Positions 1 through 48,777 of a stretch of 48,777 nucleotides of DNA are shown piece by piece (the stretch's first letter is position 1; every line of letters begins with the position of its first letter). The DNA is from an uncultured bacterium. GTDB lineage: Bacteria > Patescibacteriota > Minisyncoccia > Minisyncoccales > JAQTVQ01. Where the stretch lies: positions 1 to 48,777 of the forward strand of contig CAIMDX010000020.1 of NCBI GenBank assembly GCA_903839905.1, read 5' to 3'. The notes below the pieces were generated by a model that saw nothing but the letters and a program-made list of their open reading frames with translations, was not told the DNA's origin and did not search any database. A program made the position numbers and the translations under genes.

Positions 1-193
1 CCGTCCCGTTATGGCCACTTCGGTACCTCTCCTTTTTTTAACGGAACAGATAGCCAGCCTTATCAAGTAAACAATCAATGCTTTAAAGCTCTGCTATTTT
101 TCCCAAACAAAAAACTTTGTTTTTAGTTTTTAAATATGGTTTAAAATACCATTTTCCAGCCCAAAAAGCAATAAAATCCTATAAAAAATCAAA

Positions 194-274
194 GATGGTC
201 AAGGCCCCTCCTTCGCTCTATGAGCTACGGCGCCTGCCTGCCGGTAGGCAGGGGCAAAGCGGGCCTTGACCATC
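194..274. repeat. Composite palindromic intergenic element
   Basis: A 14-bp outer inverted repeat, GATGGTCAAGGCCC (194-207) / GGGCCTTGACCATC (261-274), encloses two things. One is a reverse-oriented copy of the CGCCGTAGCTC...GAGCGAAGGAGGGG motif (205-259). The other is the 20-mer CCTGCCTGCCGGTAGGCAGG (233-252). Confidence 0.8.
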
Positions 275-290
275 TTATAACGCCAAATGG

Positions 291-1265
291 CTATAAAACG
301 GGAAAGTCGTTATCGTAGGTAATTTGTTTTGGAAGGACAGAGGGAAAATTTTGCCCTAAAAAATGGACCGCAAGATCGGCAAGCCGGCCCTTGGCAATTC
401 TAAAGGCAAAAAATTGGCTTGTCTTTTTATGATAGGCTTCAAAATCAGGGAAAGTCTCCAAAAGGATTTGGGCGGCTTTCAGCCCCCAGATCAAGCCGCC
501 GCCGGACCAAGGTTTGACTAAACCGGCTGCGTCCCCGCACAAAGTGATATTTTTATTTTCCGGCAAAACCATTTCTTGAGGCACAATTGCTGACTTCAAG
601 CCAATGGGTTGGCCGAGCTGGTCCATAATAAAATCAATTTTTTTCTTGGCTAAAAATTTTCTGAATTCCGGCAAAGCTTTTTGGCGGTTTGCCAATATTC
701 CCCACTCCACTTCCCTGCCTCGGGCAATACGCCAAATAAATCCTGATTCAATCGGCCAAGTTTCAGCCAAATTATAATCATCTTCCTGTCTTTCAAAAAG
801 CTGTAAGCCTAATCTAAATCTTGGCGTCGGTAATTTTAGCGCTTGGCGGATATGAGATAGCCCCCCATCGCAGCCGATGACTTTATCAAAATCCTGCAGG
901 ATCCCCTTAATCTCTTTTTCAAAAAAAACTTCCGCGCCAGCAGTCTTGGCCAACTCTAAAAGTTTTACCACTAATTGGGGCCGCGACAAAACCAGATGGA
1001 TCGGCTGGAAATTAAGCCGCACCGTTTTCTGCGGAAAATTTATCAAACAGCCGATAATTTTATTCTCAATAAAACTATCGTCTATCGGGATAAAGTCTTT
1101 GATCCTTTCGGAAACCAAAGTTGAACAAGGCTTATCGCCAAAATCTTTTTCCGGCCTCTTTTCATAAACGGAAACTTTATGACCTTTAAGGCTTAACTGC
1201 CAGGCCAAATACAGCCCGATCACTCCAGCGCCAACGATCGCCACTTTTTGAGGATTGTTTGCCAT
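291..1265 (-). CDS. FAD-dependent oxidoreductase, geranylgeranyl-reductase-like
   Basis: 324-aa ORF. N-terminal Rossmann motif VAIVGAGVIGLYLA...YEKR. C-terminal GDAAG..P.SGGG motif typical of GGR/FixC-type flavoproteins. Confidence 0.6.
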   Translation of the reverse strand: MANNPQKVAIVGAGVIGLYLAWQLSLKGHKVSVYEKRPEKDFGDKPCSTLVSERIKDFIPIDDSFIENKIIGCLINFPQKTVRLNFQPIHLVLSRPQLVVKLLELAKTAGAEVFFEKEIKGILQDFDKVIGCDGGLSHIRQALKLPTPRFRLGLQLFERQEDDYNLAETWPIESGFIWRIARGREVEWGILANRQKALPEFRKFLAKKKIDFIMDQLGQPIGLKSAIVPQEMVLPENKNITLCGDAAGLVKPWSGGGLIWGLKAAQILLETFPDFEAYHKKTSQFFAFRIAKGRLADLAVHFLGQNFPSVLPKQITYDNDFPVL

Positions 1266-1279
1266 ATTAAAATATAAAA

Positions 1280-1696
1280 TCAGCTCTCACTACGCGCCCG
1301 GTTAATAATACCTGAATGATATTTTTCCGGGCCGAAAGGCTCCATCCTTAAAATTTCTGTTTTCAAACCAAGTTTATTAAGTTCATCCTGCAAACCGTCA
1401 ATGTAAGTCCTTTGATCATAGCCTAAACAAATAATATCAGGACTGACCTGTCTAACTATAAGATAAGGGTTGCCTTCTTTGCCGAGGATAGCCTCGTCAA
1501 CCAAGCCGGTCTTCAGTATTTCTGCCAGCCGCTCATTCTCGTTTTTGATCGGTGAATGATCTTTTACTTTCTTGACCGTAGAATCCCTGGCAATCACAAC
1601 CGCAAGATGATCCCCTCTTTTTTTAGCTTGCTCCAAAAAACTTATGTGCCCGAGATGGACGCCATCAAAAGTCCCAAACACTAAAACTTTCTTCAT
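1280..1696 (-). CDS. RibL-type (archaeal-type) FAD synthase / cytidylyltransferase-family nucleotidyltransferase
   Basis: 138 aa. Contains GTFDGVHLGH (the HxGH nucleotidyltransferase motif), VVIARDSTVKKVK, VDEAILG and DIICLGYDQ. This layout matches archaeal RibL rather than bacterial RibF. Confidence 0.6.
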   Translation of the reverse strand: MKKVLVFGTFDGVHLGHISFLEQAKKRGDHLAVVIARDSTVKKVKDHSPIKNENERLAEILKTGLVDEAILGKEGNPYLIVRQVSPDIICLGYDQRTYIDGLQDELNKLGLKTEILRMEPFGPEKYHSGIINRARSES

Positions 1697-1705
1697 ATTA
1701 AGATA

Positions 1706-2710
1706 TTAATTGATAAAATTTCTCAATACAAGGAACAAGATCGCGCCGATGGCTGCCGAGCCTGGAATGGTCAGAACCCAAGTCAAAAATATTTCGTTGA
1801 CTTTTTTCCATTGGACTTGGGCTTTGCGTTCGGTGGATCCCACGCCCATCACGCCCGCGGTTACCACTTGGGTGGTGCTTAAAGGAATACCTCCCAAGCT
1901 TTGAAAATAAATAAGCACGGCTGAAGAAAATTCTGTGGCAAAGCCGTGAATCGGTTTGAGATCGTAAATTTTCTGGCCCACGGTTTTAATAACGCGATGG
2001 CCGCCCCAAACAGTGCCCAAAGCCATAAAAGTCCCGGAACCGGCAATAACCCAAAGAGGAACATTAAAGTCAGCCAAATACCCTCCGGAAACTAAAGCGA
2101 TGGTAATAATGCCCATCGCATTCTGCGTGTCGTTCATGCCGTGGGTAAAAGAAACCGCCAACGATGTGAGAATTTGGCCTCTTCTAAAAAAATTATTCAG
2201 TTTAAACGCAGGCACCTTATAAAAAAACAATTTAAGAACCCAGACAAGAAAAACGAAAAATAATCCGGCGGCGAAAAAACTTATCAAAGGCGAGCCGAAA
2301 ATTCCTTGGACAATTTTGATAAGGCCGTGAATTTCCAAAACGCCAAATCCGCCGCTGGCCACTCCAGCGCCGATCAATCCTCCGATAAGAGCGTGGGTGA
2401 CCGAGATCGGAAGGCCGAACTGGGTAGAAGCAACGGTCCAAATTATCGCGCCCAACAGTCCGGAAATAATAATGCCTGTTGTAATTGCCGCCGGGTCCAC
2501 AATCCCCTTGCCGATGGTTTTCGCCACTTCGGTGGAAACAAAAGCTCCAAAAAAATTAAAAAATCCAGTCATTAAAATAGCTTTGCGAAAAGACATCGCC
2601 CTGGTGGAAACAACTGTGGCAATGGAATTGGCGCAATCGTTCGCCCCGTTCCAAAAGTCATAGATCCAAGCCAATAAGACAATGATAACGATAAAAATAA
2701 AAGGTTCCAT
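1706..2710 (-). CDS. pit: Inorganic phosphate transporter, PiT family
   Basis: 334 aa, polytopic membrane protein. Duplicated GANDxxN signature (GANDCANSIAT near the N-terminus, HGMNDTQNAMG internally). Confidence 0.85.
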   Translation of the reverse strand: MEPFIFIVIIVLLAWIYDFWNGANDCANSIATVVSTRAMSFRKAILMTGFFNFFGAFVSTEVAKTIGKGIVDPAAITTGIIISGLLGAIIWTVASTQFGLPISVTHALIGGLIGAGVASGGFGVLEIHGLIKIVQGIFGSPLISFFAAGLFFVFLVWVLKLFFYKVPAFKLNNFFRRGQILTSLAVSFTHGMNDTQNAMGIITIALVSGGYLADFNVPLWVIAGSGTFMALGTVWGGHRVIKTVGQKIYDLKPIHGFATEFSSAVLIYFQSLGGIPLSTTQVVTAGVMGVGSTERKAQVQWKKVNEIFLTWVLTIPGSAAIGAILFLVLRNFIN

Positions 2711-2722
2711 TGTAATTTTTGG

Positions 2723-3367
2723 TTAGCGGTTTTTGATCAGGATAAGCTCAAAAATATTGCCCACATCCTCGCAGAAATCAATCGCGTTTTCCAAGGTCTC
2801 ATAAATTTCTTTAAGCTTGATCACCTCCAATATTTTTTGGGGAGAAGGATTATCGTTAATGGTCATTATGCTTTTTAAAGCCCGGCGGTTAACTTCATCG
2901 CCTTCATTCTCCAGCCTGTTTATTTTCTGGCATCTCTTGTACAGCAATTCATGAAATTTTTGCACATTCTTTATTTCTTTAACGGCAAAGCTAATCTCTT
3001 CAATGGCTCTTTTTATTATGCCGATATATTCCGGTATCGCCTGCGGATAGGGAGCGGATATTTGATAAATCAAAATCCTATTCGTGGCTTTTTCAAGGCA
3101 ATCCATAATATTATCCATATCCTGCCTTAAAAGCTCTATGTCCTCCCCTGCCAAAGGAGTGATAAGGCTGTTGCGGAGATTGTCCAAAATTTTATAGCAG
3201 AGCTCGTCGGCTTCTTCTTCAATTTTTTTCATACTAACGGCATACTCCTTGATATTTTCGGGATTGGCCAAAAGCTGGTCAAGAATTTTTGAAGCCTCTT
3301 TCAATTTAATTGCCTGCTGTTCAAAAAGATTATAGAAAACTTCGTCTTTGGGAAATAAACTGATCAT
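2723..3367 (-). CDS. DUF47 / PhoU-like phosphate transport regulator (Pit accessory protein)
   Basis: 214 aa, all-helical and acidic. Sits immediately upstream of the PiT gene, the usual DUF47-PiT pairing. Confidence 0.75.
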   Translation of the reverse strand: MISLFPKDEVFYNLFEQQAIKLKEASKILDQLLANPENIKEYAVSMKKIEEEADELCYKILDNLRNSLITPLAGEDIELLRQDMDNIMDCLEKATNRILIYQISAPYPQAIPEYIGIIKRAIEEISFAVKEIKNVQKFHELLYKRCQKINRLENEGDEVNRRALKSIMTINDNPSPQKILEVIKLKEIYETLENAIDFCEDVGNIFELILIKNR

Positions 3368-3460
3368 ATTTTTTAATTGTTAATTTTACAAAAATTACAA
3401 ACAAAAAAATGGCATTGAGCCATTTTTTAAAATAATGATCTATGAAAAAGCATTTTTAAT
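3366..3460. repeat. About 95-bp direct repeat, copy 1 (terminator hairpin plus promoter-like module)
   Basis: About 92% identical by eye to 6037-6130. Contains the hairpin AAAATGGC-ATTGA-GCCATTTT with A/T runs on both sides. Ends at the start codon of the DUF47 gene. Confidence 0.85.
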
Positions 3461-3495
3461 AAAATTTTTCAATTGTATTTCCGATATCAGCATGC

Positions 3496-4545
3496 TTAAA
3501 TCTTCTTTTTTAGGATCAATTTCCGGTAAATTTCTTCGTATCCTTCGGTCATCTTTTCCGATGTAAAAAATCTCTCCACTCTTTTTCTGCAATCTGCCCT
3601 GCTTATATTGCTTATCCCTCTCACCGCGCTTAAAAGCTGCGCTTCATTATCCGCCACAAAGCCTGTCTCGCCGTTCTTTATTATTTCAGGAGCCGATCCT
3701 AATTTGTTGGTTATAACAGGAGTGCCGCAAGCCATAGCTTCTATAAAAAACAAACCGAAGGGCTCCCTCCATTGTATGGGCGCCAAAAGAGCCCGCGCAT
3801 TCCGCAATAATTTCACTTTATCGTTATGCCCCACTTCTCCGATAAAACTTATCTGCTTCCCGTCTATCAAAGGCTTCACTTCCTTCGTAAAATAACTATT
3901 ATCCACTGCATCAACCTTGGCCGCCATCACCAGTTTTATACCGGCTTTTTTGGCCAGTTTTATCGCCTGGACCGGACCTTTCTCCGGCGACATCCTTCCT
4001 AAAAAAGCAAAGTAATCCCCGCCCTTATCGGAATATTTGAATTTCTTTATATCTATTCCGTTATAAACCGTACCGGCATAATTCAACTTTTTTAGAGGAA
4101 CTCGCTGGCTATTTGATATTGAAACATAGTTAGAAGATGCATAAGCGCCATAGACCAGCTTCTGATAGTCGGGATCCAGTGGACCATGAAGAGTTGTTAC
4201 GCAGGGAGCTCCAAAAAAAGCCGCGAAAGGAAGAAGCCTCCAGCCTATATGGTTATGAATAATATCCGCGCCTGTATTTTTTAACAGCTCAAGCACCTTC
4301 CCGATGCCCATATACTTCAACGCATCCCTTGCCCTCATATCCTGCGTGCTCGGATATCTTCTTAGCGATTTGGGGAATACTGGAAGCAATTTTGCATCGC
4401 TTCGGGAATCGCCCGAGGCTATAAGATGCACTTCGTGCCCTTTGCGGACCAGCTCTTGAGTCAAATTATAAACTACCAATTCCGTTCCCCCGTATTTTTT
4501 TGGAGGCACCGATTCTTCAAACGGAGAGATTTGTATGATCTTCAT
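3496..4545 (-). CDS. Glycosyltransferase family 4
   Basis: 349 aa. GT-B fold hallmarks: N-terminal GG.E and C-terminal EPFGL..IEAMACGTPVI (EX7E region). Confidence 0.8.
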   Translation of the reverse strand: MKIIQISPFEESVPPKKYGGTELVVYNLTQELVRKGHEVHLIASGDSRSDAKLLPVFPKSLRRYPSTQDMRARDALKYMGIGKVLELLKNTGADIIHNHIGWRLLPFAAFFGAPCVTTLHGPLDPDYQKLVYGAYASSNYVSISNSQRVPLKKLNYAGTVYNGIDIKKFKYSDKGGDYFAFLGRMSPEKGPVQAIKLAKKAGIKLVMAAKVDAVDNSYFTKEVKPLIDGKQISFIGEVGHNDKVKLLRNARALLAPIQWREPFGLFFIEAMACGTPVITNKLGSAPEIIKNGETGFVADNEAQLLSAVRGISNISRADCRKRVERFFTSEKMTEGYEEIYRKLILKKKI

Positions 4546-4546
4546 T

Positions 4547-5827
4547 TTATTTTGATTCGCCGGTTATTAACGAATTATAAATTACGGCTATTTTTTCCGT
4601 AACATTCTGCCAAGAATAATTTTTTGAAATTTCTTCAAACGCATTTTGGACAAGCACTGAAGCCAAGCTTTCAGATTTGTACAGCTCCATTATTTTTTCC
4701 TGCAAAGACAAAGCGTTGCGCGGCTCAAAAAGCAGTCCTGTTTTTCCGTCTTTAATGGTAATTGCAAGACCGCCGACACTTGAAGCGATTACCGGCACTT
4801 TGCTGGCCATACCTTCCAAAACGACAAGCCCGAAAGGTTCATAATAAGAAGGAACAACAAAAACATCCGCCGACCGGTAATAAGCGGGAAGGCGGCCGTG
4901 GTCCATACTGCCGGCAAAACTTAAAATGTCCCCCACTCCCTCCTCTTCCGCTTTCTTTTGCAGCCTTTTATATTCTTTAAAGTCTGCGGCATTGATGTCC
5001 CGCCCGAAAATTTTCCCGCCGACTATTAAAATTTTCAAGCCGGTGATTTTTTCACGCAACAAACGGGCCGCGCTGATTATTGTTCCTATTCCTTTTCGCC
5101 ACTCAAGCCGTCCCACAAAAAGGATAACAAACGATTTTTTATCCAAGCCCAAAGTATCGCGCGCCTTCTCTTTTTCAATCAAGGGCCAATGTTTTACATC
5201 CACTCCGCCCCGGATCACTTGCACTTTCTCTTCCGGACAGCCGTAAAACTGGATCAAGCTTTGTTTTTCCGACTCGGCCAAGCTGATAATAACGGAAGAA
5301 TTTTTAATGATCTCTTTTTCCATTTCTGTCCTGCTTTCAACATAAGAGTTATCTACGCTTCCGTTATCCAAAAATCTTTTTTTTGTTTCCACCCTTACAA
5401 TTCCTATTGAATGAAAGTTTTGGACAAAAGGCTTTTGGAATTTTTTAAAAGCTTCAAGGGCTACCGCTCCCCCGTCCCAGTAATGTCCATGGAATAGAAT
5501 ATAAGGATTTTCAAAATTGATAAAATGGAGAAAATTATCAAAAATCTCCGGCAAAAAAGAAAAGAGTTCTTTTTTCGGCACATAGCCAACAGGCCCTCCC
5601 TTCAGCCTGATCACTCGGCTGTTTTTGGAAATACGCGCGATCTGATTCTTGCGGGGATTATCCAGGCGAGTAAAAATATCCACTTCCCAGCCTAGCCTGC
5701 CCAGCTCTTCAGCCAGATACCTGACATAAATATTCTGGCCCCCGCTTTCCTGGCTGCCCAGCGATGCAAGAGGATCGGAATGAATACTAAACATCGCAAT
5801 TCTTTTATGATTCTCTTTTTGTTCCAT
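4547..5827 (-). CDS. Glycosyltransferase family 4, sucrose-phosphate-synthase/MshA-like
   Basis: 426 aa. HSDPLASLGSQESGGQNIYV near the N-terminus and EPFGLVVLEGMASKVPVIAS near the C-terminus. Its stop lies 1 nt from the start codon of the downstream GT4 gene. Confidence 0.8.
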   Translation of the reverse strand: MEQKENHKRIAMFSIHSDPLASLGSQESGGQNIYVRYLAEELGRLGWEVDIFTRLDNPRKNQIARISKNSRVIRLKGGPVGYVPKKELFSFLPEIFDNFLHFINFENPYILFHGHYWDGGAVALEAFKKFQKPFVQNFHSIGIVRVETKKRFLDNGSVDNSYVESRTEMEKEIIKNSSVIISLAESEKQSLIQFYGCPEEKVQVIRGGVDVKHWPLIEKEKARDTLGLDKKSFVILFVGRLEWRKGIGTIISAARLLREKITGLKILIVGGKIFGRDINAADFKEYKRLQKKAEEEGVGDILSFAGSMDHGRLPAYYRSADVFVVPSYYEPFGLVVLEGMASKVPVIASSVGGLAITIKDGKTGLLFEPRNALSLQEKIMELYKSESLASVLVQNAFEEISKNYSWQNVTEKIAVIYNSLITGESK

Positions 5828-5985
5828 AAAAAAACGCCAAAAGGCGGCACTTTATATTTATCAATTTACGCGAGTTAGAAACACAAAAACGAATGAGCAA
5901 ATCTTTAAACCGTTATCAACTTTTGAATATTCCATTAAATTATGTTGCATAAACCGGCACTATGCCAGTTCGCGGACTTTCTTAT

Positions 5986-6013
5986 ATTTTACAGCGGCTG
6001 GATGGACTGTCAA
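5986..6013 (-). promoter_or_regulatory. Sigma70-like promoter for the GT4 operon
   Basis: The minus strand reads TTGACA - 16 nt - TAAAAT, with TG just upstream of the -10. It lies about 160 nt upstream of the ATG at 5827. Confidence 0.45.
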
Positions 6014-6036
6014 CGGACTGATCCTATCAATACGGG

Positions 6037-6130
6037 ATATTTTTAATTATTAATTTTACAAAAATTACAAACAAAAAATGGCATTGAGCCATTTTTGAAA
6101 ATAACAATCTATGAAAAAGCTTTTTTAATT
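6037..6130. repeat. About 95-bp direct repeat, copy 2
   Basis: Near-identical to 3366-3460. Together the two copies bracket the two-gene GT4 operon. Confidence 0.85.
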
Positions 6131-6216
6131 GAATTCATAGGAAACTCAACATAAATACCTGCCTTTCTATCCGCCCATATTAATAATTGCTTTGTTAATA
6201 CCAGCATATTAAATTG

Positions 6217-6288
6217 TGGACCCGATCGGAGTCGAACCGACAACCTTCCCCATGCCATGGGGACGCTCTACCATTGAGCCACGGGCCC
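6217..6288 (-). tRNA. tRNA-Ala (anticodon GGC)
   Basis: 72-nt cloverleaf read by hand. Acceptor GGGCCCG/CGGGTCC with G3:U70, anticodon loop AUGGCAU, T-loop TTCGACT. No CCA encoded. Confidence 0.9.
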
Positions 6289-6373
6289 GAAACTTCAATA
6301 TGCCCAATAGTTTAACAGAATTTTTTGATTTTGGCCAGTCCTTAAAACGGTTCACCGTCTATATATTTAAGGA

Positions 6374-7777
6374 TTAAAAAGTTCTTATCGCTCCCCTGGC
6401 GGCGAGCAGGCCGGTGGCGGAAGCTTTGACGATATCGCGGCTTAAACCTGCACCGTCGCCGGCGGCGAAAAGATTTTTGATGTTCGTTTCCATATTATTA
6501 TCCACGCCGATCTTCATCGCATAATATTTTATCTCCGGCGCATATAAAAATGTGGAGTCGGTGGCTACTCCAGGGATCACTTCGTTAAGCTTGTCCAGCC
6601 CTTCCATAATATCCGTGAGAATACGGTGCGGAAGAGCCATGGCAATATTACCCGGCGTTACATCGGTGAGTGTTGGATGAAAAGTGCTCTTTTTCAATCG
6701 CCAGTCATTGGACCTGCGGCCGCGGCGCAAGTCGCCCAGCCGCTGGATTATCGGCTTGCCCTGGCCGAGAATCGTTGCCAATCGTGCGATAGATTCGGCG
6801 TAAAGCGTGGTATTTTCCAAGGGTTCGGTCAGTCTTGTTTTTACCACAAATGCAAAATTAGTATTCTCGGATTTTTTATCGGTGAACGAATGCCCGTTAA
6901 CCCCTATAACGCTGCCGTAATTTTCTTTGACGACAAAGCCTTCGTGATTGGTGCAAAAAGTGCGGACAAAATCTTCATATTTGGATGTCCAAATATGGAA
7001 TTTGGGATCGCGATTTACATCTATCACTGATTGCATTATGATTGCCGGAACTTCCACCCGCACGCCAATGTCTATCGGGGCATGGATGGCGGCAATATTA
7101 TGCTTTCTGGCCATCTCGCCCACCCAAACAGCGCCTACGCGCCCGGGGGCAAAAATAATTTTCTTCGCACGGATGATCTTATTATTTTCCAAAACGATTC
7201 CGCGGCATTCCCCTTCTTCTATCAGCAAATCTTTGACTCCTTCGTCAGTGCAAATCTCTATTCCTTTCTCGCGCAGATGATCGGCAAACTTTTGGATAAG
7301 CCTTGGCGTATTTTCACTGCCCAAATGGCGCTGACGGATGCGCACAAATTTAATGCCGGCGGACATAGCCCGCAAAGACAACTGCGCAATCTTTTCATCA
7401 TCCATCCCGTGCACGCGCTCGGGCGCACCGAATCGCAAAAATATTTGATCTATATAATCAACTATTTTATTGGATTCAACATCATCATTGGTAAAATCAG
7501 AAAGATTCCCTCCGACCACATCGTGGCGGAGATTCAATATCCCGTCGGAAAAAATACCGGAGCCGCCCACTCCGCACATAATATTGCAAGGAGCGCAATT
7601 CAAGCACTTGCTATCATTAACGCTCACCGGACACTTTCGCTGCATCGCATCGGGCCCTTTATCAATGATCATGATCTTCAACGGTTTTGACTGCTGCAAT
7701 AATTCATAAGCAGCGAACAATCCGGCCGGGCCGGCGCCGATGATGGCAAAATCGTATTGGGTCTGTTGCGGTTCCAT
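6374..7777 (-). CDS. FAD-dependent dehydrogenase (COG2509-like)
   Basis: 467 aa. N-terminal DFAIIGAGPAGLFAA dinucleotide-binding motif and C-terminal FAAGDGAG motif. Confidence 0.7.
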   Translation of the reverse strand: MEPQQTQYDFAIIGAGPAGLFAAYELLQQSKPLKIMIIDKGPDAMQRKCPVSVNDSKCLNCAPCNIMCGVGGSGIFSDGILNLRHDVVGGNLSDFTNDDVESNKIVDYIDQIFLRFGAPERVHGMDDEKIAQLSLRAMSAGIKFVRIRQRHLGSENTPRLIQKFADHLREKGIEICTDEGVKDLLIEEGECRGIVLENNKIIRAKKIIFAPGRVGAVWVGEMARKHNIAAIHAPIDIGVRVEVPAIIMQSVIDVNRDPKFHIWTSKYEDFVRTFCTNHEGFVVKENYGSVIGVNGHSFTDKKSENTNFAFVVKTRLTEPLENTTLYAESIARLATILGQGKPIIQRLGDLRRGRRSNDWRLKKSTFHPTLTDVTPGNIAMALPHRILTDIMEGLDKLNEVIPGVATDSTFLYAPEIKYYAMKIGVDNNMETNIKNLFAAGDGAGLSRDIVKASATGLLAARGAIRTF

Positions 7778-8007
7778 AGTTTGAAATTTTGCTTACCTGT
7801 TTTTTATAAAATGTTTTTAGTTTTCAACCAAAAAAAATTGGCTGATTAAGCCAATTTTGGAAAACAAAATATCCGTAAAAGTATTGCCGCTGGAAGATAA
7901 TAAAATTCTTTCATTTTTATGCCCTGCTAATAAAAATTATTAAAAAAGAAACCTCTGCCATTTTTCTCATTACTCATTTCTCGCTGCTCATCACTCATCT
8001 GCTAGCT

Positions 8008-8083
8008 TGGTGCCCTTACCCGGAGTCGAACCAGGATCAATGGCTTAGGACGCCACTGCTCTATCCAGTTGAGCTATAAGGGC
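8008..8083 (-). tRNA. tRNA-Arg (anticodon CCU)
   Basis: 76-nt cloverleaf. Acceptor GCCCTTA/TAAGGGC, D-arm GCTC-AACTGGATA-GAGC, anticodon loop GUCCUAA, T-loop TTCGACT. CCA is encoded. Confidence 0.88.
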
Positions 8084-8217
8084 AGGAGCCTTCTCCAACA
8101 ACCAGTATTTTATCAATTTTTATGCTTGTTGGCAATAGAATTAGATGTTAAAATAATCCATAAGATAATTCCAAATAAGCATTAAAGCGAACTCTTTTTG
8201 AGCGGCAAATTCAATTT

Positions 8218-9249
8218 ATGTCAAAATCTCTTGTCAGCAAACTGGCTAAAAAAATCTGTCCGGCTGTTATCACTATAGTAGCTTCTAAAGATCTTCCAAA
8301 AATAGAAGGCTTTTATTATATGCCCTACGGCGGAGAAAATATCATGATGCCCAAGCTGGAAAATGAGGGATCAAAAGAGCGCACCAAAATCGGCGGCGGC
8401 TCCGGCTTTCTTGTTTCAGCCGACGGCTATATCTTAACCAGCAATCATGTCGTTTCCGACAAAGAAGCTGATTATACCGTTCTTCTGGATCCGGACAGAT
8501 CGTGCCCGGCCGAAGTTTTGGCGCATGATCCGACCAATGATATCGCTGTTTTGAAAATAGACTATGGCAAGCTCCCCTATCTGGATATGGGCGATTCCAG
8601 CAAAGTTGAAGTGGGCGAAACCGTGATCGCCGCCGGCAATGCTTTGGGAGAATTTCATGACACCATTTCTTTAGGAATAGTTTCCGGCCTAAGCCGCTTC
8701 TTGACCGCTTTCGGCGGAGGTATGAACCCGCAAATAGAAAATCTGCGCGGATTGATCCAAACCGACGCGGCCATCAACCCGGGCAATTCTGGAGGGCCGC
8801 TGGTTGATATGAAAGGCAAAGTCATCGGCATCAATACCGCTGTTGTGGCCGGAGCGCAAAATCTGGGTTTCGCCATTCCGATCAACTACGCCAAAAAAGA
8901 TTTGGCTGAGGTTAAAAAATTCGGCAAGATTAAACGGCCGTATTTGGGAGTGAAATATATTTTATTAAACAAAGAAATCGCGCAGAAAAATAAACTACCG
9001 GTTGACTACGGCGCCTTGATTGCCCGCGAAGCCTTGGGAGTCGGACCGGTAATGAAAGATTCATCTGCTGACAGATGCGGTTTAAAAGAATACGATATTA
9101 TCCTGGAATGCGAAGGCGAACAAATCTCCGATAAAAATTCTTTGGCCAGCCTTTTGCAAAAACACCAGATCGGCCAAACAATCAAACTTAAAGTTTTACG
9201 CGATGGCCAAACAATAGAAATCAGCCCCACGCTGGACGAAGGGAGATAA
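8218..9249 (+). CDS. htrA: HtrA/DegP-family serine protease (trypsin-like domain plus PDZ)
   Basis: 343 aa. Catalytic-triad contexts TSNHVV, NDIAVLK and GNSGGPLVD, followed by a C-terminal PDZ-like region. Confidence 0.9.
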   Translation: MSKSLVSKLAKKICPAVITIVASKDLPKIEGFYYMPYGGENIMMPKLENEGSKERTKIGGGSGFLVSADGYILTSNHVVSDKEADYTVLLDPDRSCPAEVLAHDPTNDIAVLKIDYGKLPYLDMGDSSKVEVGETVIAAGNALGEFHDTISLGIVSGLSRFLTAFGGGMNPQIENLRGLIQTDAAINPGNSGGPLVDMKGKVIGINTAVVAGAQNLGFAIPINYAKKDLAEVKKFGKIKRPYLGVKYILLNKEIAQKNKLPVDYGALIAREALGVGPVMKDSSADRCGLKEYDIILECEGEQISDKNSLASLLQKHQIGQTIKLKVLRDGQTIEISPTLDEGR

Positions 9250-9273
9250 ACGAAACACTAAATATTTAAAATC

Positions 9274-9297
9274 AAAAACCGCCATCAGGCGGTTTTT
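9274..9297. terminator. Bidirectional rho-independent terminator
   Basis: AAAAA-CCGCC-ATCA-GGCGG-TTTTT, between the convergent htrA and GlsB-like genes. Confidence 0.75.
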
Positions 9298-9344
9298 GCA
9301 ATAGAGCCCATTGCTCATTTATTCATTCACAACTATTTAATTTT

Positions 9345-9590
9345 CTAACTTCTCCGCAAGGCCCTAACAACGGCAATCAACACAACCGCTCCGAGCAATG
9401 CGACCAAAAAACTGTAAATGTTAAAACCGGTTACTCCGCTTTTTCCGAAATAGTCCATAATCCAGCCGCCCAATGAAGCACCAATCATACCAACGATAAT
9501 ATCAATCAATAATCCATTCGCTCCGCCCATAATCATAGAAGCGACCCAGCCTACTAATGCGCCAAAAATAATATAAATAAGAATTGACAT
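9345..9590 (-). CDS. GlsB/YeaQ/YmgE-family (transglycosylase-associated) small membrane protein
   Basis: 81 aa. Glycine-zipper TM segments GALVGWVAS...IVGMIGASLGGW. Confidence 0.8.
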   Translation of the reverse strand: MSILIYIIFGALVGWVASMIMGGANGLLIDIIVGMIGASLGGWIMDYFGKSGVTGFNIYSFLVALLGAVVLIAVVRALRRS

Positions 9591-9598
9591 AAATTTTG

Positions 9599-9997
9599 TT
9601 ATTTATCTTCTTTATTTAATTTATCTGCAGCTTCCGGCGTGGAAACTGTTTTACCAATTAACAAAAGTTTGATTATGGCAAAAGCAATAAACCAGTAGAC
9701 TAACATTGCCAAAAGCGTAGTCCACTCAAAAGCGCTTCCTAGTACTTCCGTGATGCCAAAAACACTTAAAAAAGGAGAGACAAGGAATGTTGTCATGGAA
9801 TAGACAAAACTAGCAAACCCGGACTCCGGGTTAGCGCCGAGCAACTTTAAAACAAACCGCAACGCCAATATTGCTTCCATAAAATACAAAAGATACCAAA
9901 TAATTTGAGTACCGCGATATATCGGTTTTGTGGTTGAAGAATTGTACGACGAATCCATATATTTTTTATATTTAATAATTATCTTTTTATGACTCAA
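9599..9997 (-). CDS. YggT-like integral membrane protein
   Basis: 132 aa. LALRFVLKLLGANPESGFASFVYSMTTFLVSPF resembles YggT-family repeats. An alternative start at MDSS (9958) is possible. Confidence 0.5.
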   Translation of the reverse strand: MSHKKIIIKYKKYMDSSYNSSTTKPIYRGTQIIWYLLYFMEAILALRFVLKLLGANPESGFASFVYSMTTFLVSPFLSVFGITEVLGSAFEWTTLLAMLVYWFIAFAIIKLLLIGKTVSTPEAADKLNKEDK

Positions 9998-10041
9998 GAT
10001 GCGGTCTCGACAACCGTCGCGTATCCGTTAGTTACGCTTTA

Positions 10042-10050
10042 ATTATAGCA
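10042..10050 (-). promoter_or_regulatory. Extended -10 element (TGCTATAAT)
   Basis: The minus strand reads TGCTATAAT, about 45 nt upstream of the ATG at 9997. Confidence 0.35.
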
Positions 10051-10092
10051 TATAATTGATACTAATATGTTAGACGGCTCTACCATAAACAA

Positions 10093-10114
10093 AATCCGGA
10101 CAAATGTCCGGATT
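10093..10114 (-). terminator. Rho-independent terminator after the 270-aa gene
   Basis: The minus strand reads AATCCGGACA-TT-TGTCCGGATT followed by TTTG. Confidence 0.6.
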
Positions 10115-10118
10115 GGAA

Positions 10119-10148
10119 TGGGGTGGAGTAGCGAACGATGTTAGAACC
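10119..10148 (-). repeat. 30-nt conserved motif, copy A
   Basis: The minus strand reads GGTTCTAACATCGTTCGCTACTCCACCCCA. Related copies are at 11108-11138 and 12834-12864. Each lies just 3' of a minus-strand accessory gene. Confidence 0.7.
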
Positions 10149-10190
10149 GAGATTGTGAAATTTATTCGTCAGAATTAATTCTTAATCTTG

Positions 10191-11003
10191 TTAATCTGAA
10201 AAGCTAAAAGTGGAAAGTATTTGATTGAAAATTGAATAATTATCTTTGATGTTTTGGTCATTAAGAAATTGATATGTGTTTATATATTCTGCAATTTCGT
10301 CATATGGCTTATCTATATCAAAAAATACCAGATTCGGACTACTAATCAAAATGTTTGTAAATACAGGCCCATCTAAGGGGATTAGTATTGTCTCTTCTAC
10401 GCATTGTTCGGAATAAGAATTTATCCGGAAAAAACGAACCGAAGCCTTACCTCCGATTGGTTGGCGTTGCATTTTTAAGATAGAACCTCCTCCCTTTCCT
10501 AATTGCGAGTTTATCTCCTTCTGCAGCTCATTATCAGTTAATGTTAAATCTATCTTTTTTCCGGCATAGGAGAAACAGCAACCTTCGCCAACTCCTTGGC
10601 TATAGTCAGGTGAAGTGGCTTGAATGGTAACGGAAAAATTTTGGTCTAAATTTTGGATTGTTATTGTTCTCATCTGACCTGAGTCAAACCCTTTCATTTC
10701 TTTTCCTTCGCTCACTTTATAATCTTCTGGATATCTAAATTCTAAATTAATCTCATCATTCCGATAAGTTTTCCAAGTGGCATCGTCTACTGTTCCTGAG
10801 GGGCTCTCTACAACTTCTCCTCTGCCCTGATTCCTTTCTAACGCCTTTTGCTGCTCTTGCTGCTGACTTTGAGTAAATATTTCTGCTGATTTTTTATCAA
10901 AATACTGTTGGTATAAAAAAATGCCGGTCCCTGCCAGGACAGCACAAACAGCAACAATGCCTAAATATTTAACATTAGTTTTCCCTTGGGTGATGAAAGG
11001 CAT
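10191..11003 (-). CDS. Signal-anchored hypothetical protein (paralog family MPFITQGKTN...)
   Basis: 270 aa. The N-terminal 38 aa (MPFITQGKTNVKYLGIVAVCAVLAGTGIFLYQQYFDKK) are near-identical to those of the 208-aa neighbour. The rest is unrelated. Confidence 0.7.
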   Translation of the reverse strand: MPFITQGKTNVKYLGIVAVCAVLAGTGIFLYQQYFDKKSAEIFTQSQQQEQQKALERNQGRGEVVESPSGTVDDATWKTYRNDEINLEFRYPEDYKVSEGKEMKGFDSGQMRTITIQNLDQNFSVTIQATSPDYSQGVGEGCCFSYAGKKIDLTLTDNELQKEINSQLGKGGGSILKMQRQPIGGKASVRFFRINSYSEQCVEETILIPLDGPVFTNILISSPNLVFFDIDKPYDEIAEYINTYQFLNDQNIKDNYSIFNQILSTFSFSD

Positions 11004-11014
11004 GGTTGAGAGTC

Positions 11015-11044
11015 GTTAAAGTTATGTCTCCATTCTACCAAAAA
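11015..11044 (-). promoter_or_regulatory. Conserved promoter/leader module P1 (extended -10 TGGTAGAAT)
   Basis: The minus strand reads TTTTTGGTAGAATGGAGACATAACTTTAAC. The -10 is at 11032-11040, 28 nt upstream of the ATG. Confidence 0.55.
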
Positions 11045-11066
11045 GCCGCCTAGAATATAAGACGGC
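11045..11066 (-). terminator. Terminator hairpin fused to module P1
   Basis: The minus strand reads GCCGTCT-TATATTCT-AGGCGGC. Its T-run is the 5' part of P1. Confidence 0.55.
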
Positions 11067-11107
11067 TCTTGTGGAAAAGACTACTTTCCGAGTACTGTTT
11101 GGGTGGC

Positions 11108-11138
11108 GTAGTGGATGATATCAGAACTAAAATAGTGA
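11108..11138 (-). repeat. 30-nt conserved motif, copy B
   Basis: The minus strand reads AGTTCTGATATCATCCACTACGCCACCCAAA. Confidence 0.6.
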
Positions 11139-11192
11139 TAGTTGGAAAGATTTTTATGCCGAAGTTGGCTCTTGGCAGATAATGGCAAAATT

Positions 11193-11819
11193 TTAATTAA
11201 AAACAATATTTTTTATTACTTTTCCGATTTCAACATCTGTTAATGTAGTTACATAAAATATTTTTTGATGTTCGGCAAAATAATAATAATAATTGGCCGG
11301 ATCTCCTTCGACTTTTATTTTATATCCAGAATATCCGTAAATGCTCACTTTTTCTTTTTCGTCCCAATATAAAAAACCGTACTCTTTATTCATTTTTTCC
11401 ATCCATTGATCCAATGTCAAATTGTCCAAGTTGTCTTCGGAAAAAATACTAGCTATCGAAGGGCATAGGACGCAATGATTAATTATCCCCTCTTTCCCAT
11501 AAAAATCCGCCGCTCCCGCCTCATTTGTTCTGACAACCAGATATGGAAGAATACTTATTTCGTATCCTCGGGCAATATTTTTGATAATTTTCTCATCGGT
11601 CTTCACTTCAATGCTCGCACCTGCAGGCAAAATATCTTTTATGTCCTGATCTTTTAAAACATCTACTGATTGATCGTTTGCAGATGATTGATAAACTATC
11701 TCTGTCTTTTTATCTAGATCCTGCTGGTATAAAAAAATACCTGCCCCGACAAGGACAGCTACAATTAAAACAATGGCTAAATATTTAAAATTGGTTTTTC
11801 CTTGAGTGATAAAAGGCAT
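11193..11819 (-). CDS. Signal-anchored hypothetical protein (paralog family MPFITQGKTN...)
   Basis: 208 aa. It shares the N-terminal anchor with 10191-11003 but has a divergent extracytoplasmic domain. Confidence 0.7.
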   Translation of the reverse strand: MPFITQGKTNFKYLAIVLIVAVLVGAGIFLYQQDLDKKTEIVYQSSANDQSVDVLKDQDIKDILPAGASIEVKTDEKIIKNIARGYEISILPYLVVRTNEAGAADFYGKEGIINHCVLCPSIASIFSEDNLDNLTLDQWMEKMNKEYGFLYWDEKEKVSIYGYSGYKIKVEGDPANYYYYFAEHQKIFYVTTLTDVEIGKVIKNIVFN

Positions 11820-11830
11820 ATTTGATGACA

Positions 11831-11860
11831 GTTAAAATTATGTCTCTATTCTACCAAAAA
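11831..11860 (-). promoter_or_regulatory. Conserved promoter/leader module P2
   Basis: The minus strand reads TTTTTGGTAGAATAGAGACATAATTTTAAC. The -10 is at 11848-11856. Confidence 0.55.
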
Positions 11861-11891
11861 GCCGTCCCCTCCTCCATAGAAAGGGACGGCT
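11860..11891 (-). terminator. Terminator hairpin fused to module P2 (after mazF)
   Basis: The minus strand reads AGCCGTCCC-(13-nt loop)-GGGGACGGCT followed by TTTTT. Confidence 0.6.
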
Positions 11892-11973
11892 TGTGGAAAC
11901 GATGGATTATAAATTTATGAATAAAAAGTTCAAGAATCTATAGAAAAAATCTTCTAAGAAAACAAAAAATAAT

Positions 11974-12336
11974 TCACAGGCCTGCCAAACCCAAGCTAAT
12001 CTCTAAGGATTGGTTAACTTTTTCCATTAAAGCCGAATCAAAAATCGCCAGTTTCTTCACTAAACGCTGTTTATCTATCGCCCGAATTTGATTAAGTAAA
12101 ACCACACACCTCTTATCCAAATCGCTCTGTTTGGCCTCCACAAACACCTCGGTCGGATAAATCCGCTCGCCAATCTGGGAAGTAATCGCGGCCACAATAG
12201 TTACAGGGCTATAGCGGTTTGCAATATCATTTTGAATAATCAAAGCTGGCCTCGTTTTTTTAATTTCCGAGCCAATAGTCGGATCAAAATTAACTAAATA
12301 AACCTCGCCTCGTTTTGGAATTATTTGCTTGGGCAT
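11974..12336 (-). CDS. mazF: Type II toxin, PemK/MazF-family endoribonuclease
   Basis: 120 aa. RGEVYLVNFDPTIGSEIKKTRPALIIQND and VTIVAAITS are the classical MazF/PemK core. Confidence 0.88.
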   Translation of the reverse strand: MPKQIIPKRGEVYLVNFDPTIGSEIKKTRPALIIQNDIANRYSPVTIVAAITSQIGERIYPTEVFVEAKQSDLDKRCVVLLNQIRAIDKQRLVKKLAIFDSALMEKVNQSLEISLGLAGL

Positions 12337-12599
12337 ATCTCATCATCAATTAAAAACCACTCTTCTACCAAATTCAAGTCCCGCGAAGCGTTAGCCATCG
12401 CCCCCTCTTTTAGCTGCTTTCTTAAATTAGCCTGGCTCATTTCCTTTGCGAAATAGCGAATCGCCTGGTCAACTAACCGGCTCCTGTCTCCTCGCTTAGC
12501 AATCTTTTCAAGCAATTTAACTGTTTCTTTTGGAAGAGTAATGTCTATCCGTTGATAAGTTGTAGAATTGTTTTGGGTTTCCATATTCTTATTATACAC
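12321..12599 (-). CDS. Ribbon-helix-helix (CopG-like) antitoxin
   Basis: 92 aa. IDITLPKETVKLLEKIAKRGDRSRLVDQAIRYF fits an RHH fold. It overlaps the toxin start by 16 nt. An alternative start is at 12584. Confidence 0.7.
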   Translation of the reverse strand: MYNKNMETQNNSTTYQRIDITLPKETVKLLEKIAKRGDRSRLVDQAIRYFAKEMSQANLRKQLKEGAMANASRDLNLVEEWFLIDDEICPSK

Positions 12600-12687
12600 A
12601 TTGCAAATGTGTAGTCAAATTTTACCCGTTTTCAAATTTTTTAAAACCCCAGCGGACCTTGCGGCTGGCTGGGGCGTTGATATCAAC

Positions 12688-12716
12688 AATAAGTTATGCC
12701 TCCATTCTATCAAAAA
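12688..12716 (-). promoter_or_regulatory. Conserved promoter/leader module P3 (TGATAGAAT)
   Basis: The minus strand reads TTTTTGATAGAATGGAGGCATAACTTATT, upstream of the RHH-MazF operon. Confidence 0.5.
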
Positions 12717-12723
12717 TCCCTAC

Positions 12724-12739
12724 CCTGCCAGTAGGCAGG
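12724..12739. repeat. GC-clamp hairpin CCTGCC-AGTA-GGCAGG
   Basis: Member of an 8-copy family. It is followed by a second hairpin, CCGCC-GGTT-GGCGG (12747-12760). Confidence 0.8.
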
Positions 12740-12833
12740 CGCCCTTCCGCCGGTTGGCGGATGTTAAGCGGCTGGAAGTTTGTCTAAAAACTAACGGCTG
12801 GAAACTGAGAACTATTTTGAACTTCGTTTAAAA

Positions 12834-12864
12834 TTGGGGTGGGCTGGTAGACGACGTTAGAACT
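12834..12864 (-). repeat. 30-nt conserved motif, copy C
   Basis: The minus strand reads AGTTCTAACGTCGTCTACCAGCCCACCCCAA, followed by the hairpin ATTTTAAAC-GAA-GTTCAAAAT. Confidence 0.65.
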
Positions 12865-12968
12865 AATATGCAAAAACAAAATGGATATATCATATGCATC
12901 CCGATTATCAAAGAGAGCGTGGCATCCCGACGCAGACTAATCATCGGTTAACAGTCCAACTCCCTTAT

Positions 12969-13412
12969 TCAAACGGCCTTATCTTTCATGCTGTCAAAAG
13001 CCTTAATAATGGTTTCACCGAACTCTTCATCAGAACAGTCATAATTCAAGCTCCCGAATTTACTTTGAATATGGAATCCACCATTTTTAACAATTTTATC
13101 AATCAAAATTTGTTTAGGATCTTCCAGGAATATAGTTACTATCAAGTAGAGTTTGCTTCGTTTAGCTTTAAGAATGCTTTCAACCTTATAGCTGTAACCA
13201 TCACTTAATTTAAAATCATCGCCACCGGCAATTTTATAAGCATTTCTTACCATGTAACCTAAAAACTTCAAATCGGGTAATGGATCGATTATTATTGCAT
13301 CTAACTGTCTTGTGGCTGGAATTTCTCGTCCATCGTATACCTCTACCGTATGTATATTTGGATATAATATGAATAATTTTTTACTTTTATGCACACCTAT
13401 TTTTATAAACAT
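12969..13412 (-). CDS. Hypothetical cytoplasmic protein (orphan)
   Basis: 147-aa ORF with no signal peptide and no motif I recognise. Third gene of a three-gene string downstream of tRNA-His. Confidence 0.55.
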   Translation of the reverse strand: MFIKIGVHKSKKLFILYPNIHTVEVYDGREIPATRQLDAIIIDPLPDLKFLGYMVRNAYKIAGGDDFKLSDGYSYKVESILKAKRSKLYLIVTIFLEDPKQILIDKIVKNGGFHIQSKFGSLNYDCSDEEFGETIIKAFDSMKDKAV

Positions 13413-13484
13413 ATTCTTATGACATTAAATTATTAACAATCTACTGTTTGATACTGGTAAAGGTAGTGCCAACAAAAAGTTTGC

Positions 13485-13790
13485 TTAACGTTTAGATATA
13501 TAATATAAAATTCCTTCCGTCATTCCTTTTATGGCTCTGTCGACATTATCTTGAGGCATCTCTTTATTTAAAAATATGCCTTCTAATTTTTTGGATATTG
13601 CTTCTTTGCTGCACGGACCAGCTTCAACTATTTTAATTACCTGCTCTATGTAGGAATCATATTCATTAGTCGGTGCCCATGCCCCATAAATAAGATTCCA
13701 TGGGTCCCAATATGCCAACATATTGTGGATATAATCATGTAGAGCAAGAGTCGATGAATTTTGTTGATAATTTTTATGTCCCTTTTCCAT
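13485..13790 (-). CDS. Hypothetical small protein, DUF1871/immunity-protein-like
   Basis: 101 aa. The WDPWNLIYGAWAPTNEYDSYIEQVIKIV pattern (WDP...EYD.Y) recalls YugE/DUF1871-type small helical proteins. The match is weak. Confidence 0.5.
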   Translation of the reverse strand: MEKGHKNYQQNSSTLALHDYIHNMLAYWDPWNLIYGAWAPTNEYDSYIEQVIKIVEAGPCSKEAISKKLEGIFLNKEMPQDNVDRAIKGMTEGILYYISKR

Positions 13791-13809
13791 ATAACTATAT
13801 TTATGAATA

Positions 13810-14229
13810 TTATTTAAATAAGTCTAGAATTTCTTTACCGCTATGAACAGTAATTGGATCTCCTAATGATTTAATCATATCTATCGGCAAGTTACTGATC
13901 GTATCAGCTAGACCGACAATTGGATGACTTCCCGGCCAATACAATACGTAATTATCCGATTTTAAAAAATCGTAAAGATAATCCCAAAATAGACCTCGTC
14001 CGGTTACTCGATTAATAGCCAAGCTGAGTAAATTTTCTGGATTGTTTTTATCTTCTGTAAGATAAAATTGGCCGCCATCTGGTATATTTTTTGAGAAATT
14101 AACATGCAAAAGATTAAATTCTGGCTCTTCTTTAATTATGTAAGGTTTTAATTTCTCTATTAATTTTGATTTGCTAAATGGTTCTATCTCTCCTTGTTTT
14201 GTTCGGCTTATAAATAATTCGCTGCTCAT
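13810..14229 (-). CDS. Hypothetical cytoplasmic protein (orphan)
   Basis: 139-aa ORF, first gene after module P4. Confidence 0.55.
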   Translation of the reverse strand: MSSELFISRTKQGEIEPFSKSKLIEKLKPYIIKEEPEFNLLHVNFSKNIPDGGQFYLTEDKNNPENLLSLAINRVTGRGLFWDYLYDFLKSDNYVLYWPGSHPIVGLADTISNLPIDMIKSLGDPITVHSGKEILDLFK

Positions 14230-14297
14230 ATTTGTTTTATTAATTCATCGGATAATAAAAAATGACCAATTTATCCAAATTAGCAATAATAATGGAT

Positions 14298-14321
14298 ATT
14301 GTTCTTCTATTCTACCAAAAA
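14298..14321 (-). promoter_or_regulatory. Conserved promoter/leader module P4
   Basis: The minus strand reads TTTTTGGTAGAATAGAAGAACAAT. The -10 is at 14309-14317, directly downstream of tRNA-His. Confidence 0.5.
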
Positions 14322-14360
14322 GCTGCCTTTTCGGCGACTTCTTGCAGTTCTGATTTTACT

Positions 14361-14436
14361 TGGGGTGGCCAAGGAGATTCGAACTCCCGCTAAGAACTCC
14401 ACAGGTTCTAGTGCTAACCGCTACACTATGGCCACC
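14361..14436 (-). tRNA. tRNA-His (anticodon GUG)
   Basis: 76 nt including an encoded G-1 opposite C73 and an encoded CCA. Anticodon loop CUGUGGA, T-loop TTCGAAT. Confidence 0.9.
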
Positions 14437-14556
14437 ATGAATTTTTGCTTTGGCAAAAATTAGTTATTAGTATCTAGTTTTCAGTTTCTAGACAACGCGC
14501 CTTCTAAAAGCTAAAAACTGACAACTATCAACTATTTTGAGCTTCGCTCAAAATTG

Positions 14557-14628
14557 TGCCCCCAGTAGGAGTCGAACCTACATCTAGAACTTAGAAGGTT
14601 CCTATTCTATCCGTTGAACTATGGGGGC
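14557..14628 (-). tRNA. tRNA-Arg (anticodon UCU)
   Basis: 72-nt cloverleaf. Acceptor GCCCCCA/TGGGGGC, anticodon loop CUUCUAA, T-loop TTCGACT. No CCA encoded. Followed by a perfect 9-bp hairpin at 14534-14554. Confidence 0.88.
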
Positions 14629-14638
14629 GTGCTTTGGC

Positions 14639-14680
14639 AGGTGGGGAAAACCTTTACTCTGTCCATTGAGCTATGGGAAC
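14639..14680 (-). pseudogene. Possible tRNA 5'-half remnant (Gly-UCC-like)
   Basis: The minus strand reads GTTCCCA-TA-GCTC-AATGGACA-GAGT-A-AGGT-TTTCCCC-ACCT. An acceptor strand, D-arm and anticodon arm can be drawn. There is no T-arm or 3' acceptor strand before the next tRNA. Confidence 0.3.
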
Positions 14681-14791
14681 AAAGTAAAATCATAAATTTT
14701 ACTTTTCAAGCGTACCAAAAAAAGGCCAAAAAATCAATAAAAATAATGGTTTTGGCTTTGACCGAAGCTTTCAAAAATGATATAAACTACC

Positions 14792-14820
14792 TTGTACTTC
14801 GGTGCGAATCTATTTAAAAT
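14792..14820 (+). promoter_or_regulatory. Sigma70-like promoter for tRNA-Pro/tRNA-Gly
   Basis: TTGTAC - 17 nt - TAAAAT, ending 20 nt before the tRNA-Pro 5' end. Confidence 0.4.
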
Positions 14821-14840
14821 CTACCATATAAAATTTCTAA

Positions 14841-14911
14841 CGGGGTGTAGTGTAACGGTAGCACGAGTCCTTTGGGAGGATTTAGTTAGGGTTCGAATCC
14901 CTCCACCCCGA
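14841..14911 (+). tRNA. tRNA-Pro (anticodon UGG)
   Basis: 71 nt. Acceptor CGGGGTG/CACCCCG, anticodon loop UUUGGGA, T-loop TTCGAAT. No CCA encoded. Confidence 0.88.
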
Positions 14912-14961
14912 CAGTAAAAAAATATTTTAAGGAATATTGGCAAAAACTGAAAAACATAATT

Positions 14962-15032
14962 GCGGGCATAGTATAGTAGCATTACTTTTCCCTTCCAAGG
15001 AAAAAACACGGGTGCAAATCCCGTTGCCCGCT
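14962..15032 (+). tRNA. tRNA-Gly (anticodon UCC) with non-canonical D- and T-loops
   Basis: 71 nt. Acceptor GCGGGCA/TGCCCGC with U73, anticodon loop CUUCCAA. The D-loop is AGTAGCA (A in place of G18). The T-loop is TGCAAAT (G in place of U55). Confidence 0.8.
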
Positions 15033-15140
15033 CACTGATTAGCTTGTAGTTTGTAGGAATTAGCTTATAGGGGCGTCCGGACGAACTTCGGCTTAACTTA
15101 TAGCCTGCCATTAAACCGCCTTTTCGATGGTTTTTTACTG

Positions 15141-15175
15141 TTGACACTAATTTAACCAAAGTATATACTTTGGTT
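15141..15175 (+). promoter_or_regulatory. Promoter (TTGACA-17-TATACT) with overlapping 22-bp perfect palindromic operator
   Basis: -35 at 15141-15146 and -10 at 15164-15169. The palindrome AACCAAAGTATATACTTTGGTT spans 15154-15175 and ends at the antitoxin ATG (15176). Confidence 0.7.
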
Positions 15176-15451
15176 ATGAAAACAATCATTAATGTAAAAG
15201 CAGATAAAGATGTGAAAGAAGATGCCCAAAAACTAGCTAAAGATCTTGGGTTGTCTTTAAGCGCTGTTGTGAACGCCTACCTTAAGCAATTCGTTCGGAC
15301 CCGCCGGGTTGATTTTTCAATTGCCCCATCAATGTCCCCTGTCCTAGAAAAATTGCTAGGAGGGATAGAATTAGACATAAAAAAGAACCGCAATCTCTCT
15401 CCAGTGATGTCTTCCAAGAAAGATATTGATGATCGCCTTTCTTCTTTATGA
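15176..15451 (+). CDS. RelB/DinJ-family antitoxin
   Basis: 91 aa from the ATG at 15176 (the ORF track starts at a TTG at 15170). INVKADKDVKEDAQKLAKDLGLSLSAVVNAYLKQFV is a DinJ-like RHH N-terminus. Confidence 0.8.
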   Translation: MKTIINVKADKDVKEDAQKLAKDLGLSLSAVVNAYLKQFVRTRRVDFSIAPSMSPVLEKLLGGIELDIKKNRNLSPVMSSKKDIDDRLSSL

Positions 15452-15708
15452 TAGTCCACTTCCACAAAAATTTTGAAAAAAACTACCAAAGACTTGGAAA
15501 AGAAGAAAAAGAAAAGACAAAAAATCGCTTGAAAATATTCATGGATGATTCTTTCGGCCGCCAGCTAAATAACCACCCCCTAAAAGGAAAGTATGAGGAT
15601 TATCGCAGCATCAATATTTCGGGCGACTTGCGCGCTATCTATAAATATATAAGCGACAACGAGTGCGTTTTCGTGGAAATCGGCACACATAGCGAACTTT
15701 ATTCATAA
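15448..15708 (+). CDS. YafQ/RelE-family mRNA interferase toxin
   Basis: 86 aa. ATGA overlap with the antitoxin. NNHPLKGKYEDYRSINISGDLRAIY...IGTHSELY is the RelE/YafQ core. Confidence 0.8.
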   Translation: MIVHFHKNFEKNYQRLGKEEKEKTKNRLKIFMDDSFGRQLNNHPLKGKYEDYRSINISGDLRAIYKYISDNECVFVEIGTHSELYS

Positions 15709-15713
15709 CAACT

Positions 15714-15736
15714 AAAAACCGCCAGCGGCGGTTTTT
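15714..15736. terminator. Bidirectional rho-independent terminator
   Basis: AAAAA-CCGCC-AGC-GGCGG-TTTTT, between the convergent toxin and HU genes. Confidence 0.75.
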
Positions 15737-15758
15737 AGTTTATATATCGCAATAAAAA

Positions 15759-16031
15759 CTATCTGACGGCGTCTTTTAAGCCTTTTCCTGCTTTAAATTT
15801 AGGAACAGTCATAGCCGGAATTTTTAAGGCTTCTCCGGTTTTCGGATTGCGGCCTGCGCGGGCGGCTCTTTTGGAAACTTTAAAAGTTCCGAAACCGGTC
15901 AAAGTAACCTGGTCTCCTTTTGATAAAGCTTTGGTAATTTCGTCAAGAATAATATCAATGGACTCGTTGGCTTGAGTTTTGGAAACAGCCAATTTTTTGA
16001 CTAATGCTTCAATTAATTCTGCTTTTGTCAT
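15759..16031 (-). CDS. hup: HU-family DNA-binding protein
   Basis: 90 aa. GFGTFKVSKRAARAGRNPKTGEALKIPA is the canonical HU arm. Confidence 0.92.
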   Translation of the reverse strand: MTKAELIEALVKKLAVSKTQANESIDIILDEITKALSKGDQVTLTGFGTFKVSKRAARAGRNPKTGEALKIPAMTVPKFKAGKGLKDAVR

Positions 16032-16117
16032 AGGTGTGTATTTTTTAAGATTTGTTTTAAATTAAACGGCTTAAATGTGTAAGTCGACCTTTTTTGATTA
16101 TTATCTATAATATCAAA

Positions 16118-17650
16118 TTACTTCGCGTATTCGGTTATTCTCAACTCCCTGATCACATTTACTCTTATCTCTCCTGGATATTTTAATTCTTCCTGTATCT
16201 TTCTGGCAATATCTTTAGCTAGTTTATGAGCAGCCAGATCGTCTATCTCTTCAGGCTTTACAAATACTCTAATCTCCCTTCCCGCCTGAATGGCAAAGGC
16301 ATTTTTTATGCCGGAGAAAGAAGTGGCAATCCCTTCAAGCTCTTCCAATCTTTTCAAATAATTTTCCAAAGTGTCTTTGCGCGCGCCTGGCCTGGCTCCG
16401 GAAATCTGATCAGCTACCTGGACGATAATGGCCTCAATTGATTCGTAAGGATATTCCTCATGATGCGATTTCATCGCCGTAGCAATCTCTTTATCTATCT
16501 TAAATTTCTCAAGAATCTTAACCCCAATATCAGTATGCGACCCTTCTACTTGCCAGTCAAGGGCTTTGCCGATGTCGTGCAAGAGCCCGGCCTTCTTACA
16601 GACCGCAATATTCGCGTCCAATTCGGCGGCCAAAGCGCCTGCCAAGCGGGAAACTTCCATTGAATGCAATAATACATTTTGACCGTAGCTAGTGCGATAA
16701 TGAAGCCTGCCAAGCAGCTGGATAAGTTTTTCCGGAAGGTCCAGAACATCTGTATCATAAACCGCGGCTTCTCCGGCTTCTTTTACTTTTTTGGCAACTT
16801 CGCCCTGCGCCTTTTCTATCTCCGCTTCAATGCGGGCTGGCTGGATGCGGCCGTCTTTAATCAATCTTTCCAAGGCAACCTTGGCTATCTCGCGCCTAAC
16901 TGGATTGAAGCAAGACACAATAACTGTTTCCGGCGTTTCATCAACGATCAATTCAACGCCGGTCATTTTTTCCAAAACACGGATGTTCCTCCCCTCTTTG
17001 CCGATAATCCTTCCTTTAATTTCTTCCGACGGCAGCGAAATAGTACTGGTAGTCATCTCTTGCGATTGCGGCAAAGCAAACCCTTGAATGGCATGCGCTA
17101 AAATTTCTTTGGCGCGCTTGTCAAACTGCTCCTGTCCCCGGGCTTCAAGTTTTCTTATTCTGGCCACAACATCAACTTGATATTCTTTTTCAATTTTCTC
17201 CAAGAGTTCGTTTTTGGCTTCTTCCTGCGAAAGATTGGCAATTTGTTCCAAGCTTTTAATAGCCTCTTGCTTCAAAACTTCCACGCTTTCCTTTATTCCT
17301 CTGACTCTGTCTACTTTCTGGATCAACTCTTTTTCTTTCCTTTCAAAATCTTGGTGCTTATTCTCCAAAAGCTCTTCTCTTTTTAAAAGAATGTTTTCCG
17401 TCCTGATAATAGATTGCTGGCGGTTATCCAAGTCAGCAAGAACTTTTCTCTCTGTTTTTTCGGCTTTTTCAGAAGCCCTGGCTAAAATATCAGCAGCTTC
17501 TTTTTTGGTTTGGATAAGCTTCTCTTGAAGCTTAGCCTCTATTGAGCCTGCTCTTCTGCGAGCGATAGATTGGCGGACATAATAGCCCAGGACAGAACCT
17601 GCGGCCAATGCGCCAAAAATCCCTAAGGTTGTTAGGAATAGCGAATTCAT
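16118..17650 (-). CDS. rny: Ribonuclease Y
   Basis: 510 aa. N-terminal TM helix, long coiled coil, KH domain (GRIIGKEGRNIR) and HD domain (LLHDIGKA). Confidence 0.92.
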   Translation of the reverse strand: MNSLFLTTLGIFGALAAGSVLGYYVRQSIARRRAGSIEAKLQEKLIQTKKEAADILARASEKAEKTERKVLADLDNRQQSIIRTENILLKREELLENKHQDFERKEKELIQKVDRVRGIKESVEVLKQEAIKSLEQIANLSQEEAKNELLEKIEKEYQVDVVARIRKLEARGQEQFDKRAKEILAHAIQGFALPQSQEMTTSTISLPSEEIKGRIIGKEGRNIRVLEKMTGVELIVDETPETVIVSCFNPVRREIAKVALERLIKDGRIQPARIEAEIEKAQGEVAKKVKEAGEAAVYDTDVLDLPEKLIQLLGRLHYRTSYGQNVLLHSMEVSRLAGALAAELDANIAVCKKAGLLHDIGKALDWQVEGSHTDIGVKILEKFKIDKEIATAMKSHHEEYPYESIEAIIVQVADQISGARPGARKDTLENYLKRLEELEGIATSFSGIKNAFAIQAGREIRVFVKPEEIDDLAAHKLAKDIARKIQEELKYPGEIRVNVIRELRITEYAK

Positions 17651-17992
17651 AGTTTAAATTGAATGATTGGTATGGCATAAAATGATTTATTTACGGTTTG
17701 GACTGGAGCCTCTTTTTACCGGCGCTAGCTTCATCTGCAATTTTCTAAAGAAAAAATATTTACTGGAAATTTTCAGGCGCGAGACAAATTATTCTTGCAG
17801 TTGAAATGTAATATTTTTCCTGATAGCCAATAGCCTCCGCCAGCTGGCGAACTGCGAACGGTCAAAAAAGAAAAAAACGGCTCAAATCCTAAATACCAAA
17901 AACTCAAGGTTTGTTTTTATAAATGACTTAACAACCAAATCATAACAAAAAAACCCTGCTTGGGCAAGAATGGAACTTATATAATTTAAAAA

Positions 17993-18014
17993 CCGCGGAA
18001 TATCCGCGGCTTTT
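17993..18014 (-). terminator. Rho-independent terminator of the surface-protein operon
   Basis: The minus strand reads CCGCGGA-TAT-TCCGCGG followed by TTTTT, about 45 nt after the stop at 18057. Confidence 0.7.
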
Positions 18015-18056
18015 ATTTTTATTTCCTATAAGGAGTAATACAAGCTACAAGCTCGT

Positions 18057-21000
18057 TTAAAAAGGCGAGGTCTCCTTCCATCTCGGGATAGGCTGGACAA
18101 CATCAATAGAGCCATAGCCGCCGCAGCAGGATCCTGTAACATTAAGTTTTACTGTCTTGCTCTTTCCTGTAGTCTTGAATTTGACCAAAGGATTAGGAGA
18201 AATAGCCGAAGTGCTGCTTTGGAATTCATAATTTTCCGGCGCAATTCCTGGGAAATACCATGAATATTGAGTCCCTGAAACATTTTGGCAAGCTTGTTTC
18301 TGATTGGAGGAATTATAGCAAACACTGCACTTCCAATACCCTGCCGAATCGCCGACTTCCGGAGTGGAACCTTCTGGCCCTGTCCAACAGGTTGAATAGC
18401 AAGGATCCTCTTCGTTATTTATATCGGCTGTAGTGCAAAACATCACAGTGTTGCCGGAAGTTAAAACTTTTTTATTCCAAGCTATGTTAACAATCGGATA
18501 ATGCTTTACGGGAGTGGAAAGCGACGATAAAGCTTTGGTCCATCCGCTGCAAGCCGCATTATCTTCATTGCAAACTTTAACCCACCAATTATAGGTTTGG
18601 CTGTAAGCCAATTCATTTACTCCGGGGTTAATTTTAACTGGAATCTGCTGGGTGATCTCCGAACCGGAATTCTCTGTTCTGTTTGTCCAGCTTTGATCAA
18701 CCGCCGGGTTTGGAGCATCAACATTGCTAGAAGTTGAAATTCTCATATAATAAGTTTCTAAATGCTTCCCTACCGGACTGGTTGGATCGGTATATGTCCA
18801 TTTAAAAGGAACAGCTCCATTATTTCCCGTTTCTAAGCTGTTGCCATTGGATGCATTAAGCCAATAGCTGCAATAGTTGGAAGAGTCTTCTTCAGGCGCA
18901 ATCAAACCAGTGGCAGACGGACCGCTGGTAATTCCGCAAACGCTGCTGCCGCAAGAACCGCTATAACATTCTTCCGCATTAGAACAAGAGCAGCCGTTCG
19001 CTTTTTTAATAGTGAATTTTTGAGGTTCTATTTTAGTGGAAAAGTTCCAGGCAACCTCCACATCTTCCGGCTGGGCCGCACCTTTCAAAACCTGGACAGG
19101 GGAAAGGTAAATACTATTAGGGGCTCCTTTCCCGAGCTGGCCGTCGCCATTACTTCCCCAACACCAAACTGTTCCGTCGGATTTGACGGCGCAAGAATGA
19201 GTGTACCCTGCCACCACCTGTTCCACCCCGGTCAAAAAGCCGGAGCCGCCTACTCCCTTGACTTGAACCGGGATATAAGAAGTGGTGGTGGAATTATTGC
19301 CAAGCTCCCCGAGTTCATTATATCCCCAACAATAAACCGTACCATCTGACTTGACAGCGCAAGAATGGAGGCTGTCTCCCGCAGATTGTATCACTCCTGT
19401 CAGATATCCCAAGCCGCCAACCCCTACGACTTGGACGGGAACTTTGGAATCGGCATTAGAATTATTCCCAAGATTACCGTAATAATTATATCCCCAGCAC
19501 CAAATTGTACCGTCAGTTTTTACAGCGCAAGAATGGCTTCCCTGTCCCGATATTTGAGCTACATCTGTCAGGTAACCGGCCCCGCTCGCACCTTTGACTT
19601 GGACCGGGACATAAGAAGTGGTAGTGGAGTTGTTGCCGAGTTCTCCGTAATAATTCCGGCCCCAACAATAGACCGTGCCGTCTGATTTAACGGCACAGTT
19701 ATGTGCGATTCCCGCTGTTACCTGTTCAACCCCAGCCAAAAAACCGGAACCGCCAACACCCTTAACTTGGACGGGAGTGTAAGAATTAGTGGTAGTATTA
19801 TTCCCAAGCTGGCCGTAAACAGCATTAGATCCCCAGCACCAAACCGTGCCGTCGGATTTTAACGAACAGGCATGAGAATCCCCTAGAAAAACATGCTCCA
19901 CTCCTGTCAGATATCCCGAACCGCCAACGCCAAGGACTTGGACAGGAACCTTGGAATCGGTTGTAGTCCCATTCCCAAGAGTGCCGGACCCGTTGTATCC
20001 CCAGCAATAGACTGTGCCGTCGGATTTAACGGCACAAGCGTTGGACACCCCGCCATCGGCCTGGATCATATCCGTCAAATAGCCTAATCCACCTAAGCCA
20101 AAAACTTGGACAGGAACCCAAGAGTCGGTAGTTGTATTATTGCCAAGCTCTCCGTAATAATTCCGGCCCCAGCAATAAACGCTTCCCGATCCAGAAACGG
20201 AGCAAGAGTCTCTATTGGATCCTGCTGCGATATCAATAATGTTCGCCAAATTAAGTCCCGATCCCCCGGACCATCCCGACCAATCATAACCGTCAAAAAC
20301 CCTGGCTCTCCAATAATACTTATTGCCATAAGGAAGATTGTTAGCCGAGTAACTAATATTTGAACCGCTGGGCCAAGAGCCGGCGTAATTACTCTCGTTA
20401 ATCACAGTTGAAGTGAAAGCGCTTGATGTGCTGACTTGCAAGTCAAACTTAGTGCACAAATCGGCATCAGGGTCGCTGTAGCTAAATTCAATATTCAAAC
20501 TAGAGTCAGCTTCTTCCATCCCGCTCTCTGGCGCAACCAACAAAGGAGTTGTTGGAATTTGATTAGGAGTTACAAAATTCCATGAACCATCGGACCATAA
20601 AGACCAATCGGTCCCGTCAAAAATCCTGGCTCTCCAGTAGTAATCAGTATGAGCCGCTAAATCAGACGCTAAAGCATAAGGAATTGTTGCGCCGCTGGCC
20701 CATGATCCCGCATAATTTTGAATGTCAATTAATGGCGAATCAAAAAATGGCTGGTCATTAATTTGCAGATCAAATCTTGTGCAGCTGTCGCCATTGGGAT
20801 CAGAGCAGGAAAATTGCAAGGCTGGCTTTAAACTGTCTACTGTAACGCCATTAGACGGAACAACTAAAGTCGGGGTATTTGGCGCAAGATTAAGCGTTGT
20901 GAAATTCCACGAACCGTCGGACCAAGATGAATAACTGGTACCGTCAAAAACCCTGGCTTTCCAATAATATTTTGTATTGTAAGACAAAAGGGTTGAAGCA

Positions 21001-21956
21001 TTATAACTAATAGTTGAACTGCTTGGCCAGGACCCGGTAGATCCGGATACATTTATTTCCGGCGAAGAAAAATTGGAATTATTATCAACCATCAAATCAA
21101 ACTTCGTGCCATTATCACCGTTAGGGTCAGAATATCCAAATTGAAAAGTAGGGAGCAACGGCACCCCAACAGTACCGTTAGAAGGAGCAACTAATGCAGG
21201 AATATTGGGAGAAGGATTGGCAGACTCATAAGTAAGTTTCAAGCTCATCACTTGAGCAAAAGCGCTTTTCGTGGTGGGAGCATAGCAATCCTGGCCAACG
21301 CCGCAACCGGTACAGCTATCGCAATAGCCGGCATAAGTTCGCGCTACACCAGTGCTGCGGACATAGTTGCCTCCTGCGCCCGCCCAAACGCTATCATTTC
21401 TATAAGCTTCTATTAATAAATTGCTGGTACCGTCCCAAGTAAAAGGCGTGGTCAAGGTATGGCATTTCCAAGCCCCGGCAGCCGGCCTCGCGTAAGTTGT
21501 CGGCCCGTAGACAGTGGTCAAGCCGGTAGTTGTAAAATTTGCAAGAGAAGTTGAGGTCGTATTTTTCATTTTTATCCTCATATTGACGATATTGGTCGTA
21601 CCGGGAAGAGCGGAACATTGAAAACAAACTTCGGAGATAGTAGACGATCCTCCAAGACCGGCTGCTTCCAAATCTGATTTGAGATAAATGGATTGGGCGA
21701 TAGAATCATGATAATAAGTGTTGAAAGGAGCATAGCTAGTTGCCCAAGAGCTTGAAGCGGAACCGGTTAAAAGCTCAACGGTGGTGGTAGACGCCGCTTT
21801 TGCAATCGGAACTTCTAATTTTTTAGATCCAAAAATAAATAGAACAGATACGGCTATTAAAACAGTTAAAATAGAAAGAATAGAAATTTTAACCAACCCT
21901 GACATATTCGTTTGATTTTTAAATAAAGTGTTTTTCATTTTTATTCTATTTGCCAA
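18057..21956 (-). CDS. Giant modular secreted protein: 3 FN3-like modules, 7-blade RCC1-like propeller and a shared C-terminal module
   Basis: 1299 aa with an N-terminal signal anchor. Three copies of a ~95-aa module (PxFxFxYSDP[DN]GD..KFDL...YYW[KR]ARVFDG..WS.WS.GSWNFTT). Seven C[AS]VKSDGTVYCWG.N..G.LGN blades (about 19070-20260). A Cys-rich linker, then a FN3-like/PKD-like module ending in PIPRWKETSPF. An 11-nt overlap with the upstream gene disappears if the start is MKNT (21938). Confidence 0.85.
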   Translation of the reverse strand: MANRIKMKNTLFKNQTNMSGLVKISILSILTVLIAVSVLFIFGSKKLEVPIAKAASTTTVELLTGSASSSWATSYAPFNTYYHDSIAQSIYLKSDLEAAGLGGSSTISEVCFQCSALPGTTNIVNMRIKMKNTTSTSLANFTTTGLTTVYGPTTYARPAAGAWKCHTLTTPFTWDGTSNLLIEAYRNDSVWAGAGGNYVRSTGVARTYAGYCDSCTGCGVGQDCYAPTTKSAFAQVMSLKLTYESANPSPNIPALVAPSNGTVGVPLLPTFQFGYSDPNGDNGTKFDLMVDNNSNFSSPEINVSGSTGSWPSSSTISYNASTLLSYNTKYYWKARVFDGTSYSSWSDGSWNFTTLNLAPNTPTLVVPSNGVTVDSLKPALQFSCSDPNGDSCTRFDLQINDQPFFDSPLIDIQNYAGSWASGATIPYALASDLAAHTDYYWRARIFDGTDWSLWSDGSWNFVTPNQIPTTPLLVAPESGMEEADSSLNIEFSYSDPDADLCTKFDLQVSTSSAFTSTVINESNYAGSWPSGSNISYSANNLPYGNKYYWRARVFDGYDWSGWSGGSGLNLANIIDIAAGSNRDSCSVSGSGSVYCWGRNYYGELGNNTTTDSWVPVQVFGLGGLGYLTDMIQADGGVSNACAVKSDGTVYCWGYNGSGTLGNGTTTDSKVPVQVLGVGGSGYLTGVEHVFLGDSHACSLKSDGTVWCWGSNAVYGQLGNNTTTNSYTPVQVKGVGGSGFLAGVEQVTAGIAHNCAVKSDGTVYCWGRNYYGELGNNSTTTSYVPVQVKGASGAGYLTDVAQISGQGSHSCAVKTDGTIWCWGYNYYGNLGNNSNADSKVPVQVVGVGGLGYLTGVIQSAGDSLHSCAVKSDGTVYCWGYNELGELGNNSTTTSYIPVQVKGVGGSGFLTGVEQVVAGYTHSCAVKSDGTVWCWGSNGDGQLGKGAPNSIYLSPVQVLKGAAQPEDVEVAWNFSTKIEPQKFTIKKANGCSCSNAEECYSGSCGSSVCGITSGPSATGLIAPEEDSSNYCSYWLNASNGNSLETGNNGAVPFKWTYTDPTSPVGKHLETYYMRISTSSNVDAPNPAVDQSWTNRTENSGSEITQQIPVKINPGVNELAYSQTYNWWVKVCNEDNAACSGWTKALSSLSTPVKHYPIVNIAWNKKVLTSGNTVMFCTTADINNEEDPCYSTCWTGPEGSTPEVGDSAGYWKCSVCYNSSNQKQACQNVSGTQYSWYFPGIAPENYEFQSSTSAISPNPLVKFKTTGKSKTVKLNVTGSCCGGYGSIDVVQPIPRWKETSPF

Positions 21957-24900
21957 TTACATTAGAACAAGCGTTATCATTGCAAGCTTTTGCCCAATAT
22001 TCGCTGTTGGCGCAATAACGGCAATTTGTTTCGCCGCTGCCACAGGCAGGAGTTGAAGCAGAATCATAAATTGCCGAAGGATTGCCTACTACACCGATAG
22101 TTGAATAAGCCCAACAACTGGAAGTGGAATTAAGGCCGCAGTTACTGCAAGCGGAATTTTTGCAAACGAAAAGTTTTATAAAGTCGCCGTTAGGATCTGA
22201 AGCCGTGGAATTGAAAGTTATATTTTGTCCGCTTTTGCAAACAGTCGTACTGCCTTCTGTTTTGCAAATATTCGGGTTGCTGGTGTTAATAAAAATTGAA
22301 GTAATGGACGGCGGCTGGGTGGTTGTAAAATGCCAAGATCCGCTTGACCACGGCGACCAGGCGGCGCCATCAAAAATCCTGGCCTTCCAATAATAAATTT
22401 TATTGGTGTCTAAAAGGCCAGAAGAAACCTGATAAGAAATGGCCGAACTAGTCGCCCAAGGGCCTCCGTTAGAATAATCCGTCTCGCTTATTATAACGGA
22501 AGAAAAATCGGAGTTGTCGTCAACTTTAAGATCAAACTTAGTACAAGGATCATCGTCCGGATCGCTGTATGAAAATCTCAAAATAGGAGAGAGAGCAACT
22601 CCCGTAGCGCCATCAGTCGGCTCAACAAGGGTCGGAGTGTTCGGAGAATGGTTGATTCCGGTTGTAAACAAATTCGGTTCGGACCAATACGACCACCCGT
22701 TGGCGTTGGCAACCCTCGCTCTCCAATAATATGTAGTATTTCCCGACAGATATGAAGAAGAATCGTAGATAATCGTTGAACCATTAGTCCAAAGGCCGCC
22801 GTGGTCAATTTCATTTATAGCCAACGAAGAAAAATCAGTTGAAGTACTTACCTGCAAATCAAATTTAACTCCATCCGCCGCGTTGGGATCGCTGTAGCCA
22901 AATTGAAAAGTGGGCAACAAAGCGACACTGGTAGACCCGTTCGGAGGAGAAATAAAAGTCGGCATGTTCGGCGCGTCGCCCAAATAAGCGACAATGCCTT
23001 TCCCGCCGTTGCCATAGCCTCCATAAGTGTAACCTATAAAAGCATGTTTTGAACTTAAGACCGTGGGCGAATACCACTCATTATAGAGCGAAGAAAAAGT
23101 ATATTTTGCGCCAAAGTATATCTTGTTACTGGATACTGCGGCTACAATAGCAACGCCCGAATGTATGGAATTTTCATAATTGCTGTAAGCGATCAGAACA
23201 TGGTCTGGATCAAGGGCAACGGCCGAAGGACTTACTTCCTGATTGGGAGCGAATATCTGATCGGGGCTAAAATTAATCTCGGTACCGGAAATATTGGCGA
23301 TACGGGCAACGCCGTTAGCCGGTTCAGATGATCTCTGATAAACGACCATTGCGCGGGTAGCGCTCAACGATGTTATGGAGACATTAAATATCTGATAGTC
23401 CCATATCTTGTATTTCGGACCGTAACTTATAGTGCTGGTGCCTGTTATCTCAAGCGTTCTGCCGTAACTGCCTCCTTCATCAAAGCCCTGATAAACGACT
23501 ATACCATGGGTGGAGTCAAGAACAGCCGAACCAAGACCCGAGTTGGTATGTCCCGCAAACGGATAAAAATCCCCATAAGAAATCACATTGCCCAATACAT
23601 TGGCGACCATGCAAGAGGAACTTGCACTGTCAAATGATATCAAAACGCTGCTCGATGAAATCTTAGAAGCATGAATGTCGGGAACTGAAGAAGATGAGAA
23701 AACGTATTCTGGGCCGTAGGTTATGGTTGTTCCGGTGATAGTGGCTATGCGGCCGCCGGCCAATCCGTCCCTCATGTAAGCAACGAAAACATGGGTTGAA
23801 TCAAGAGCAGTCGCTGATATATAGGCAGTGCCGTTCGTCCCTGTCCCGGAAAAACTGACTGCCGTTCCATAAACAGGAGCGGTACTTGTGGAAACAGTAG
23901 CGACAACTCCCATCCCCGGCCCCGGATTATTATTGGCGGCATAGGCAATAAAAACTTTCGTTGAACTGAGAGGCGTCGCGGAATTATACATAGCATAGCT
24001 GCTTATTGTAGACGACGCTGTATATTTCAAATAATAAGCCCCCGGAATCACCGCCGGAGTCCCTCCCGAATAAGTGGCGTACGAAGAATACCTGACGGTA
24101 GAGACTACGGCACCATCTGTCGGGTCAACAGGAGAAGAATAACTGTTGGTCGCGCTTAAATAAGCAGCGTCGGAGATACCGTTATCACAGGCTACCGCCA
24201 AATTTAATGATCCAACATCTGCGATTACTCCCAAAAAATAGGTAGAGTTATCTGCAATAGACGGAGGAGTGCCAAAAACGCTGTCTATCCAGGAATAAGA
24301 CGATCCAACCACAGCGCCCGTGCCTATGCCATTAGATATAAGCTTCTTGTTACTATTGGCAATGGCCGCCTTATAATTCAGAGTCCCGGAATAATCTTCT
24401 TTTGCATATAAACTTATTTTACTGATAGTCGCGCCATTTGAATCTGTCGGAGTCACCACCCTAGATCCGCGATAATTATTGCCTGACAGCCAGCAACTAC
24501 TCGCGCCTATTCCGCTATAGCCGAAGATTGGGTCAATGTTGATCGGGTAAACGGCCGCTTCTAAAAAGTCTTGCGGAACGGTTATGGAAAACTGGTTCTC
24601 TTTTTCATTGATGCTCAAAGTTCCCCAAACCTTTTTCCCATTAGCATCGGAAATGCTCGGCCTGTAAATATGAAAGACTTTTCCGGCTTTGTAATCTTTG
24701 CCTCCCGACTCGGTGTAGTCTCCCGACTTGCTCCCTTCATAATAGACAGCGTAAGAACCGATGACATTTTCCGGCCTGTAATTCACAACCTTGCCATCGC
24801 TATTCTGGCAAGTTGTTTCAGTGCACTCTGTACCATCGGACTGTTCTCCTTGATTTAATGGAGGCTGGTAATAAAACTCCAAGCCTTTGGATTGCATCGG

Positions 24901-25488
24901 ATAGAATATCTCGTTGCTTTCCGGTCTTTCGTAAAGAATAGTATCAAACTCTACTCCTCCCTCTTCGTTTATCGTATAAACGCTTTCTTTTCCGCTGGCG
25001 TCTTTTTCGGATATCTGCTCCGGCTGGCGCGGATAAAAAGCGACTTCCATCTTGGATGCGGCATCAACTAGGCCGATAGAGGCGAAAAGCGGTTTCAATG
25101 TATCCGCAGTCTTATTAGAAAAAGTGAGTTTCTCTCCGTCAAAGTTCGGCTTTGATCCGGAGATGTTCGGGAAACTAATATTCAAAAAAACCTCTCCGTC
25201 CCATTTGTTAAGTTTCAAATAAGGCTGGCTGTTCTGATCACTATTACCTATTTCTATAAGATCATTGTTTAAAGTTTTAAAAGAATATTTATTTAATGCT
25301 GTTTTCGCTATTTTCAATTGCTCTACCTCGGAAAAATTCTCTTTTATCCGTCCCCCGTTCTGAACCAAATAAAAACCTGCGACGAAAACTGCCAGCGAAA
25401 CAAAAAACAAACCAATCTTGGCTTTGCGAGGCAATCTTTTGATTTTTTCTTTAAGGCCGACTTTTATTTTCATTTCTGATAACGACAA
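21946..25488 (-). CDS. Giant signal-anchored protein with a 7-repeat region and 2 FN3-like modules
   Basis: 1180 aa with a TM anchor near residue 30. Seven ~50-aa repeats with the pattern I.YG..Y.F......s..aLds.h.lvaY.......G...a. Two copies of the module found in the 1299-aa protein. Cys-rich C-terminus. Confidence 0.85.
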   Translation of the reverse strand: MSLSEMKIKVGLKEKIKRLPRKAKIGLFFVSLAVFVAGFYLVQNGGRIKENFSEVEQLKIAKTALNKYSFKTLNNDLIEIGNSDQNSQPYLKLNKWDGEVFLNISFPNISGSKPNFDGEKLTFSNKTADTLKPLFASIGLVDAASKMEVAFYPRQPEQISEKDASGKESVYTINEEGGVEFDTILYERPESNEIFYPMQSKGLEFYYQPPLNQGEQSDGTECTETTCQNSDGKVVNYRPENVIGSYAVYYEGSKSGDYTESGGKDYKAGKVFHIYRPSISDANGKKVWGTLSINEKENQFSITVPQDFLEAAVYPINIDPIFGYSGIGASSCWLSGNNYRGSRVVTPTDSNGATISKISLYAKEDYSGTLNYKAAIANSNKKLISNGIGTGAVVGSSYSWIDSVFGTPPSIADNSTYFLGVIADVGSLNLAVACDNGISDAAYLSATNSYSSPVDPTDGAVVSTVRYSSYATYSGGTPAVIPGAYYLKYTASSTISSYAMYNSATPLSSTKVFIAYAANNNPGPGMGVVATVSTSTAPVYGTAVSFSGTGTNGTAYISATALDSTHVFVAYMRDGLAGGRIATITGTTITYGPEYVFSSSSVPDIHASKISSSSVLISFDSASSSCMVANVLGNVISYGDFYPFAGHTNSGLGSAVLDSTHGIVVYQGFDEGGSYGRTLEITGTSTISYGPKYKIWDYQIFNVSITSLSATRAMVVYQRSSEPANGVARIANISGTEINFSPDQIFAPNQEVSPSAVALDPDHVLIAYSNYENSIHSGVAIVAAVSSNKIYFGAKYTFSSLYNEWYSPTVLSSKHAFIGYTYGGYGNGGKGIVAYLGDAPNMPTFISPPNGSTSVALLPTFQFGYSDPNAADGVKFDLQVSTSTDFSSLAINEIDHGGLWTNGSTIIYDSSSYLSGNTTYYWRARVANANGWSYWSEPNLFTTGINHSPNTPTLVEPTDGATGVALSPILRFSYSDPDDDPCTKFDLKVDDNSDFSSVIISETDYSNGGPWATSSAISYQVSSGLLDTNKIYYWKARIFDGAAWSPWSSGSWHFTTTQPPSITSIFINTSNPNICKTEGSTTVCKSGQNITFNSTASDPNGDFIKLFVCKNSACSNCGLNSTSSCWAYSTIGVVGNPSAIYDSASTPACGSGETNCRYCANSEYWAKACNDNACSNVIGK

Positions 25489-25554
25489 TTCTTCTATTTT
25501 ATTTTAGCAAACAATAAGCGGATAGCAAATATAAAACTGTGGAAAACTATAACT

Positions 25555-26961
25555 TTAAAACGGAGAAGTTTCTTTCCACCTCGGGATAGGTAGATTAGCG
25601 TTTAACAGTTTGCTCCCGCTGCAACTGCTGGAGCCGGTGGTAATATCAAGCCCCACTTCCCTGTTCTTGCCAGCTGTTAAAAATCTGATTTGAGGATTGA
25701 CGGATACGGCCGTACTGCTGACGAATTCATAGTCTCCTGTGGTCATACTCGATAAGTCCCAGATATAGGATGATCCGACTTCTTGGCAGGCTATATAGTT
25801 ATTTGAAGAGTCAAAGCAAACGCTGCAAGCCCAACTCGGATTGTCCGGGCTTACTATCACGGGAGTAGTAGATGTCGTCCAACAAGTTGAATAGCATGGA
25901 TCGTTTGGATTGGCGACATCAGCCGTAGAGCAAAATTGGACTGTCTCGCTTATAGAAATTGTTTCCTTATCCCAAGCAACCCTGGCTATGGGATAATGCC
26001 TTTCAGGCGTGGAAAAATTCGGACCCTGGGTCCAATCGGAACAAGCTCCGCTCTGATTGCATACTTTCACCCACCAATAATAGGTAGATATATTGTAAGA
26101 AAGCTGATTCGCTCCCGGTATAATCTTTACCACAATCTGCTGGGTGGTTGTACTATTCACGGGATCGTTGCGGCCGGTGATTGACAAGTCAACTGCCGGA
26201 TTCGTGTCACTGGCATTGCCGGTTGTATTTACCCTAAATTGATAATTATTTAAAGAACTGCCGCCCGGGTCTTGATACAACCATTCAAAAGACGCGCTGT
26301 CGCCGCAATAATTTGCGGAGATATTGGCTGGAGGAGTTAGATTGGCGACTGTGGGAGTTGAACCCGCGAGATGGACATGATAATCAATAGTGCCACAAGA
26401 GCTGCGATTGCTGCAATTGAAGCTTAGCCAACCGATAACTCCAGCGGAAACAGCATTAGCCGTATTCCCTCCCCACGCCCAGCCGTATAATTCCTTGGTT
26501 GAATTATTCATAGCAACGCCATAAGGAGTTGAGCTGGCGTCGGTTGCTGTTCCGTTTAATTTTATCCATCCGTCCCAGCCGCTGGCTGAAGAAGAAGCGG
26601 CCAAGGCTCTGGCCCAGCCGGAGATAGCATAAGTACTATTAGACATCCTCGCCTCGCAGGTACCTGACGGACAGCCGGCCAAATCGGCAGAATTAAAACT
26701 TATCCATCCTATATCTTCCGACCAAGCTTGGCCGGACAATAAACCGGTTAAAGGATTTTTGTCCACTCCGTAATCAACGGTTGAACTTGTATTTTTACAG
26801 GAAAAACTTATCCAGCCGGCATTCTCCGACCAGGCCCAGCCCAAAAAACTGTGATCAGTGCAAGCAGCGCCGGAAATGAAAGAAGAGCTGCCAAGCCAAA
26901 AACCAATCCCAAAAATAACGCCCAAACCTAATAAAATTACCTTTTTGGCTGGGAATTTCAT
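25555..26961 (-). CDS. Secreted protein with GWxW..N.GWISF repeats and the shared C-terminal module
   Basis: 468 aa with a signal peptide. Four GW[AS]WSE[ND].GWISF[NS]-type repeats. The C-terminal ~250 aa are collinear with the C-terminus of the 1299-aa protein and end in PIPRWKETSPF. Confidence 0.85.
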   Translation of the reverse strand: MKFPAKKVILLGLGVIFGIGFWLGSSSFISGAACTDHSFLGWAWSENAGWISFSCKNTSSTVDYGVDKNPLTGLLSGQAWSEDIGWISFNSADLAGCPSGTCEARMSNSTYAISGWARALAASSSASGWDGWIKLNGTATDASSTPYGVAMNNSTKELYGWAWGGNTANAVSAGVIGWLSFNCSNRSSCGTIDYHVHLAGSTPTVANLTPPANISANYCGDSASFEWLYQDPGGSSLNNYQFRVNTTGNASDTNPAVDLSITGRNDPVNSTTTQQIVVKIIPGANQLSYNISTYYWWVKVCNQSGACSDWTQGPNFSTPERHYPIARVAWDKETISISETVQFCSTADVANPNDPCYSTCWTTSTTPVIVSPDNPSWACSVCFDSSNNYIACQEVGSSYIWDLSSMTTGDYEFVSSTAVSVNPQIRFLTAGKNREVGLDITTGSSSCSGSKLLNANLPIPRWKETSPF

Positions 26962-27026
26962 TTTAAATATTTGTTCTGTATTCCACTTCGGCCTGCATTA
27001 GAATAAAGTGTATAAATTTATATTTT

Positions 27027-29459
27027 TTATTCCGCATCCCAAAGGAAATTAACGGTTCCGATGCCGAGATTGGCCTTAGTCCAAGCAATGTAAATATTGG
27101 TAGCATCAAAAGTTACTATTCCGTAGGCACTGTCACTCCCTGATTGAAGTCGAACATCATATACGGCGCTATTAGCGGAAACTGACGCCGATGTATGGCG
27201 CAAATATGTTGACCTGTGGTTGGTACCATCAGTTGAACCGACACTCTGAATGCCGTATCCAGTAGAGCCGCAATCGGTAAACGCTGTAATCTTTACTAAT
27301 TTCGGAGTTTTTCCAAGGCCGTGCGCTATTGTCTGGGTTTCTACCGTGGCACTGTTATGGGTTCCTACTCCTCCGGTAGCGGCGACAGCAGAAGCGCTGC
27401 CTCCTACCTGCGACCAAGAAGACCAAGAGCCGGAATATCTGCCACGGATCCAAATACCGGCATCGGACGGACTGGCATAAGGTATAGCTAGCTGGGTAAT
27501 ACTACCCGAACCGTCTTTGGAACTGTATTCAAGGTTAAAAGCATGAAAATACGAAACGGGACCGGGACCGTTGGCCGCATTGCCCATAAGGAGAGTATAG
27601 CCGCTGCCCGGACGAATGTTGGAAGGATCGTTCCAATCCAAAACGCCGCCAGTGCTTACCGCGCCAAACCCTCCGATAATTTGGCCTTGGACATCCAAGG
27701 CCGCCCCCGGTACGGTCGTCCCGATGCCGACATTGCCGGTGGAAAAATATGAATTCCCTGTCGGAGAAAAATTAATATCGTTATTGTTAATCGTCATCAT
27801 ATAATCGCCGGCGTTAAATTTTCTACCTGATGATGTGTAGGCATAGCCTTTTAATACATGGAAATAAGTATAAGGCTGAATTGCAAATTCATTGGTAGAA
27901 ATAGTTCCCAATGCATCATAATTACCAGATTGACTATCCAAAGCTATTTTGCCCTTAAAGTATCCCGCGTACCCTGTACCGTTTTGTTCTGCGTATAAAG
28001 CTGAATTTGCAGAGTTGGCGTAAGCCGCGATCGTGTCGCCGGCACTGCCGGTACCTCCAACTGCCAATTTGGCGGCAGGCGCTGTCGTGCCGATGCCGAC
28101 ATTGCCGCTTCCGTCAATCCTCATTATTTCTGTATTATAAGTATAAAATCTGTGAGATAAATTTCCTCCACTACTATAATCCGTACGATAGTATGCTCCA
28201 TCGGTATTCGAGCCGATATAGAGCCTATTACCCTCTCCGCTATTAGCGTCAGCAATTAATATGCCCGAATCCGTTAAACTTGCACTATTCTGATTTATAT
28301 GCAACTTATTAGTCGGCGCTGTCGTACCGATGCCGACATTGCCATTATTTAAAATCGTCATCTTTGTATTCGCTGCCATATCCCAAACTGTTCCTTTCGC
28401 ATTAGCATCCGATGTTTTAGTTGCAAAATTTATAACTCCAGCATTAATTTCAATTGCCGCTTGGGCAATGGTTATGCTTGTAGATTTTTCGTATCCGGCA
28501 TTTCCTGATATAGGCTGAACCATATTCCCCAATAAAGCTGCTCCGCTGCTATAGGCGGAACCGAGAATAGTATAATCTCCAAAAGATAATGCATGCCCTT
28601 TTGAACCATCCCCTATCGTCAATTCGTGAACTGGTGCCGTTTGCTTAATACCGACATTCCAGGTAGTGCTGGCGGCGTAAAGGTAGCTGCCAGACTGCGT
28701 CCAATAACTGGCTCCGCCTCCCCCGCCCACTGGGCTGCCGCCGACGGTCAAGGCTCCGGAAACATTAAGAGCTCCGTTGACGGTCAACTGCTGGCTGGAT
28801 GTGGCGGCGGCGAAAGTTCCGTAGAGCAGGGCTTTTGTTTTGTCGCCCGCGGTATTTGTGCGATCTTGGTTATCTATATAGAAAGAGTTGGAACCGATTT
28901 CGTAACGGCCTGCATGGTATCCTAACGCTACATTATTGCTACCTGTAACATTAGAGCGGAGGGCACCATATCCATTAGCGGTATTTCCGCTACCTGTGGT
29001 GTTGGATTGAAGGGAATATACTCCATTGGCGGTGTTATCAATGCCTGTGTTATTGGAATAAAGAGAATACCAACCATTGGCGGTGTTATCGCGGCCTACG
29101 GTGTTAAAAAGAAGAGCATTGAGACCAACAGCAGTATTATAGTAGCCTCCAGTGTTATTACCGAGGGCACTGTTACCGACAGCAGTATTACTCCATCCTG
29201 TGGTGTTGGAACCAAGAACACCCAAGCCAACAGCGGTATTGTAGTATCCCGTGTTATTTTTAAAGAGGGAATACATTCCAATAGCGGTATTCCAGTAGCC
29301 CGAGGTATTGACCAGCCCCGATTGGTAGCCCACAAAAGTATTATTAATTCCTGTATTCGCGTTCCCCCCTGCTTGATAACCTAAAAATGTTCCGGAGACA
29401 GAATTCGGAAAGTTGATTAGGTCCTTGACTTGGATGGTATTATTAGCGATTGTTGCCAT
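27027..29459 (-). CDS. Tail-fibre-like / Hep_Hag-like beta-helical repeat protein
   Basis: 810 aa. About 12 N-terminal repeats of NT[AG].G..[AS]L..NT.G. Three NVGIGTTAP..KL motifs. A C-terminal globular domain with IAHGLGKTPKLV. No signal peptide of its own. Confidence 0.8.
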   Translation of the reverse strand: MATIANNTIQVKDLINFPNSVSGTFLGYQAGGNANTGINNTFVGYQSGLVNTSGYWNTAIGMYSLFKNNTGYYNTAVGLGVLGSNTTGWSNTAVGNSALGNNTGGYYNTAVGLNALLFNTVGRDNTANGWYSLYSNNTGIDNTANGVYSLQSNTTGSGNTANGYGALRSNVTGSNNVALGYHAGRYEIGSNSFYIDNQDRTNTAGDKTKALLYGTFAAATSSQQLTVNGALNVSGALTVGGSPVGGGGGASYWTQSGSYLYAASTTWNVGIKQTAPVHELTIGDGSKGHALSFGDYTILGSAYSSGAALLGNMVQPISGNAGYEKSTSITIAQAAIEINAGVINFATKTSDANAKGTVWDMAANTKMTILNNGNVGIGTTAPTNKLHINQNSASLTDSGILIADANSGEGNRLYIGSNTDGAYYRTDYSSGGNLSHRFYTYNTEIMRIDGSGNVGIGTTAPAAKLAVGGTGSAGDTIAAYANSANSALYAEQNGTGYAGYFKGKIALDSQSGNYDALGTISTNEFAIQPYTYFHVLKGYAYTSSGRKFNAGDYMMTINNNDINFSPTGNSYFSTGNVGIGTTVPGAALDVQGQIIGGFGAVSTGGVLDWNDPSNIRPGSGYTLLMGNAANGPGPVSYFHAFNLEYSSKDGSGSITQLAIPYASPSDAGIWIRGRYSGSWSSWSQVGGSASAVAATGGVGTHNSATVETQTIAHGLGKTPKLVKITAFTDCGSTGYGIQSVGSTDGTNHRSTYLRHTSASVSANSAVYDVRLQSGSDSAYGIVTFDATNIYIAWTKANLGIGTVNFLWDAE

Positions 29460-29461
29460 TC

Positions 29462-29743
29462 CTATGCCGACAGGGCCCAGTAAAGAAGTCTGCTAATGTA
29501 ATAATTGGAATCCTGGTTGTCGTAAAGAACGGAGGTGTAGATACCAGAGGAAGCTGTTAATATTCCGGTGACGGTCAAAGCTCCTGCTTTGGTCTGGCCG
29601 GTTCCGCTGACATTGACCGGAGCCGAAACATTCCCGTTCGGCGGAGCGACAGTTGGTTCCTGCCAGGCGGCAAGAATAAAGCTGGCGGCAAGGCTTATTG
29701 TTATGACGCTGGCCGATAAGAGGATTGGTTTTAAGCTTTTCAT
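29462..29743 (-). CDS. Signal-anchored 93-aa protein, possibly the detached N-terminus of the 810-aa protein
   Basis: Signal anchor MKSLKPILLSASVITISLAASFILAAW followed by a Gly/Thr/Ser-rich segment. Its stop lies 2 nt before the ATG of the next ORF, which is in the -1 frame. Confidence 0.6.
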   Translation of the reverse strand: MKSLKPILLSASVITISLAASFILAAWQEPTVAPPNGNVSAPVNVSGTGQTKAGALTVTGILTASSGIYTSVLYDNQDSNYYISRLLYWALSA

Positions 29744-29798
29744 TTTGTTGGCGGTAGAGATGCGACTAATTTGATTTTAGATTTATTGTATTTGCTTT

Positions 29799-30386
29799 TT
29801 AGATCTTGTTGACATAGATAACGGTAAATTCCGATTTGCCGCGGATGTTCTGGCTGGATTCAATCAAAATATTTTCCCCGATTGATAAATGTTCCAATCC
29901 AGCCATCCCTGTATATCTCGCCACATTGTTTCTCTCTGATGTGGAAGTCTTCTCTTCAAATTTGATTGTAAGCTCTCTTGATTTTTGATCTTCAAAATTG
30001 GAGCCGTCTCCTTGGATTGTTACTCCGTCAGATTGGACGGATATAATGGTTCCTTGAGTATTGAAAATAACAGAGGGCATCGTTGTTCCGGGCGGGAGGA
30101 CGGGATTGTCTATGGCCGCCGGGTTGGCTTCCGCCAACGCCTGCTCTTGGGTCTGGCCCGGCTTTTGTTCCAGCTCCCCTGTTTCTCCAGGAGAAGCATT
30201 TTTTAAAATGGTTTCTTGGCTGGCGTTATTCGCCGGCGTTTCTTCTGATATTCCAGAAGGAACAGCGACCATTTCGCATTTACGGGTTTGCAAAAGATAA
30301 AAAATAAAACCAATGTTAATGGCTTCCAGTAAAACTATTGCGGATATGAAAATAACTGTGGGTTTATTGAACTGCATAAAAGCCAT
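29799..30386 (-). CDS. Signal-anchored hypothetical protein
   Basis: 195 aa. One N-terminal TM helix, a Pro/Glu/Gln/Ala-rich linker and a ~100-aa C-terminal domain. First gene of the locus. Confidence 0.65.
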   Translation of the reverse strand: MAFMQFNKPTVIFISAIVLLEAINIGFIFYLLQTRKCEMVAVPSGISEETPANNASQETILKNASPGETGELEQKPGQTQEQALAEANPAAIDNPVLPPGTTMPSVIFNTQGTIISVQSDGVTIQGDGSNFEDQKSRELTIKFEEKTSTSERNNVARYTGMAGLEHLSIGENILIESSQNIRGKSEFTVIYVNKI

Positions 30387-30561
30387 AAACGAAATATGCC
30401 TGCCGCGAAAATTTATTAGCTGGAGTATGTAAGCTAAAAAATATTAAAAATTCAACAAAATATATTTCTGCTATTTTATTTTAACAGATAAAGAACGGAC
30501 GGCAATGCGCCAAGGTGTGGATAACTGGAAAGCGTAAATAATGTAAAAATCAAAATGCCTA

Positions 30562-30577
30562 CCTGCCAGTAGACAGG
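30562..30577. repeat. GC-clamp hairpin (degenerate) CCTGCC-AGTA-GACAGG
   Basis: Family member with one stem mismatch. Confidence 0.65.
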
Positions 30578-30588
30578 CAAAATGATCA

Positions 30589-30614
30589 TCGCTACGCGAT
30601 ATCTCGCGTAGCGA
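30589..30614. repeat. Perfect 11-bp-stem hairpin TCGCTACGCGA-TATC-TCGCGTAGCGA
   Basis: Sits between two GC-clamp hairpins. Confidence 0.8.
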
Positions 30615-30621
30615 GACAATT

Positions 30622-30641
30622 CCTGCCTACCGGCAGGCAGG
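30622..30641. repeat. GC-clamp 20-mer CCTGCCTACCGGCAGGCAGG
   Basis: Exact reverse complement of the 20-mer at 233-252. Confidence 0.9.
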
Positions 30642-30754
30642 TAAAATTACAAAATATTCGGCGGTTCGCCAAAGGATACCAACCAATAAAAAAGGGTACT
30701 TGATCATTTTGATCTTTCCCCTTATGTTGTATGATTTTGAGCATTAACCCGAAA

Positions 30755-30877
30755 TTATTTCGCCTCTTTCATCGGTTGGAAGAAAAAACACTTCTTTCTC
30801 CCCTCCTTGGCGCACCTTTCTCCTATTTCTGGTTCGTCTAATACTCTCCAAGTAAGCGCACATATATATTCGGTCAT
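30755..30877 (-). CDS. Candidate small ORF c (40 aa)
   Basis: ATGA overlap with ORF b. Translation: MTEYICALTWRVLDEPEIGERCAKEGRKKCFFFQPMKEAK. Confidence 0.2.
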   Translation of the reverse strand: MTEYICALTWRVLDEPEIGERCAKEGRKKCFFFQPMKEAK

Positions 30878-30972
30878 TCAAATCTTTCCTCTTGGGCTTT
30901 AAGTTCGTATTTTTCTATCTGCTGTTCGGCCAAAGCTATAACTGGGTTTGCAAAGCGCCATTTTCCCCGCAT
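30874..30972 (-). CDS. Candidate small ORF b (32 aa)
   Basis: AAGGAGGGGGAAAG-ATG. Translation: MRGKWRFANPVIALAEQQIEKYELKAQEERFE. Overlaps ORF a in another frame. Confidence 0.2.
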   Translation of the reverse strand: MRGKWRFANPVIALAEQQIEKYELKAQEERFE

Positions 30973-31091
30973 CTTTCCCCCTCCTTGTTCTTTAGCCGCA
31001 AATGTTCACATTTTTTAGGCAAGCATTTTGTTGCCACATCCGTTGCCTCCATCTTTTTCTGCTTGTCTGAACACAGCCAATAATGAGCCAC
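30936..31091 (-). CDS. Candidate small ORF a (51 aa, GTG start)
   Basis: AAAGGAGG-TTTT-GTG. Translation: MAHYWLCSDKQKKMEATDVATKCLPKKCEHLRLKNKEGERCGENGALQTQL. Below the 60-aa cut-off of the ORF track. Confidence 0.25.
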   Translation of the reverse strand: MAHYWLCSDKQKKMEATDVATKCLPKKCEHLRLKNKEGERCGENGALQTQL

Positions 31092-31184
31092 AAAACCTCC
31101 TTTCTTTATTCTGTTGTTAAGGTTCTAAAGGGATAAGCCTTAAAGCCTGTCCCTTTAACTCCCTAAACCTTCCGTTTCTCCTTT

Positions 31185-31215
31185 TAAAAAACAGACAAGA
31201 TCTTATCTTGCCTGT
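31185..31215 (-). terminator. Rho-independent terminator of clpP
   Basis: The minus strand reads ACAGGCAAGAT-AAG-ATCTTGTCTGT followed by TTTTTT. The single imperfect pair is G:U on the minus-strand RNA but A/C on the plus strand. Confidence 0.75.
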
Positions 31216-31230
31216 TTTTTAATTTGCCGG

Positions 31231-31824
31231 TTAAATATTTGCATCCTTTGTCTTTATCACTTCGTCTATCACGCCGTATTCCTTGGCTTCTTCCGCGGTC
31301 AGATAAAAATCTCGGTCAGTGTCTTTTTCTATCCGTTCTAACGGTTGTCCGGTATGCTTGACTAAGATTTTATTCAACCTGTCTTTAAGCTTCAGGATCT
31401 GTTTGGCCGTAATTTCTATTTCCGATGCCTGTCCGGTTACTCCGCCAGCCACTTGATGCAATAAAATCTCGGCATTAGGAAGAGAGTATCTCTTGCCTTT
31501 TTGGCCTGCGGCTAATAAAAATCCTCCCATGGAAGCGGCCATGCCAACGCAAACCGTTGATATTTCAGGCTTCACATATTGCATTGTATCGTAGACAGCC
31601 AATCCGGCAGTTACCGATCCGCCAGGGCTGTTAATATATATCTGAATGTCTTTCTTGGGGTCTTTTGACGCCAAAAACAACAACTGGGCGATAATGGAAT
31701 TAGCTAAAGAGTCGTTGACCGGCCCGGACAAAAGAATAATCCGGTCGCGCAAAAGCCTAGAGTATATATCGTAAGCCCTTTCGCCGGATTGGGTTTTTTC
31801 AATGACAGTTGGAATTAGGTTCAT
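31231..31824 (-). CDS. clpP: ATP-dependent Clp protease proteolytic subunit
   Basis: 197 aa. [20 protein letters not shown] (Ser nucleophile) and LLHQ (His) are canonical. Confidence 0.95.
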
Positions 31825-31894
31825 AATATTAGTCCTTTATTTTTATTGTATCAGAGAAACGTAAAGTGTAAAGCGAAAAGCGTAAAACAAAAGT

Positions 31895-31927
31895 GTCTAT
31901 CTCGCCTGCCGACGGGCAGGGATAGAC
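31895..31927. repeat. GC-clamp hairpin with extended stem
   Basis: GTCTATC-TCG-CCTGCC-GACG-GGCAGG-GATAGAC. Core at 31905-31920. Confidence 0.8.
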
Positions 31928-31960
31928 GGATAAAATGCTAAAATATTTCCCTGGATCTAA

Positions 31961-32133
31961 TTTCAAATGTCAAAATCCAAATGTCTTATAGTCTATAAAG
32001 CCCCAATGACCAAATCCCAAATCCCAATGACCAAATCTTTCGTTTTTCGGGTTTTTTGGAAATTGAGATTTGATTGGGCATTGGACATTGGGGCTTGGGA
32101 TTTAAATTCAATAATTTGAAATTGAAAATCATT
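31961..32133. repeat. Long imperfect low-complexity palindrome
   Basis: The left arm is rich in CCCAAT/GACCAAATC words (31999-32037). The right arm is their complement (32065-32096). The outer arms are TTTCAAAT-type words. The loop is TTTCGTTTTTCGGG. Confidence 0.7.
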
Positions 32134-32161
32134 AAGGCTGTTTTACTTTTTTAGTTTACGC

Positions 32162-33418
32162 TTATAGTCCTAAGGCTTTAAACGCGTTCTCCTGCTTGAT
32201 CTCGTCTTCAACATAGGCCGAAAGCTTCTCCAGGCTGGCTCCTTTTTCAGCGGCTTTAAGGTCGGGATAATAGCTTAACATCGCGTTCACCCTTTCTTCT
32301 ATTTGTTCGGCGCTGGCCTCGGTTTTTTCCTGTTTGGCAATTTCGCGCAAAATCAAAAAGTTTTTTACGCGCTTTTTAGCCGCCTCTTCCACCTCTTTTT
32401 CAAAATCAACCTCGGTTTTGTTGATCTGTTTAAGATATTCTTCAAAGCTTATGCCTAAATTCTGCGCAACCTGGTCCTTGGCGCTGTGCATCATTTGATG
32501 CGCCTCTTTCTCTATTAATATCTGAGGCAATTCAACCTCAACTTCTTTAGCAATTTCAGTCAAAAAATTCTCTCTTTGCCTTTGAATCTCGGCCATCTTT
32601 TTTTCTTCCATAATCCCCTCTTTGATATTATTCTTTAAAGCCTCAACAGTCTCAAATTTACCCAAAGTTTTAACAAATTCATCATTAACTTCCGGCAATT
32701 CAAGCTTTTTAACAGCTTTCATCTCCACTTTTACCTTTAATATCTTGGCAGGCTCTTCTTTGGAATTAAAATCAACTTCTTTTGATTCATCGGCAGACAT
32801 TCCGACCAGGCTAGCTTCAAACTCCTTGGGATAATTGCCTTTGCCTAAAATAAAGCCGTCATCGCGGGGCTTTCCCCCTTCAATTTCCGAGGAAGAAAAG
32901 CTGATTTCAACAAAATCCTCGTTTTGAGCAGGCCCTGCTTTATCGGTCAGAGTCGCTCTGGACTTTTGAATATTAGAGACAGTTTCCTCTATTTCTTTGT
33001 CTTCAACTTTAATTTCTTTTTTCTCAACCTTTTGGGCAATGGCTTTGTATCCAGGCAATTCAAATTCCGGCATCGCTTCAAACTCAGCTGAAAAAAGAAG
33101 TTCGTTCTCTTTGGCCAGTTTTAACAGCTCTATTTGGGGCTGGGAAACCACCTCTATCTTCTGCTGGGCCAAATCTTTAATAGCTTTTGGCCAAAGGTCA
33201 TCAATAGCCAAAGTAGCTGCTTCAATTAAAAGTTTTTCCGGATCCAAACTGGCTTCAATCATGGTAATCGGAGCTTGACCTTTGCGAAATCCCGGCAATT
33301 CAATTTCTTTACTAAGGCTGAAAAGAGCCTTTTCGTAAAAAGACTTGAATTCGTCCCAAGCCTGCTCAACTTCTATTTTGACTTTTATCTTCTTATTCTC
33401 TTTAATTGTCAGTTTCAT
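32162..33418 (-). CDS. tig: Trigger factor
   Basis: 418 aa. N-terminal ribosome-binding motif GFRKGQAP. Acidic helical C-terminal domain. Lies upstream of clpP. Confidence 0.9.
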   Translation of the reverse strand: MKLTIKENKKIKVKIEVEQAWDEFKSFYEKALFSLSKEIELPGFRKGQAPITMIEASLDPEKLLIEAATLAIDDLWPKAIKDLAQQKIEVVSQPQIELLKLAKENELLFSAEFEAMPEFELPGYKAIAQKVEKKEIKVEDKEIEETVSNIQKSRATLTDKAGPAQNEDFVEISFSSSEIEGGKPRDDGFILGKGNYPKEFEASLVGMSADESKEVDFNSKEEPAKILKVKVEMKAVKKLELPEVNDEFVKTLGKFETVEALKNNIKEGIMEEKKMAEIQRQRENFLTEIAKEVEVELPQILIEKEAHQMMHSAKDQVAQNLGISFEEYLKQINKTEVDFEKEVEEAAKKRVKNFLILREIAKQEKTEASAEQIEERVNAMLSYYPDLKAAEKGASLEKLSAYVEDEIKQENAFKALGL

Positions 33419-33483
33419 ATAATTCTAATATCACTATTTATAATAAGCCAGAAGGCTTGCAAGGGTTAGACCCTTGTACAAAT

Positions 33484-33700
33484 TGACGCGCGTCATTTTT
33501 GGTTAATGCGCGTCATGTCGCGCACTGTCGCGCTCCAATTTTGTTTGTCGCGCATCATGTCGCGCTTGTCGCGCACCTGTCGCGAATCATTTTTACTTGG
33601 CGCGCACTGTCGCGCATCGTGTCGCGCACTATGTCGCGACAAAACATAACTGTCGCGCATCATCCCAGAAAGGATTTAATCCTCTCTACGATTGACGCGC
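33484..33700 (+). repeat. Phased array of TG(T/A)CGCG(C/A) octamers
   Basis: Ten direct TGTCGCG(C/A) copies start at 33516, 33526, 33546, 33558, 33567, 33578, 33608, 33620, 33632 and 33651. TGACGCGC variants are at 33484 (palindromic TGACGCGCGTCA), 33507 (inverted) and 33693. Confidence 0.9.
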
Positions 33701-33701
33701 T

Positions 33702-35003
33702 TTACTTTTCAGTTTTGGCTTTGGGCTTCTTGGCCTTGACTGGTTTTTTGGCTTTTTTATCAGTCTTAGCCTCTTTTCCCTCCTCTTCTTTGTTTTCTGC
33801 TTGCTCAATGGATGGCGTTTCTTTTTCTTCTGTATTTTCCTGCTGGGCTTCAGCCTTCCTCTCTTCCAACTGTTCCGGGCTTTTAACATCAATCTTCCAG
33901 CCGGTCAATTTAGCCGCCAGCCGGACATTCTGCCCTTCACGGCCGATGGCCAAAGACAATTGGTCGCTAGGCACCACCACTAAAGCAGTATTTTTGGGCA
34001 AAACTTGAACTTCAATAACTTTAGCCGGCGAAAGAGCGTTAGCCACATATTTTTCCGTTTGATCAGAGTATTCAACAATATCAATCTTCTCTCCGCCCAG
34101 CTCGGATATAACGGCAGAAACCCTCACTCCTCTTTGGCCAACCATGGCGCCGATAGGATCAACGCCTTCGGCCAAAGAAGCTACGGAAACCTTGGTCCTG
34201 GAACCGGCTTCGCGGGCAATAGCTTTGATTTCAATCTGGCCGGCGGAAATTTCAGGCACTTCCAGCTCAAAAAGCTTAGAAATCAGCTTGGGATAAGCGC
34301 GGGACAATAGAATAAAAGGCCCGCGGGAGCTTTCTTCCACTTTTATCACGAAAACTTTAAGCCTTTGGCCGGAACGATAAAACTCCCCCCTTACCTGCTC
34401 TTCTCTGGGCAAATAGCCCAATGTTTTGCCGATATCCAAATAAAGGCCGCCGGATTCCACTCTTTGGATAATGCCGGAAAGAATGTCCCCTTCTTTGGAT
34501 TTGTATTCTTCCATGATGCCGATTCTTTCCGCTTCCCTTATTTTCTGAAGCACAACCTGTTTGGCGGTTTGCGAAGCAATACGGCCAAAATCGGTCTTTT
34601 CTTCCAAGGGAAAGATCAATTCTGTTCCGGATTCCACTTTTTTGTCTATTTTTTTAGCCTCGTCAAGCATAATATGCTTTTCCGGATTGAATCTGACTTT
34701 TTTTACTTCCCCTTCAGCTGCCGCCTCTTCGGCTTCCAGCTCTCCTTCGGTTTTATTCTTCAAATCTTCAAGCTCCGCTTCGGAATAGATCGTTGAATCA
34801 TCAACCACGATCTTTACTTGCCAAAAATTAACTTTGCCAAGCTTAGAATCAAGGCTGGCTTTGATGATCTGGCCTTTTTGGCCATATTCCTTTTTATAAG
34901 CCGCGGCTAAAGCCTGCTCGGTGATCTCAATCACCTTTTCCTGCGGCAAAGCTTTTTCTTCCGCGATTTGGGCGATCGCTGACGCAAATGATTTTAGATC
35001 CAT
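33702..35003 (-). CDS. nusA: Transcription termination/antitermination factor NusA
   Basis: 433 aa with N-terminal, S1 and two KH domains ([17 protein letters not shown]), plus a Lys/Glu-rich C-terminal tail. Confidence 0.92.
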
Positions 35004-35170
35004 ATTATTTTATCAGCCTTCAGCCGAAACGGCCTTTAGGCTTAATGATTATTTTTAAATTATTTATATTTTTTTAAAAAAAGACCGGGTTCAGCCGGGC
35101 ATGGTCATCAAAATCTGTCATTAACTATTGCCATAATAACAGAAAGAGGAAGCCTGTCAAGGCTAGCGAT

Positions 35171-35310
35171 ATAAAATGTAAAAATTAAAATGCAAAATGA
35201 CAATTTAAAATTTCAAAATTTTCGTTTCGGGCATTTTAACATTTTAATTTGTCATTTTGATTTTTGCCTGCCGGTAGGCAGGATATTTGCATTTTAAATT
35301 ATCGTTTTAT
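35171..35310. repeat. Long low-complexity palindrome with GC clamp
   Basis: Arms built of AAAATG/TAAAAT words (35171-35220 versus 35232-35265). Loop TTCGTTTCGGG. CCTGCC-GGTA-GGCAGG at 35267-35282. Confidence 0.7.
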
Positions 35311-35393
35311 CCTTTGCCCTTTTCGTTTTTTTCAACTAAAGTATAATTAAGAAGCTAGCCATAATAATATTTCAGTTTCACAGGTTTAAAGAA

Positions 35394-36863
35394 ATGCACT
35401 TGGAAATCCCCAAAGAAATAAAATTTGTGCTTGATGGCTTGAAAAATAAGGGCTTTCAAGCTTATGCCGTTGGCGGCTGCGTCCGCGACATCCTAAGAGG
35501 GAAAAAACCTTCCGATTGGGATGTAACAACCAATGCCAATCCTGAACAGATCGGAACGGTTTTTTTGGAAAGCTTCAGCAACAATAAATTCGGCACGGTT
35601 ACGGTTGTTGTTGAAAGCGAAGATCCGTCGTTGCGCGAAATAGAGATTACGCCTTTCCGCACCGAACAAAAATATTCCGACAAGCGCCATCCGGATGAGG
35701 TTAAATGGGCCAAAACTATTGAGGAAGACTTAAGCCGCCGGGATTTTACAATCAACGCCTTGGCTTTGGACGAAACAGCAGGGGAGGCGAGTATTATTGA
35801 TTTATTCAATGGACAAAAAGATTTGAGGGACCAAATTATCCGCACAGTTGGAAGCGCCGAAGAAAGGTTTGGCGAAGATGCTTTAAGAATGTTAAGAGCC
35901 GTCCGTTTTTCCGCCGCCTTGGGAGAAGACTGGAAGATAGAACCCCAAACCCAAAAAGCCATTGAGTCCAGCGCCCATTGGCTGAAAGCCATCTCCCAGG
36001 AAAGGATCAAAGACGAACTATGTAAAATAATATCGTCCGGGCAGGCGGCGCGAGGCATAGAAACCCTTAGGAAAACCGGCCTATTGCAATATATTCTTCC
36101 GGAATTAATGGAAGGATATAAAGTCGGACAGAACAAACACCATGTTTATGATGTTTACGAGCATTGCGTTCGCTGCTTGGACTTTACCGCCAAAAAAAAC
36201 TTCAATTGTCATGTCCGTATGGCCGCTTTGCTCCATGACATCGGCAAACCGCGGTCCAAAAGGGGAGAAGGCCTTAATTCTACATTTTATGGCCACGATA
36301 TCATTGGCGCCAAAATGTGCGGCCAAGCTTTACAGCGGTTAAAATTTCCCAAAAAAGATAATGACAAGGTTACGCTTTTGGTCCGATACCATTTGTTTTA
36401 TTACAATGTGGACGAAGTAGGGGAATCATCCATCCGCCGCTTGGTGCGCAATGTCGGAACGAAAAATATGGAAGAACTGCTACAGGTAAGAATGGCTGAC
36501 CGCATCGGCTCGGGCTGTCCCAAGGCAGAACCATATAAACTAAGGCATTTGAAATATATCGTAGATAAAGTGGCCCAAGACCCGATTTCGGCCAAAATGC
36601 TTAAAGCTAACGGACAAGATGTGATGAAAATGCTGGAAATCAAGCCCGGCCCGAAGATCGGGGATATTCTGGATATCCTTTTAGGCATAGTTTTGCTGGA
36701 CCCGAAGAAGAACACTAAAAAATTCCTAGAAGGGGAGATTAAAAAACTGGGAAAAATGTCTGAAGAAGAATTGTCATCTCTTTCCCAAAAAGCCAAACAA
36801 GAACGAGACAAAACCGAAGTGAAAAGAGACGAGATGACAAAGAAGAAGTATTGGGTCACCTAG
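35394..36863 (+). CDS. cca: CCA-adding enzyme (tRNA nucleotidyltransferase, HD-domain type)
   Basis: 489 aa. GGCVRD....DWDV polymerase-beta motif, RDFT.NA, and HD domain LLHDIGK. Confidence 0.85.
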   Translation: MHLEIPKEIKFVLDGLKNKGFQAYAVGGCVRDILRGKKPSDWDVTTNANPEQIGTVFLESFSNNKFGTVTVVVESEDPSLREIEITPFRTEQKYSDKRHPDEVKWAKTIEEDLSRRDFTINALALDETAGEASIIDLFNGQKDLRDQIIRTVGSAEERFGEDALRMLRAVRFSAALGEDWKIEPQTQKAIESSAHWLKAISQERIKDELCKIISSGQAARGIETLRKTGLLQYILPELMEGYKVGQNKHHVYDVYEHCVRCLDFTAKKNFNCHVRMAALLHDIGKPRSKRGEGLNSTFYGHDIIGAKMCGQALQRLKFPKKDNDKVTLLVRYHLFYYNVDEVGESSIRRLVRNVGTKNMEELLQVRMADRIGSGCPKAEPYKLRHLKYIVDKVAQDPISAKMLKANGQDVMKMLEIKPGPKIGDILDILLGIVLLDPKKNTKKFLEGEIKKLGKMSEEELSSLSQKAKQERDKTEVKRDEMTKKKYWVT

Positions 36864-36870
36864 CTTATGT

Positions 36871-37013
36871 CCGAAGCAACTCGTTTTCAGGCAAGCGCTA
36901 AAATTCCCTCCGACTTTGCCTCGCCGTAGCTCTCGCTCCCTGCCTGCCGGCAGGCAGGGAGCGAAGGCGGGGTTCCATAGCCTCCGGATCATGCCTGAAA
37001 ACGATTGCTTCGG
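36871..37013. repeat. About 140-nt nested hairpin element
   Basis: Outer stem CCGAAGCAACTCGTTTTCAGGCA (36871-36893) / TGCCTGAAAACGATTGCTTCGG (36992-37013). Inner perfect palindrome CGCTCCCTGCCTGCC|GGCAGGCAGGGAGCG (36934-36963). Carries copy B of the CGCCGTAGCTC...GAGCGAAGG motif (36914-36972). Confidence 0.85.
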
Positions 37014-37040
37014 CCAACGCTTTAAAGGTTTACGGCGAAC

Positions 37041-37183
37041 GAATTTTCAATTTCTAATTTCTATTAAATTTCTAATTAACGAATTTTCAAACCGTGAGCT
37101 CGCGAATGTCCTTTTATTTAAAAATCCGCCGATAAAAAAATTAAGAATTAAAACATTGAAAATTGAATAGAAATTAGAAATTC
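37041..37183. repeat. Inverted repeat of AATTTCTAATTTCTATT words
   Basis: GAATTTTCAATTTCTAATTTCTATT (37041-37065) versus GAAAATTGAATAGAAATTAGAAATTC (37158-37183). The 17-bp core is exact. Confidence 0.7.
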
Positions 37184-37259
37184 AGGCTTCAGTTTCACAA
37201 CTTCTTATAAATCTGCTAAGATTCTAGGCGTCCTACGGCGCATAGCCGTAAAACAACAG

Positions 37260-37330
37260 CGGGGTGTAGTATACCGGTAGTACGTGCCCTTCGGGAGGGT
37301 ATAGACTGGGTTCGATTCCCAGCACCCCGA
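37260..37330 (+). tRNA. tRNA-Pro (anticodon CGG)
   Basis: 71 nt. Acceptor CGGGGTG/CACCCCG, anticodon loop UUCGGGA, T-arm CTGGG-TTCGATT-CCCAG. No CCA encoded. Confidence 0.9.
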
Positions 37331-37362
37331 CTACTTTTAATAAACTAAGCGCATATTTATAA

Positions 37363-37391
37363 TTGACACTCATTTCAACCCTTGATACGCT
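37363..37391 (+). promoter_or_regulatory. Sigma70-like promoter TTGACA-17-TACGCT (TG-extended)
   Basis: Consensus -35, 17-nt spacer, and TGA before the -10. Lies 30 nt upstream of an AAGGGAGG Shine-Dalgarno. Confidence 0.45.
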
Positions 37392-37420
37392 AGGTTAACC
37401 AACCTAAAGGGAGGATAAAC

Positions 37421-37570
37421 ATGGTATGTTCTTACGGGAATCCTAAAAATAGACCTCCGAACAAATCTCTTTGCGCAAAAGGCAGACAAAAAAAAGGCCT
37501 GCCACTAGGAGGAGATCCCAACCGGCCGTTTCCGAAGACCAAAAAAACAGAAAATGATAAAAAAAGTTAG
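37421..37570 (+). CDS. Candidate small basic protein (49 aa)
   Basis: AAGGGAGG-ATAAAC-ATG. Translation: MVCSYGNPKNRPPNKSLCAKGRQKKGLPLGGDPNRPFPKTKKTENDKKS. Below the ORF-track cut-off. Confidence 0.3.
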   Translation: MVCSYGNPKNRPPNKSLCAKGRQKKGLPLGGDPNRPFPKTKKTENDKKS

Positions 37571-37737
37571 GTTGCAGTTCTTTGCAAAAATGCGTTAAAG
37601 TTTGGCTCTGTCCGTTTTTTATTGGCAGGCCTCTTTTTTTGTTAAAGATTTTTTGATAAACTAAACAAGATTTCAATGTTTGCATCTTAGTTTTAAGAGA
37701 GAGTAAAGGAGGGCATCGCCACACTGAGAACGAAAGA

Positions 37738-37778
37738 GGGCTTTGCCTCGCCGTAGCTCTCGCAAGAGCGAAGGAGGG
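37738..37778 (+). repeat. Copy C of the CTTTGCCTCGCCGTAGCTC...GAGCGAAGGAGGG motif (no GC clamp)
   Basis: GGGCTTTGCCTCGCCGTAGCTCTCGCAAGAGCGAAGGAGGG. Its last 3 nt are the first 3 nt of the following tRNA-like gene. Confidence 0.8.
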
Positions 37779-37846
37779 CCTGTAGTACAGTGGTAACACG
37801 CTGCATTCGCATTGCAGAGACGGGAGTCCGATTCTCCCCAGGTCCA
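37776..37846 (+). tRNA. tRNA-Ala (anticodon CGC)-like, structurally degenerate (possible pseudogene)
   Basis: Acceptor GGGCCTG/CAGGTCC with G3:U70. Anticodon arm CTGCA-TTCGCAT-TGCAG. The D-stem has only 2 Watson-Crick pairs (GTAC/ACAC). The T-loop is TCCGATT (C at position 55). Confidence 0.55.
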
Positions 37847-37880
37847 CATTCGTGAAGGATGGTTGCGGAAGCGCGAGTCC

Positions 37881-37953
37881 GGGACGTAAGATCCGCCGAG
37901 CGGATCAACGTCCCAGCCACGTAAAAATTTTTTTTGAAAATTTTGTACGTGGC
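37881..37953 (+). other. Two adjacent strong hairpins between the tRNA 3'-end duplicates
   Basis: GGGACGT-AA-GATCCGC-CGA-GCGGATC-A-ACGTCCC (37881-37914). GCCACGTA-(AT-rich interior)-TACGTGGC (37916-37953). Confidence 0.7.
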
Positions 37954-37971
37954 GATTCTCCCCAGGTCCAC
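37954..37971 (+). repeat. 18-bp direct repeat of the tRNA-Ala-like 3' end
   Basis: GATTCTCCCCAGGTCCAC is identical to 37830-37847 (T-loop to discriminator). A third partial copy, GGTCCACCA, is at 38072-38080. Confidence 0.9.
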
Positions 37972-38073
37972 CCCGTTAGAAGTTTTAAATTCAAAAATAT
38001 CTCACAAATCCATTTGCTATTAGAAAAAATAATGGATTTGCCTTTATCCCGGAATGTAAAATTTCTAACGGGG
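37971..38073 (+). other. Nested inverted repeats (structured segment)
   Basis: Outer 11-bp stem CCCCGTTAGAA (37971-37981) / TTCTAACGGGG (38063-38073). Inner 10-bp stem CAAATCCATT (38005-38014) / AATGGATTTG (38031-38040). Confidence 0.65.
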
Positions 38074-38155
38074 TCCACCATAGCTAGTAGATGAGTAAAG
38101 AGTAAATGAGTAAGCGAGTAAGCGAGAACTGGCAGAGCCAGTTTCTCCATAAAAA

Positions 38156-39004
38156 ATGAATTTTTTACTTCCAATTTTTGCCGCAATCTTGCAAGCTGGT
38201 TCCTTTACGCTTGATAAGGTTGTTTTATCAATCAAGCGAGTGGATTTCAGAACATATACTGGCGTTAGCTTCCCGCTAATATTCCTCACGACCTTGGCAA
38301 TCTTCCTTATTTTCCGCCCTGCTTTTTCATTTGGCTTGCTTGCCGGAAATTTATTATGGCTATTACTTGTTTCGGTGGGGATAACCATTGTTTCCAACCT
38401 TCTTTTTTATCGCGCGCTTGATGACGACCAGCTAGGGGAAATCCAAACGCTTGATCTTCTGCGAAATATTCCCATTATTGTTTCTTCAAGCCTTATTTTC
38501 GCGGACGAACGAAATTTTTTCGTAATCGTTCCTGCTCTTATCGCTTCTGCCGCGGTCATTTGGTCCCACTGGGAAGGCCGCCATTTCAAAATAAAAAAGA
38601 ACACCTTGCCTTTTCTTATTTGGTCTTTGCTGGCCGCCGCAATCGGCACTCCTATCATAAAAATCCTTCTTGAAGGCTGGAATCCCATATCCCTTGAGCT
38701 GGTTCGTTCCGGCATAACGGCTCTAATCCTCGGTCCGTTATTTTTTAAACATGCCAGTAAAATTTCCCTCAAAGCGTTCTGGCTTTTACTTGCCACTAAT
38801 GCTCTAACTTCTATTGCTTGGATATTATTCTATTTCAGCTACCAGCGATCGGGAATCGTCTACACGATTTTAATATTCTCTCTCCAGCCATTACTTGTGT
38901 ATCTAGCCTCGGTTTTCTTTCTTAAAGAACCTCTACAACGCAAGAAAACCGTTGCTTTCGCCATCGCCCTAATCTCAATCGCCATCGCCCAGGTCATCCG
39001 GTAG
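38156..39004 (+). CDS. DMT/EamA-like polytopic membrane transporter
   Basis: 282 aa with about 10 hydrophobic segments arranged as two similar halves. Confidence 0.55.
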   Translation: MNFLLPIFAAILQAGSFTLDKVVLSIKRVDFRTYTGVSFPLIFLTTLAIFLIFRPAFSFGLLAGNLLWLLLVSVGITIVSNLLFYRALDDDQLGEIQTLDLLRNIPIIVSSSLIFADERNFFVIVPALIASAAVIWSHWEGRHFKIKKNTLPFLIWSLLAAAIGTPIIKILLEGWNPISLELVRSGITALILGPLFFKHASKISLKAFWLLLATNALTSIAWILFYFSYQRSGIVYTILIFSLQPLLVYLASVFFLKEPLQRKKTVAFAIALISIAIAQVIR

Positions 39005-39026
39005 ACTAGCGAGGAATTAACTTCTT

Positions 39027-39076
39027 AGCTTGTAGGGCGACGGCATTTATTCCTCTAAGGAAAATAGCTACAAGCT
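39027..39076. repeat. Hairpin AGCTTGTAG...CTACAAGCT
   Basis: 9-bp inverted repeat. The same AGCTTGTAG/CTACAAGCT words recur at about 15043-15075 and 18040-18055. Confidence 0.6.
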
Positions 39077-39119
39077 CAACAGCTTTGACTTTTGCTGATG
39101 AAAAAGTAAAATTAAACTA

Positions 39120-39497
39120 ATGGCAATGATTTTACTTTTCTTTGAGTGGTATTACAAAGAAATTCCACAAAAATTCTATAAGATTTGGAGCAATTACCTT
39201 TGGTTTTGGGGTTATTATTTTTCTTTGGGGGACACCCTTCGGACATTTTTTTCTCCCTGGAAAAGGATCTACGAAAATTACGGCCGCGGTTTTGATATCC
39301 AAAAATGGCTTTCCGCTTTTGTTGGAAACTTGTTCTCCTGCTTCATAGGCATGTTTTTAAGAAGCTTCCTGATAATAGCCTTGCTTATTGCCGAAATTCT
39401 TACCATCGCTATCGGTATTCTTTTCTTGGCCTTTTGGCTGGCGTTCCCTTTAATCTTGATATCAGCTTTCATAAAAGGCTTAATTTATATTATCTAA
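39120..39497 (+). CDS. Hypothetical membrane protein
   Basis: 125 aa. Trp/Tyr-rich N-terminus and two C-terminal TM helices. Its stop lies 13 nt upstream of the start of the Clp-like ATPase gene. Confidence 0.6.
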   Translation: MAMILLFFEWYYKEIPQKFYKIWSNYLWFWGYYFSLGDTLRTFFSPWKRIYENYGRGFDIQKWLSAFVGNLFSCFIGMFLRSFLIIALLIAEILTIAIGILFLAFWLAFPLILISAFIKGLIYII

Positions 39498-39512
39498 AGA
39501 GCGGATATTCTT

Positions 39513-42032
39513 ATGCTTGATCTCAAAAACTCGCGGATATCAAAAGCGATCTTCGTTGAAAAATATTTCTTTCCCGGAATGCTTGATATTTTCAAAGTAA
39601 TTTTTGCAACCGGTTTTATTTATCTTTCAGCTATTTATTTCAGTTATCCTTTTCTAAACTCCGCCTCTTTTTCAAAAGAATCCATCTTGGGCGCAGCCTT
39701 AATTTTGTTTTCATTATGGGGATGGCTTTGGCTAATTCTCTGCTTCTTCAGCCAAAAACTGAAAGAGCCAGCGATAAAAGGATCAGACAGCTTGGCCGAT
39801 TTTTTAGACCTGGATTCGGCCAAAGCCATAATAAAAGCCATTCATTCTAAAAAATATTCTTTCAGTCTGTCCCTCTTTTTAACATTGGTAGAAATGCCTC
39901 AATTCAAGCTGGCTTTTTCAAGGCTTTTATTGTCTCGGGAAAAAATTTCCAAGACCGCCCAAGAAATATGGGGAAAAGGGGAGGCCAATGAAGGCAACAG
40001 GCTTGAAGAAGCGGAACAAATCGTTATGTCCGCGCTTAAAATGGCCGCCGCCCAAGATTTGGAAAGAATTCCCGCTTCCCAGTTGCTGTTTGCCATTATG
40101 GAAAGCCACCCTTTGGCCCAAAAAACCTTATTCAACCTCGGCGTTTCCAAAAACGATATTATGGAAACAATCCTTTGGCAGGAAAAAACTTTAAGCTCCC
40201 AAAAAACAAGAAAAAAATTCTGGCTGAAAGAAAATCTTTTGAAAAAAAGCAGCATCGGCAGGCAATGGGCGGCCGGGCATACTTATTATCTCAACCTTTA
40301 CTCGCGAGACCTTACAAATTTCAAACAAGCGCTTTCTCTTGGAATTCTTCTGCATGAAAAGCAAATAAAACAGGCTGAAGACGCTTTAATAAGCTCTAAC
40401 GGCAGCACTTCCGCCTTGCTGGTCGGAGAACCGGGCGCTGGGAGAAGAATGCTTTTATCCAATTTGGCAAATAAAATTTCGGAAGGGCGCAGCTATAGAT
40501 CTCTTAATTTTAACAGAATAGTGGAGATCAATATGCCGTCCTTGATAACTTCCTCCCAAGGAATTGAAGAGCTTGAAGTCATTTTAAAATCAATATTCAA
40601 CGAAGCAATGCGAGCCGGCAATGTTATTCTCGTAATTCGCGAGATCCATAACTATATAGGATCTCATTTCGGGGCCAGGGATGTAGCAAAGGTCAATATT
40701 TCCGGAATGCTGGCAGAATATGTTTCCAGGCCTGGGTTCCGCCTTATAGGAATCACAACTCCCGAAGGATTCAACCGCGTCTGGCAACAAAATCAAGAAA
40801 TCCTTTCGCATTTCGCAAAAATAGAAGTTCCGCCAGCCACCCCGAAAGAAACGCTGGCAATCTTGGAAGAATCGACCTTGGAAATAGAAAGGCAAACAAA
40901 ATTCTTGATTTCATTCCCGGCGCTTGAAGAAATAATAGAACTCGCCGACCGCTATATTTCCAATGCTCCTTTTCCCAAAAAAGCGCTGGATGTTCTAGAC
41001 GGAGTGATTATTTACAAGATAAGAAACAGCAGAAGGGGATCTAATCTGGTCTTGAAAAAAGAGGTTGATGCCTTGGTTTCTGAAAAGATTGAAATTCCGG
41101 TAGGCGAAGCGAGCCAAAAAGAAAAAGATGTCCTACTAAATCTAGAGGACATCATTCATCAACGGCTCGTGGGCCAGGAAGAAGCAGTTTCCGAAATCGC
41201 CAATGCCCTGCGCCGCGCAAGAGCTGATATAAAAAACGGCAAAAGAACCTTGGGCAGTTTTCTTTTTCTGGGCCCGACCGGCGTAGGCAAGACGGAAACC
41301 GCCAAATGCCTGGCCAGGGCTTATTTCGGCTCGGAGAAAAAAATGATACGGCTTGATATGTCCGAATACCAAGAAGCCGGCTCAATCAAAAAACTGATCG
41401 GCGACGGAGAAAACCCAGGATACTTCACGACCATGGTAAGGGAAGATCCTTTTTCCTTGATCCTGCTTGATGAAATTGAAAAGGCCCATCCGAATATCTT
41501 GGATCTTTTCCTGCAAATATTGGACGAAGGCCGGTCAACCGACGGATCAGGCCGGATAGTTGATTTCAGAAGTACAATCATTATCGCGACTTCAAACGCG
41601 GGTGCGGAATTAGTGAGAGACGCTGTTAAAAAAGGTAAAAATTTATCCGAATACAAACAAGAGTTTATAGATGAAATCCTGAAAAAGGGGCTTTTCAGGC
41701 CGGAGTTTCTGAACAGGTTTGACGCGGTCGTTTTGTTTCGTACCCTTGCGGAAGAACATCTGCGGAAGATTGCCCAACTTATGCTTGAAGAAATAAAAAA
41801 CGGCCTCGCCCAAAAAGAAATAAATCTTGTGATCACTTCGGATTTGGTTGAAAAAATGGCTGAGATCGGATTTTATCCCGAATTCGGAGCAAGAGAGATG
41901 AGAAGGGCCATCCAAGAAAAAGTTGAGAACATCATCGCCAAAGCGATGCTGTCCGGAAGCCTCAAAACAAGCGACACCATAAAAATAGACCCGGAAACAT
42001 TCAAGATAATAAAGGTAAGTAAAGATATCTAA
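39513..42032 (+). CDS. Membrane-anchored Clp/Hsp100-family AAA+ ATPase with degenerate first nucleotide-binding domain (NBD1)
   Basis: 839 aa. Two N-terminal TM helices and Clp_N-like repeats. NBD1 has Walker A GEPGAGRR and Walker B VIREIH, both non-canonical. NBD2 has GPTGVGKT and LLDEIEKAH, both canonical. Sensor-2 is GAREMRR. Confidence 0.8.
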   Translation: MLDLKNSRISKAIFVEKYFFPGMLDIFKVIFATGFIYLSAIYFSYPFLNSASFSKESILGAALILFSLWGWLWLILCFFSQKLKEPAIKGSDSLADFLDLDSAKAIIKAIHSKKYSFSLSLFLTLVEMPQFKLAFSRLLLSREKISKTAQEIWGKGEANEGNRLEEAEQIVMSALKMAAAQDLERIPASQLLFAIMESHPLAQKTLFNLGVSKNDIMETILWQEKTLSSQKTRKKFWLKENLLKKSSIGRQWAAGHTYYLNLYSRDLTNFKQALSLGILLHEKQIKQAEDALISSNGSTSALLVGEPGAGRRMLLSNLANKISEGRSYRSLNFNRIVEINMPSLITSSQGIEELEVILKSIFNEAMRAGNVILVIREIHNYIGSHFGARDVAKVNISGMLAEYVSRPGFRLIGITTPEGFNRVWQQNQEILSHFAKIEVPPATPKETLAILEESTLEIERQTKFLISFPALEEIIELADRYISNAPFPKKALDVLDGVIIYKIRNSRRGSNLVLKKEVDALVSEKIEIPVGEASQKEKDVLLNLEDIIHQRLVGQEEAVSEIANALRRARADIKNGKRTLGSFLFLGPTGVGKTETAKCLARAYFGSEKKMIRLDMSEYQEAGSIKKLIGDGENPGYFTTMVREDPFSLILLDEIEKAHPNILDLFLQILDEGRSTDGSGRIVDFRSTIIIATSNAGAELVRDAVKKGKNLSEYKQEFIDEILKKGLFRPEFLNRFDAVVLFRTLAEEHLRKIAQLMLEEIKNGLAQKEINLVITSDLVEKMAEIGFYPEFGAREMRRAIQEKVENIIAKAMLSGSLKTSDTIKIDPETFKIIKVSKDI

Positions 42033-42101
42033 TCCTGGAAAGGGTTTTACTTACTTCAGGAGGGGTTAGATCCCTCCTAGAATAAACATCCTAAACAAAA
42101 A

Positions 42102-42132
42102 ATGCCAGAAGCTGAACTTCTGGCATTTTTTT
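42102..42132. terminator. Bidirectional rho-independent terminator
   Basis: AAAAA-ATGCCAGAAG-CTGAA-CTTCTGGCAT-TTTTTT, between convergent genes. Confidence 0.75.
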
Positions 42133-42154
42133 ATTGATCTATTGGTATTAAGCT

Positions 42155-42727
42155 CTATTCTATACAGCAATTAACGGCTTTTTTGACCATCTCTTTCAGT
42201 TTGGCCATTAGGCCATTCTTTTGCGGATCCGGCTGTTTTTCAACAAGGCTATCGCTGGCAGCGGAGGCTACAACTTGCTCAACGGACTTGTCATCTATTT
42301 TTTTTACATCGCCGATATTGATCAGCTTCATATTCAAGCCCCAGAACAGAGAATAGAGGCTGAACGCTTTGTTAAAAAGACTATAGGCAACATCTTTTTT
42401 GCCCATGGAAAGCTGCTTTGTCCCGACCTCCATCAATCTCATTGAAGCGGCCAGCAAATGCTTGGAGATGCACCAAACTTCTCCTTCGTATTCCTTAATA
42501 ATCTCTTTTAACAGCTCTTTCCTCATCTCCCGCACGATATTGATTAGGTCGTAATACTCGTTTTTGCCGGTTTTAGCGCCGGTAAAAAAGAAGTGTTCTT
42601 CTATACTAATCAAATTCATAATAGCCAAGCTCAAATCCTGGTCTGAAGACAAATCCATTTTGTCTTTTTTCTTTATATCATCAACTTTGGCCACGAACTC
42701 GTTGAGATCTTTTATGGGGTTGTTCAT
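42155..42727 (-). CDS. Hypothetical helical protein
   Basis: 190-aa ORF with no recognisable motif. Confidence 0.55.
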   Translation of the reverse strand: MNNPIKDLNEFVAKVDDIKKKDKMDLSSDQDLSLAIMNLISIEEHFFFTGAKTGKNEYYDLINIVREMRKELLKEIIKEYEGEVWCISKHLLAASMRLMEVGTKQLSMGKKDVAYSLFNKAFSLYSLFWGLNMKLINIGDVKKIDDKSVEQVVASAASDSLVEKQPDPQKNGLMAKLKEMVKKAVNCCIE

Positions 42728-42780
42728 AAATTTTCAATTTTTAATTTCTAAATAATTTTTAATGACTAAATTTTTAAACC

Positions 42781-43338
42781 CTATTTCGTCAAAAAATAAA
42801 ACACTATGCTCAAAATAACCAGGGGCGCTATCGGCATCACTACCTTTTCAAAAGGGAAGTGGGCATGGCCGTTGTTTTTCTCTTTCAAATAATCATATAA
42901 GGTTGCGCCAAAGTAAAAAGCGATACTGCCTGTGATTATGCCTATCAAAAGCTTGTCTTTAAGGCAAGAACAGATGAAGTTAAAAGGGCTGGCAATGATT
43001 TTGGCATAGTATAAAGGAAAAATAGTTAAAAGATAATAGGACGCGGTTACGACAAAAGCCCTAAAACGGAATTTTATATTCTTTTTATCCAACCAGGTCA
43101 GAGTCCAAACAGATAAAGAAACCAGCAGCCCGCCGATCCAAAGCCCGGCTACGGCATCGCTAATGCCCATCCAGCGGGAAAGGCCAAGCCCTGCGCCTAC
43201 GGCAATAGTGCAAACCGGACAAACAGCCAAAGCCTGGGTTGCGGGCAACAGCCCGGCAACGACGATAAGAGAAATCAAACCTTTATTTTTTATAGACAGT
43301 TTCATTTTATTGAGTTTGTCCGTTAATTTTATCTTCAA
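42781..43338 (-). CDS. Polytopic membrane protein with CPVC and CSC motifs (candidate thiol-oxidoreductase partner)
   Basis: 185 aa with about 5 TM segments. CPVC lies at the start of TM2 and a C-S-C pair lies in a later loop. The start is probably at MKLS (43305), which removes the 32-nt overlap with the upstream gene. Confidence 0.6.
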   Translation of the reverse strand: MKIKLTDKLNKMKLSIKNKGLISLIVVAGLLPATQALAVCPVCTIAVGAGLGLSRWMGISDAVAGLWIGGLLVSLSVWTLTWLDKKNIKFRFRAFVVTASYYLLTIFPLYYAKIIASPFNFICSCLKDKLLIGIITGSIAFYFGATLYDYLKEKNNGHAHFPFEKVVMPIAPLVILSIVFYFLTK

Positions 43339-43705
43339 AAAATTTAATGATATTATCTTTGCCGATTAAGCAAGTTGAACCGGTCCATAAAAAAGGAACG
43401 CCAACGCTTTCTTCCGCTATGCCGCAAATTTTGGCTTTGGCTAAAAGCTCTTGGCGGTTCCCCTCGTTTTGAAAAATCTCTTTCTGGCCAAAAACAACTT
43501 TTTCCTTGATCTTATTGGCTTCTATCCAGGCGTCCAAATCAATGCAATGAGGGCAGGTAACTCCATAATAAAGGATTATTTCCGCATCTTTACCCGGCTC
43601 CGGCTGATTTGGATCAATAGCGTTTTTTTCACCAACTAAGATAAAGATCGCTACTACGGAGACTAGAAAGAAAAGCGCGGTTGAAAAAATGATTTTCTTA
43701 TTCAT
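43307..43705 (-). CDS. Signal-anchored thioredoxin-fold protein (CPHC active site)
   Basis: 132 aa. N-terminal TM anchor. ILYYGVTCPHCIDLDAWI is a thioredoxin/glutaredoxin CxxC context, with GVPF further on. Confidence 0.7.
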   Translation of the reverse strand: MNKKIIFSTALFFLVSVVAIFILVGEKNAIDPNQPEPGKDAEIILYYGVTCPHCIDLDAWIEANKIKEKVVFGQKEIFQNEGNRQELLAKAKICGIAEESVGVPFLWTGSTCLIGKDNIIKFFEDKINGQTQ

Positions 43706-43807
43706 CTTCCTAAAATGTTTTTAATTCCGTTTAATTGCTGTAAAATTAAAATATCCTAAAATCTGTTTTAAATCAAATTTTTTAATAAACTCATTATACC
43801 AAACACT

Positions 43808-44224
43808 ATGCCAACAGCCAAAGAAACCGGCCAACTAGGGGAGCAGATAGCTATTGAATATTTAAAAAGCAACGGTTACGAAATATTAGGCCATAACTAT
43901 GTTTTCCGCGTTCCGCAAGGACCGCCCCTGGGAGAGATAGACATCATAGCTAAAAAGAAAAAAACAATTGTTTTTGTGGAAGTGAAAACATTGCGGATAG
44001 ACGAAACGACGGGAAGAGAGCCGCTAATCCGCCCCGAAGAAAAAGCCAACTATCAAAAAATGCGGAAAGTGGTTAGGGCCGCGGAAAGCTGGTTAATGAA
44101 AAATAAGGCCGGCTTGGACAGCCCCTGGCAAATTGATATAATTGCCGTGAAGATTTTTAGCGACCACAACAAGATCGTCCATTTTGAAAACGCTGTTTCC
44201 AGCAATGTGGACAACTTTCATTGA
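43808..44224 (+). CDS. yraN: YraN-family (UPF0102) endonuclease-like protein
   Basis: 138 aa. GEQIAIEYLKSNGYEIL...GEIDIIA......VFVEVKT is the YraN/PD-(D/E)xK core. Confidence 0.8.
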   Translation: MPTAKETGQLGEQIAIEYLKSNGYEILGHNYVFRVPQGPPLGEIDIIAKKKKTIVFVEVKTLRIDETTGREPLIRPEEKANYQKMRKVVRAAESWLMKNKAGLDSPWQIDIIAVKIFSDHNKIVHFENAVSSNVDNFH

Positions 44225-44259
44225 CCTAAATCCTCTTTCAAATATAATTACGCTTGCCC

Positions 44260-44279
44260 AGCCAGGAATCATCCTGGCT
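44260..44279 (+). terminator. Hairpin after yraN
   Basis: AGCCAGGA-ATCA-TCCTGGCT followed by only TT. A weak terminator. Confidence 0.4.
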
Positions 44280-44330
44280 TTGGACGGGAATAAGAGATAA
44301 GCTTAACGCGTTAAATAATACAAAAAGACT

Positions 44331-44990
44331 ATGGACATCCAACAGTATCTTTCGCAAGCGCAGGCTCTTTTTGACCAAAGGCTTTCTTTCAGGATTATGG
44401 CAGCGGTTTTATTCTTTCTGATCGGCTGGGCATTTTCTTGCTGGCTAGCAAAAAAATTGTCGCGAACTTTGGAAAGAACAAATCTCAATAATGTTGCCAA
44501 GGGAACCCAGCTAAACGACGCTTTGGCTAAAAAAAATATCAACATCAATCTTCCCAAATTTTTGGGCGAGATTCTTAAATGGTCTCTTTTGCTTGTAACG
44601 CTGATGATCTCAACCGACATCGCGGGATTGCAACAAGTCAGCGGATTATTCATTTCCATTATTAAATTTTTGCCGAATATTTATATCTCCCTCTTTATTT
44701 TATTCGTTGCCCTTTCCGCAGAAAACTTTTCCCAGAAGATCATCATCGGCAATATTGAAGACGAGAAGCTTGTTTATTCCAAAATTTTAGGGAAAATTGC
44801 CAGATTTTCCATCCGGATTCTTGCTGTTTTGGCAATTTTATACCAGCTGAATATCGCCCAGGCTTTGGTGTTAAGTATTTTCATCGCTTTTCTGGCCACG
44901 CTGGCTTTGGCTATCGGCATTTCTTTCGGCATCGGCGGCAAAGATTTGGCCAAAAAAATTCTGGATGAAGTTAAAAACAAACTTTCCTAA
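44331..44990 (+). CDS. Hypothetical membrane protein (TM-helix-repeat-like)
   Basis: 219 aa with 4-5 TM segments. Confidence 0.5.
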   Translation: MDIQQYLSQAQALFDQRLSFRIMAAVLFFLIGWAFSCWLAKKLSRTLERTNLNNVAKGTQLNDALAKKNININLPKFLGEILKWSLLLVTLMISTDIAGLQQVSGLFISIIKFLPNIYISLFILFVALSAENFSQKIIIGNIEDEKLVYSKILGKIARFSIRILAVLAILYQLNIAQALVLSIFIAFLATLALAIGISFGIGGKDLAKKILDEVKNKLS

Positions 44991-44993
44991 AAA

Positions 44994-46787
44994 ATGAAAA
45001 CCATTGCCCCAAAAGAGCTTAAAAAAATGATCATCTATTCCTGCCAAAGAATAGAAAGGGACAAGGAAAACATAAACAAGATCAATGTTTTTCCGGTACC
45101 AGACCAAGATACCGGAAACAATCTGGCTAAAACGCTGGGGGGAATAAAGCAAGCAATTGAAAATAAAAATTACGATACGACCGAAACCTTGGCCAATGAT
45201 GTTTTGGAAGCCTCTCTAGCCAGCGCTCAAGGAAACGCCGGAGTCATTTACACCGGTTTTTTAGCCGGATTTTTATCGCAAATAAACAAAAATGAAATTG
45301 ACGCTAGAATTTTGGGAGCAGCTTTCCGCAAAGGCGCGGAACGGGCCAGGCAATCAATCCAAAATCCAAAAGAAGGAACGATCCTGGATGTGATAACGGC
45401 CGCGGCTAAAAGTGTTGAAGAAGAAGCGGAAAAAGGAAACGACATTCCCTCTGCCCTGAAAACAGCCATCAAGGCCGCAAGCGAAGCGCTGCTTAAAACC
45501 CGCGAACAGATGGCTATTTTAAAAAAAGCGAATGTTGTTGACGCCGGAGGCCTGGGCTTTTTAATAATTATGGAAAGCTATCTTGAAGCCTTGAAAGACA
45601 AAAAAGTATCTTCCCCGATTGAAACAAAACCTTCCCAAAATGTTAAAAATATCATCCAGATTATTTCCGCCCGCTTTGAAGTGGTAGCCCTTATTAAAAA
45701 CCCAAGGATCAACGATATTGAAATGCGCAAGGCTTTATCCCGCTTTGGCAACTCTTTGGACATCGTCCAAATAAAGAATAAAATGAAGATTCATGTCCAC
45801 ACCGATATGCCGGATGATGTAATTGCCGCCATAAAACAAAAAGGCCAAATCCTTGATTTAAGGACGCAAGATATGGCCAAGGAAATTGTCGGCGAGCCTT
45901 CAATAAAAAAGGTTTCCATCGGATTGATTACCGATCCTCTTGCCAATTTGACCGATAAGATCATTGAACGATATGGCATAGAGATCGTCCAATATATTTA
46001 CGACTGGCCGGAAGAAAATATGCTGCGAGGGGAAAATATCTATCAAAAAATGAGAGACGCCGCCAGCAAGGGGATAGCCAATCTCCCGAAAACTTCCCAG
46101 CCCAGCCCCAAAGATTTCCTGGATGCTTTCAAGAAAAAATTAAGCCAAGGATATAAAGAAGTCCTCTGTATTAATTTTTCTTCCAAGCTTTCCGGCGGAT
46201 ACAATTCCGCCTGCCAGGCAAGGAACTTGCTGCCCGAAGAGCAGAAACAAAAAATCCATATCTTTGATTCTCTGAACGCCGCCGCAGGCCAGGCGCTGAT
46301 CGTCCTGAAAGCCGTTGAATTCATTCAAATGCAAAAAAACATAAAGGAAATTTTAGTTGAGCTTAAAAAAGAATCGGACCGGGTTGAATTATACGGAATG
46401 CCTCAAGACCCAAAATGGCTGGAATGGGGAGGCCGCATCAGCCATAGCCAAGCCCAATGGCTAAGACGCCTTCAAAAAATCAGGATCAGCCCCTTGTTGG
46501 GAATCAAAAATGGAAAAATAGAAAAAATAGGCTTCAGCACCGGAGAAAAAGAAATGTCCGAAGCCATCTTTAAAAAAATTCTTTCCGGAACTAAAAAACT
46601 TAGAAAAGAAAACAAAAATATCCGAGTGGTCATCACCCATTGCGATAATCCCCAAGGAGCCCAAAAACTTAAAGAGATGCTAAGGCAGGAAAATTTTGAA
46701 GTCTCTTTTATCAATCTGACCGACTCAATCATCGGAGTCCATGTAGGCCCGGGAGCATTGATAGCAGCATGGACAGAAATAGACTAG
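44994..46787 (+). CDS. DAK2-domain / DegV-domain fusion protein (YloV-like)
   Basis: 597 aa. N-terminal DhaL/DAK2 signature DQDTGNNLAKTLGG...GNAGVIY. C-terminal DegV-like half (SSKLSGGYNSA, HVGPGAL). Confidence 0.75.
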   Translation: MKTIAPKELKKMIIYSCQRIERDKENINKINVFPVPDQDTGNNLAKTLGGIKQAIENKNYDTTETLANDVLEASLASAQGNAGVIYTGFLAGFLSQINKNEIDARILGAAFRKGAERARQSIQNPKEGTILDVITAAAKSVEEEAEKGNDIPSALKTAIKAASEALLKTREQMAILKKANVVDAGGLGFLIIMESYLEALKDKKVSSPIETKPSQNVKNIIQIISARFEVVALIKNPRINDIEMRKALSRFGNSLDIVQIKNKMKIHVHTDMPDDVIAAIKQKGQILDLRTQDMAKEIVGEPSIKKVSIGLITDPLANLTDKIIERYGIEIVQYIYDWPEENMLRGENIYQKMRDAASKGIANLPKTSQPSPKDFLDAFKKKLSQGYKEVLCINFSSKLSGGYNSACQARNLLPEEQKQKIHIFDSLNAAAGQALIVLKAVEFIQMQKNIKEILVELKKESDRVELYGMPQDPKWLEWGGRISHSQAQWLRRLQKIRISPLLGIKNGKIEKIGFSTGEKEMSEAIFKKILSGTKKLRKENKNIRVVITHCDNPQGAQKLKEMLRQENFEVSFINLTDSIIGVHVGPGALIAAWTEID

Positions 46788-46790
46788 CGA

Positions 46791-46929
46791 AAAATCCCAA
46801 ACCCCAATGTCCAATGACCAACCAAATCCAAATTTCCAAAACCCCTGCCGGCAGGCAGGCCAAAACGAACGATTTGGTCATTGGGATTTAGGATTTGGTT
46901 GGGCTTTGGGATTTGGTCATTGGGATTTC
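46791..46929. repeat. Long low-complexity palindrome centred on a GC clamp
   Basis: Arms of AATCCCAA/CCAATGACC words and their complements. Centre CCTGCC-GGCA-GGCAGG (46844-46859). Confidence 0.75.
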
Positions 46930-46971
46930 ATTAGGTCAATTAGATATTAGAAATTAAAAATTTAATAGCTT

Positions 46972-48093
46972 ATGTATATAAAGGGCGTTGGGATGACAAA
47001 ATTTGATTACAGCCAAAAACCATGGTGGAAGTTTGCTTATGAAGCGGCCTTGGAAGCGCTGGAAGACGCGAAAATGAGATCGTCACAGATTGACGCCATT
47101 GTCCTGACAACCATTTCCAGCGCCGGAGGAGGAGAGCATCAAACCCATAAAGTTTCTTTAATATCTGATCTGTTCAAAACCCATGTCCCTATTATTGAAA
47201 CTCCTTCCGTCTGCTCGGGCGGAGGAGCGGCTTTTTGGACGGCTAACCGGCTCGGCTTTAAAAATATTCTGATATTGAGCGGGGAAAAAGTAGTGGATAA
47301 CCGCACCGAAATTACAACCGATTTGATTATGTCGGCCGCCGAACGAACGATAGAACAAACAGAGGGTATGATTTTTCCTGCACAAAATGCCCTTGTCTGG
47401 CAAGACTATATGAAAAAGTACGGAGCCACAATGGACGACCTCTCTTTGATAGCTTATAAGAACCATCAAAATGCAGCCTTGAACCCCAAAGCTTATTATT
47501 ATAAAAGAGCTATATCCCTGGAGGAGATCAAAAAATCTCCGGAAATCGCTTCACCTTTGCGCTTGATGGATTGTTCTTTGTCGGTCAATGGAGGAGCGGC
47601 CGTAGTTTTAACCCAGGAAAAAACCGAAGTGGAAGTGGCTGGCTCCGGCTTTGCCACCGATTATCTGCTTACTTTCAACCGCGAAGAAACCGGCCATTTT
47701 AAGGCCACGGAATTGGCAGCCAAAATTGCCTACGAGCAAGCCGGCGTTTCCCCAAAAGATATTGATGTTGCCGAACTGCACGACGCTTTTACGCCCATAG
47801 AACTTTTTTCATATGAAGATTTAGGCTTTGTTCCAAAAGGCCAGGGAGCCGAACTTATAAGATCGGGTAAAATAAATTTAGGCGGAGAATTTCCGATCAA
47901 CCCTTCTGGCGGATTAAAAGCCAAGGGCCATCCAATCTCGGTTACTGGTTTAGCACAGATTTACGAAATAACAAGGCAACTTCGGGGGCAGTGCGGCGAA
48001 CGCCAAGCAAAAAACGCCAGCATCGGACTATGCCAAAATATCGGCGGAGCAGGAGGAAGCATTATTGTAAATATTTTGAGAAAAGTTAAATAA
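46972..48093 (+). CDS. Thiolase-family protein (archaeal / SCP-x-like acetyl-CoA acetyltransferase)
   Basis: 373 aa. Candidate active-site Cys in PSVCSGGGAA. C-terminal NPSGGLKAKGHP and CQNIGGAGG motifs. Confidence 0.7.
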   Translation: MYIKGVGMTKFDYSQKPWWKFAYEAALEALEDAKMRSSQIDAIVLTTISSAGGGEHQTHKVSLISDLFKTHVPIIETPSVCSGGGAAFWTANRLGFKNILILSGEKVVDNRTEITTDLIMSAAERTIEQTEGMIFPAQNALVWQDYMKKYGATMDDLSLIAYKNHQNAALNPKAYYYKRAISLEEIKKSPEIASPLRLMDCSLSVNGGAAVVLTQEKTEVEVAGSGFATDYLLTFNREETGHFKATELAAKIAYEQAGVSPKDIDVAELHDAFTPIELFSYEDLGFVPKGQGAELIRSGKINLGGEFPINPSGGLKAKGHPISVTGLAQIYEITRQLRGQCGERQAKNASIGLCQNIGGAGGSIIVNILRKVK

Positions 48094-48598
48094 TTTTAAA
48101 TTTGGAAAGCAGATCGTTGAAATATTTTTTAATCAAAGGGGTAACCTCAATGGCACAAACGCCTTTGCCGGGCTGGCCATAGACAACAGCCGTACCCTCT
48201 TCAGATAAAAGTACGCAAGGAATGGCAAGCAGGTCTTCTTCCCCCTCAACAAAAACATTCTTGTTGAAAAAAATGGCTTCCTTCACAACCCCCCAAGCCT
48301 CTGATTGAATGGTGCCTGCCGGATTTTTTAAAAAAAGGTCATATCTCAAATCTTCAGGCACCTTCATTCTTCGGGTTTTACCATCAAAAATTTTAACATT
48401 AGAAGACAAGTTTAAAGAACAATGATCTCCGACCGTAATCACTTTTTTAAATTTTTTTTGCCAAACAAGCTGATTGAATTTTACAGCCACTTCTTTGTCT
48501 GAACCAAAAACAGACAGCCCGATAGACTCTTGCAACTCTGCCCGTAAAGAATCTGGCAAAATATAAGTTTGATAAAAAATAGGCATAAAGATCAGCAA
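48086..48598 (-). CDS. DUF359-family protein (archaeal-type GTP-dependent dephospho-CoA kinase-like)
   Basis: 170 aa. VITVGDHCS and VEGEEDLLAIPCVL match the DUF359/COG1909 pattern. Confidence 0.6.
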   Translation of the reverse strand: MLIFMPIFYQTYILPDSLRAELQESIGLSVFGSDKEVAVKFNQLVWQKKFKKVITVGDHCSLNLSSNVKIFDGKTRRMKVPEDLRYDLFLKNPAGTIQSEAWGVVKEAIFFNKNVFVEGEEDLLAIPCVLLSEEGTAVVYGQPGKGVCAIEVTPLIKKYFNDLLSKFKII

Positions 48599-48715
48599 CA
48601 GATTAAAAAGTACCCTGTTTAAAAAACAAAATCAATAGAACCATATCTGATAATTATAATAAGGAGAGAAGCAAAGATTAAGCTAATTAAGAATCCATAT
48701 TTATAGCCATCAACC

Positions 48716-48777
48716 AAAATTTCTAATTAACCTAATTTCTAAACAAATCCCAAACCCCAATGTCCAAATCCCAAATA
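48716..48777. repeat. Start of another low-complexity word element (truncated by the window edge)
   Basis: AATTTCTAATTAACCTAATTTCTAAACAAATCCCAAACCCCAATGTCCAAATCCCAAATA reuses the words seen at 37041-37090 and 46791-46830. Confidence 0.6.

Follow-up and report, generated by a model that had tools for sequence, protein, structure and literature searches.

A C-terminal tail on exported, adhesin-like proteins of the Minisyncoccales and its resemblance to the PilC/PilY1 pilus-tip plug

Organization of the surface-protein locus

The window, by which we mean the whole 48,777-nucleotide stretch of DNA analyzed (positions 1–48,777 of contig CAIMDX010000020.1), derives from an uncultured bacterium (Patescibacteriota; Minisyncoccia; Minisyncoccales; JAQTVQ01), the assembly of which (GCA_903839905.1) comprises 0.78 Mb and is 94.5% complete. 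It contains an island of surface-protein genes with the layout clpP–[surface genes]–rny, all encoded on the reverse strand. The RNase Y gene rny (16118–17650), named by sequence and length rather than by a family scan, serves as the synteny anchor at one end, and clpP (31231–31824) and tig (32162–33418), both named from sequence, as the upstream anchors. Between them lie the genes for P0001 (18057–21956; 1299 aa), P0003 (21946–25488; an exported protein of 1180 aa), P0002 (25555–26961; 468 aa), and P0004 (27027–29459; a repeat-rich, fibre-like protein of 810 aa). A palindromic, GC-rich, terminator-like hairpin (17993–18009) separates the stop codon of P0001 from rny.

P0001 is composed of an N-terminal signal anchor, three Ig_Rha78A_N/FN3-like modules, a seven-repeat RCC1 β-propeller, a Cys-rich region, FN3-like and PKD-like modules, and the C-terminal tail considered here (Pfam matches, PF25390 at 5e-100, PF00415, and PF25788). 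In P0002, a signal peptide is followed by a Trp-repeat module (GWAWSEN.GWISF), FN3-like and Cys-rich PKD-like modules, and the same tail; the P0002 family counts 8197 representatives at E ≤ 1e-3. P0003, located between the two tail carriers, ends in ...ACSNVIGK and, like P0004, is devoid of the tail. The Pfam scan of P0001–P0004 gave no match to the PilY1 domain (PF05567, T4P_PilY1), and a Foldseek search with the P0002 model returned only tandems of Ig, FN3, and PKD domains. The PKD-like domain bearing the tail is predicted to be an Ig-like sandwich (AF2 and Foldseek), and ranges in the family from a canonical PKD domain to a Cys-rich expanded form. In a scan for PKD domains (PF18911/PF00801), PKD_4 gave 41.5 bits for the carrier of locus L080, that of L039 fell under the cut-off, and P0002 and four others gave no match.

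Identity and age of the two tails

Both P0001 and P0002 terminate in PIPRWKETSPF followed by TAA (reverse strand; tails at 18060–18092 and 25558–25590, stop codons at 18057–18059 and 25555–25557, respectively). Re-reading of the two ORFs bore out the preliminary description of this locus, in that the 11 codons differ by six synonymous third-position changes (AGA/AGG, AAG/AAA, GAG/GAA, ACC/ACT, TCG/TCT, and CCT/CCG) and by no replacement. The window sequence shows no conserved extension that could be reached by read-through past either stop codon.

The tail closes a C-terminal module common to the two proteins (reverse strand; 18060–18986, approximately residues 991–1299 of P0001, and 25558–26415, approximately residues 183–468 of P0002). 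The residues just upstream of the tail had been described as divergent, which holds for the 8–9 residues immediately before it, the only stretch without identity, but not for those beyond, where homology reaches back approximately 283–310 residues (BLASTP: 44% identity, E 2e-63; 48.8% identity over 283 aligned columns in the C-terminal alignment). It had also been proposed that the tail would lose its significance if it belonged to a globular domain conserved uniformly upstream; homology indeed covers about 300 residues, but conservation along them is far from uniform. Among the 273 11-column windows of the alignment, the tail alone is identical at 11/11 positions, with 10/11 attained in one window, and the chance of an 11/11 match is ~1e-4 at a background identity of 44–49%. 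At identical residues, codons differ at 6/10 degenerate positions in the tail and at 62/119 elsewhere, so that the tail is as old as the remaining duplication, with no recent conversion. This codon comparison upholds the earlier claim that purifying selection, and not gene conversion, accounts for the identity of the tails.

The tail family and its distribution

Approximately 200 distinct tails from relatives define the consensus L-P-L-P-x-W-[K/R]-E-[I/V]-x-P-F-COOH (column frequencies: L 47%, P 71%, L 76%, P, x, W 89%, K 45% or R 19%, E 95%, I 57% or V 20%, x, P 89%, and F 42%). Seven columns are invariant in 74 diverse homologues of P0002, and four of them fall within the tail, namely P, W, E, and P; the K and R of PRWKE, previously listed among the conserved residues, must be excluded. 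The motif is bound to the chain end: the tail stops 1–6 residues past the Glu in 158 of 201 cases and exactly 4 residues past it in 110, the last PKD-like domain always precedes it, no internal copy was found in the 87,880 residues of 158 family proteins, and the inspected linkers joining internal PKD domains lack it.

Because an exact DNA pattern proved too strict, matching only 6 of 61 genomes, a tail profile was used for the survey of relatives suggested in the preliminary description. The profile matched 117 of the 201 genomes of the order at E ≤ 0.1 and gave nothing convincing in ~145 genomes from elsewhere in the phylum; judged by these profile searches, the exact version of the tail is specific to the order. 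The tail is present in 124 of the 150 best family representatives, and the genome analyzed has four carriers, P0001, P0002, and two on contig C17. The expectation that carriers are always signal-peptide proteins was nearly borne out, an N-terminal hydrophobic export signal being found in 131 of 136 carriers (~96%). The undecapeptide PIPRWKETSPF is the genus-level version of a C-terminal tag that the order places on many Sec-exported, adhesin-like proteins.

Gene neighbourhoods of the carriers

To our knowledge, nearly all members of the group have type IV pili. At 10 loci of other genera, a carrier gene is directly followed by orthologues of minor pilins 1, 2, and 3 of the present genome, in this order (E 1e-16 to 1e-32). 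PF07963 matched all five of the pilin ORFs that were scanned, which come from loci L068 and L069, and pilD lies upstream in L064. The four minor-pilin genes of the present genome are located on contig C68 (2849–3421, 3417–3971, 3976–4632, and 4619–5059). Since pilD abuts minor pilin 1 in the present genome, the corresponding carrier slot is empty here. A further 15 loci have the order carrier–rny–HK–RR–pilB–pilC–pilin, and P0001 fills the same slot beside rny. Homologues of P0004 are found directly upstream of a tail carrier in L081, L087, L093, L101, and L114. The window contains no pilin gene, and most carriers, P0001 and P0002 among them, are not adjacent to pilin genes. Of the 40 loci retrieved together with wide flanking regions, most have a carrier adjoining an rny homologue. 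The carrier–rny–...–pilB block includes housekeeping genes and may represent merely inherited gene order.

Comparison with the PilC/PilY1 plug and related systems

The closest match to the tail is the C-terminal plug, or β-strand-addition tail, of the PilC/PilY1 adhesins at the tip of type IVa pili, a plug-and-pilin coupling described in 2026 for Proteobacteria (PMC13711793; PMC12918778 = PMC13533445; bioRxiv 10.64898/2026.09.18.752573). In both cases a short motif, far more conserved than the body, forms the very end of a large non-pilin protein exported by Sec, several paralogous carriers may occur in one genome (as PilC1 and PilC2), and their genes stand either inside a minor-pilin operon or unlinked, as do the unlinked pilC genes of Neisseria and Kingella (PMC13711793). 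The PF05567 model found PilY1 in 11 of 14 proteobacterial genomes, and the positive ORFs of these 11 end in ...SWRQLQ, ...SWRELMN, ...GWRQLK, ...AWRELMGVDE, ...SWRQVK, ...SWRELL, and ...RWYELSALK, that is, with a W-basic-E/Q-aliphatic core 3–6 residues from the C-terminus. The carrier tails have the same Trp, basic residue, Glu (Glu/Gln in PilY1), and aliphatic residue at the same distance from the end, and in the published plug, which follows the same pattern, the Trp and the aliphatic residue matter (PMC13711793). As only 4–5 residues are common to the two, the tail HMM does not score real PilY1 tails, and the comparison was made by inspection and from the published description; the Pelicic preprint reports little sequence conservation among plugs of different systems.

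There are also differences. The carrier bodies consist of Ig/FN3/PKD folds without the PilY1 β-propeller or a PF05567 match, which places them outside the PilY1 family, and their tails have an LPxP prefix and a Pro-Phe end that PilY1 tails do not. The candidate strand of the carrier tail is proline-flanked and comprises only ~6 residues, against the 10–12-residue strand of the PilC plug. In the single-chain model the carrier tail has a pLDDT of ~85, whereas very low confidence is reported for the PilC plug when modelled without its partner. In addition, some carriers continue into an amphipathic helix, unlike the PilC plug, and the binding of a pilin by the carrier tail is a matter of inference.

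A precedent for the use of such a strand by other proteins is provided by MshQ of the MSHA pilus and CpaL of the Tad pilus, non-PilY1 proteins for which a C-terminal strand on a PilK-like pilin has been predicted or shown (PMC12918778, section 10). These are unrelated large proteins encoded beside minor pilins and equipped with the same C-terminal strand; they belong to other protein families and lineages than the present carriers, to which they are likened by description and not by sequence. In type II secretion, the GspK-type minor pseudopilins supply the strand in cis; the same position of the tip complex would here be filled in trans by a strand from a non-pilin protein. For the PilC plug, a crystal structure of a PilK–PLUG fusion exists.

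Proposed role of the tail and alternative explanations

Based on the likeness to PilY1 tails, the strictly terminal position, and the operon contexts, the tail could well be a docking plug for the type IV pilus tip, acting as the tail of the PilC/PilY1 adhesins does. The last residues of a carrier would then dock by strand addition on minor pilin 4, the putative partner encoded on another contig of the assembly, outside the window (C68:4619–5059), as do the last 10–12 residues of PilC/PilY1, and the different bodies (in P0001 the RCC1 propeller, in P0002 the Trp-repeat module, and those of the pair of carriers encoded on contig C17) would serve as interchangeable host- or surface-binding heads on the pilus tip. 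We propose that the need to fit one and the same pilin keeps the tails of P0001 and P0002 identical. Points that speak against a plug are the fair pLDDT of the tail, the shortness of its candidate strand and of the core common to PilY1 tails, the members that run on past the motif, and the lack of a pilin gene in the window.

It is conceivable, and we put this forward somewhat tentatively, that the order has dispensed with the PilY1 propeller and retained the logic of the ~10-residue plug as a portable tag, LPLPxW(K/R)E(I/V)xPF, by which exported Ig-domain proteins of any kind (lectin-like heads with Trp repeats, RCC1 propellers, and giant multi-domain proteins) might be attached to the pilus tip. 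Competition among the several carriers of a genome for a single tip complex would determine host or surface specificity, and the optional amphipathic helix might either continue into the helix bundle of the pilin N-termini or retain the adhesin at the membrane pending assembly of the tip complex.

It is unlikely, by comparison with these proposals, that the tail is a tag by which proteins are retained at, or docked to, the cell envelope through a non-pilus receptor, be it a protein anchored in the membrane or bound to the wall, or simply the surface of the membrane. Such a tag would accommodate the long forms of the family. The preliminary description stated that no hydrophobic helix follows the tail, which is correct for P0001 and P0002, but approximately 16–20% of members run on directly after the motif into an amphipathic segment of 17–30 aa, so that a free C-terminus is not obligatory there. 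This extension is modelled by AF2 as a helix, with a hydrophobic moment of mostly 0.35–0.9 and a Kyte-Doolittle 19-residue hydrophobicity below 1.6 except in one very short case. It might lie in the outer leaflet, and the Trp and Phe of the short forms would provide weaker interfacial binding or contact a dedicated receptor; the occupation of the same rny-adjacent slot by long and short forms, and the position of most carriers, both window ones included, away from pilin genes, agree with this explanation. It leaves unexplained, however, the W-K/R-E-aliphatic core common to PilY1 tails and the operon coupling to minor pilins 1–3 at the 10 loci of other genera; most members, the ~80% that stop 1–6 residues past the Glu, have no helix at all, and the loci read show no co-occurring gene that could encode a candidate receptor.

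Distinctly unlikely, too, is an intramolecular, proline-flanked cap or latch, in which the Trp and Phe would pack on the last PKD-like domain and stabilize it without any partner of their own. The invariable presence of that domain before the tail is consistent with a cap, as is the fair AF2 confidence for the tail, modelled as coil in the single chain of P0002 (pLDDT ~85 at residues 461–468) and similarly scored in the long form P0111 (pLDDT 84 at residues 411–420). Yet a cap would hardly be better conserved than the domain it covers, as the tail is with four of the seven invariant columns, and that domain itself varies from canonical to Cys-rich; nor would a cap account for the lack of the motif on the internal PKD-like domains of the same proteins, the conserved distance of 3–4 residues from the C-terminus itself, or the pilin-operon context.

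Finally, a processing signal for a sortase or another protease or transpeptidase, with the long forms as precursors cut after Pro-Phe and the short ones genetically "pre-cut", is highly improbable: the genome has two sortases, the long forms present the motif before a hydrophobic segment, some with ..APTG.., and the short forms end where the cut would fall, but the residues after the Pro vary (TG, FG, VG, VS, IS, FI, LF, and AS), the extension is amphipathic and not a transmembrane helix with a basic tail, and a protein already ending at the cut site, as ~80% of members do, is unable to form the sortase acyl intermediate. The ground for rejecting the sortase reading is the anatomy of the signal; the enzyme itself is present. 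The tail does resemble the LPXTG/sortase, PEP-CTERM/exosortase, and PGF-CTERM/archaeosortase signals in that exported surface proteins carry a conserved, short motif at the C-terminus, with a hydrophobic segment behind it in a minority; in contrast to these tripartite signals, ~80% of carriers have neither a transmembrane helix nor a basic tail, and a cleavage dipeptide is not conserved. In NCBIfam and Pfam scans, neither whole proteins nor tails alone matched a sorting-signal model, and three tails gave no NCBIfam match even at E ≤ 10 (PEP-CTERM, PGF-CTERM, GlyGly-CTERM, and the T9SS C-terminal domain included), in keeping with the earlier statement that the tail is not an LPXTG, PEP-CTERM, or T9SS signal. 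The tail can be explained without a co-occurring protease or transpeptidase. The suggestion of a new sorting or anchoring tag was right as to a recurrent C-terminal tag on exported proteins and too broad otherwise, the closest match being the PilC/PilY1 plug. In view of this match, the tail is probably a device of a known kind, new only in its carrier proteins; the literature found on PilC/PilY1 plugs and on Patescibacteria pili makes no mention of such a tail.

Significance for host attachment

For the recognition and holding of hosts by host-dependent, ultra-small bacteria, type IV pili are needed in the one well-studied cultured case (PMC11623550). The PilY1 domain was not detected in the present genome by the PF05567 search, which is weak evidence as control genomes were equally silent in that search. 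If the tail indeed acts as a plug at the pilus tip, the candidate tip adhesins of each genome in the order could be listed by means of a pattern of 12 residues, four in the present one, including RCC1-propeller and Trp-repeat proteins, and peptides and recombinant minor pilins would give direct experimental access to the question of host holding. The plug-and-pilin coupling would also extend from Proteobacteria to a deeply divergent monoderm-like lineage, on unrelated protein bodies.

PilX2 of Nanosynbacter lyticus TM7x, a pilin with an RCC1 β-propeller and a pilin-like "lollipop" form, has been proposed as the adhesin of T4P-2 (PMC11623550). P0001 resembles this pilus-associated protein of another Patescibacterium in its seven-bladed RCC1-type propeller and differs from it in that a plain signal anchor, together with the C-terminal tail, takes the place of the pilin-like form. 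Neither a tail in cis on a pilin nor a pilin–carrier fusion occurs among the 150 representatives and five extra loci. Contig C70 encodes a fusion of a prepilin with an RCC1 domain, and in P0059 a prepilin N-terminus is joined to Trp repeats without the tail.

A conserved C-terminal tail on two paralogous surface proteins

Two surface-protein ORFs on the − strand, P0001 (18057–21956, 1299 aa) and P0002 (25555–26961, 468 aa), end in PIPRWKETSPF followed by TAA, as the preliminary description had reported, and six third-position differences without any amino-acid replacement separate the 11 codons of the two tails, in agreement with its claim of synonymous change only. That description had overlooked the homology of the two proteins over their last ~300 residues (44% identity; E, 2e-63), a region composed of an FN3-like module and a Cys-rich PKD-like module. 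Across the P0001/P0002 alignment (283 columns, 48.8% identity), no other 11-column window reaches the 11/11 identity of the tail. The share of identical residues with differing codons is similar inside the tail (6 of 10 degenerate codons) and outside it (62 of 119); the tail is therefore as old as the duplication. As had been proposed, selection at the protein level has kept it, and not a recent gene conversion.

Distribution and anatomy of the tail

The suggested search for other tail proteins was productive. In the assembly (779 kb, 81 contigs, 41% GC, 94.5% complete), six-frame ORFs include two further carriers on contig C17, ending ...VIPLPRWKELPPFK and ...VVALPGWKEISPF, and a 26-column tail profile (A2, built from 12 tails) finds matches with E ≤ 0.1 in 117 of 201 genomes belonging to the same order, typically 1–4 in each, and essentially none in ~145 genomes from the rest of the phylum. 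The C-terminal pattern of P0002 orthologues is LP[IL]P[KRV]W[KR]E..P[FY]. A P0002-family profile retrieved 8197 proteins (E ≤ 1e-3) among 1.84 billion representatives searched; among the best 150 of these, P-x-W-x-[ED] is present close to the C-terminus in 124, and in most of the others Phe or Tyr takes the place of Trp in an otherwise identical motif.

The consensus of ~200 distinct tails is L47-P71-L76-P-x-W89-[K45/R19]-E95-[I57/V20/T8]-x-P89-F42 (numbers, percent), and the protein ends 1–6 residues past the Glu in 158/201, exactly four past it in 110/201. Only seven columns are invariant across 74 diverse P0002 homologues, four of them in the tail (P460, W462, E464, and P467). In every case, the tail comes after the final strand of a PKD-like Ig domain; the motif is absent from linkers between internal PKD-like domains, and no internal copy occurs across 158 family proteins (87,880 residues). 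Of the 136 carriers starting with Met, 131 have a hydrophobic export signal at the N-terminus.

In long forms (16–20% of members), 17–30 amphipathic residues are added after Pro-(Phe), too polar for a transmembrane helix and with a hydrophobic moment mostly of 0.35–0.9; AF2 models them as a helix. Long and short forms share one chromosomal slot, so the helix is an optional addition. Long forms were seen at loci L019/L081, L021/L083, L025/L087, L026/L088, L029/L091, L031/L093, L033/L095, L058/L113, L059/L114, and L076, and their helix is loosely conserved (e.g., ..[ST]GWL.K[FL]LA.I..FF).

Resemblance to pilus tip plugs and gene context

The last 10–12 residues of the type IV pilus tip adhesins PilC/PilY1 enter the PilJ–PilK interface and extend the PilK sheet, and a PilK–PLUG crystal structure is available; this plug is needed for tip localisation and piliation and is largely sufficient for both, and the unrelated proteins MshQ and CpaL use the same docking trick (PMC12918778/PMC13533445, 10.64898/2026.09.18.752573, PMC13711793). 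PilC/PilY1 tails have a conserved Trp, then Arg, Glu, and hydrophobic residues (PMC13711793). In environmental beta- and gammaproteobacteria (11 genomes), PilY1 genes positive for PF05567 gave the C-termini ...SWRQLQ, ...SWRELMN, ...GWRQLK, ...AWRELMGVDE, ...SWRQVK, ...SWRELL, and ...RWYELSALK, with the same W-basic-E/Q-aliphatic core at the same C-terminal distance as in the present tail. The match is too short to give a profile score; from residue frequencies, the core is expected in a random C-terminus at ~2e-4. No PF05567 domain was found in P0001–P0004 or in the genome, and the carriers are thus not PilC/PilY1 family members. No paper that we retrieved on PilC/PilY1 plugs or Patescibacteria pili describes such a tail.

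The pilus genes of this genome lie away from the window, on contigs C68 (partial pilC, two major pilins, pilD, and four minor pilins) and C7 (histidine kinase, response regulator, pilB, pilC, and pilins). The last minor pilin of C68 (4619–5059) lacks Glu5, as do GspK/PilK-type pilins, and pilD directly adjoins minor pilin 1 with no large gene between. At 10 loci of other genera (L002, L039, L042, L044–L046, L064, and L067–L069), the genes after the carrier are orthologues of minor pilins 1–3 (E, 1e-16 to 1e-32), arranged in that order and in the carrier's direction; at the three of these loci with coordinates inspected, the carrier and first pilin ORFs adjoin or overlap, PF07963 matches all five pilin ORFs scanned (L068 and L069), and pilD is upstream of the carrier at L064. 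Fifteen further loci read tig-clpP-(fibre-like gene)-carrier-rny-(hup)-HK-RR-pilB-pilC-pilin, a context that includes housekeeping genes too and is weaker evidence than the minor-pilin one. The window shares this frame (tig, clpP, 195-aa ORF, 93-aa ORF, P0004, P0002, P0003, P0001, rny, hup), making P0001 the positional counterpart of the carriers at the 15 loci; the surface-gene island is expanded in this genome, and the pilB block is relocated to C7.

Interpretation of the tail and predicted structure

Our preferred explanation is that the tail would dock non-PilY1 bodies at the type IV pilus tip in the manner of the PilC/PilY1 plug, with a putative partner and binding mode, a reading to which we give an about even chance. 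Counted against it are the short, proline-flanked candidate strand, the existence of long forms, the window without a pilin gene, and a tail confidence in AF2 that is fair, not low. The P0002 model (74 sequences; mean pLDDT, 89; pTM, 0.73) comprises an N-terminal beta module, an FN3-like sandwich, and a PKD-like sandwich, with the last strand at 445–456 and residues 457–468 as coil (pLDDT 95 dropping to 85). Its Foldseek matches are limited to tandem Ig/FN3/PKD proteins, with no PilY1 among them. In P0111, a long form, a coil (pLDDT 84) precedes the helix (75–80). The tail might instead retain these proteins in the envelope through a receptor other than the pilus, which appears unlikely, or cap the last PKD domain intramolecularly, which we regard as somewhat more doubtful still. 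A sortase-like processing signal is highly improbable: although two sortases are encoded in the genome, the tail does not have a fitting anatomy.

Neighbouring and related proteins

P0003 (21946–25488, − strand, 1180 aa), between P0002 and P0001, extends 11 bases into the start of P0001. It shares the Ig_Rha78A_N/FN3-like modules and a Cys-rich end, lacks the tail, and could be either a partner or a carrier in decay. The 93-aa ORF (29462–29743, − strand; a signal anchor, then AWQEPTVAPPNGNVSAPVNV) reaches 4 bases into the start of fibre-like P0004 (27027–29459, − strand, 810 aa, NTA.G-type repeats), which makes them either a single gene split in two or a pair of coupled genes. At L064, a comparable N-terminal module (FQTPTAVPPGANVATPIN) lies immediately upstream of the carrier within the pilD-carrier-minor-pilin operon.

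P0001 contains a seven-repeat RCC1 propeller (residues ~580–960; window ~19080–20220), and C70:1–660 (− strand) encodes a canonical prepilin (KGFTLIELLLV...) fused to RCC1-type repeats and continuing past the contig end; both recall PilX2 of Nanosynbacter lyticus TM7x (PMC11623550). P0059 (651 aa), from the family searches, joins a prepilin N-terminus (MKGFTLIELV...) to a GW.WSE..GW Trp-repeat module without the FN3/PKD/tail part; this single, possibly truncated example looks like a fusion mounting the same head on the pilus via a pilin domain, not the tail. A membrane-anchored 324-aa protein (C19:7949–8923, − strand) ending ...DNDLLWKEIEVK has a W-K-E-I core 7 residues from its C-terminus, without the LPxP prefix or a PKD domain, which may be chance or a second carrier type.

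Between the P0001 stop and rny, a perfect GC-rich palindrome (17993–18009, CCGCGGAATATCCGCGG) with T-runs on either side is a terminator-like hairpin, followed by a promoter-like site (17967–17939, − strand). On the same strand, an overlapping gene pair (11974–12599) resembles, judging by sequence, a MazF/PemK-type toxin (120 aa) paired with a small antitoxin (92 aa), and adjacent exported paralogues (10191–11003 and 11193–11819) have near-identical N-termini (MPFITQGKTN[VF]KYL.IV...) and divergent bodies.

Follow-up and report, generated by a model that had tools for sequence, protein, structure and literature searches.

A conserved, phased array of short direct repeats in the nusA-tig spacer of a clade of Candidatus Paceibacterota

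The genes nusA, tig, and clpP, recognized by Pfam, lie on the minus strand of a 48.8-kb stretch of DNA (analyzed at its full length and referred to below as the window) from an uncultured bacterium, which is placed in Candidatus Paceibacterota (CPR/Patescibacteria) by its trigger-factor homologues. A 283-bp spacer, at positions 33419–33701 of the window, separates nusA from tig. As the initial annotation had noted, it is located upstream of tig-clpP and about 1.5 kb from a switch of the coding strand, which was found at 35004–35393. The promoter of nusA is strong (TTGACA-16-TATTAT with an upstream TG), and the hairpin and T-run in the nusA leader are kept in all relatives, the outgroup included, so canonical intrinsic terminators are used by this organism. 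A T-tract intrinsic terminator was not found 3' of nusA in the window sequence, and the repeat array described below is therefore probably transcribed.

The spacer contains 13 boxes in the gene-sense orientation and three antisense ones, consistent with the initial estimate of about 13. On the minus (gene-sense) strand the box reads (G)CGCG(A/T/C)CA, which corresponds to TG[T/A/G]CGCG on the plus strand. Sequence reading and a pattern search both recovered the ten same-orientation TGTCGCG copies reported previously, arranged in two blocks with start-to-start spacings of 10, 20, 12, 9, and 11 bp, then 30 bp, then 12, 12, and 19 bp (Table 1). The second block includes the palindrome TGTCGCGACA at 33632–33641. 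The array had also been described as bracketed by TGACGCGC variants; the copy at 33484, within the palindrome TGACGCGCGTCA, and the direct copy at 33693 are as described, while the inverted copy occupies 33508–33515 and does not start at 33507. The distal box begins 2 nt past the nusA stop codon (33702–33704) and is separated from the next box by 42 bp, that is, four helical turns. The palindrome TGACGCGCGTCA is a candidate nucleation or dimer site. The description of the region as AT-rich intergenic DNA has to be corrected, since the GC content of the nusA-tig spacer is 0.48 versus 0.42 for the window; the GC-rich boxes alternate with short inter-box spacers, and only the latter are AT-rich.

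Table 1. Position of the repeat boxes and neighboring features in the window
Feature	Position	Strand	Basis or remark
Whole box array	33484..33700	-	13 sense boxes and 3 antisense boxes
Box block A, six sense boxes	33516..33585	-	Plus-strand TGTCGCG starts 33516, 33526, 33546, 33558, 33567, 33578
Box block B, four sense boxes	33608..33658	-	Plus-strand TGTCGCG starts 33608, 33620, 33632, 33651
Variant box GCGCGCCA (plus strand TGGCGCGC)	33598..33605	-	Additional to the boxes of the initial annotation
Antisense box (plus strand GCGCGTCA)	33508..33515	+	Pattern search
Distal box GCGCGTCA	33693..33700	-	Direct copy, TGACGCGC variant
Promoter-proximal palindrome TGACGCGCGTCA	33484..33495	.	Two overlapping boxes, one per orientation
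Imperfect hairpin/palindrome after nusA, sense AGAGAGGATTAAATCCTTTCT, without T-run	33665..33688	-	Sequence and RNA fold
Palindrome with 3-nt centre, CAAGGGT-TAG-ACCCTTG	33460..33476	.	Between the array and the tig promoter
Predicted tig -10, sense TTATAAAT	33437..33445	-	Inferred from alignment only
nusA, 433 aa	33702..35003	-	Pfam
tig, trigger factor, 418 aa	32162..33418	-	Pfam
clpP, 197 aa	31231..31824	-	Pfam

The array is non-random, and the 48.8 kb contain no other. The window has 14 copies of the heptamer TGTCGCG, a count reached in none of 100 shuffles (expectation, 2.79 ± 1.47), and 11 of the 14 copies are in the nusA-tig spacer. For the longer form TGWCGCGM, 15 of the 16 copies in the window (3.0 expected) are in the spacer. 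A sliding 250-bp scan identified the spacer as the strongest k-mer cluster of the window, with 10 copies of one 6-mer, the runner-up having 5–6. In the rest of the 48.8-kb window and in flanking DNA of the relatives totalling about 130 kb, the box occurs at background frequency, and no second array or cluster was found. This DNA represents about 5% of one genome (the window) and 8–21 kb per relative. A scan of 185,579 species genomes for CGCGWCA-N{2,6} x3 was uninformative owing to high-GC noise: among the matches listed (at least 120) were chance or coding occurrences in high-GC genomes and no Patescibacteria. Viral contigs carrying CGCGACA x3 or TGGGACA x3 were also considered, and the inspected loci were unrelated to the array (coding repeats in one contig, L194, and inverted arrays of 9-bp CTGGGACAA x3 in two others, L264 and L270).

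Five independent assemblies represent the window organism, and their spacer sequences are 100% identical; the spacer is also identical within two pairs of relatives (L005/L006 and L129/L132). Organisms of this clade are present in biogas or anaerobic-digester samples. Comparison of the orthologous spacers of related genomes, proposed in the initial annotation, was performed with relatives' contigs whose Tig proteins are 80, 77, 76, 69, 68, 67, 67, and 64–65% identical to that of the window. All of them have the same gene order, with the CCA-adding enzyme gene on one strand and nusA, the spacer, tig, and, further on, clpP on the other. In total, nine species-level arrays of 7–14 boxes each were found at the orthologous nusA-tig spacer, all in the same gene-sense orientation. 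The first box lies 2–6 nt past the nusA stop codon in six of the nine species, and every array includes one to three inverted copies or palindromes.

Position and orientation are kept, and the sequence of the box is species-dependent, the main versions being CGCGACA, CGTGACA, TGGGACA, and TGCGCCA. The box GCGCGACA is shared by the window, L005, L135, and L143, of which L135 mixes GCGCG[A/T/C]CA. In L007 and L008 the box is CCGCGACA, arranged as near-perfect units of 11 and 9 bp. L130 and L133 have ATCGTGACA and TCGCGACA, L131 and L134 have ACTGCGCCA and ACTGTGACA, and L129 and L132 have (A)TGGGACA with a few CGTGACA and GAGACA. A single loose pattern, YGNGNCA, was used to gather the boxes of all species; since the pattern itself fixes the G, G, and CA positions, their constancy is no evidence of conservation. 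It collected 101 boxes in the nine arrays at a density of 28–59 per kb, compared with 1.0–1.3 per kb and strand for the remainder of each locus, taken as background. The variation of the core also bears on the initial suggestion that CGCG could be a methyltransferase target. Methylation or restriction avoidance was rejected: CGCG is not depleted in the window (observed/expected 1.2), and the TGGGACA arrays contain no CGCG.

The array evolves via the gain and loss of whole units together with concerted change of the box. L007 and L008 originate from two samples and have identical tig, and their spacers, delimited by gene calls, are 194 and 183 bp; this difference of about 11 bp corresponds by eye to one repeat unit. 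Unit-sized indels also separate close species. In more distant relatives (L137–139, L141, and L142; Tig 43–51% identical) the order CCA|nusA-tig-clpP is the same and the array is missing: the nusA-tig gap is only 2–9 bp, and nusA, tig, and clpP are packed with gaps of 2–11 bp. Therefore, the array is a derived feature of one genus- or family-level clade of Paceibacterota, a lineage-specific insertion by which an ancestral nusA-tig-clpP operon was split. The tig-clpP and CCA|nusA gaps of this clade are expanded as well and are filled with other repeats.

Start-to-start spacings across the arrays fall within 7–14, 19–22, 31–32, and 39–42 bp, with nothing between. Rayleigh analysis revealed a shared period of 10.4–10.5 bp with a mean R of 0.78; R was 0.78–0.89 in seven of eight arrays, the exception being L131. 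The mean R drops to 0.24 at 11.0 bp, though the commonest single spacing is 12 bp. Phasing was significant against a uniform model of 8–13 bp per turn (p = 5e-5) and exceeded that of resampled pooled spacings only modestly (p = 0.035), the arrays being of shared ancestry and not independent samples. The helical phasing postulated in the initial annotation is thus recovered as a mean period common to the arrays, and we conclude with moderate confidence that the boxes lie on average on one face of B-DNA.

A period matching the DNA helical repeat is the main argument for a function at the level of DNA rather than RNA, for which it would be meaningless. The array could otherwise be an element of the nusA 3' untranslated region or of a nusA-tig intercistronic RNA. 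The heptamers, and the hairpins made by copies of opposite orientation, would then be the target of an RNA-binding protein or would uncouple tig-clpP from nusA as a signal for pausing, processing, or stability. Such a role would agree with the position of the first box so close to the nusA stop codon in most species, with the orientation kept by all boxes relative to transcription, and with the lack of a T-tract terminator after nusA in an organism that uses such terminators in the nusA leader. Moreover, the sense RNA folds far more stably than shuffled sequences in all five species tested (z = -7.1, -4.1, -3.7, -5.4, and -8.0). However, low z-scores follow from repeats pairing with their own inverted copies, and the predicted fold shapes differ between species because the inverted copies occupy different places in each. 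The array is not C-rich and G-poor, unlike a Rho-utilisation site. An Rfam search of the locus likewise returned no match for it: only tRNAs reached the gathering thresholds, and the sole weak match (E = 0.4) was inside tig. Taken together, we regard an RNA-level element as unlikely.

Translation of the array was rejected too. The plus-strand open reading frame at 33499–34008 mentioned in the initial annotation is present and antisense to nusA. Open reading frames of 48–56 aa were called across the array, yet their reading frame is not conserved, because the boxes do not recur at multiples of three nucleotides.

In an unbiased k-mer count, the commonest 7-mers were all in the register of the box (CGCGACA, 10 occurrences; GCGCGAC, 8; TGCGCGA, 6), while 7-mers extending into the inter-box spacers occurred at most 3–4 times. 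The conserved unit is thus a core of 7–9 nt repeated at a spacing of about 10.5 bp, and the inter-box spacers vary from 2 to 5 nt in length. Tandem Repeats Finder detected only fragments of 2–2.8 copies, so the array is probably not a uniform tandem repeat, although near-perfect 11-bp units are present in L007.

These data are important for assessing whether the array is a non-functional minisatellite, that is, a unit of 9–12 bp expanded by replication slippage in an intergenic gap that had opened in the clade, and since then retained and homogenised by unequal exchange, with no specific binder. Neighboring intergenic gaps of the clade are all expanded and hold species-specific short repeats and long palindromes. 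Since other short-period repeats are present there, a general repeat-making mutational tendency is possible. Copies in the same orientation are the default outcome of tandem duplication, the near-perfect 11-bp tandem units of L007 and its spacer longer by about one unit are what such a process would leave, and in three assemblies a contig ends about 420–480 nt upstream of tig, near the array. On the contrary, preservation of the core and not of the inter-box spacers, which differ in both sequence and length, is not explained by uniform decay of a duplicated unit. Slippage would also have to account for the retention of the array at one position across nine species with Tig identities down to 64%, in streamlined genomes and against a gap of 2–9 bp in the sister group, for a mean period held at 10.4–10.5 bp despite the turnover of units, for inverted copies in every array, and for a sequence that is identical in independent samples of one species. 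A minisatellite of this kind therefore seems improbable to us.

The initial annotation also compared the array with plasmid iterons. Iterons are direct repeats of 17–22 bp, accompanied in Rep-dependent origins by an adjacent rep gene and an AT-rich unwinding element, and oriC DnaA-box clusters are usually found near dnaA or dnaN. Similar to oriC DnaA-box arrays and iterons, the nusA-tig array consists of same-orientation boxes about 9–11 bp apart near a strand switch. Unlike them, it has no TTATCCACA-like boxes, no dnaA or rep gene in the window, and it is missing in relatives with the same gene order. DnaA boxes, with up to one mismatch, were absent from both the spacer at 33419–33701 and the gap at 35004–35393; other parts of the window are enriched in canonical DnaA boxes (22 versus 11.5 expected), which suggests that the canonical box is in use. 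Plasmid-type iterons were rejected, since the conserved unit is 7–9 bp and not 17–22 bp and no Rep family match was found in the window. An origin at the array was rejected as well in view of the lack of a DnaA-box cluster, dnaA, or parS, and of a skew change that tracks the coding strand. An origin at the strand switch is unlikely, because the AT skew flips together with the GC skew, as expected for an effect of coding strand, and because the corresponding gap of the outgroup is only 132–144 bp and is occupied by the nusA promoter and the leader terminator (attenuator). As array-less relatives keep the switch in this short gap, it is probably a mere divergent promoter region.

The omega heptads of pSM19035 are a plasmid centromere/operator array bound by ribbon-helix-helix proteins, and the likeness to centromeres of the parC type or to head-to-tail winged-helix sites suggested in the initial annotation is still the best available analogy, although no par genes adjoin the array. 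The closest architectures are those of parC and parH: in parC of plasmid R1, a ParR dimer binds each of the direct 11-bp repeats, which come in two sets of five (PMC2241845), and in parH of TP228 the ribbon-helix-helix protein ParG cooperatively coats 12 degenerate boxes, 11 of them direct and one inverted, that are separated by AT-rich spacers (PMC3130281). A further report deals with specific ParR-parC families (PMC9426499). The nusA-tig array resembles parC and parH in being a series of about 10–12 short, mostly direct boxes with an occasional inverted copy and short AT-rich spacers, in adjoining a promoter (a predicted one in this case), and in having a species-specific repeat sequence, as theirs is system-specific. 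Binding of one dimer per box with cooperative coating, characteristic of parC and parH, may also apply to the nusA-tig array. With 13 sense and three antisense boxes at a period of 10.4–10.5 bp, it exceeds the approximately eight mostly direct, regularly spaced boxes taken as the minimum for this type. Adjacent genes for a binding protein and an NTPase, with the array over their promoter, are lacking. It also differs in being chromosomal and located between housekeeping genes, and its 7–9 bp boxes with spacers of 2–5 nt, at a mean period of 10.45 bp, do not form a rigid 11/8/7-bp lattice.

A chromosomal centromere-like or replication-control array could serve either as a partition site for a centromere-binding protein or, in the manner of iterons, as a set of sites titrating or loading an initiator near an origin at the strand switch. 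Besides the architecture, this would be consistent with the presence of a single array in all DNA examined, with the rapid concerted change of the box, as for a dedicated protein-site pair, and with its position 1.5 kb from a conserved divergence of the coding strands that is accompanied by changes in GC and AT skew. Apart from the objections to an origin given above, a function basic to the cell cycle is unlikely to be limited to a genus- or family-level clade, and the expected partners were not found: no rep, par, dnaA, dnaN, or regulator genes were present in the window, and rep, par, dnaA, and regulator genes were likewise absent from the relatives' flanks. Genes for ParA, ParM, ParR, and ribbon-helix-helix partition proteins were missing from both the window and the flanks, the neighbors being nusA, tig, clpP, and the gene of the CCA-adding enzyme, and no parS site was found. 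We consider a centromere-like or replication-control role quite improbable.

Operators of the OmpR/PhoB family, which also rank among the closest architectures and are exemplified by the TT(A/T/C)ACA repeats of Bacillus subtilis PhoP and the 11-nt direct-repeat units of Streptomyces PhoP, consist of head-to-tail boxes of 6–7 bp with a period of about 10–11 bp, and their arrays can extend upstream from the -35 element. The nusA-tig array likewise contains head-to-tail boxes of this size at a spacing of 10–11 bp, in one orientation relative to the promoter, and its box ends with ACA like a -35 element. Unlike these operators, it has no match to their consensus, is longer than usual (13 boxes over 210 bp), and lies at a variable distance from the promoter. 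There is no sign of a regulon, as the box is at background frequency elsewhere, and neither the window nor the flanks contained a response-regulator gene. A search of 33300–33800 with consensus sequences revealed no match to the Pho box, to TGTWAH-N5-TGTWAH of WalR, or to TTHACA-N5-TTHACA of B. subtilis PhoP. The consensus operators of CtsR, CIRCE/HrcA, HAIR/HspR, and ClgR, which are located upstream of clp or chaperone genes, had no match in the spacer even with 1–4 mismatches. The initial statement that the boxes do not fit DnaA, CtsR, CIRCE, parS, or Pho box sites therefore holds, also for the further motifs tested.

MraZ operators precede mraZ, consist of three or four GTG(G/T) boxes separated by 6 nt, and are bound by a ring-shaped octamer (PMC12957436). 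They share with the nusA-tig array the short direct boxes one helical turn apart, and cooperative binding of an oligomer to several boxes at a time may be common to both. Unlike them, the array has 7–14 boxes with a CGCGACA core and precedes tig, and the MraZ pattern GTGK-N6 x3 (consensus from PMC12957436) had 0 matches in the window. Literature searches on box strings, CPR regulatory motifs, and CPR origins yielded nothing relevant. The sequence is thus a real, conserved, and unusual phased direct-repeat array that matches no known regulator site among those tested.

In the window, the predicted -10 element of tig has no good -35 at 16–18 bp, and the leader is short and has no Shine-Dalgarno sequence. 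In the relatives, (G)ATTATAAAT or GGCATAATTT is kept 18–30 nt upstream of the tig ATG, and the -10-like TATAAA or CATAAT at this distance has neither a convincing -35 nor a Shine-Dalgarno sequence with it. Depending on the species, 16 to about 60 bp separate the last box from the tig -10, sometimes with palindromes between, so a fixed activator geometry is not conserved. GCGACA, the final box of L130 and L133, is exactly 16 bp upstream of CATAAT.

We consider it quite possible, if short of probable, that the array is a DNA-level platform of putative sites for a cooperatively oligomerising, sequence-specific DNA-binding protein, for which a ribbon-helix-helix or winged-helix protein would be a candidate. 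Each protomer or dimer would read one heptamer, CGCGACA in this organism, with the boxes of all species fitting YGNGNCA. With boxes about one helical turn (10.4–10.5 bp) apart, some 8–14 protomers could be aligned on one face of about 200 bp of DNA, and the assembly would probably nucleate at the palindromic box pair or pairs. The complex would then occupy the stretch that separates the nusA end from the tig promoter and set the transcription of tig-clpP, either by recruiting the polymerase to a tig promoter devoid of a -35 element or by occluding this promoter or blocking read-through from nusA. Judging from its position, the array probably controls or insulates the tig-clpP unit formed by the split of the operon. 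All parts of this reading, from the presence of a bound protein to its identity and to the existence and sign of an effect on tig-clpP, are inferred. A box that changes in concert between species and has no dispersed copies in the examined DNA argues for a dedicated protein-site pair over a broad regulon. A more specific version, in which a lineage-specific oligomerising protein coats about a dozen phased boxes and co-evolves with them, much like plasmid centromeres and the proteins that bind them, as an insulator or switch between nusA and the proteostasis genes tig-clpP or at a chromosomal centromere-like site, is doubtful.

Two open reading frames of the window were considered as encoding the binder and ruled out: the 125-aa product encoded upstream of clpC is a hydrophobic membrane protein, and the 195-aa product of the frame that follows clpP carries a transmembrane segment or signal peptide at its N-terminus.

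Recognisable transcription factors are very scarce in CPR/Patescibacteria, and to our knowledge almost nothing is known about their gene regulation and chromosome organisation. The 283-bp element is a concrete bait for finding a DNA-binding protein in these bacteria, and the nine natural variants of the box make up a ready-made specificity series for the co-evolution of protein and site. In addition, the arrays record how a compact ancestral nusA-tig-clpP operon was split and rewired. If a dedicated nucleoprotein array is indeed formed, it would represent a class of regulatory or architectural elements not yet described in minimal, regulator-poor bacteria; if the array is only a persistent minisatellite, it would be a useful warning about the repeat-rich intergenic DNA of this clade. 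The array is a worthwhile experimental lead.

Other inverted repeats accompany the array. The hairpin after nusA has counterparts in L005, L135, and L143. Palindromes of the AAGGGT-CTA-ACCCTT type, with a 3-nt centre, flank the array in an order that varies by species: the one between the array and the tig promoter of the window is kept in L005, L135, and L143, and in L130 and L133 it is located after nusA. A similar palindrome is also present 3' of clpC, at 42061–42075.

The gene nusA, on the minus strand, is preceded by a near-consensus promoter (TTGACA-16-TATTAT, with a TG) and a leader in which a hairpin is followed by a T7-8 terminator (CCGGnTGAnCCCGG TTTTTTT). This hairpin-terminator was kept in all relatives, including the outgroup lacking the box array, as seen in the gaps between the CCA-adding enzyme gene and nusA of L005, L007, L130, L131, L141, and L142 (the last two being the outgroup). 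It is probably an autoregulatory attenuator of NusA. Immediately upstream of the -35 element, the same gap contained arrays of heptamers forming long AT-rich inverted repeats. The heptamer varies by species, being AAAATGN in the window, CGTAAAG in L005, and GAAACTT in L129 and L143. The outgroup gap, only 132–144 bp long, was devoid of heptamer arrays.

Contiguous 7-bp repeats were also observed immediately upstream of promoters or start codons in the tig-clpP region. In both the window and L130, clpP is preceded by four to five copies of CTTTACG, one of which can act as a TTTACA -35 element. The leaders of three relatives read CTACAAG-CTACAAG-CTAATTC-CTAATTC, and a more distant relative has the CTAATTC unit again, ahead of tig. 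In some array-bearing relatives, small cargo genes were inserted in the tig-clpP gap, encoding 23S_rRNA_IVP/bAvd-like four-helix proteins or an MNT-HEPN (NTP_transf_2 plus HepT) pair; the window has no such genes. This gap is apparently a hot spot for insertions.

Locations of the repeats, leader, and small genes (L005, L007, L129–L131, L133, L135, and L143, array-bearing relatives; L137–139, more distant array-less relatives; L264 and L270, viral contigs)
Feature	Position in the window	Position in other loci	Strand
nusA promoter and leader	35048-35160		minus
Heptamer inverted repeats upstream of nusA	35172-35247	orthologous gaps of L005, L129, L130, L131, L143	
Contiguous 7-bp repeats	31860-31886 (upstream of clpP)	L130 about 12520-12600; clpP leaders of L007, L129, L131; tig leader of L137-139	
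tig-clpP gap cargo		L005 11429-12274; L129 3998-4366; L130 11344-12526; L131 11373-11747	
Long imperfect palindromes, three intergenic copies	about 31995-32100 (tig-clpP spacer), 46795-46930, 48744-48777		
Palindromes with 3-nt centre	33460-33476, 42058-42078	spacers of L005, L130, L133, L135, L143	
MazF/PemK toxin and upstream small ORF	11974-12599		
Second small toxin-antitoxin pair (apparent)	15170-15708		
HU-like protein	15759-16031		
Inverted CTGGGACAA triplets		L264 3398-3536; L270 2033-2183	

A second repeat family of the window, unrelated to the array, consists of long imperfect palindromes whose ~50-nt arms are assembled from heptamers of the CCCAA/CCAAATC type, as in AAATCCCAAxCCCCAATGTCCAATG...loop...GATTTGGTCATTGGGATTTGG. 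In appearance these palindromes are REP- or MITE-like hairpin elements; one of the copies is truncated by the window end. Shorter recurring palindromes of the AAGGG(G)T-CTA-ACCC(C)TT type, centred on 3 nt, were located ahead of the tig promoter, downstream of nusA, and downstream of clpC. All are without a T-run, the L005 copy is in flipped orientation, and they may act either as operators or as stem-loops in RNA.

Three contigs of the window organism or a strain with 94% identical Tig (assemblies ERZ1426827 and ERZ1426824) terminate close to the array, about 420–480 nt upstream of tig, which hints at strain heterogeneity of the array or assembly trouble there.

DnaA-box-like 9-mers (TTATCCACA, ≤1 mismatch) were about twice as frequent in the window as expected (22 versus 11.5). 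The only perfect copy of TTATCCACA lies at 30516. Six of the 22 9-mers are packed into 2.2 kb (12113-14279), a stretch that also contains tRNA genes, a toxin-antitoxin pair, and small ORFs lacking annotation. Among the toxin-antitoxin and HU-like genes, MazF/PemK alone has a Pfam match; its apparent antitoxin, encoded by the upstream small ORF, the second apparent toxin-antitoxin pair, and the HU-like protein were assigned by visual inspection of the translations. HU bends DNA non-specifically and could help any wrapped complex.

Scanning for three-in-a-row box patterns (CGCGACA or TGGGACA) matched high-GC phage contigs of IMG/VR in which the contiguous 9-mer CTGGGACAA forms two inverted triplets around a GC-rich core of ~90 bp. 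These are probably a phage operator or origin with no relation to the CPR array. About a dozen more contigs in the same scan had paired plus- and minus-strand matches roughly 100 bp apart.
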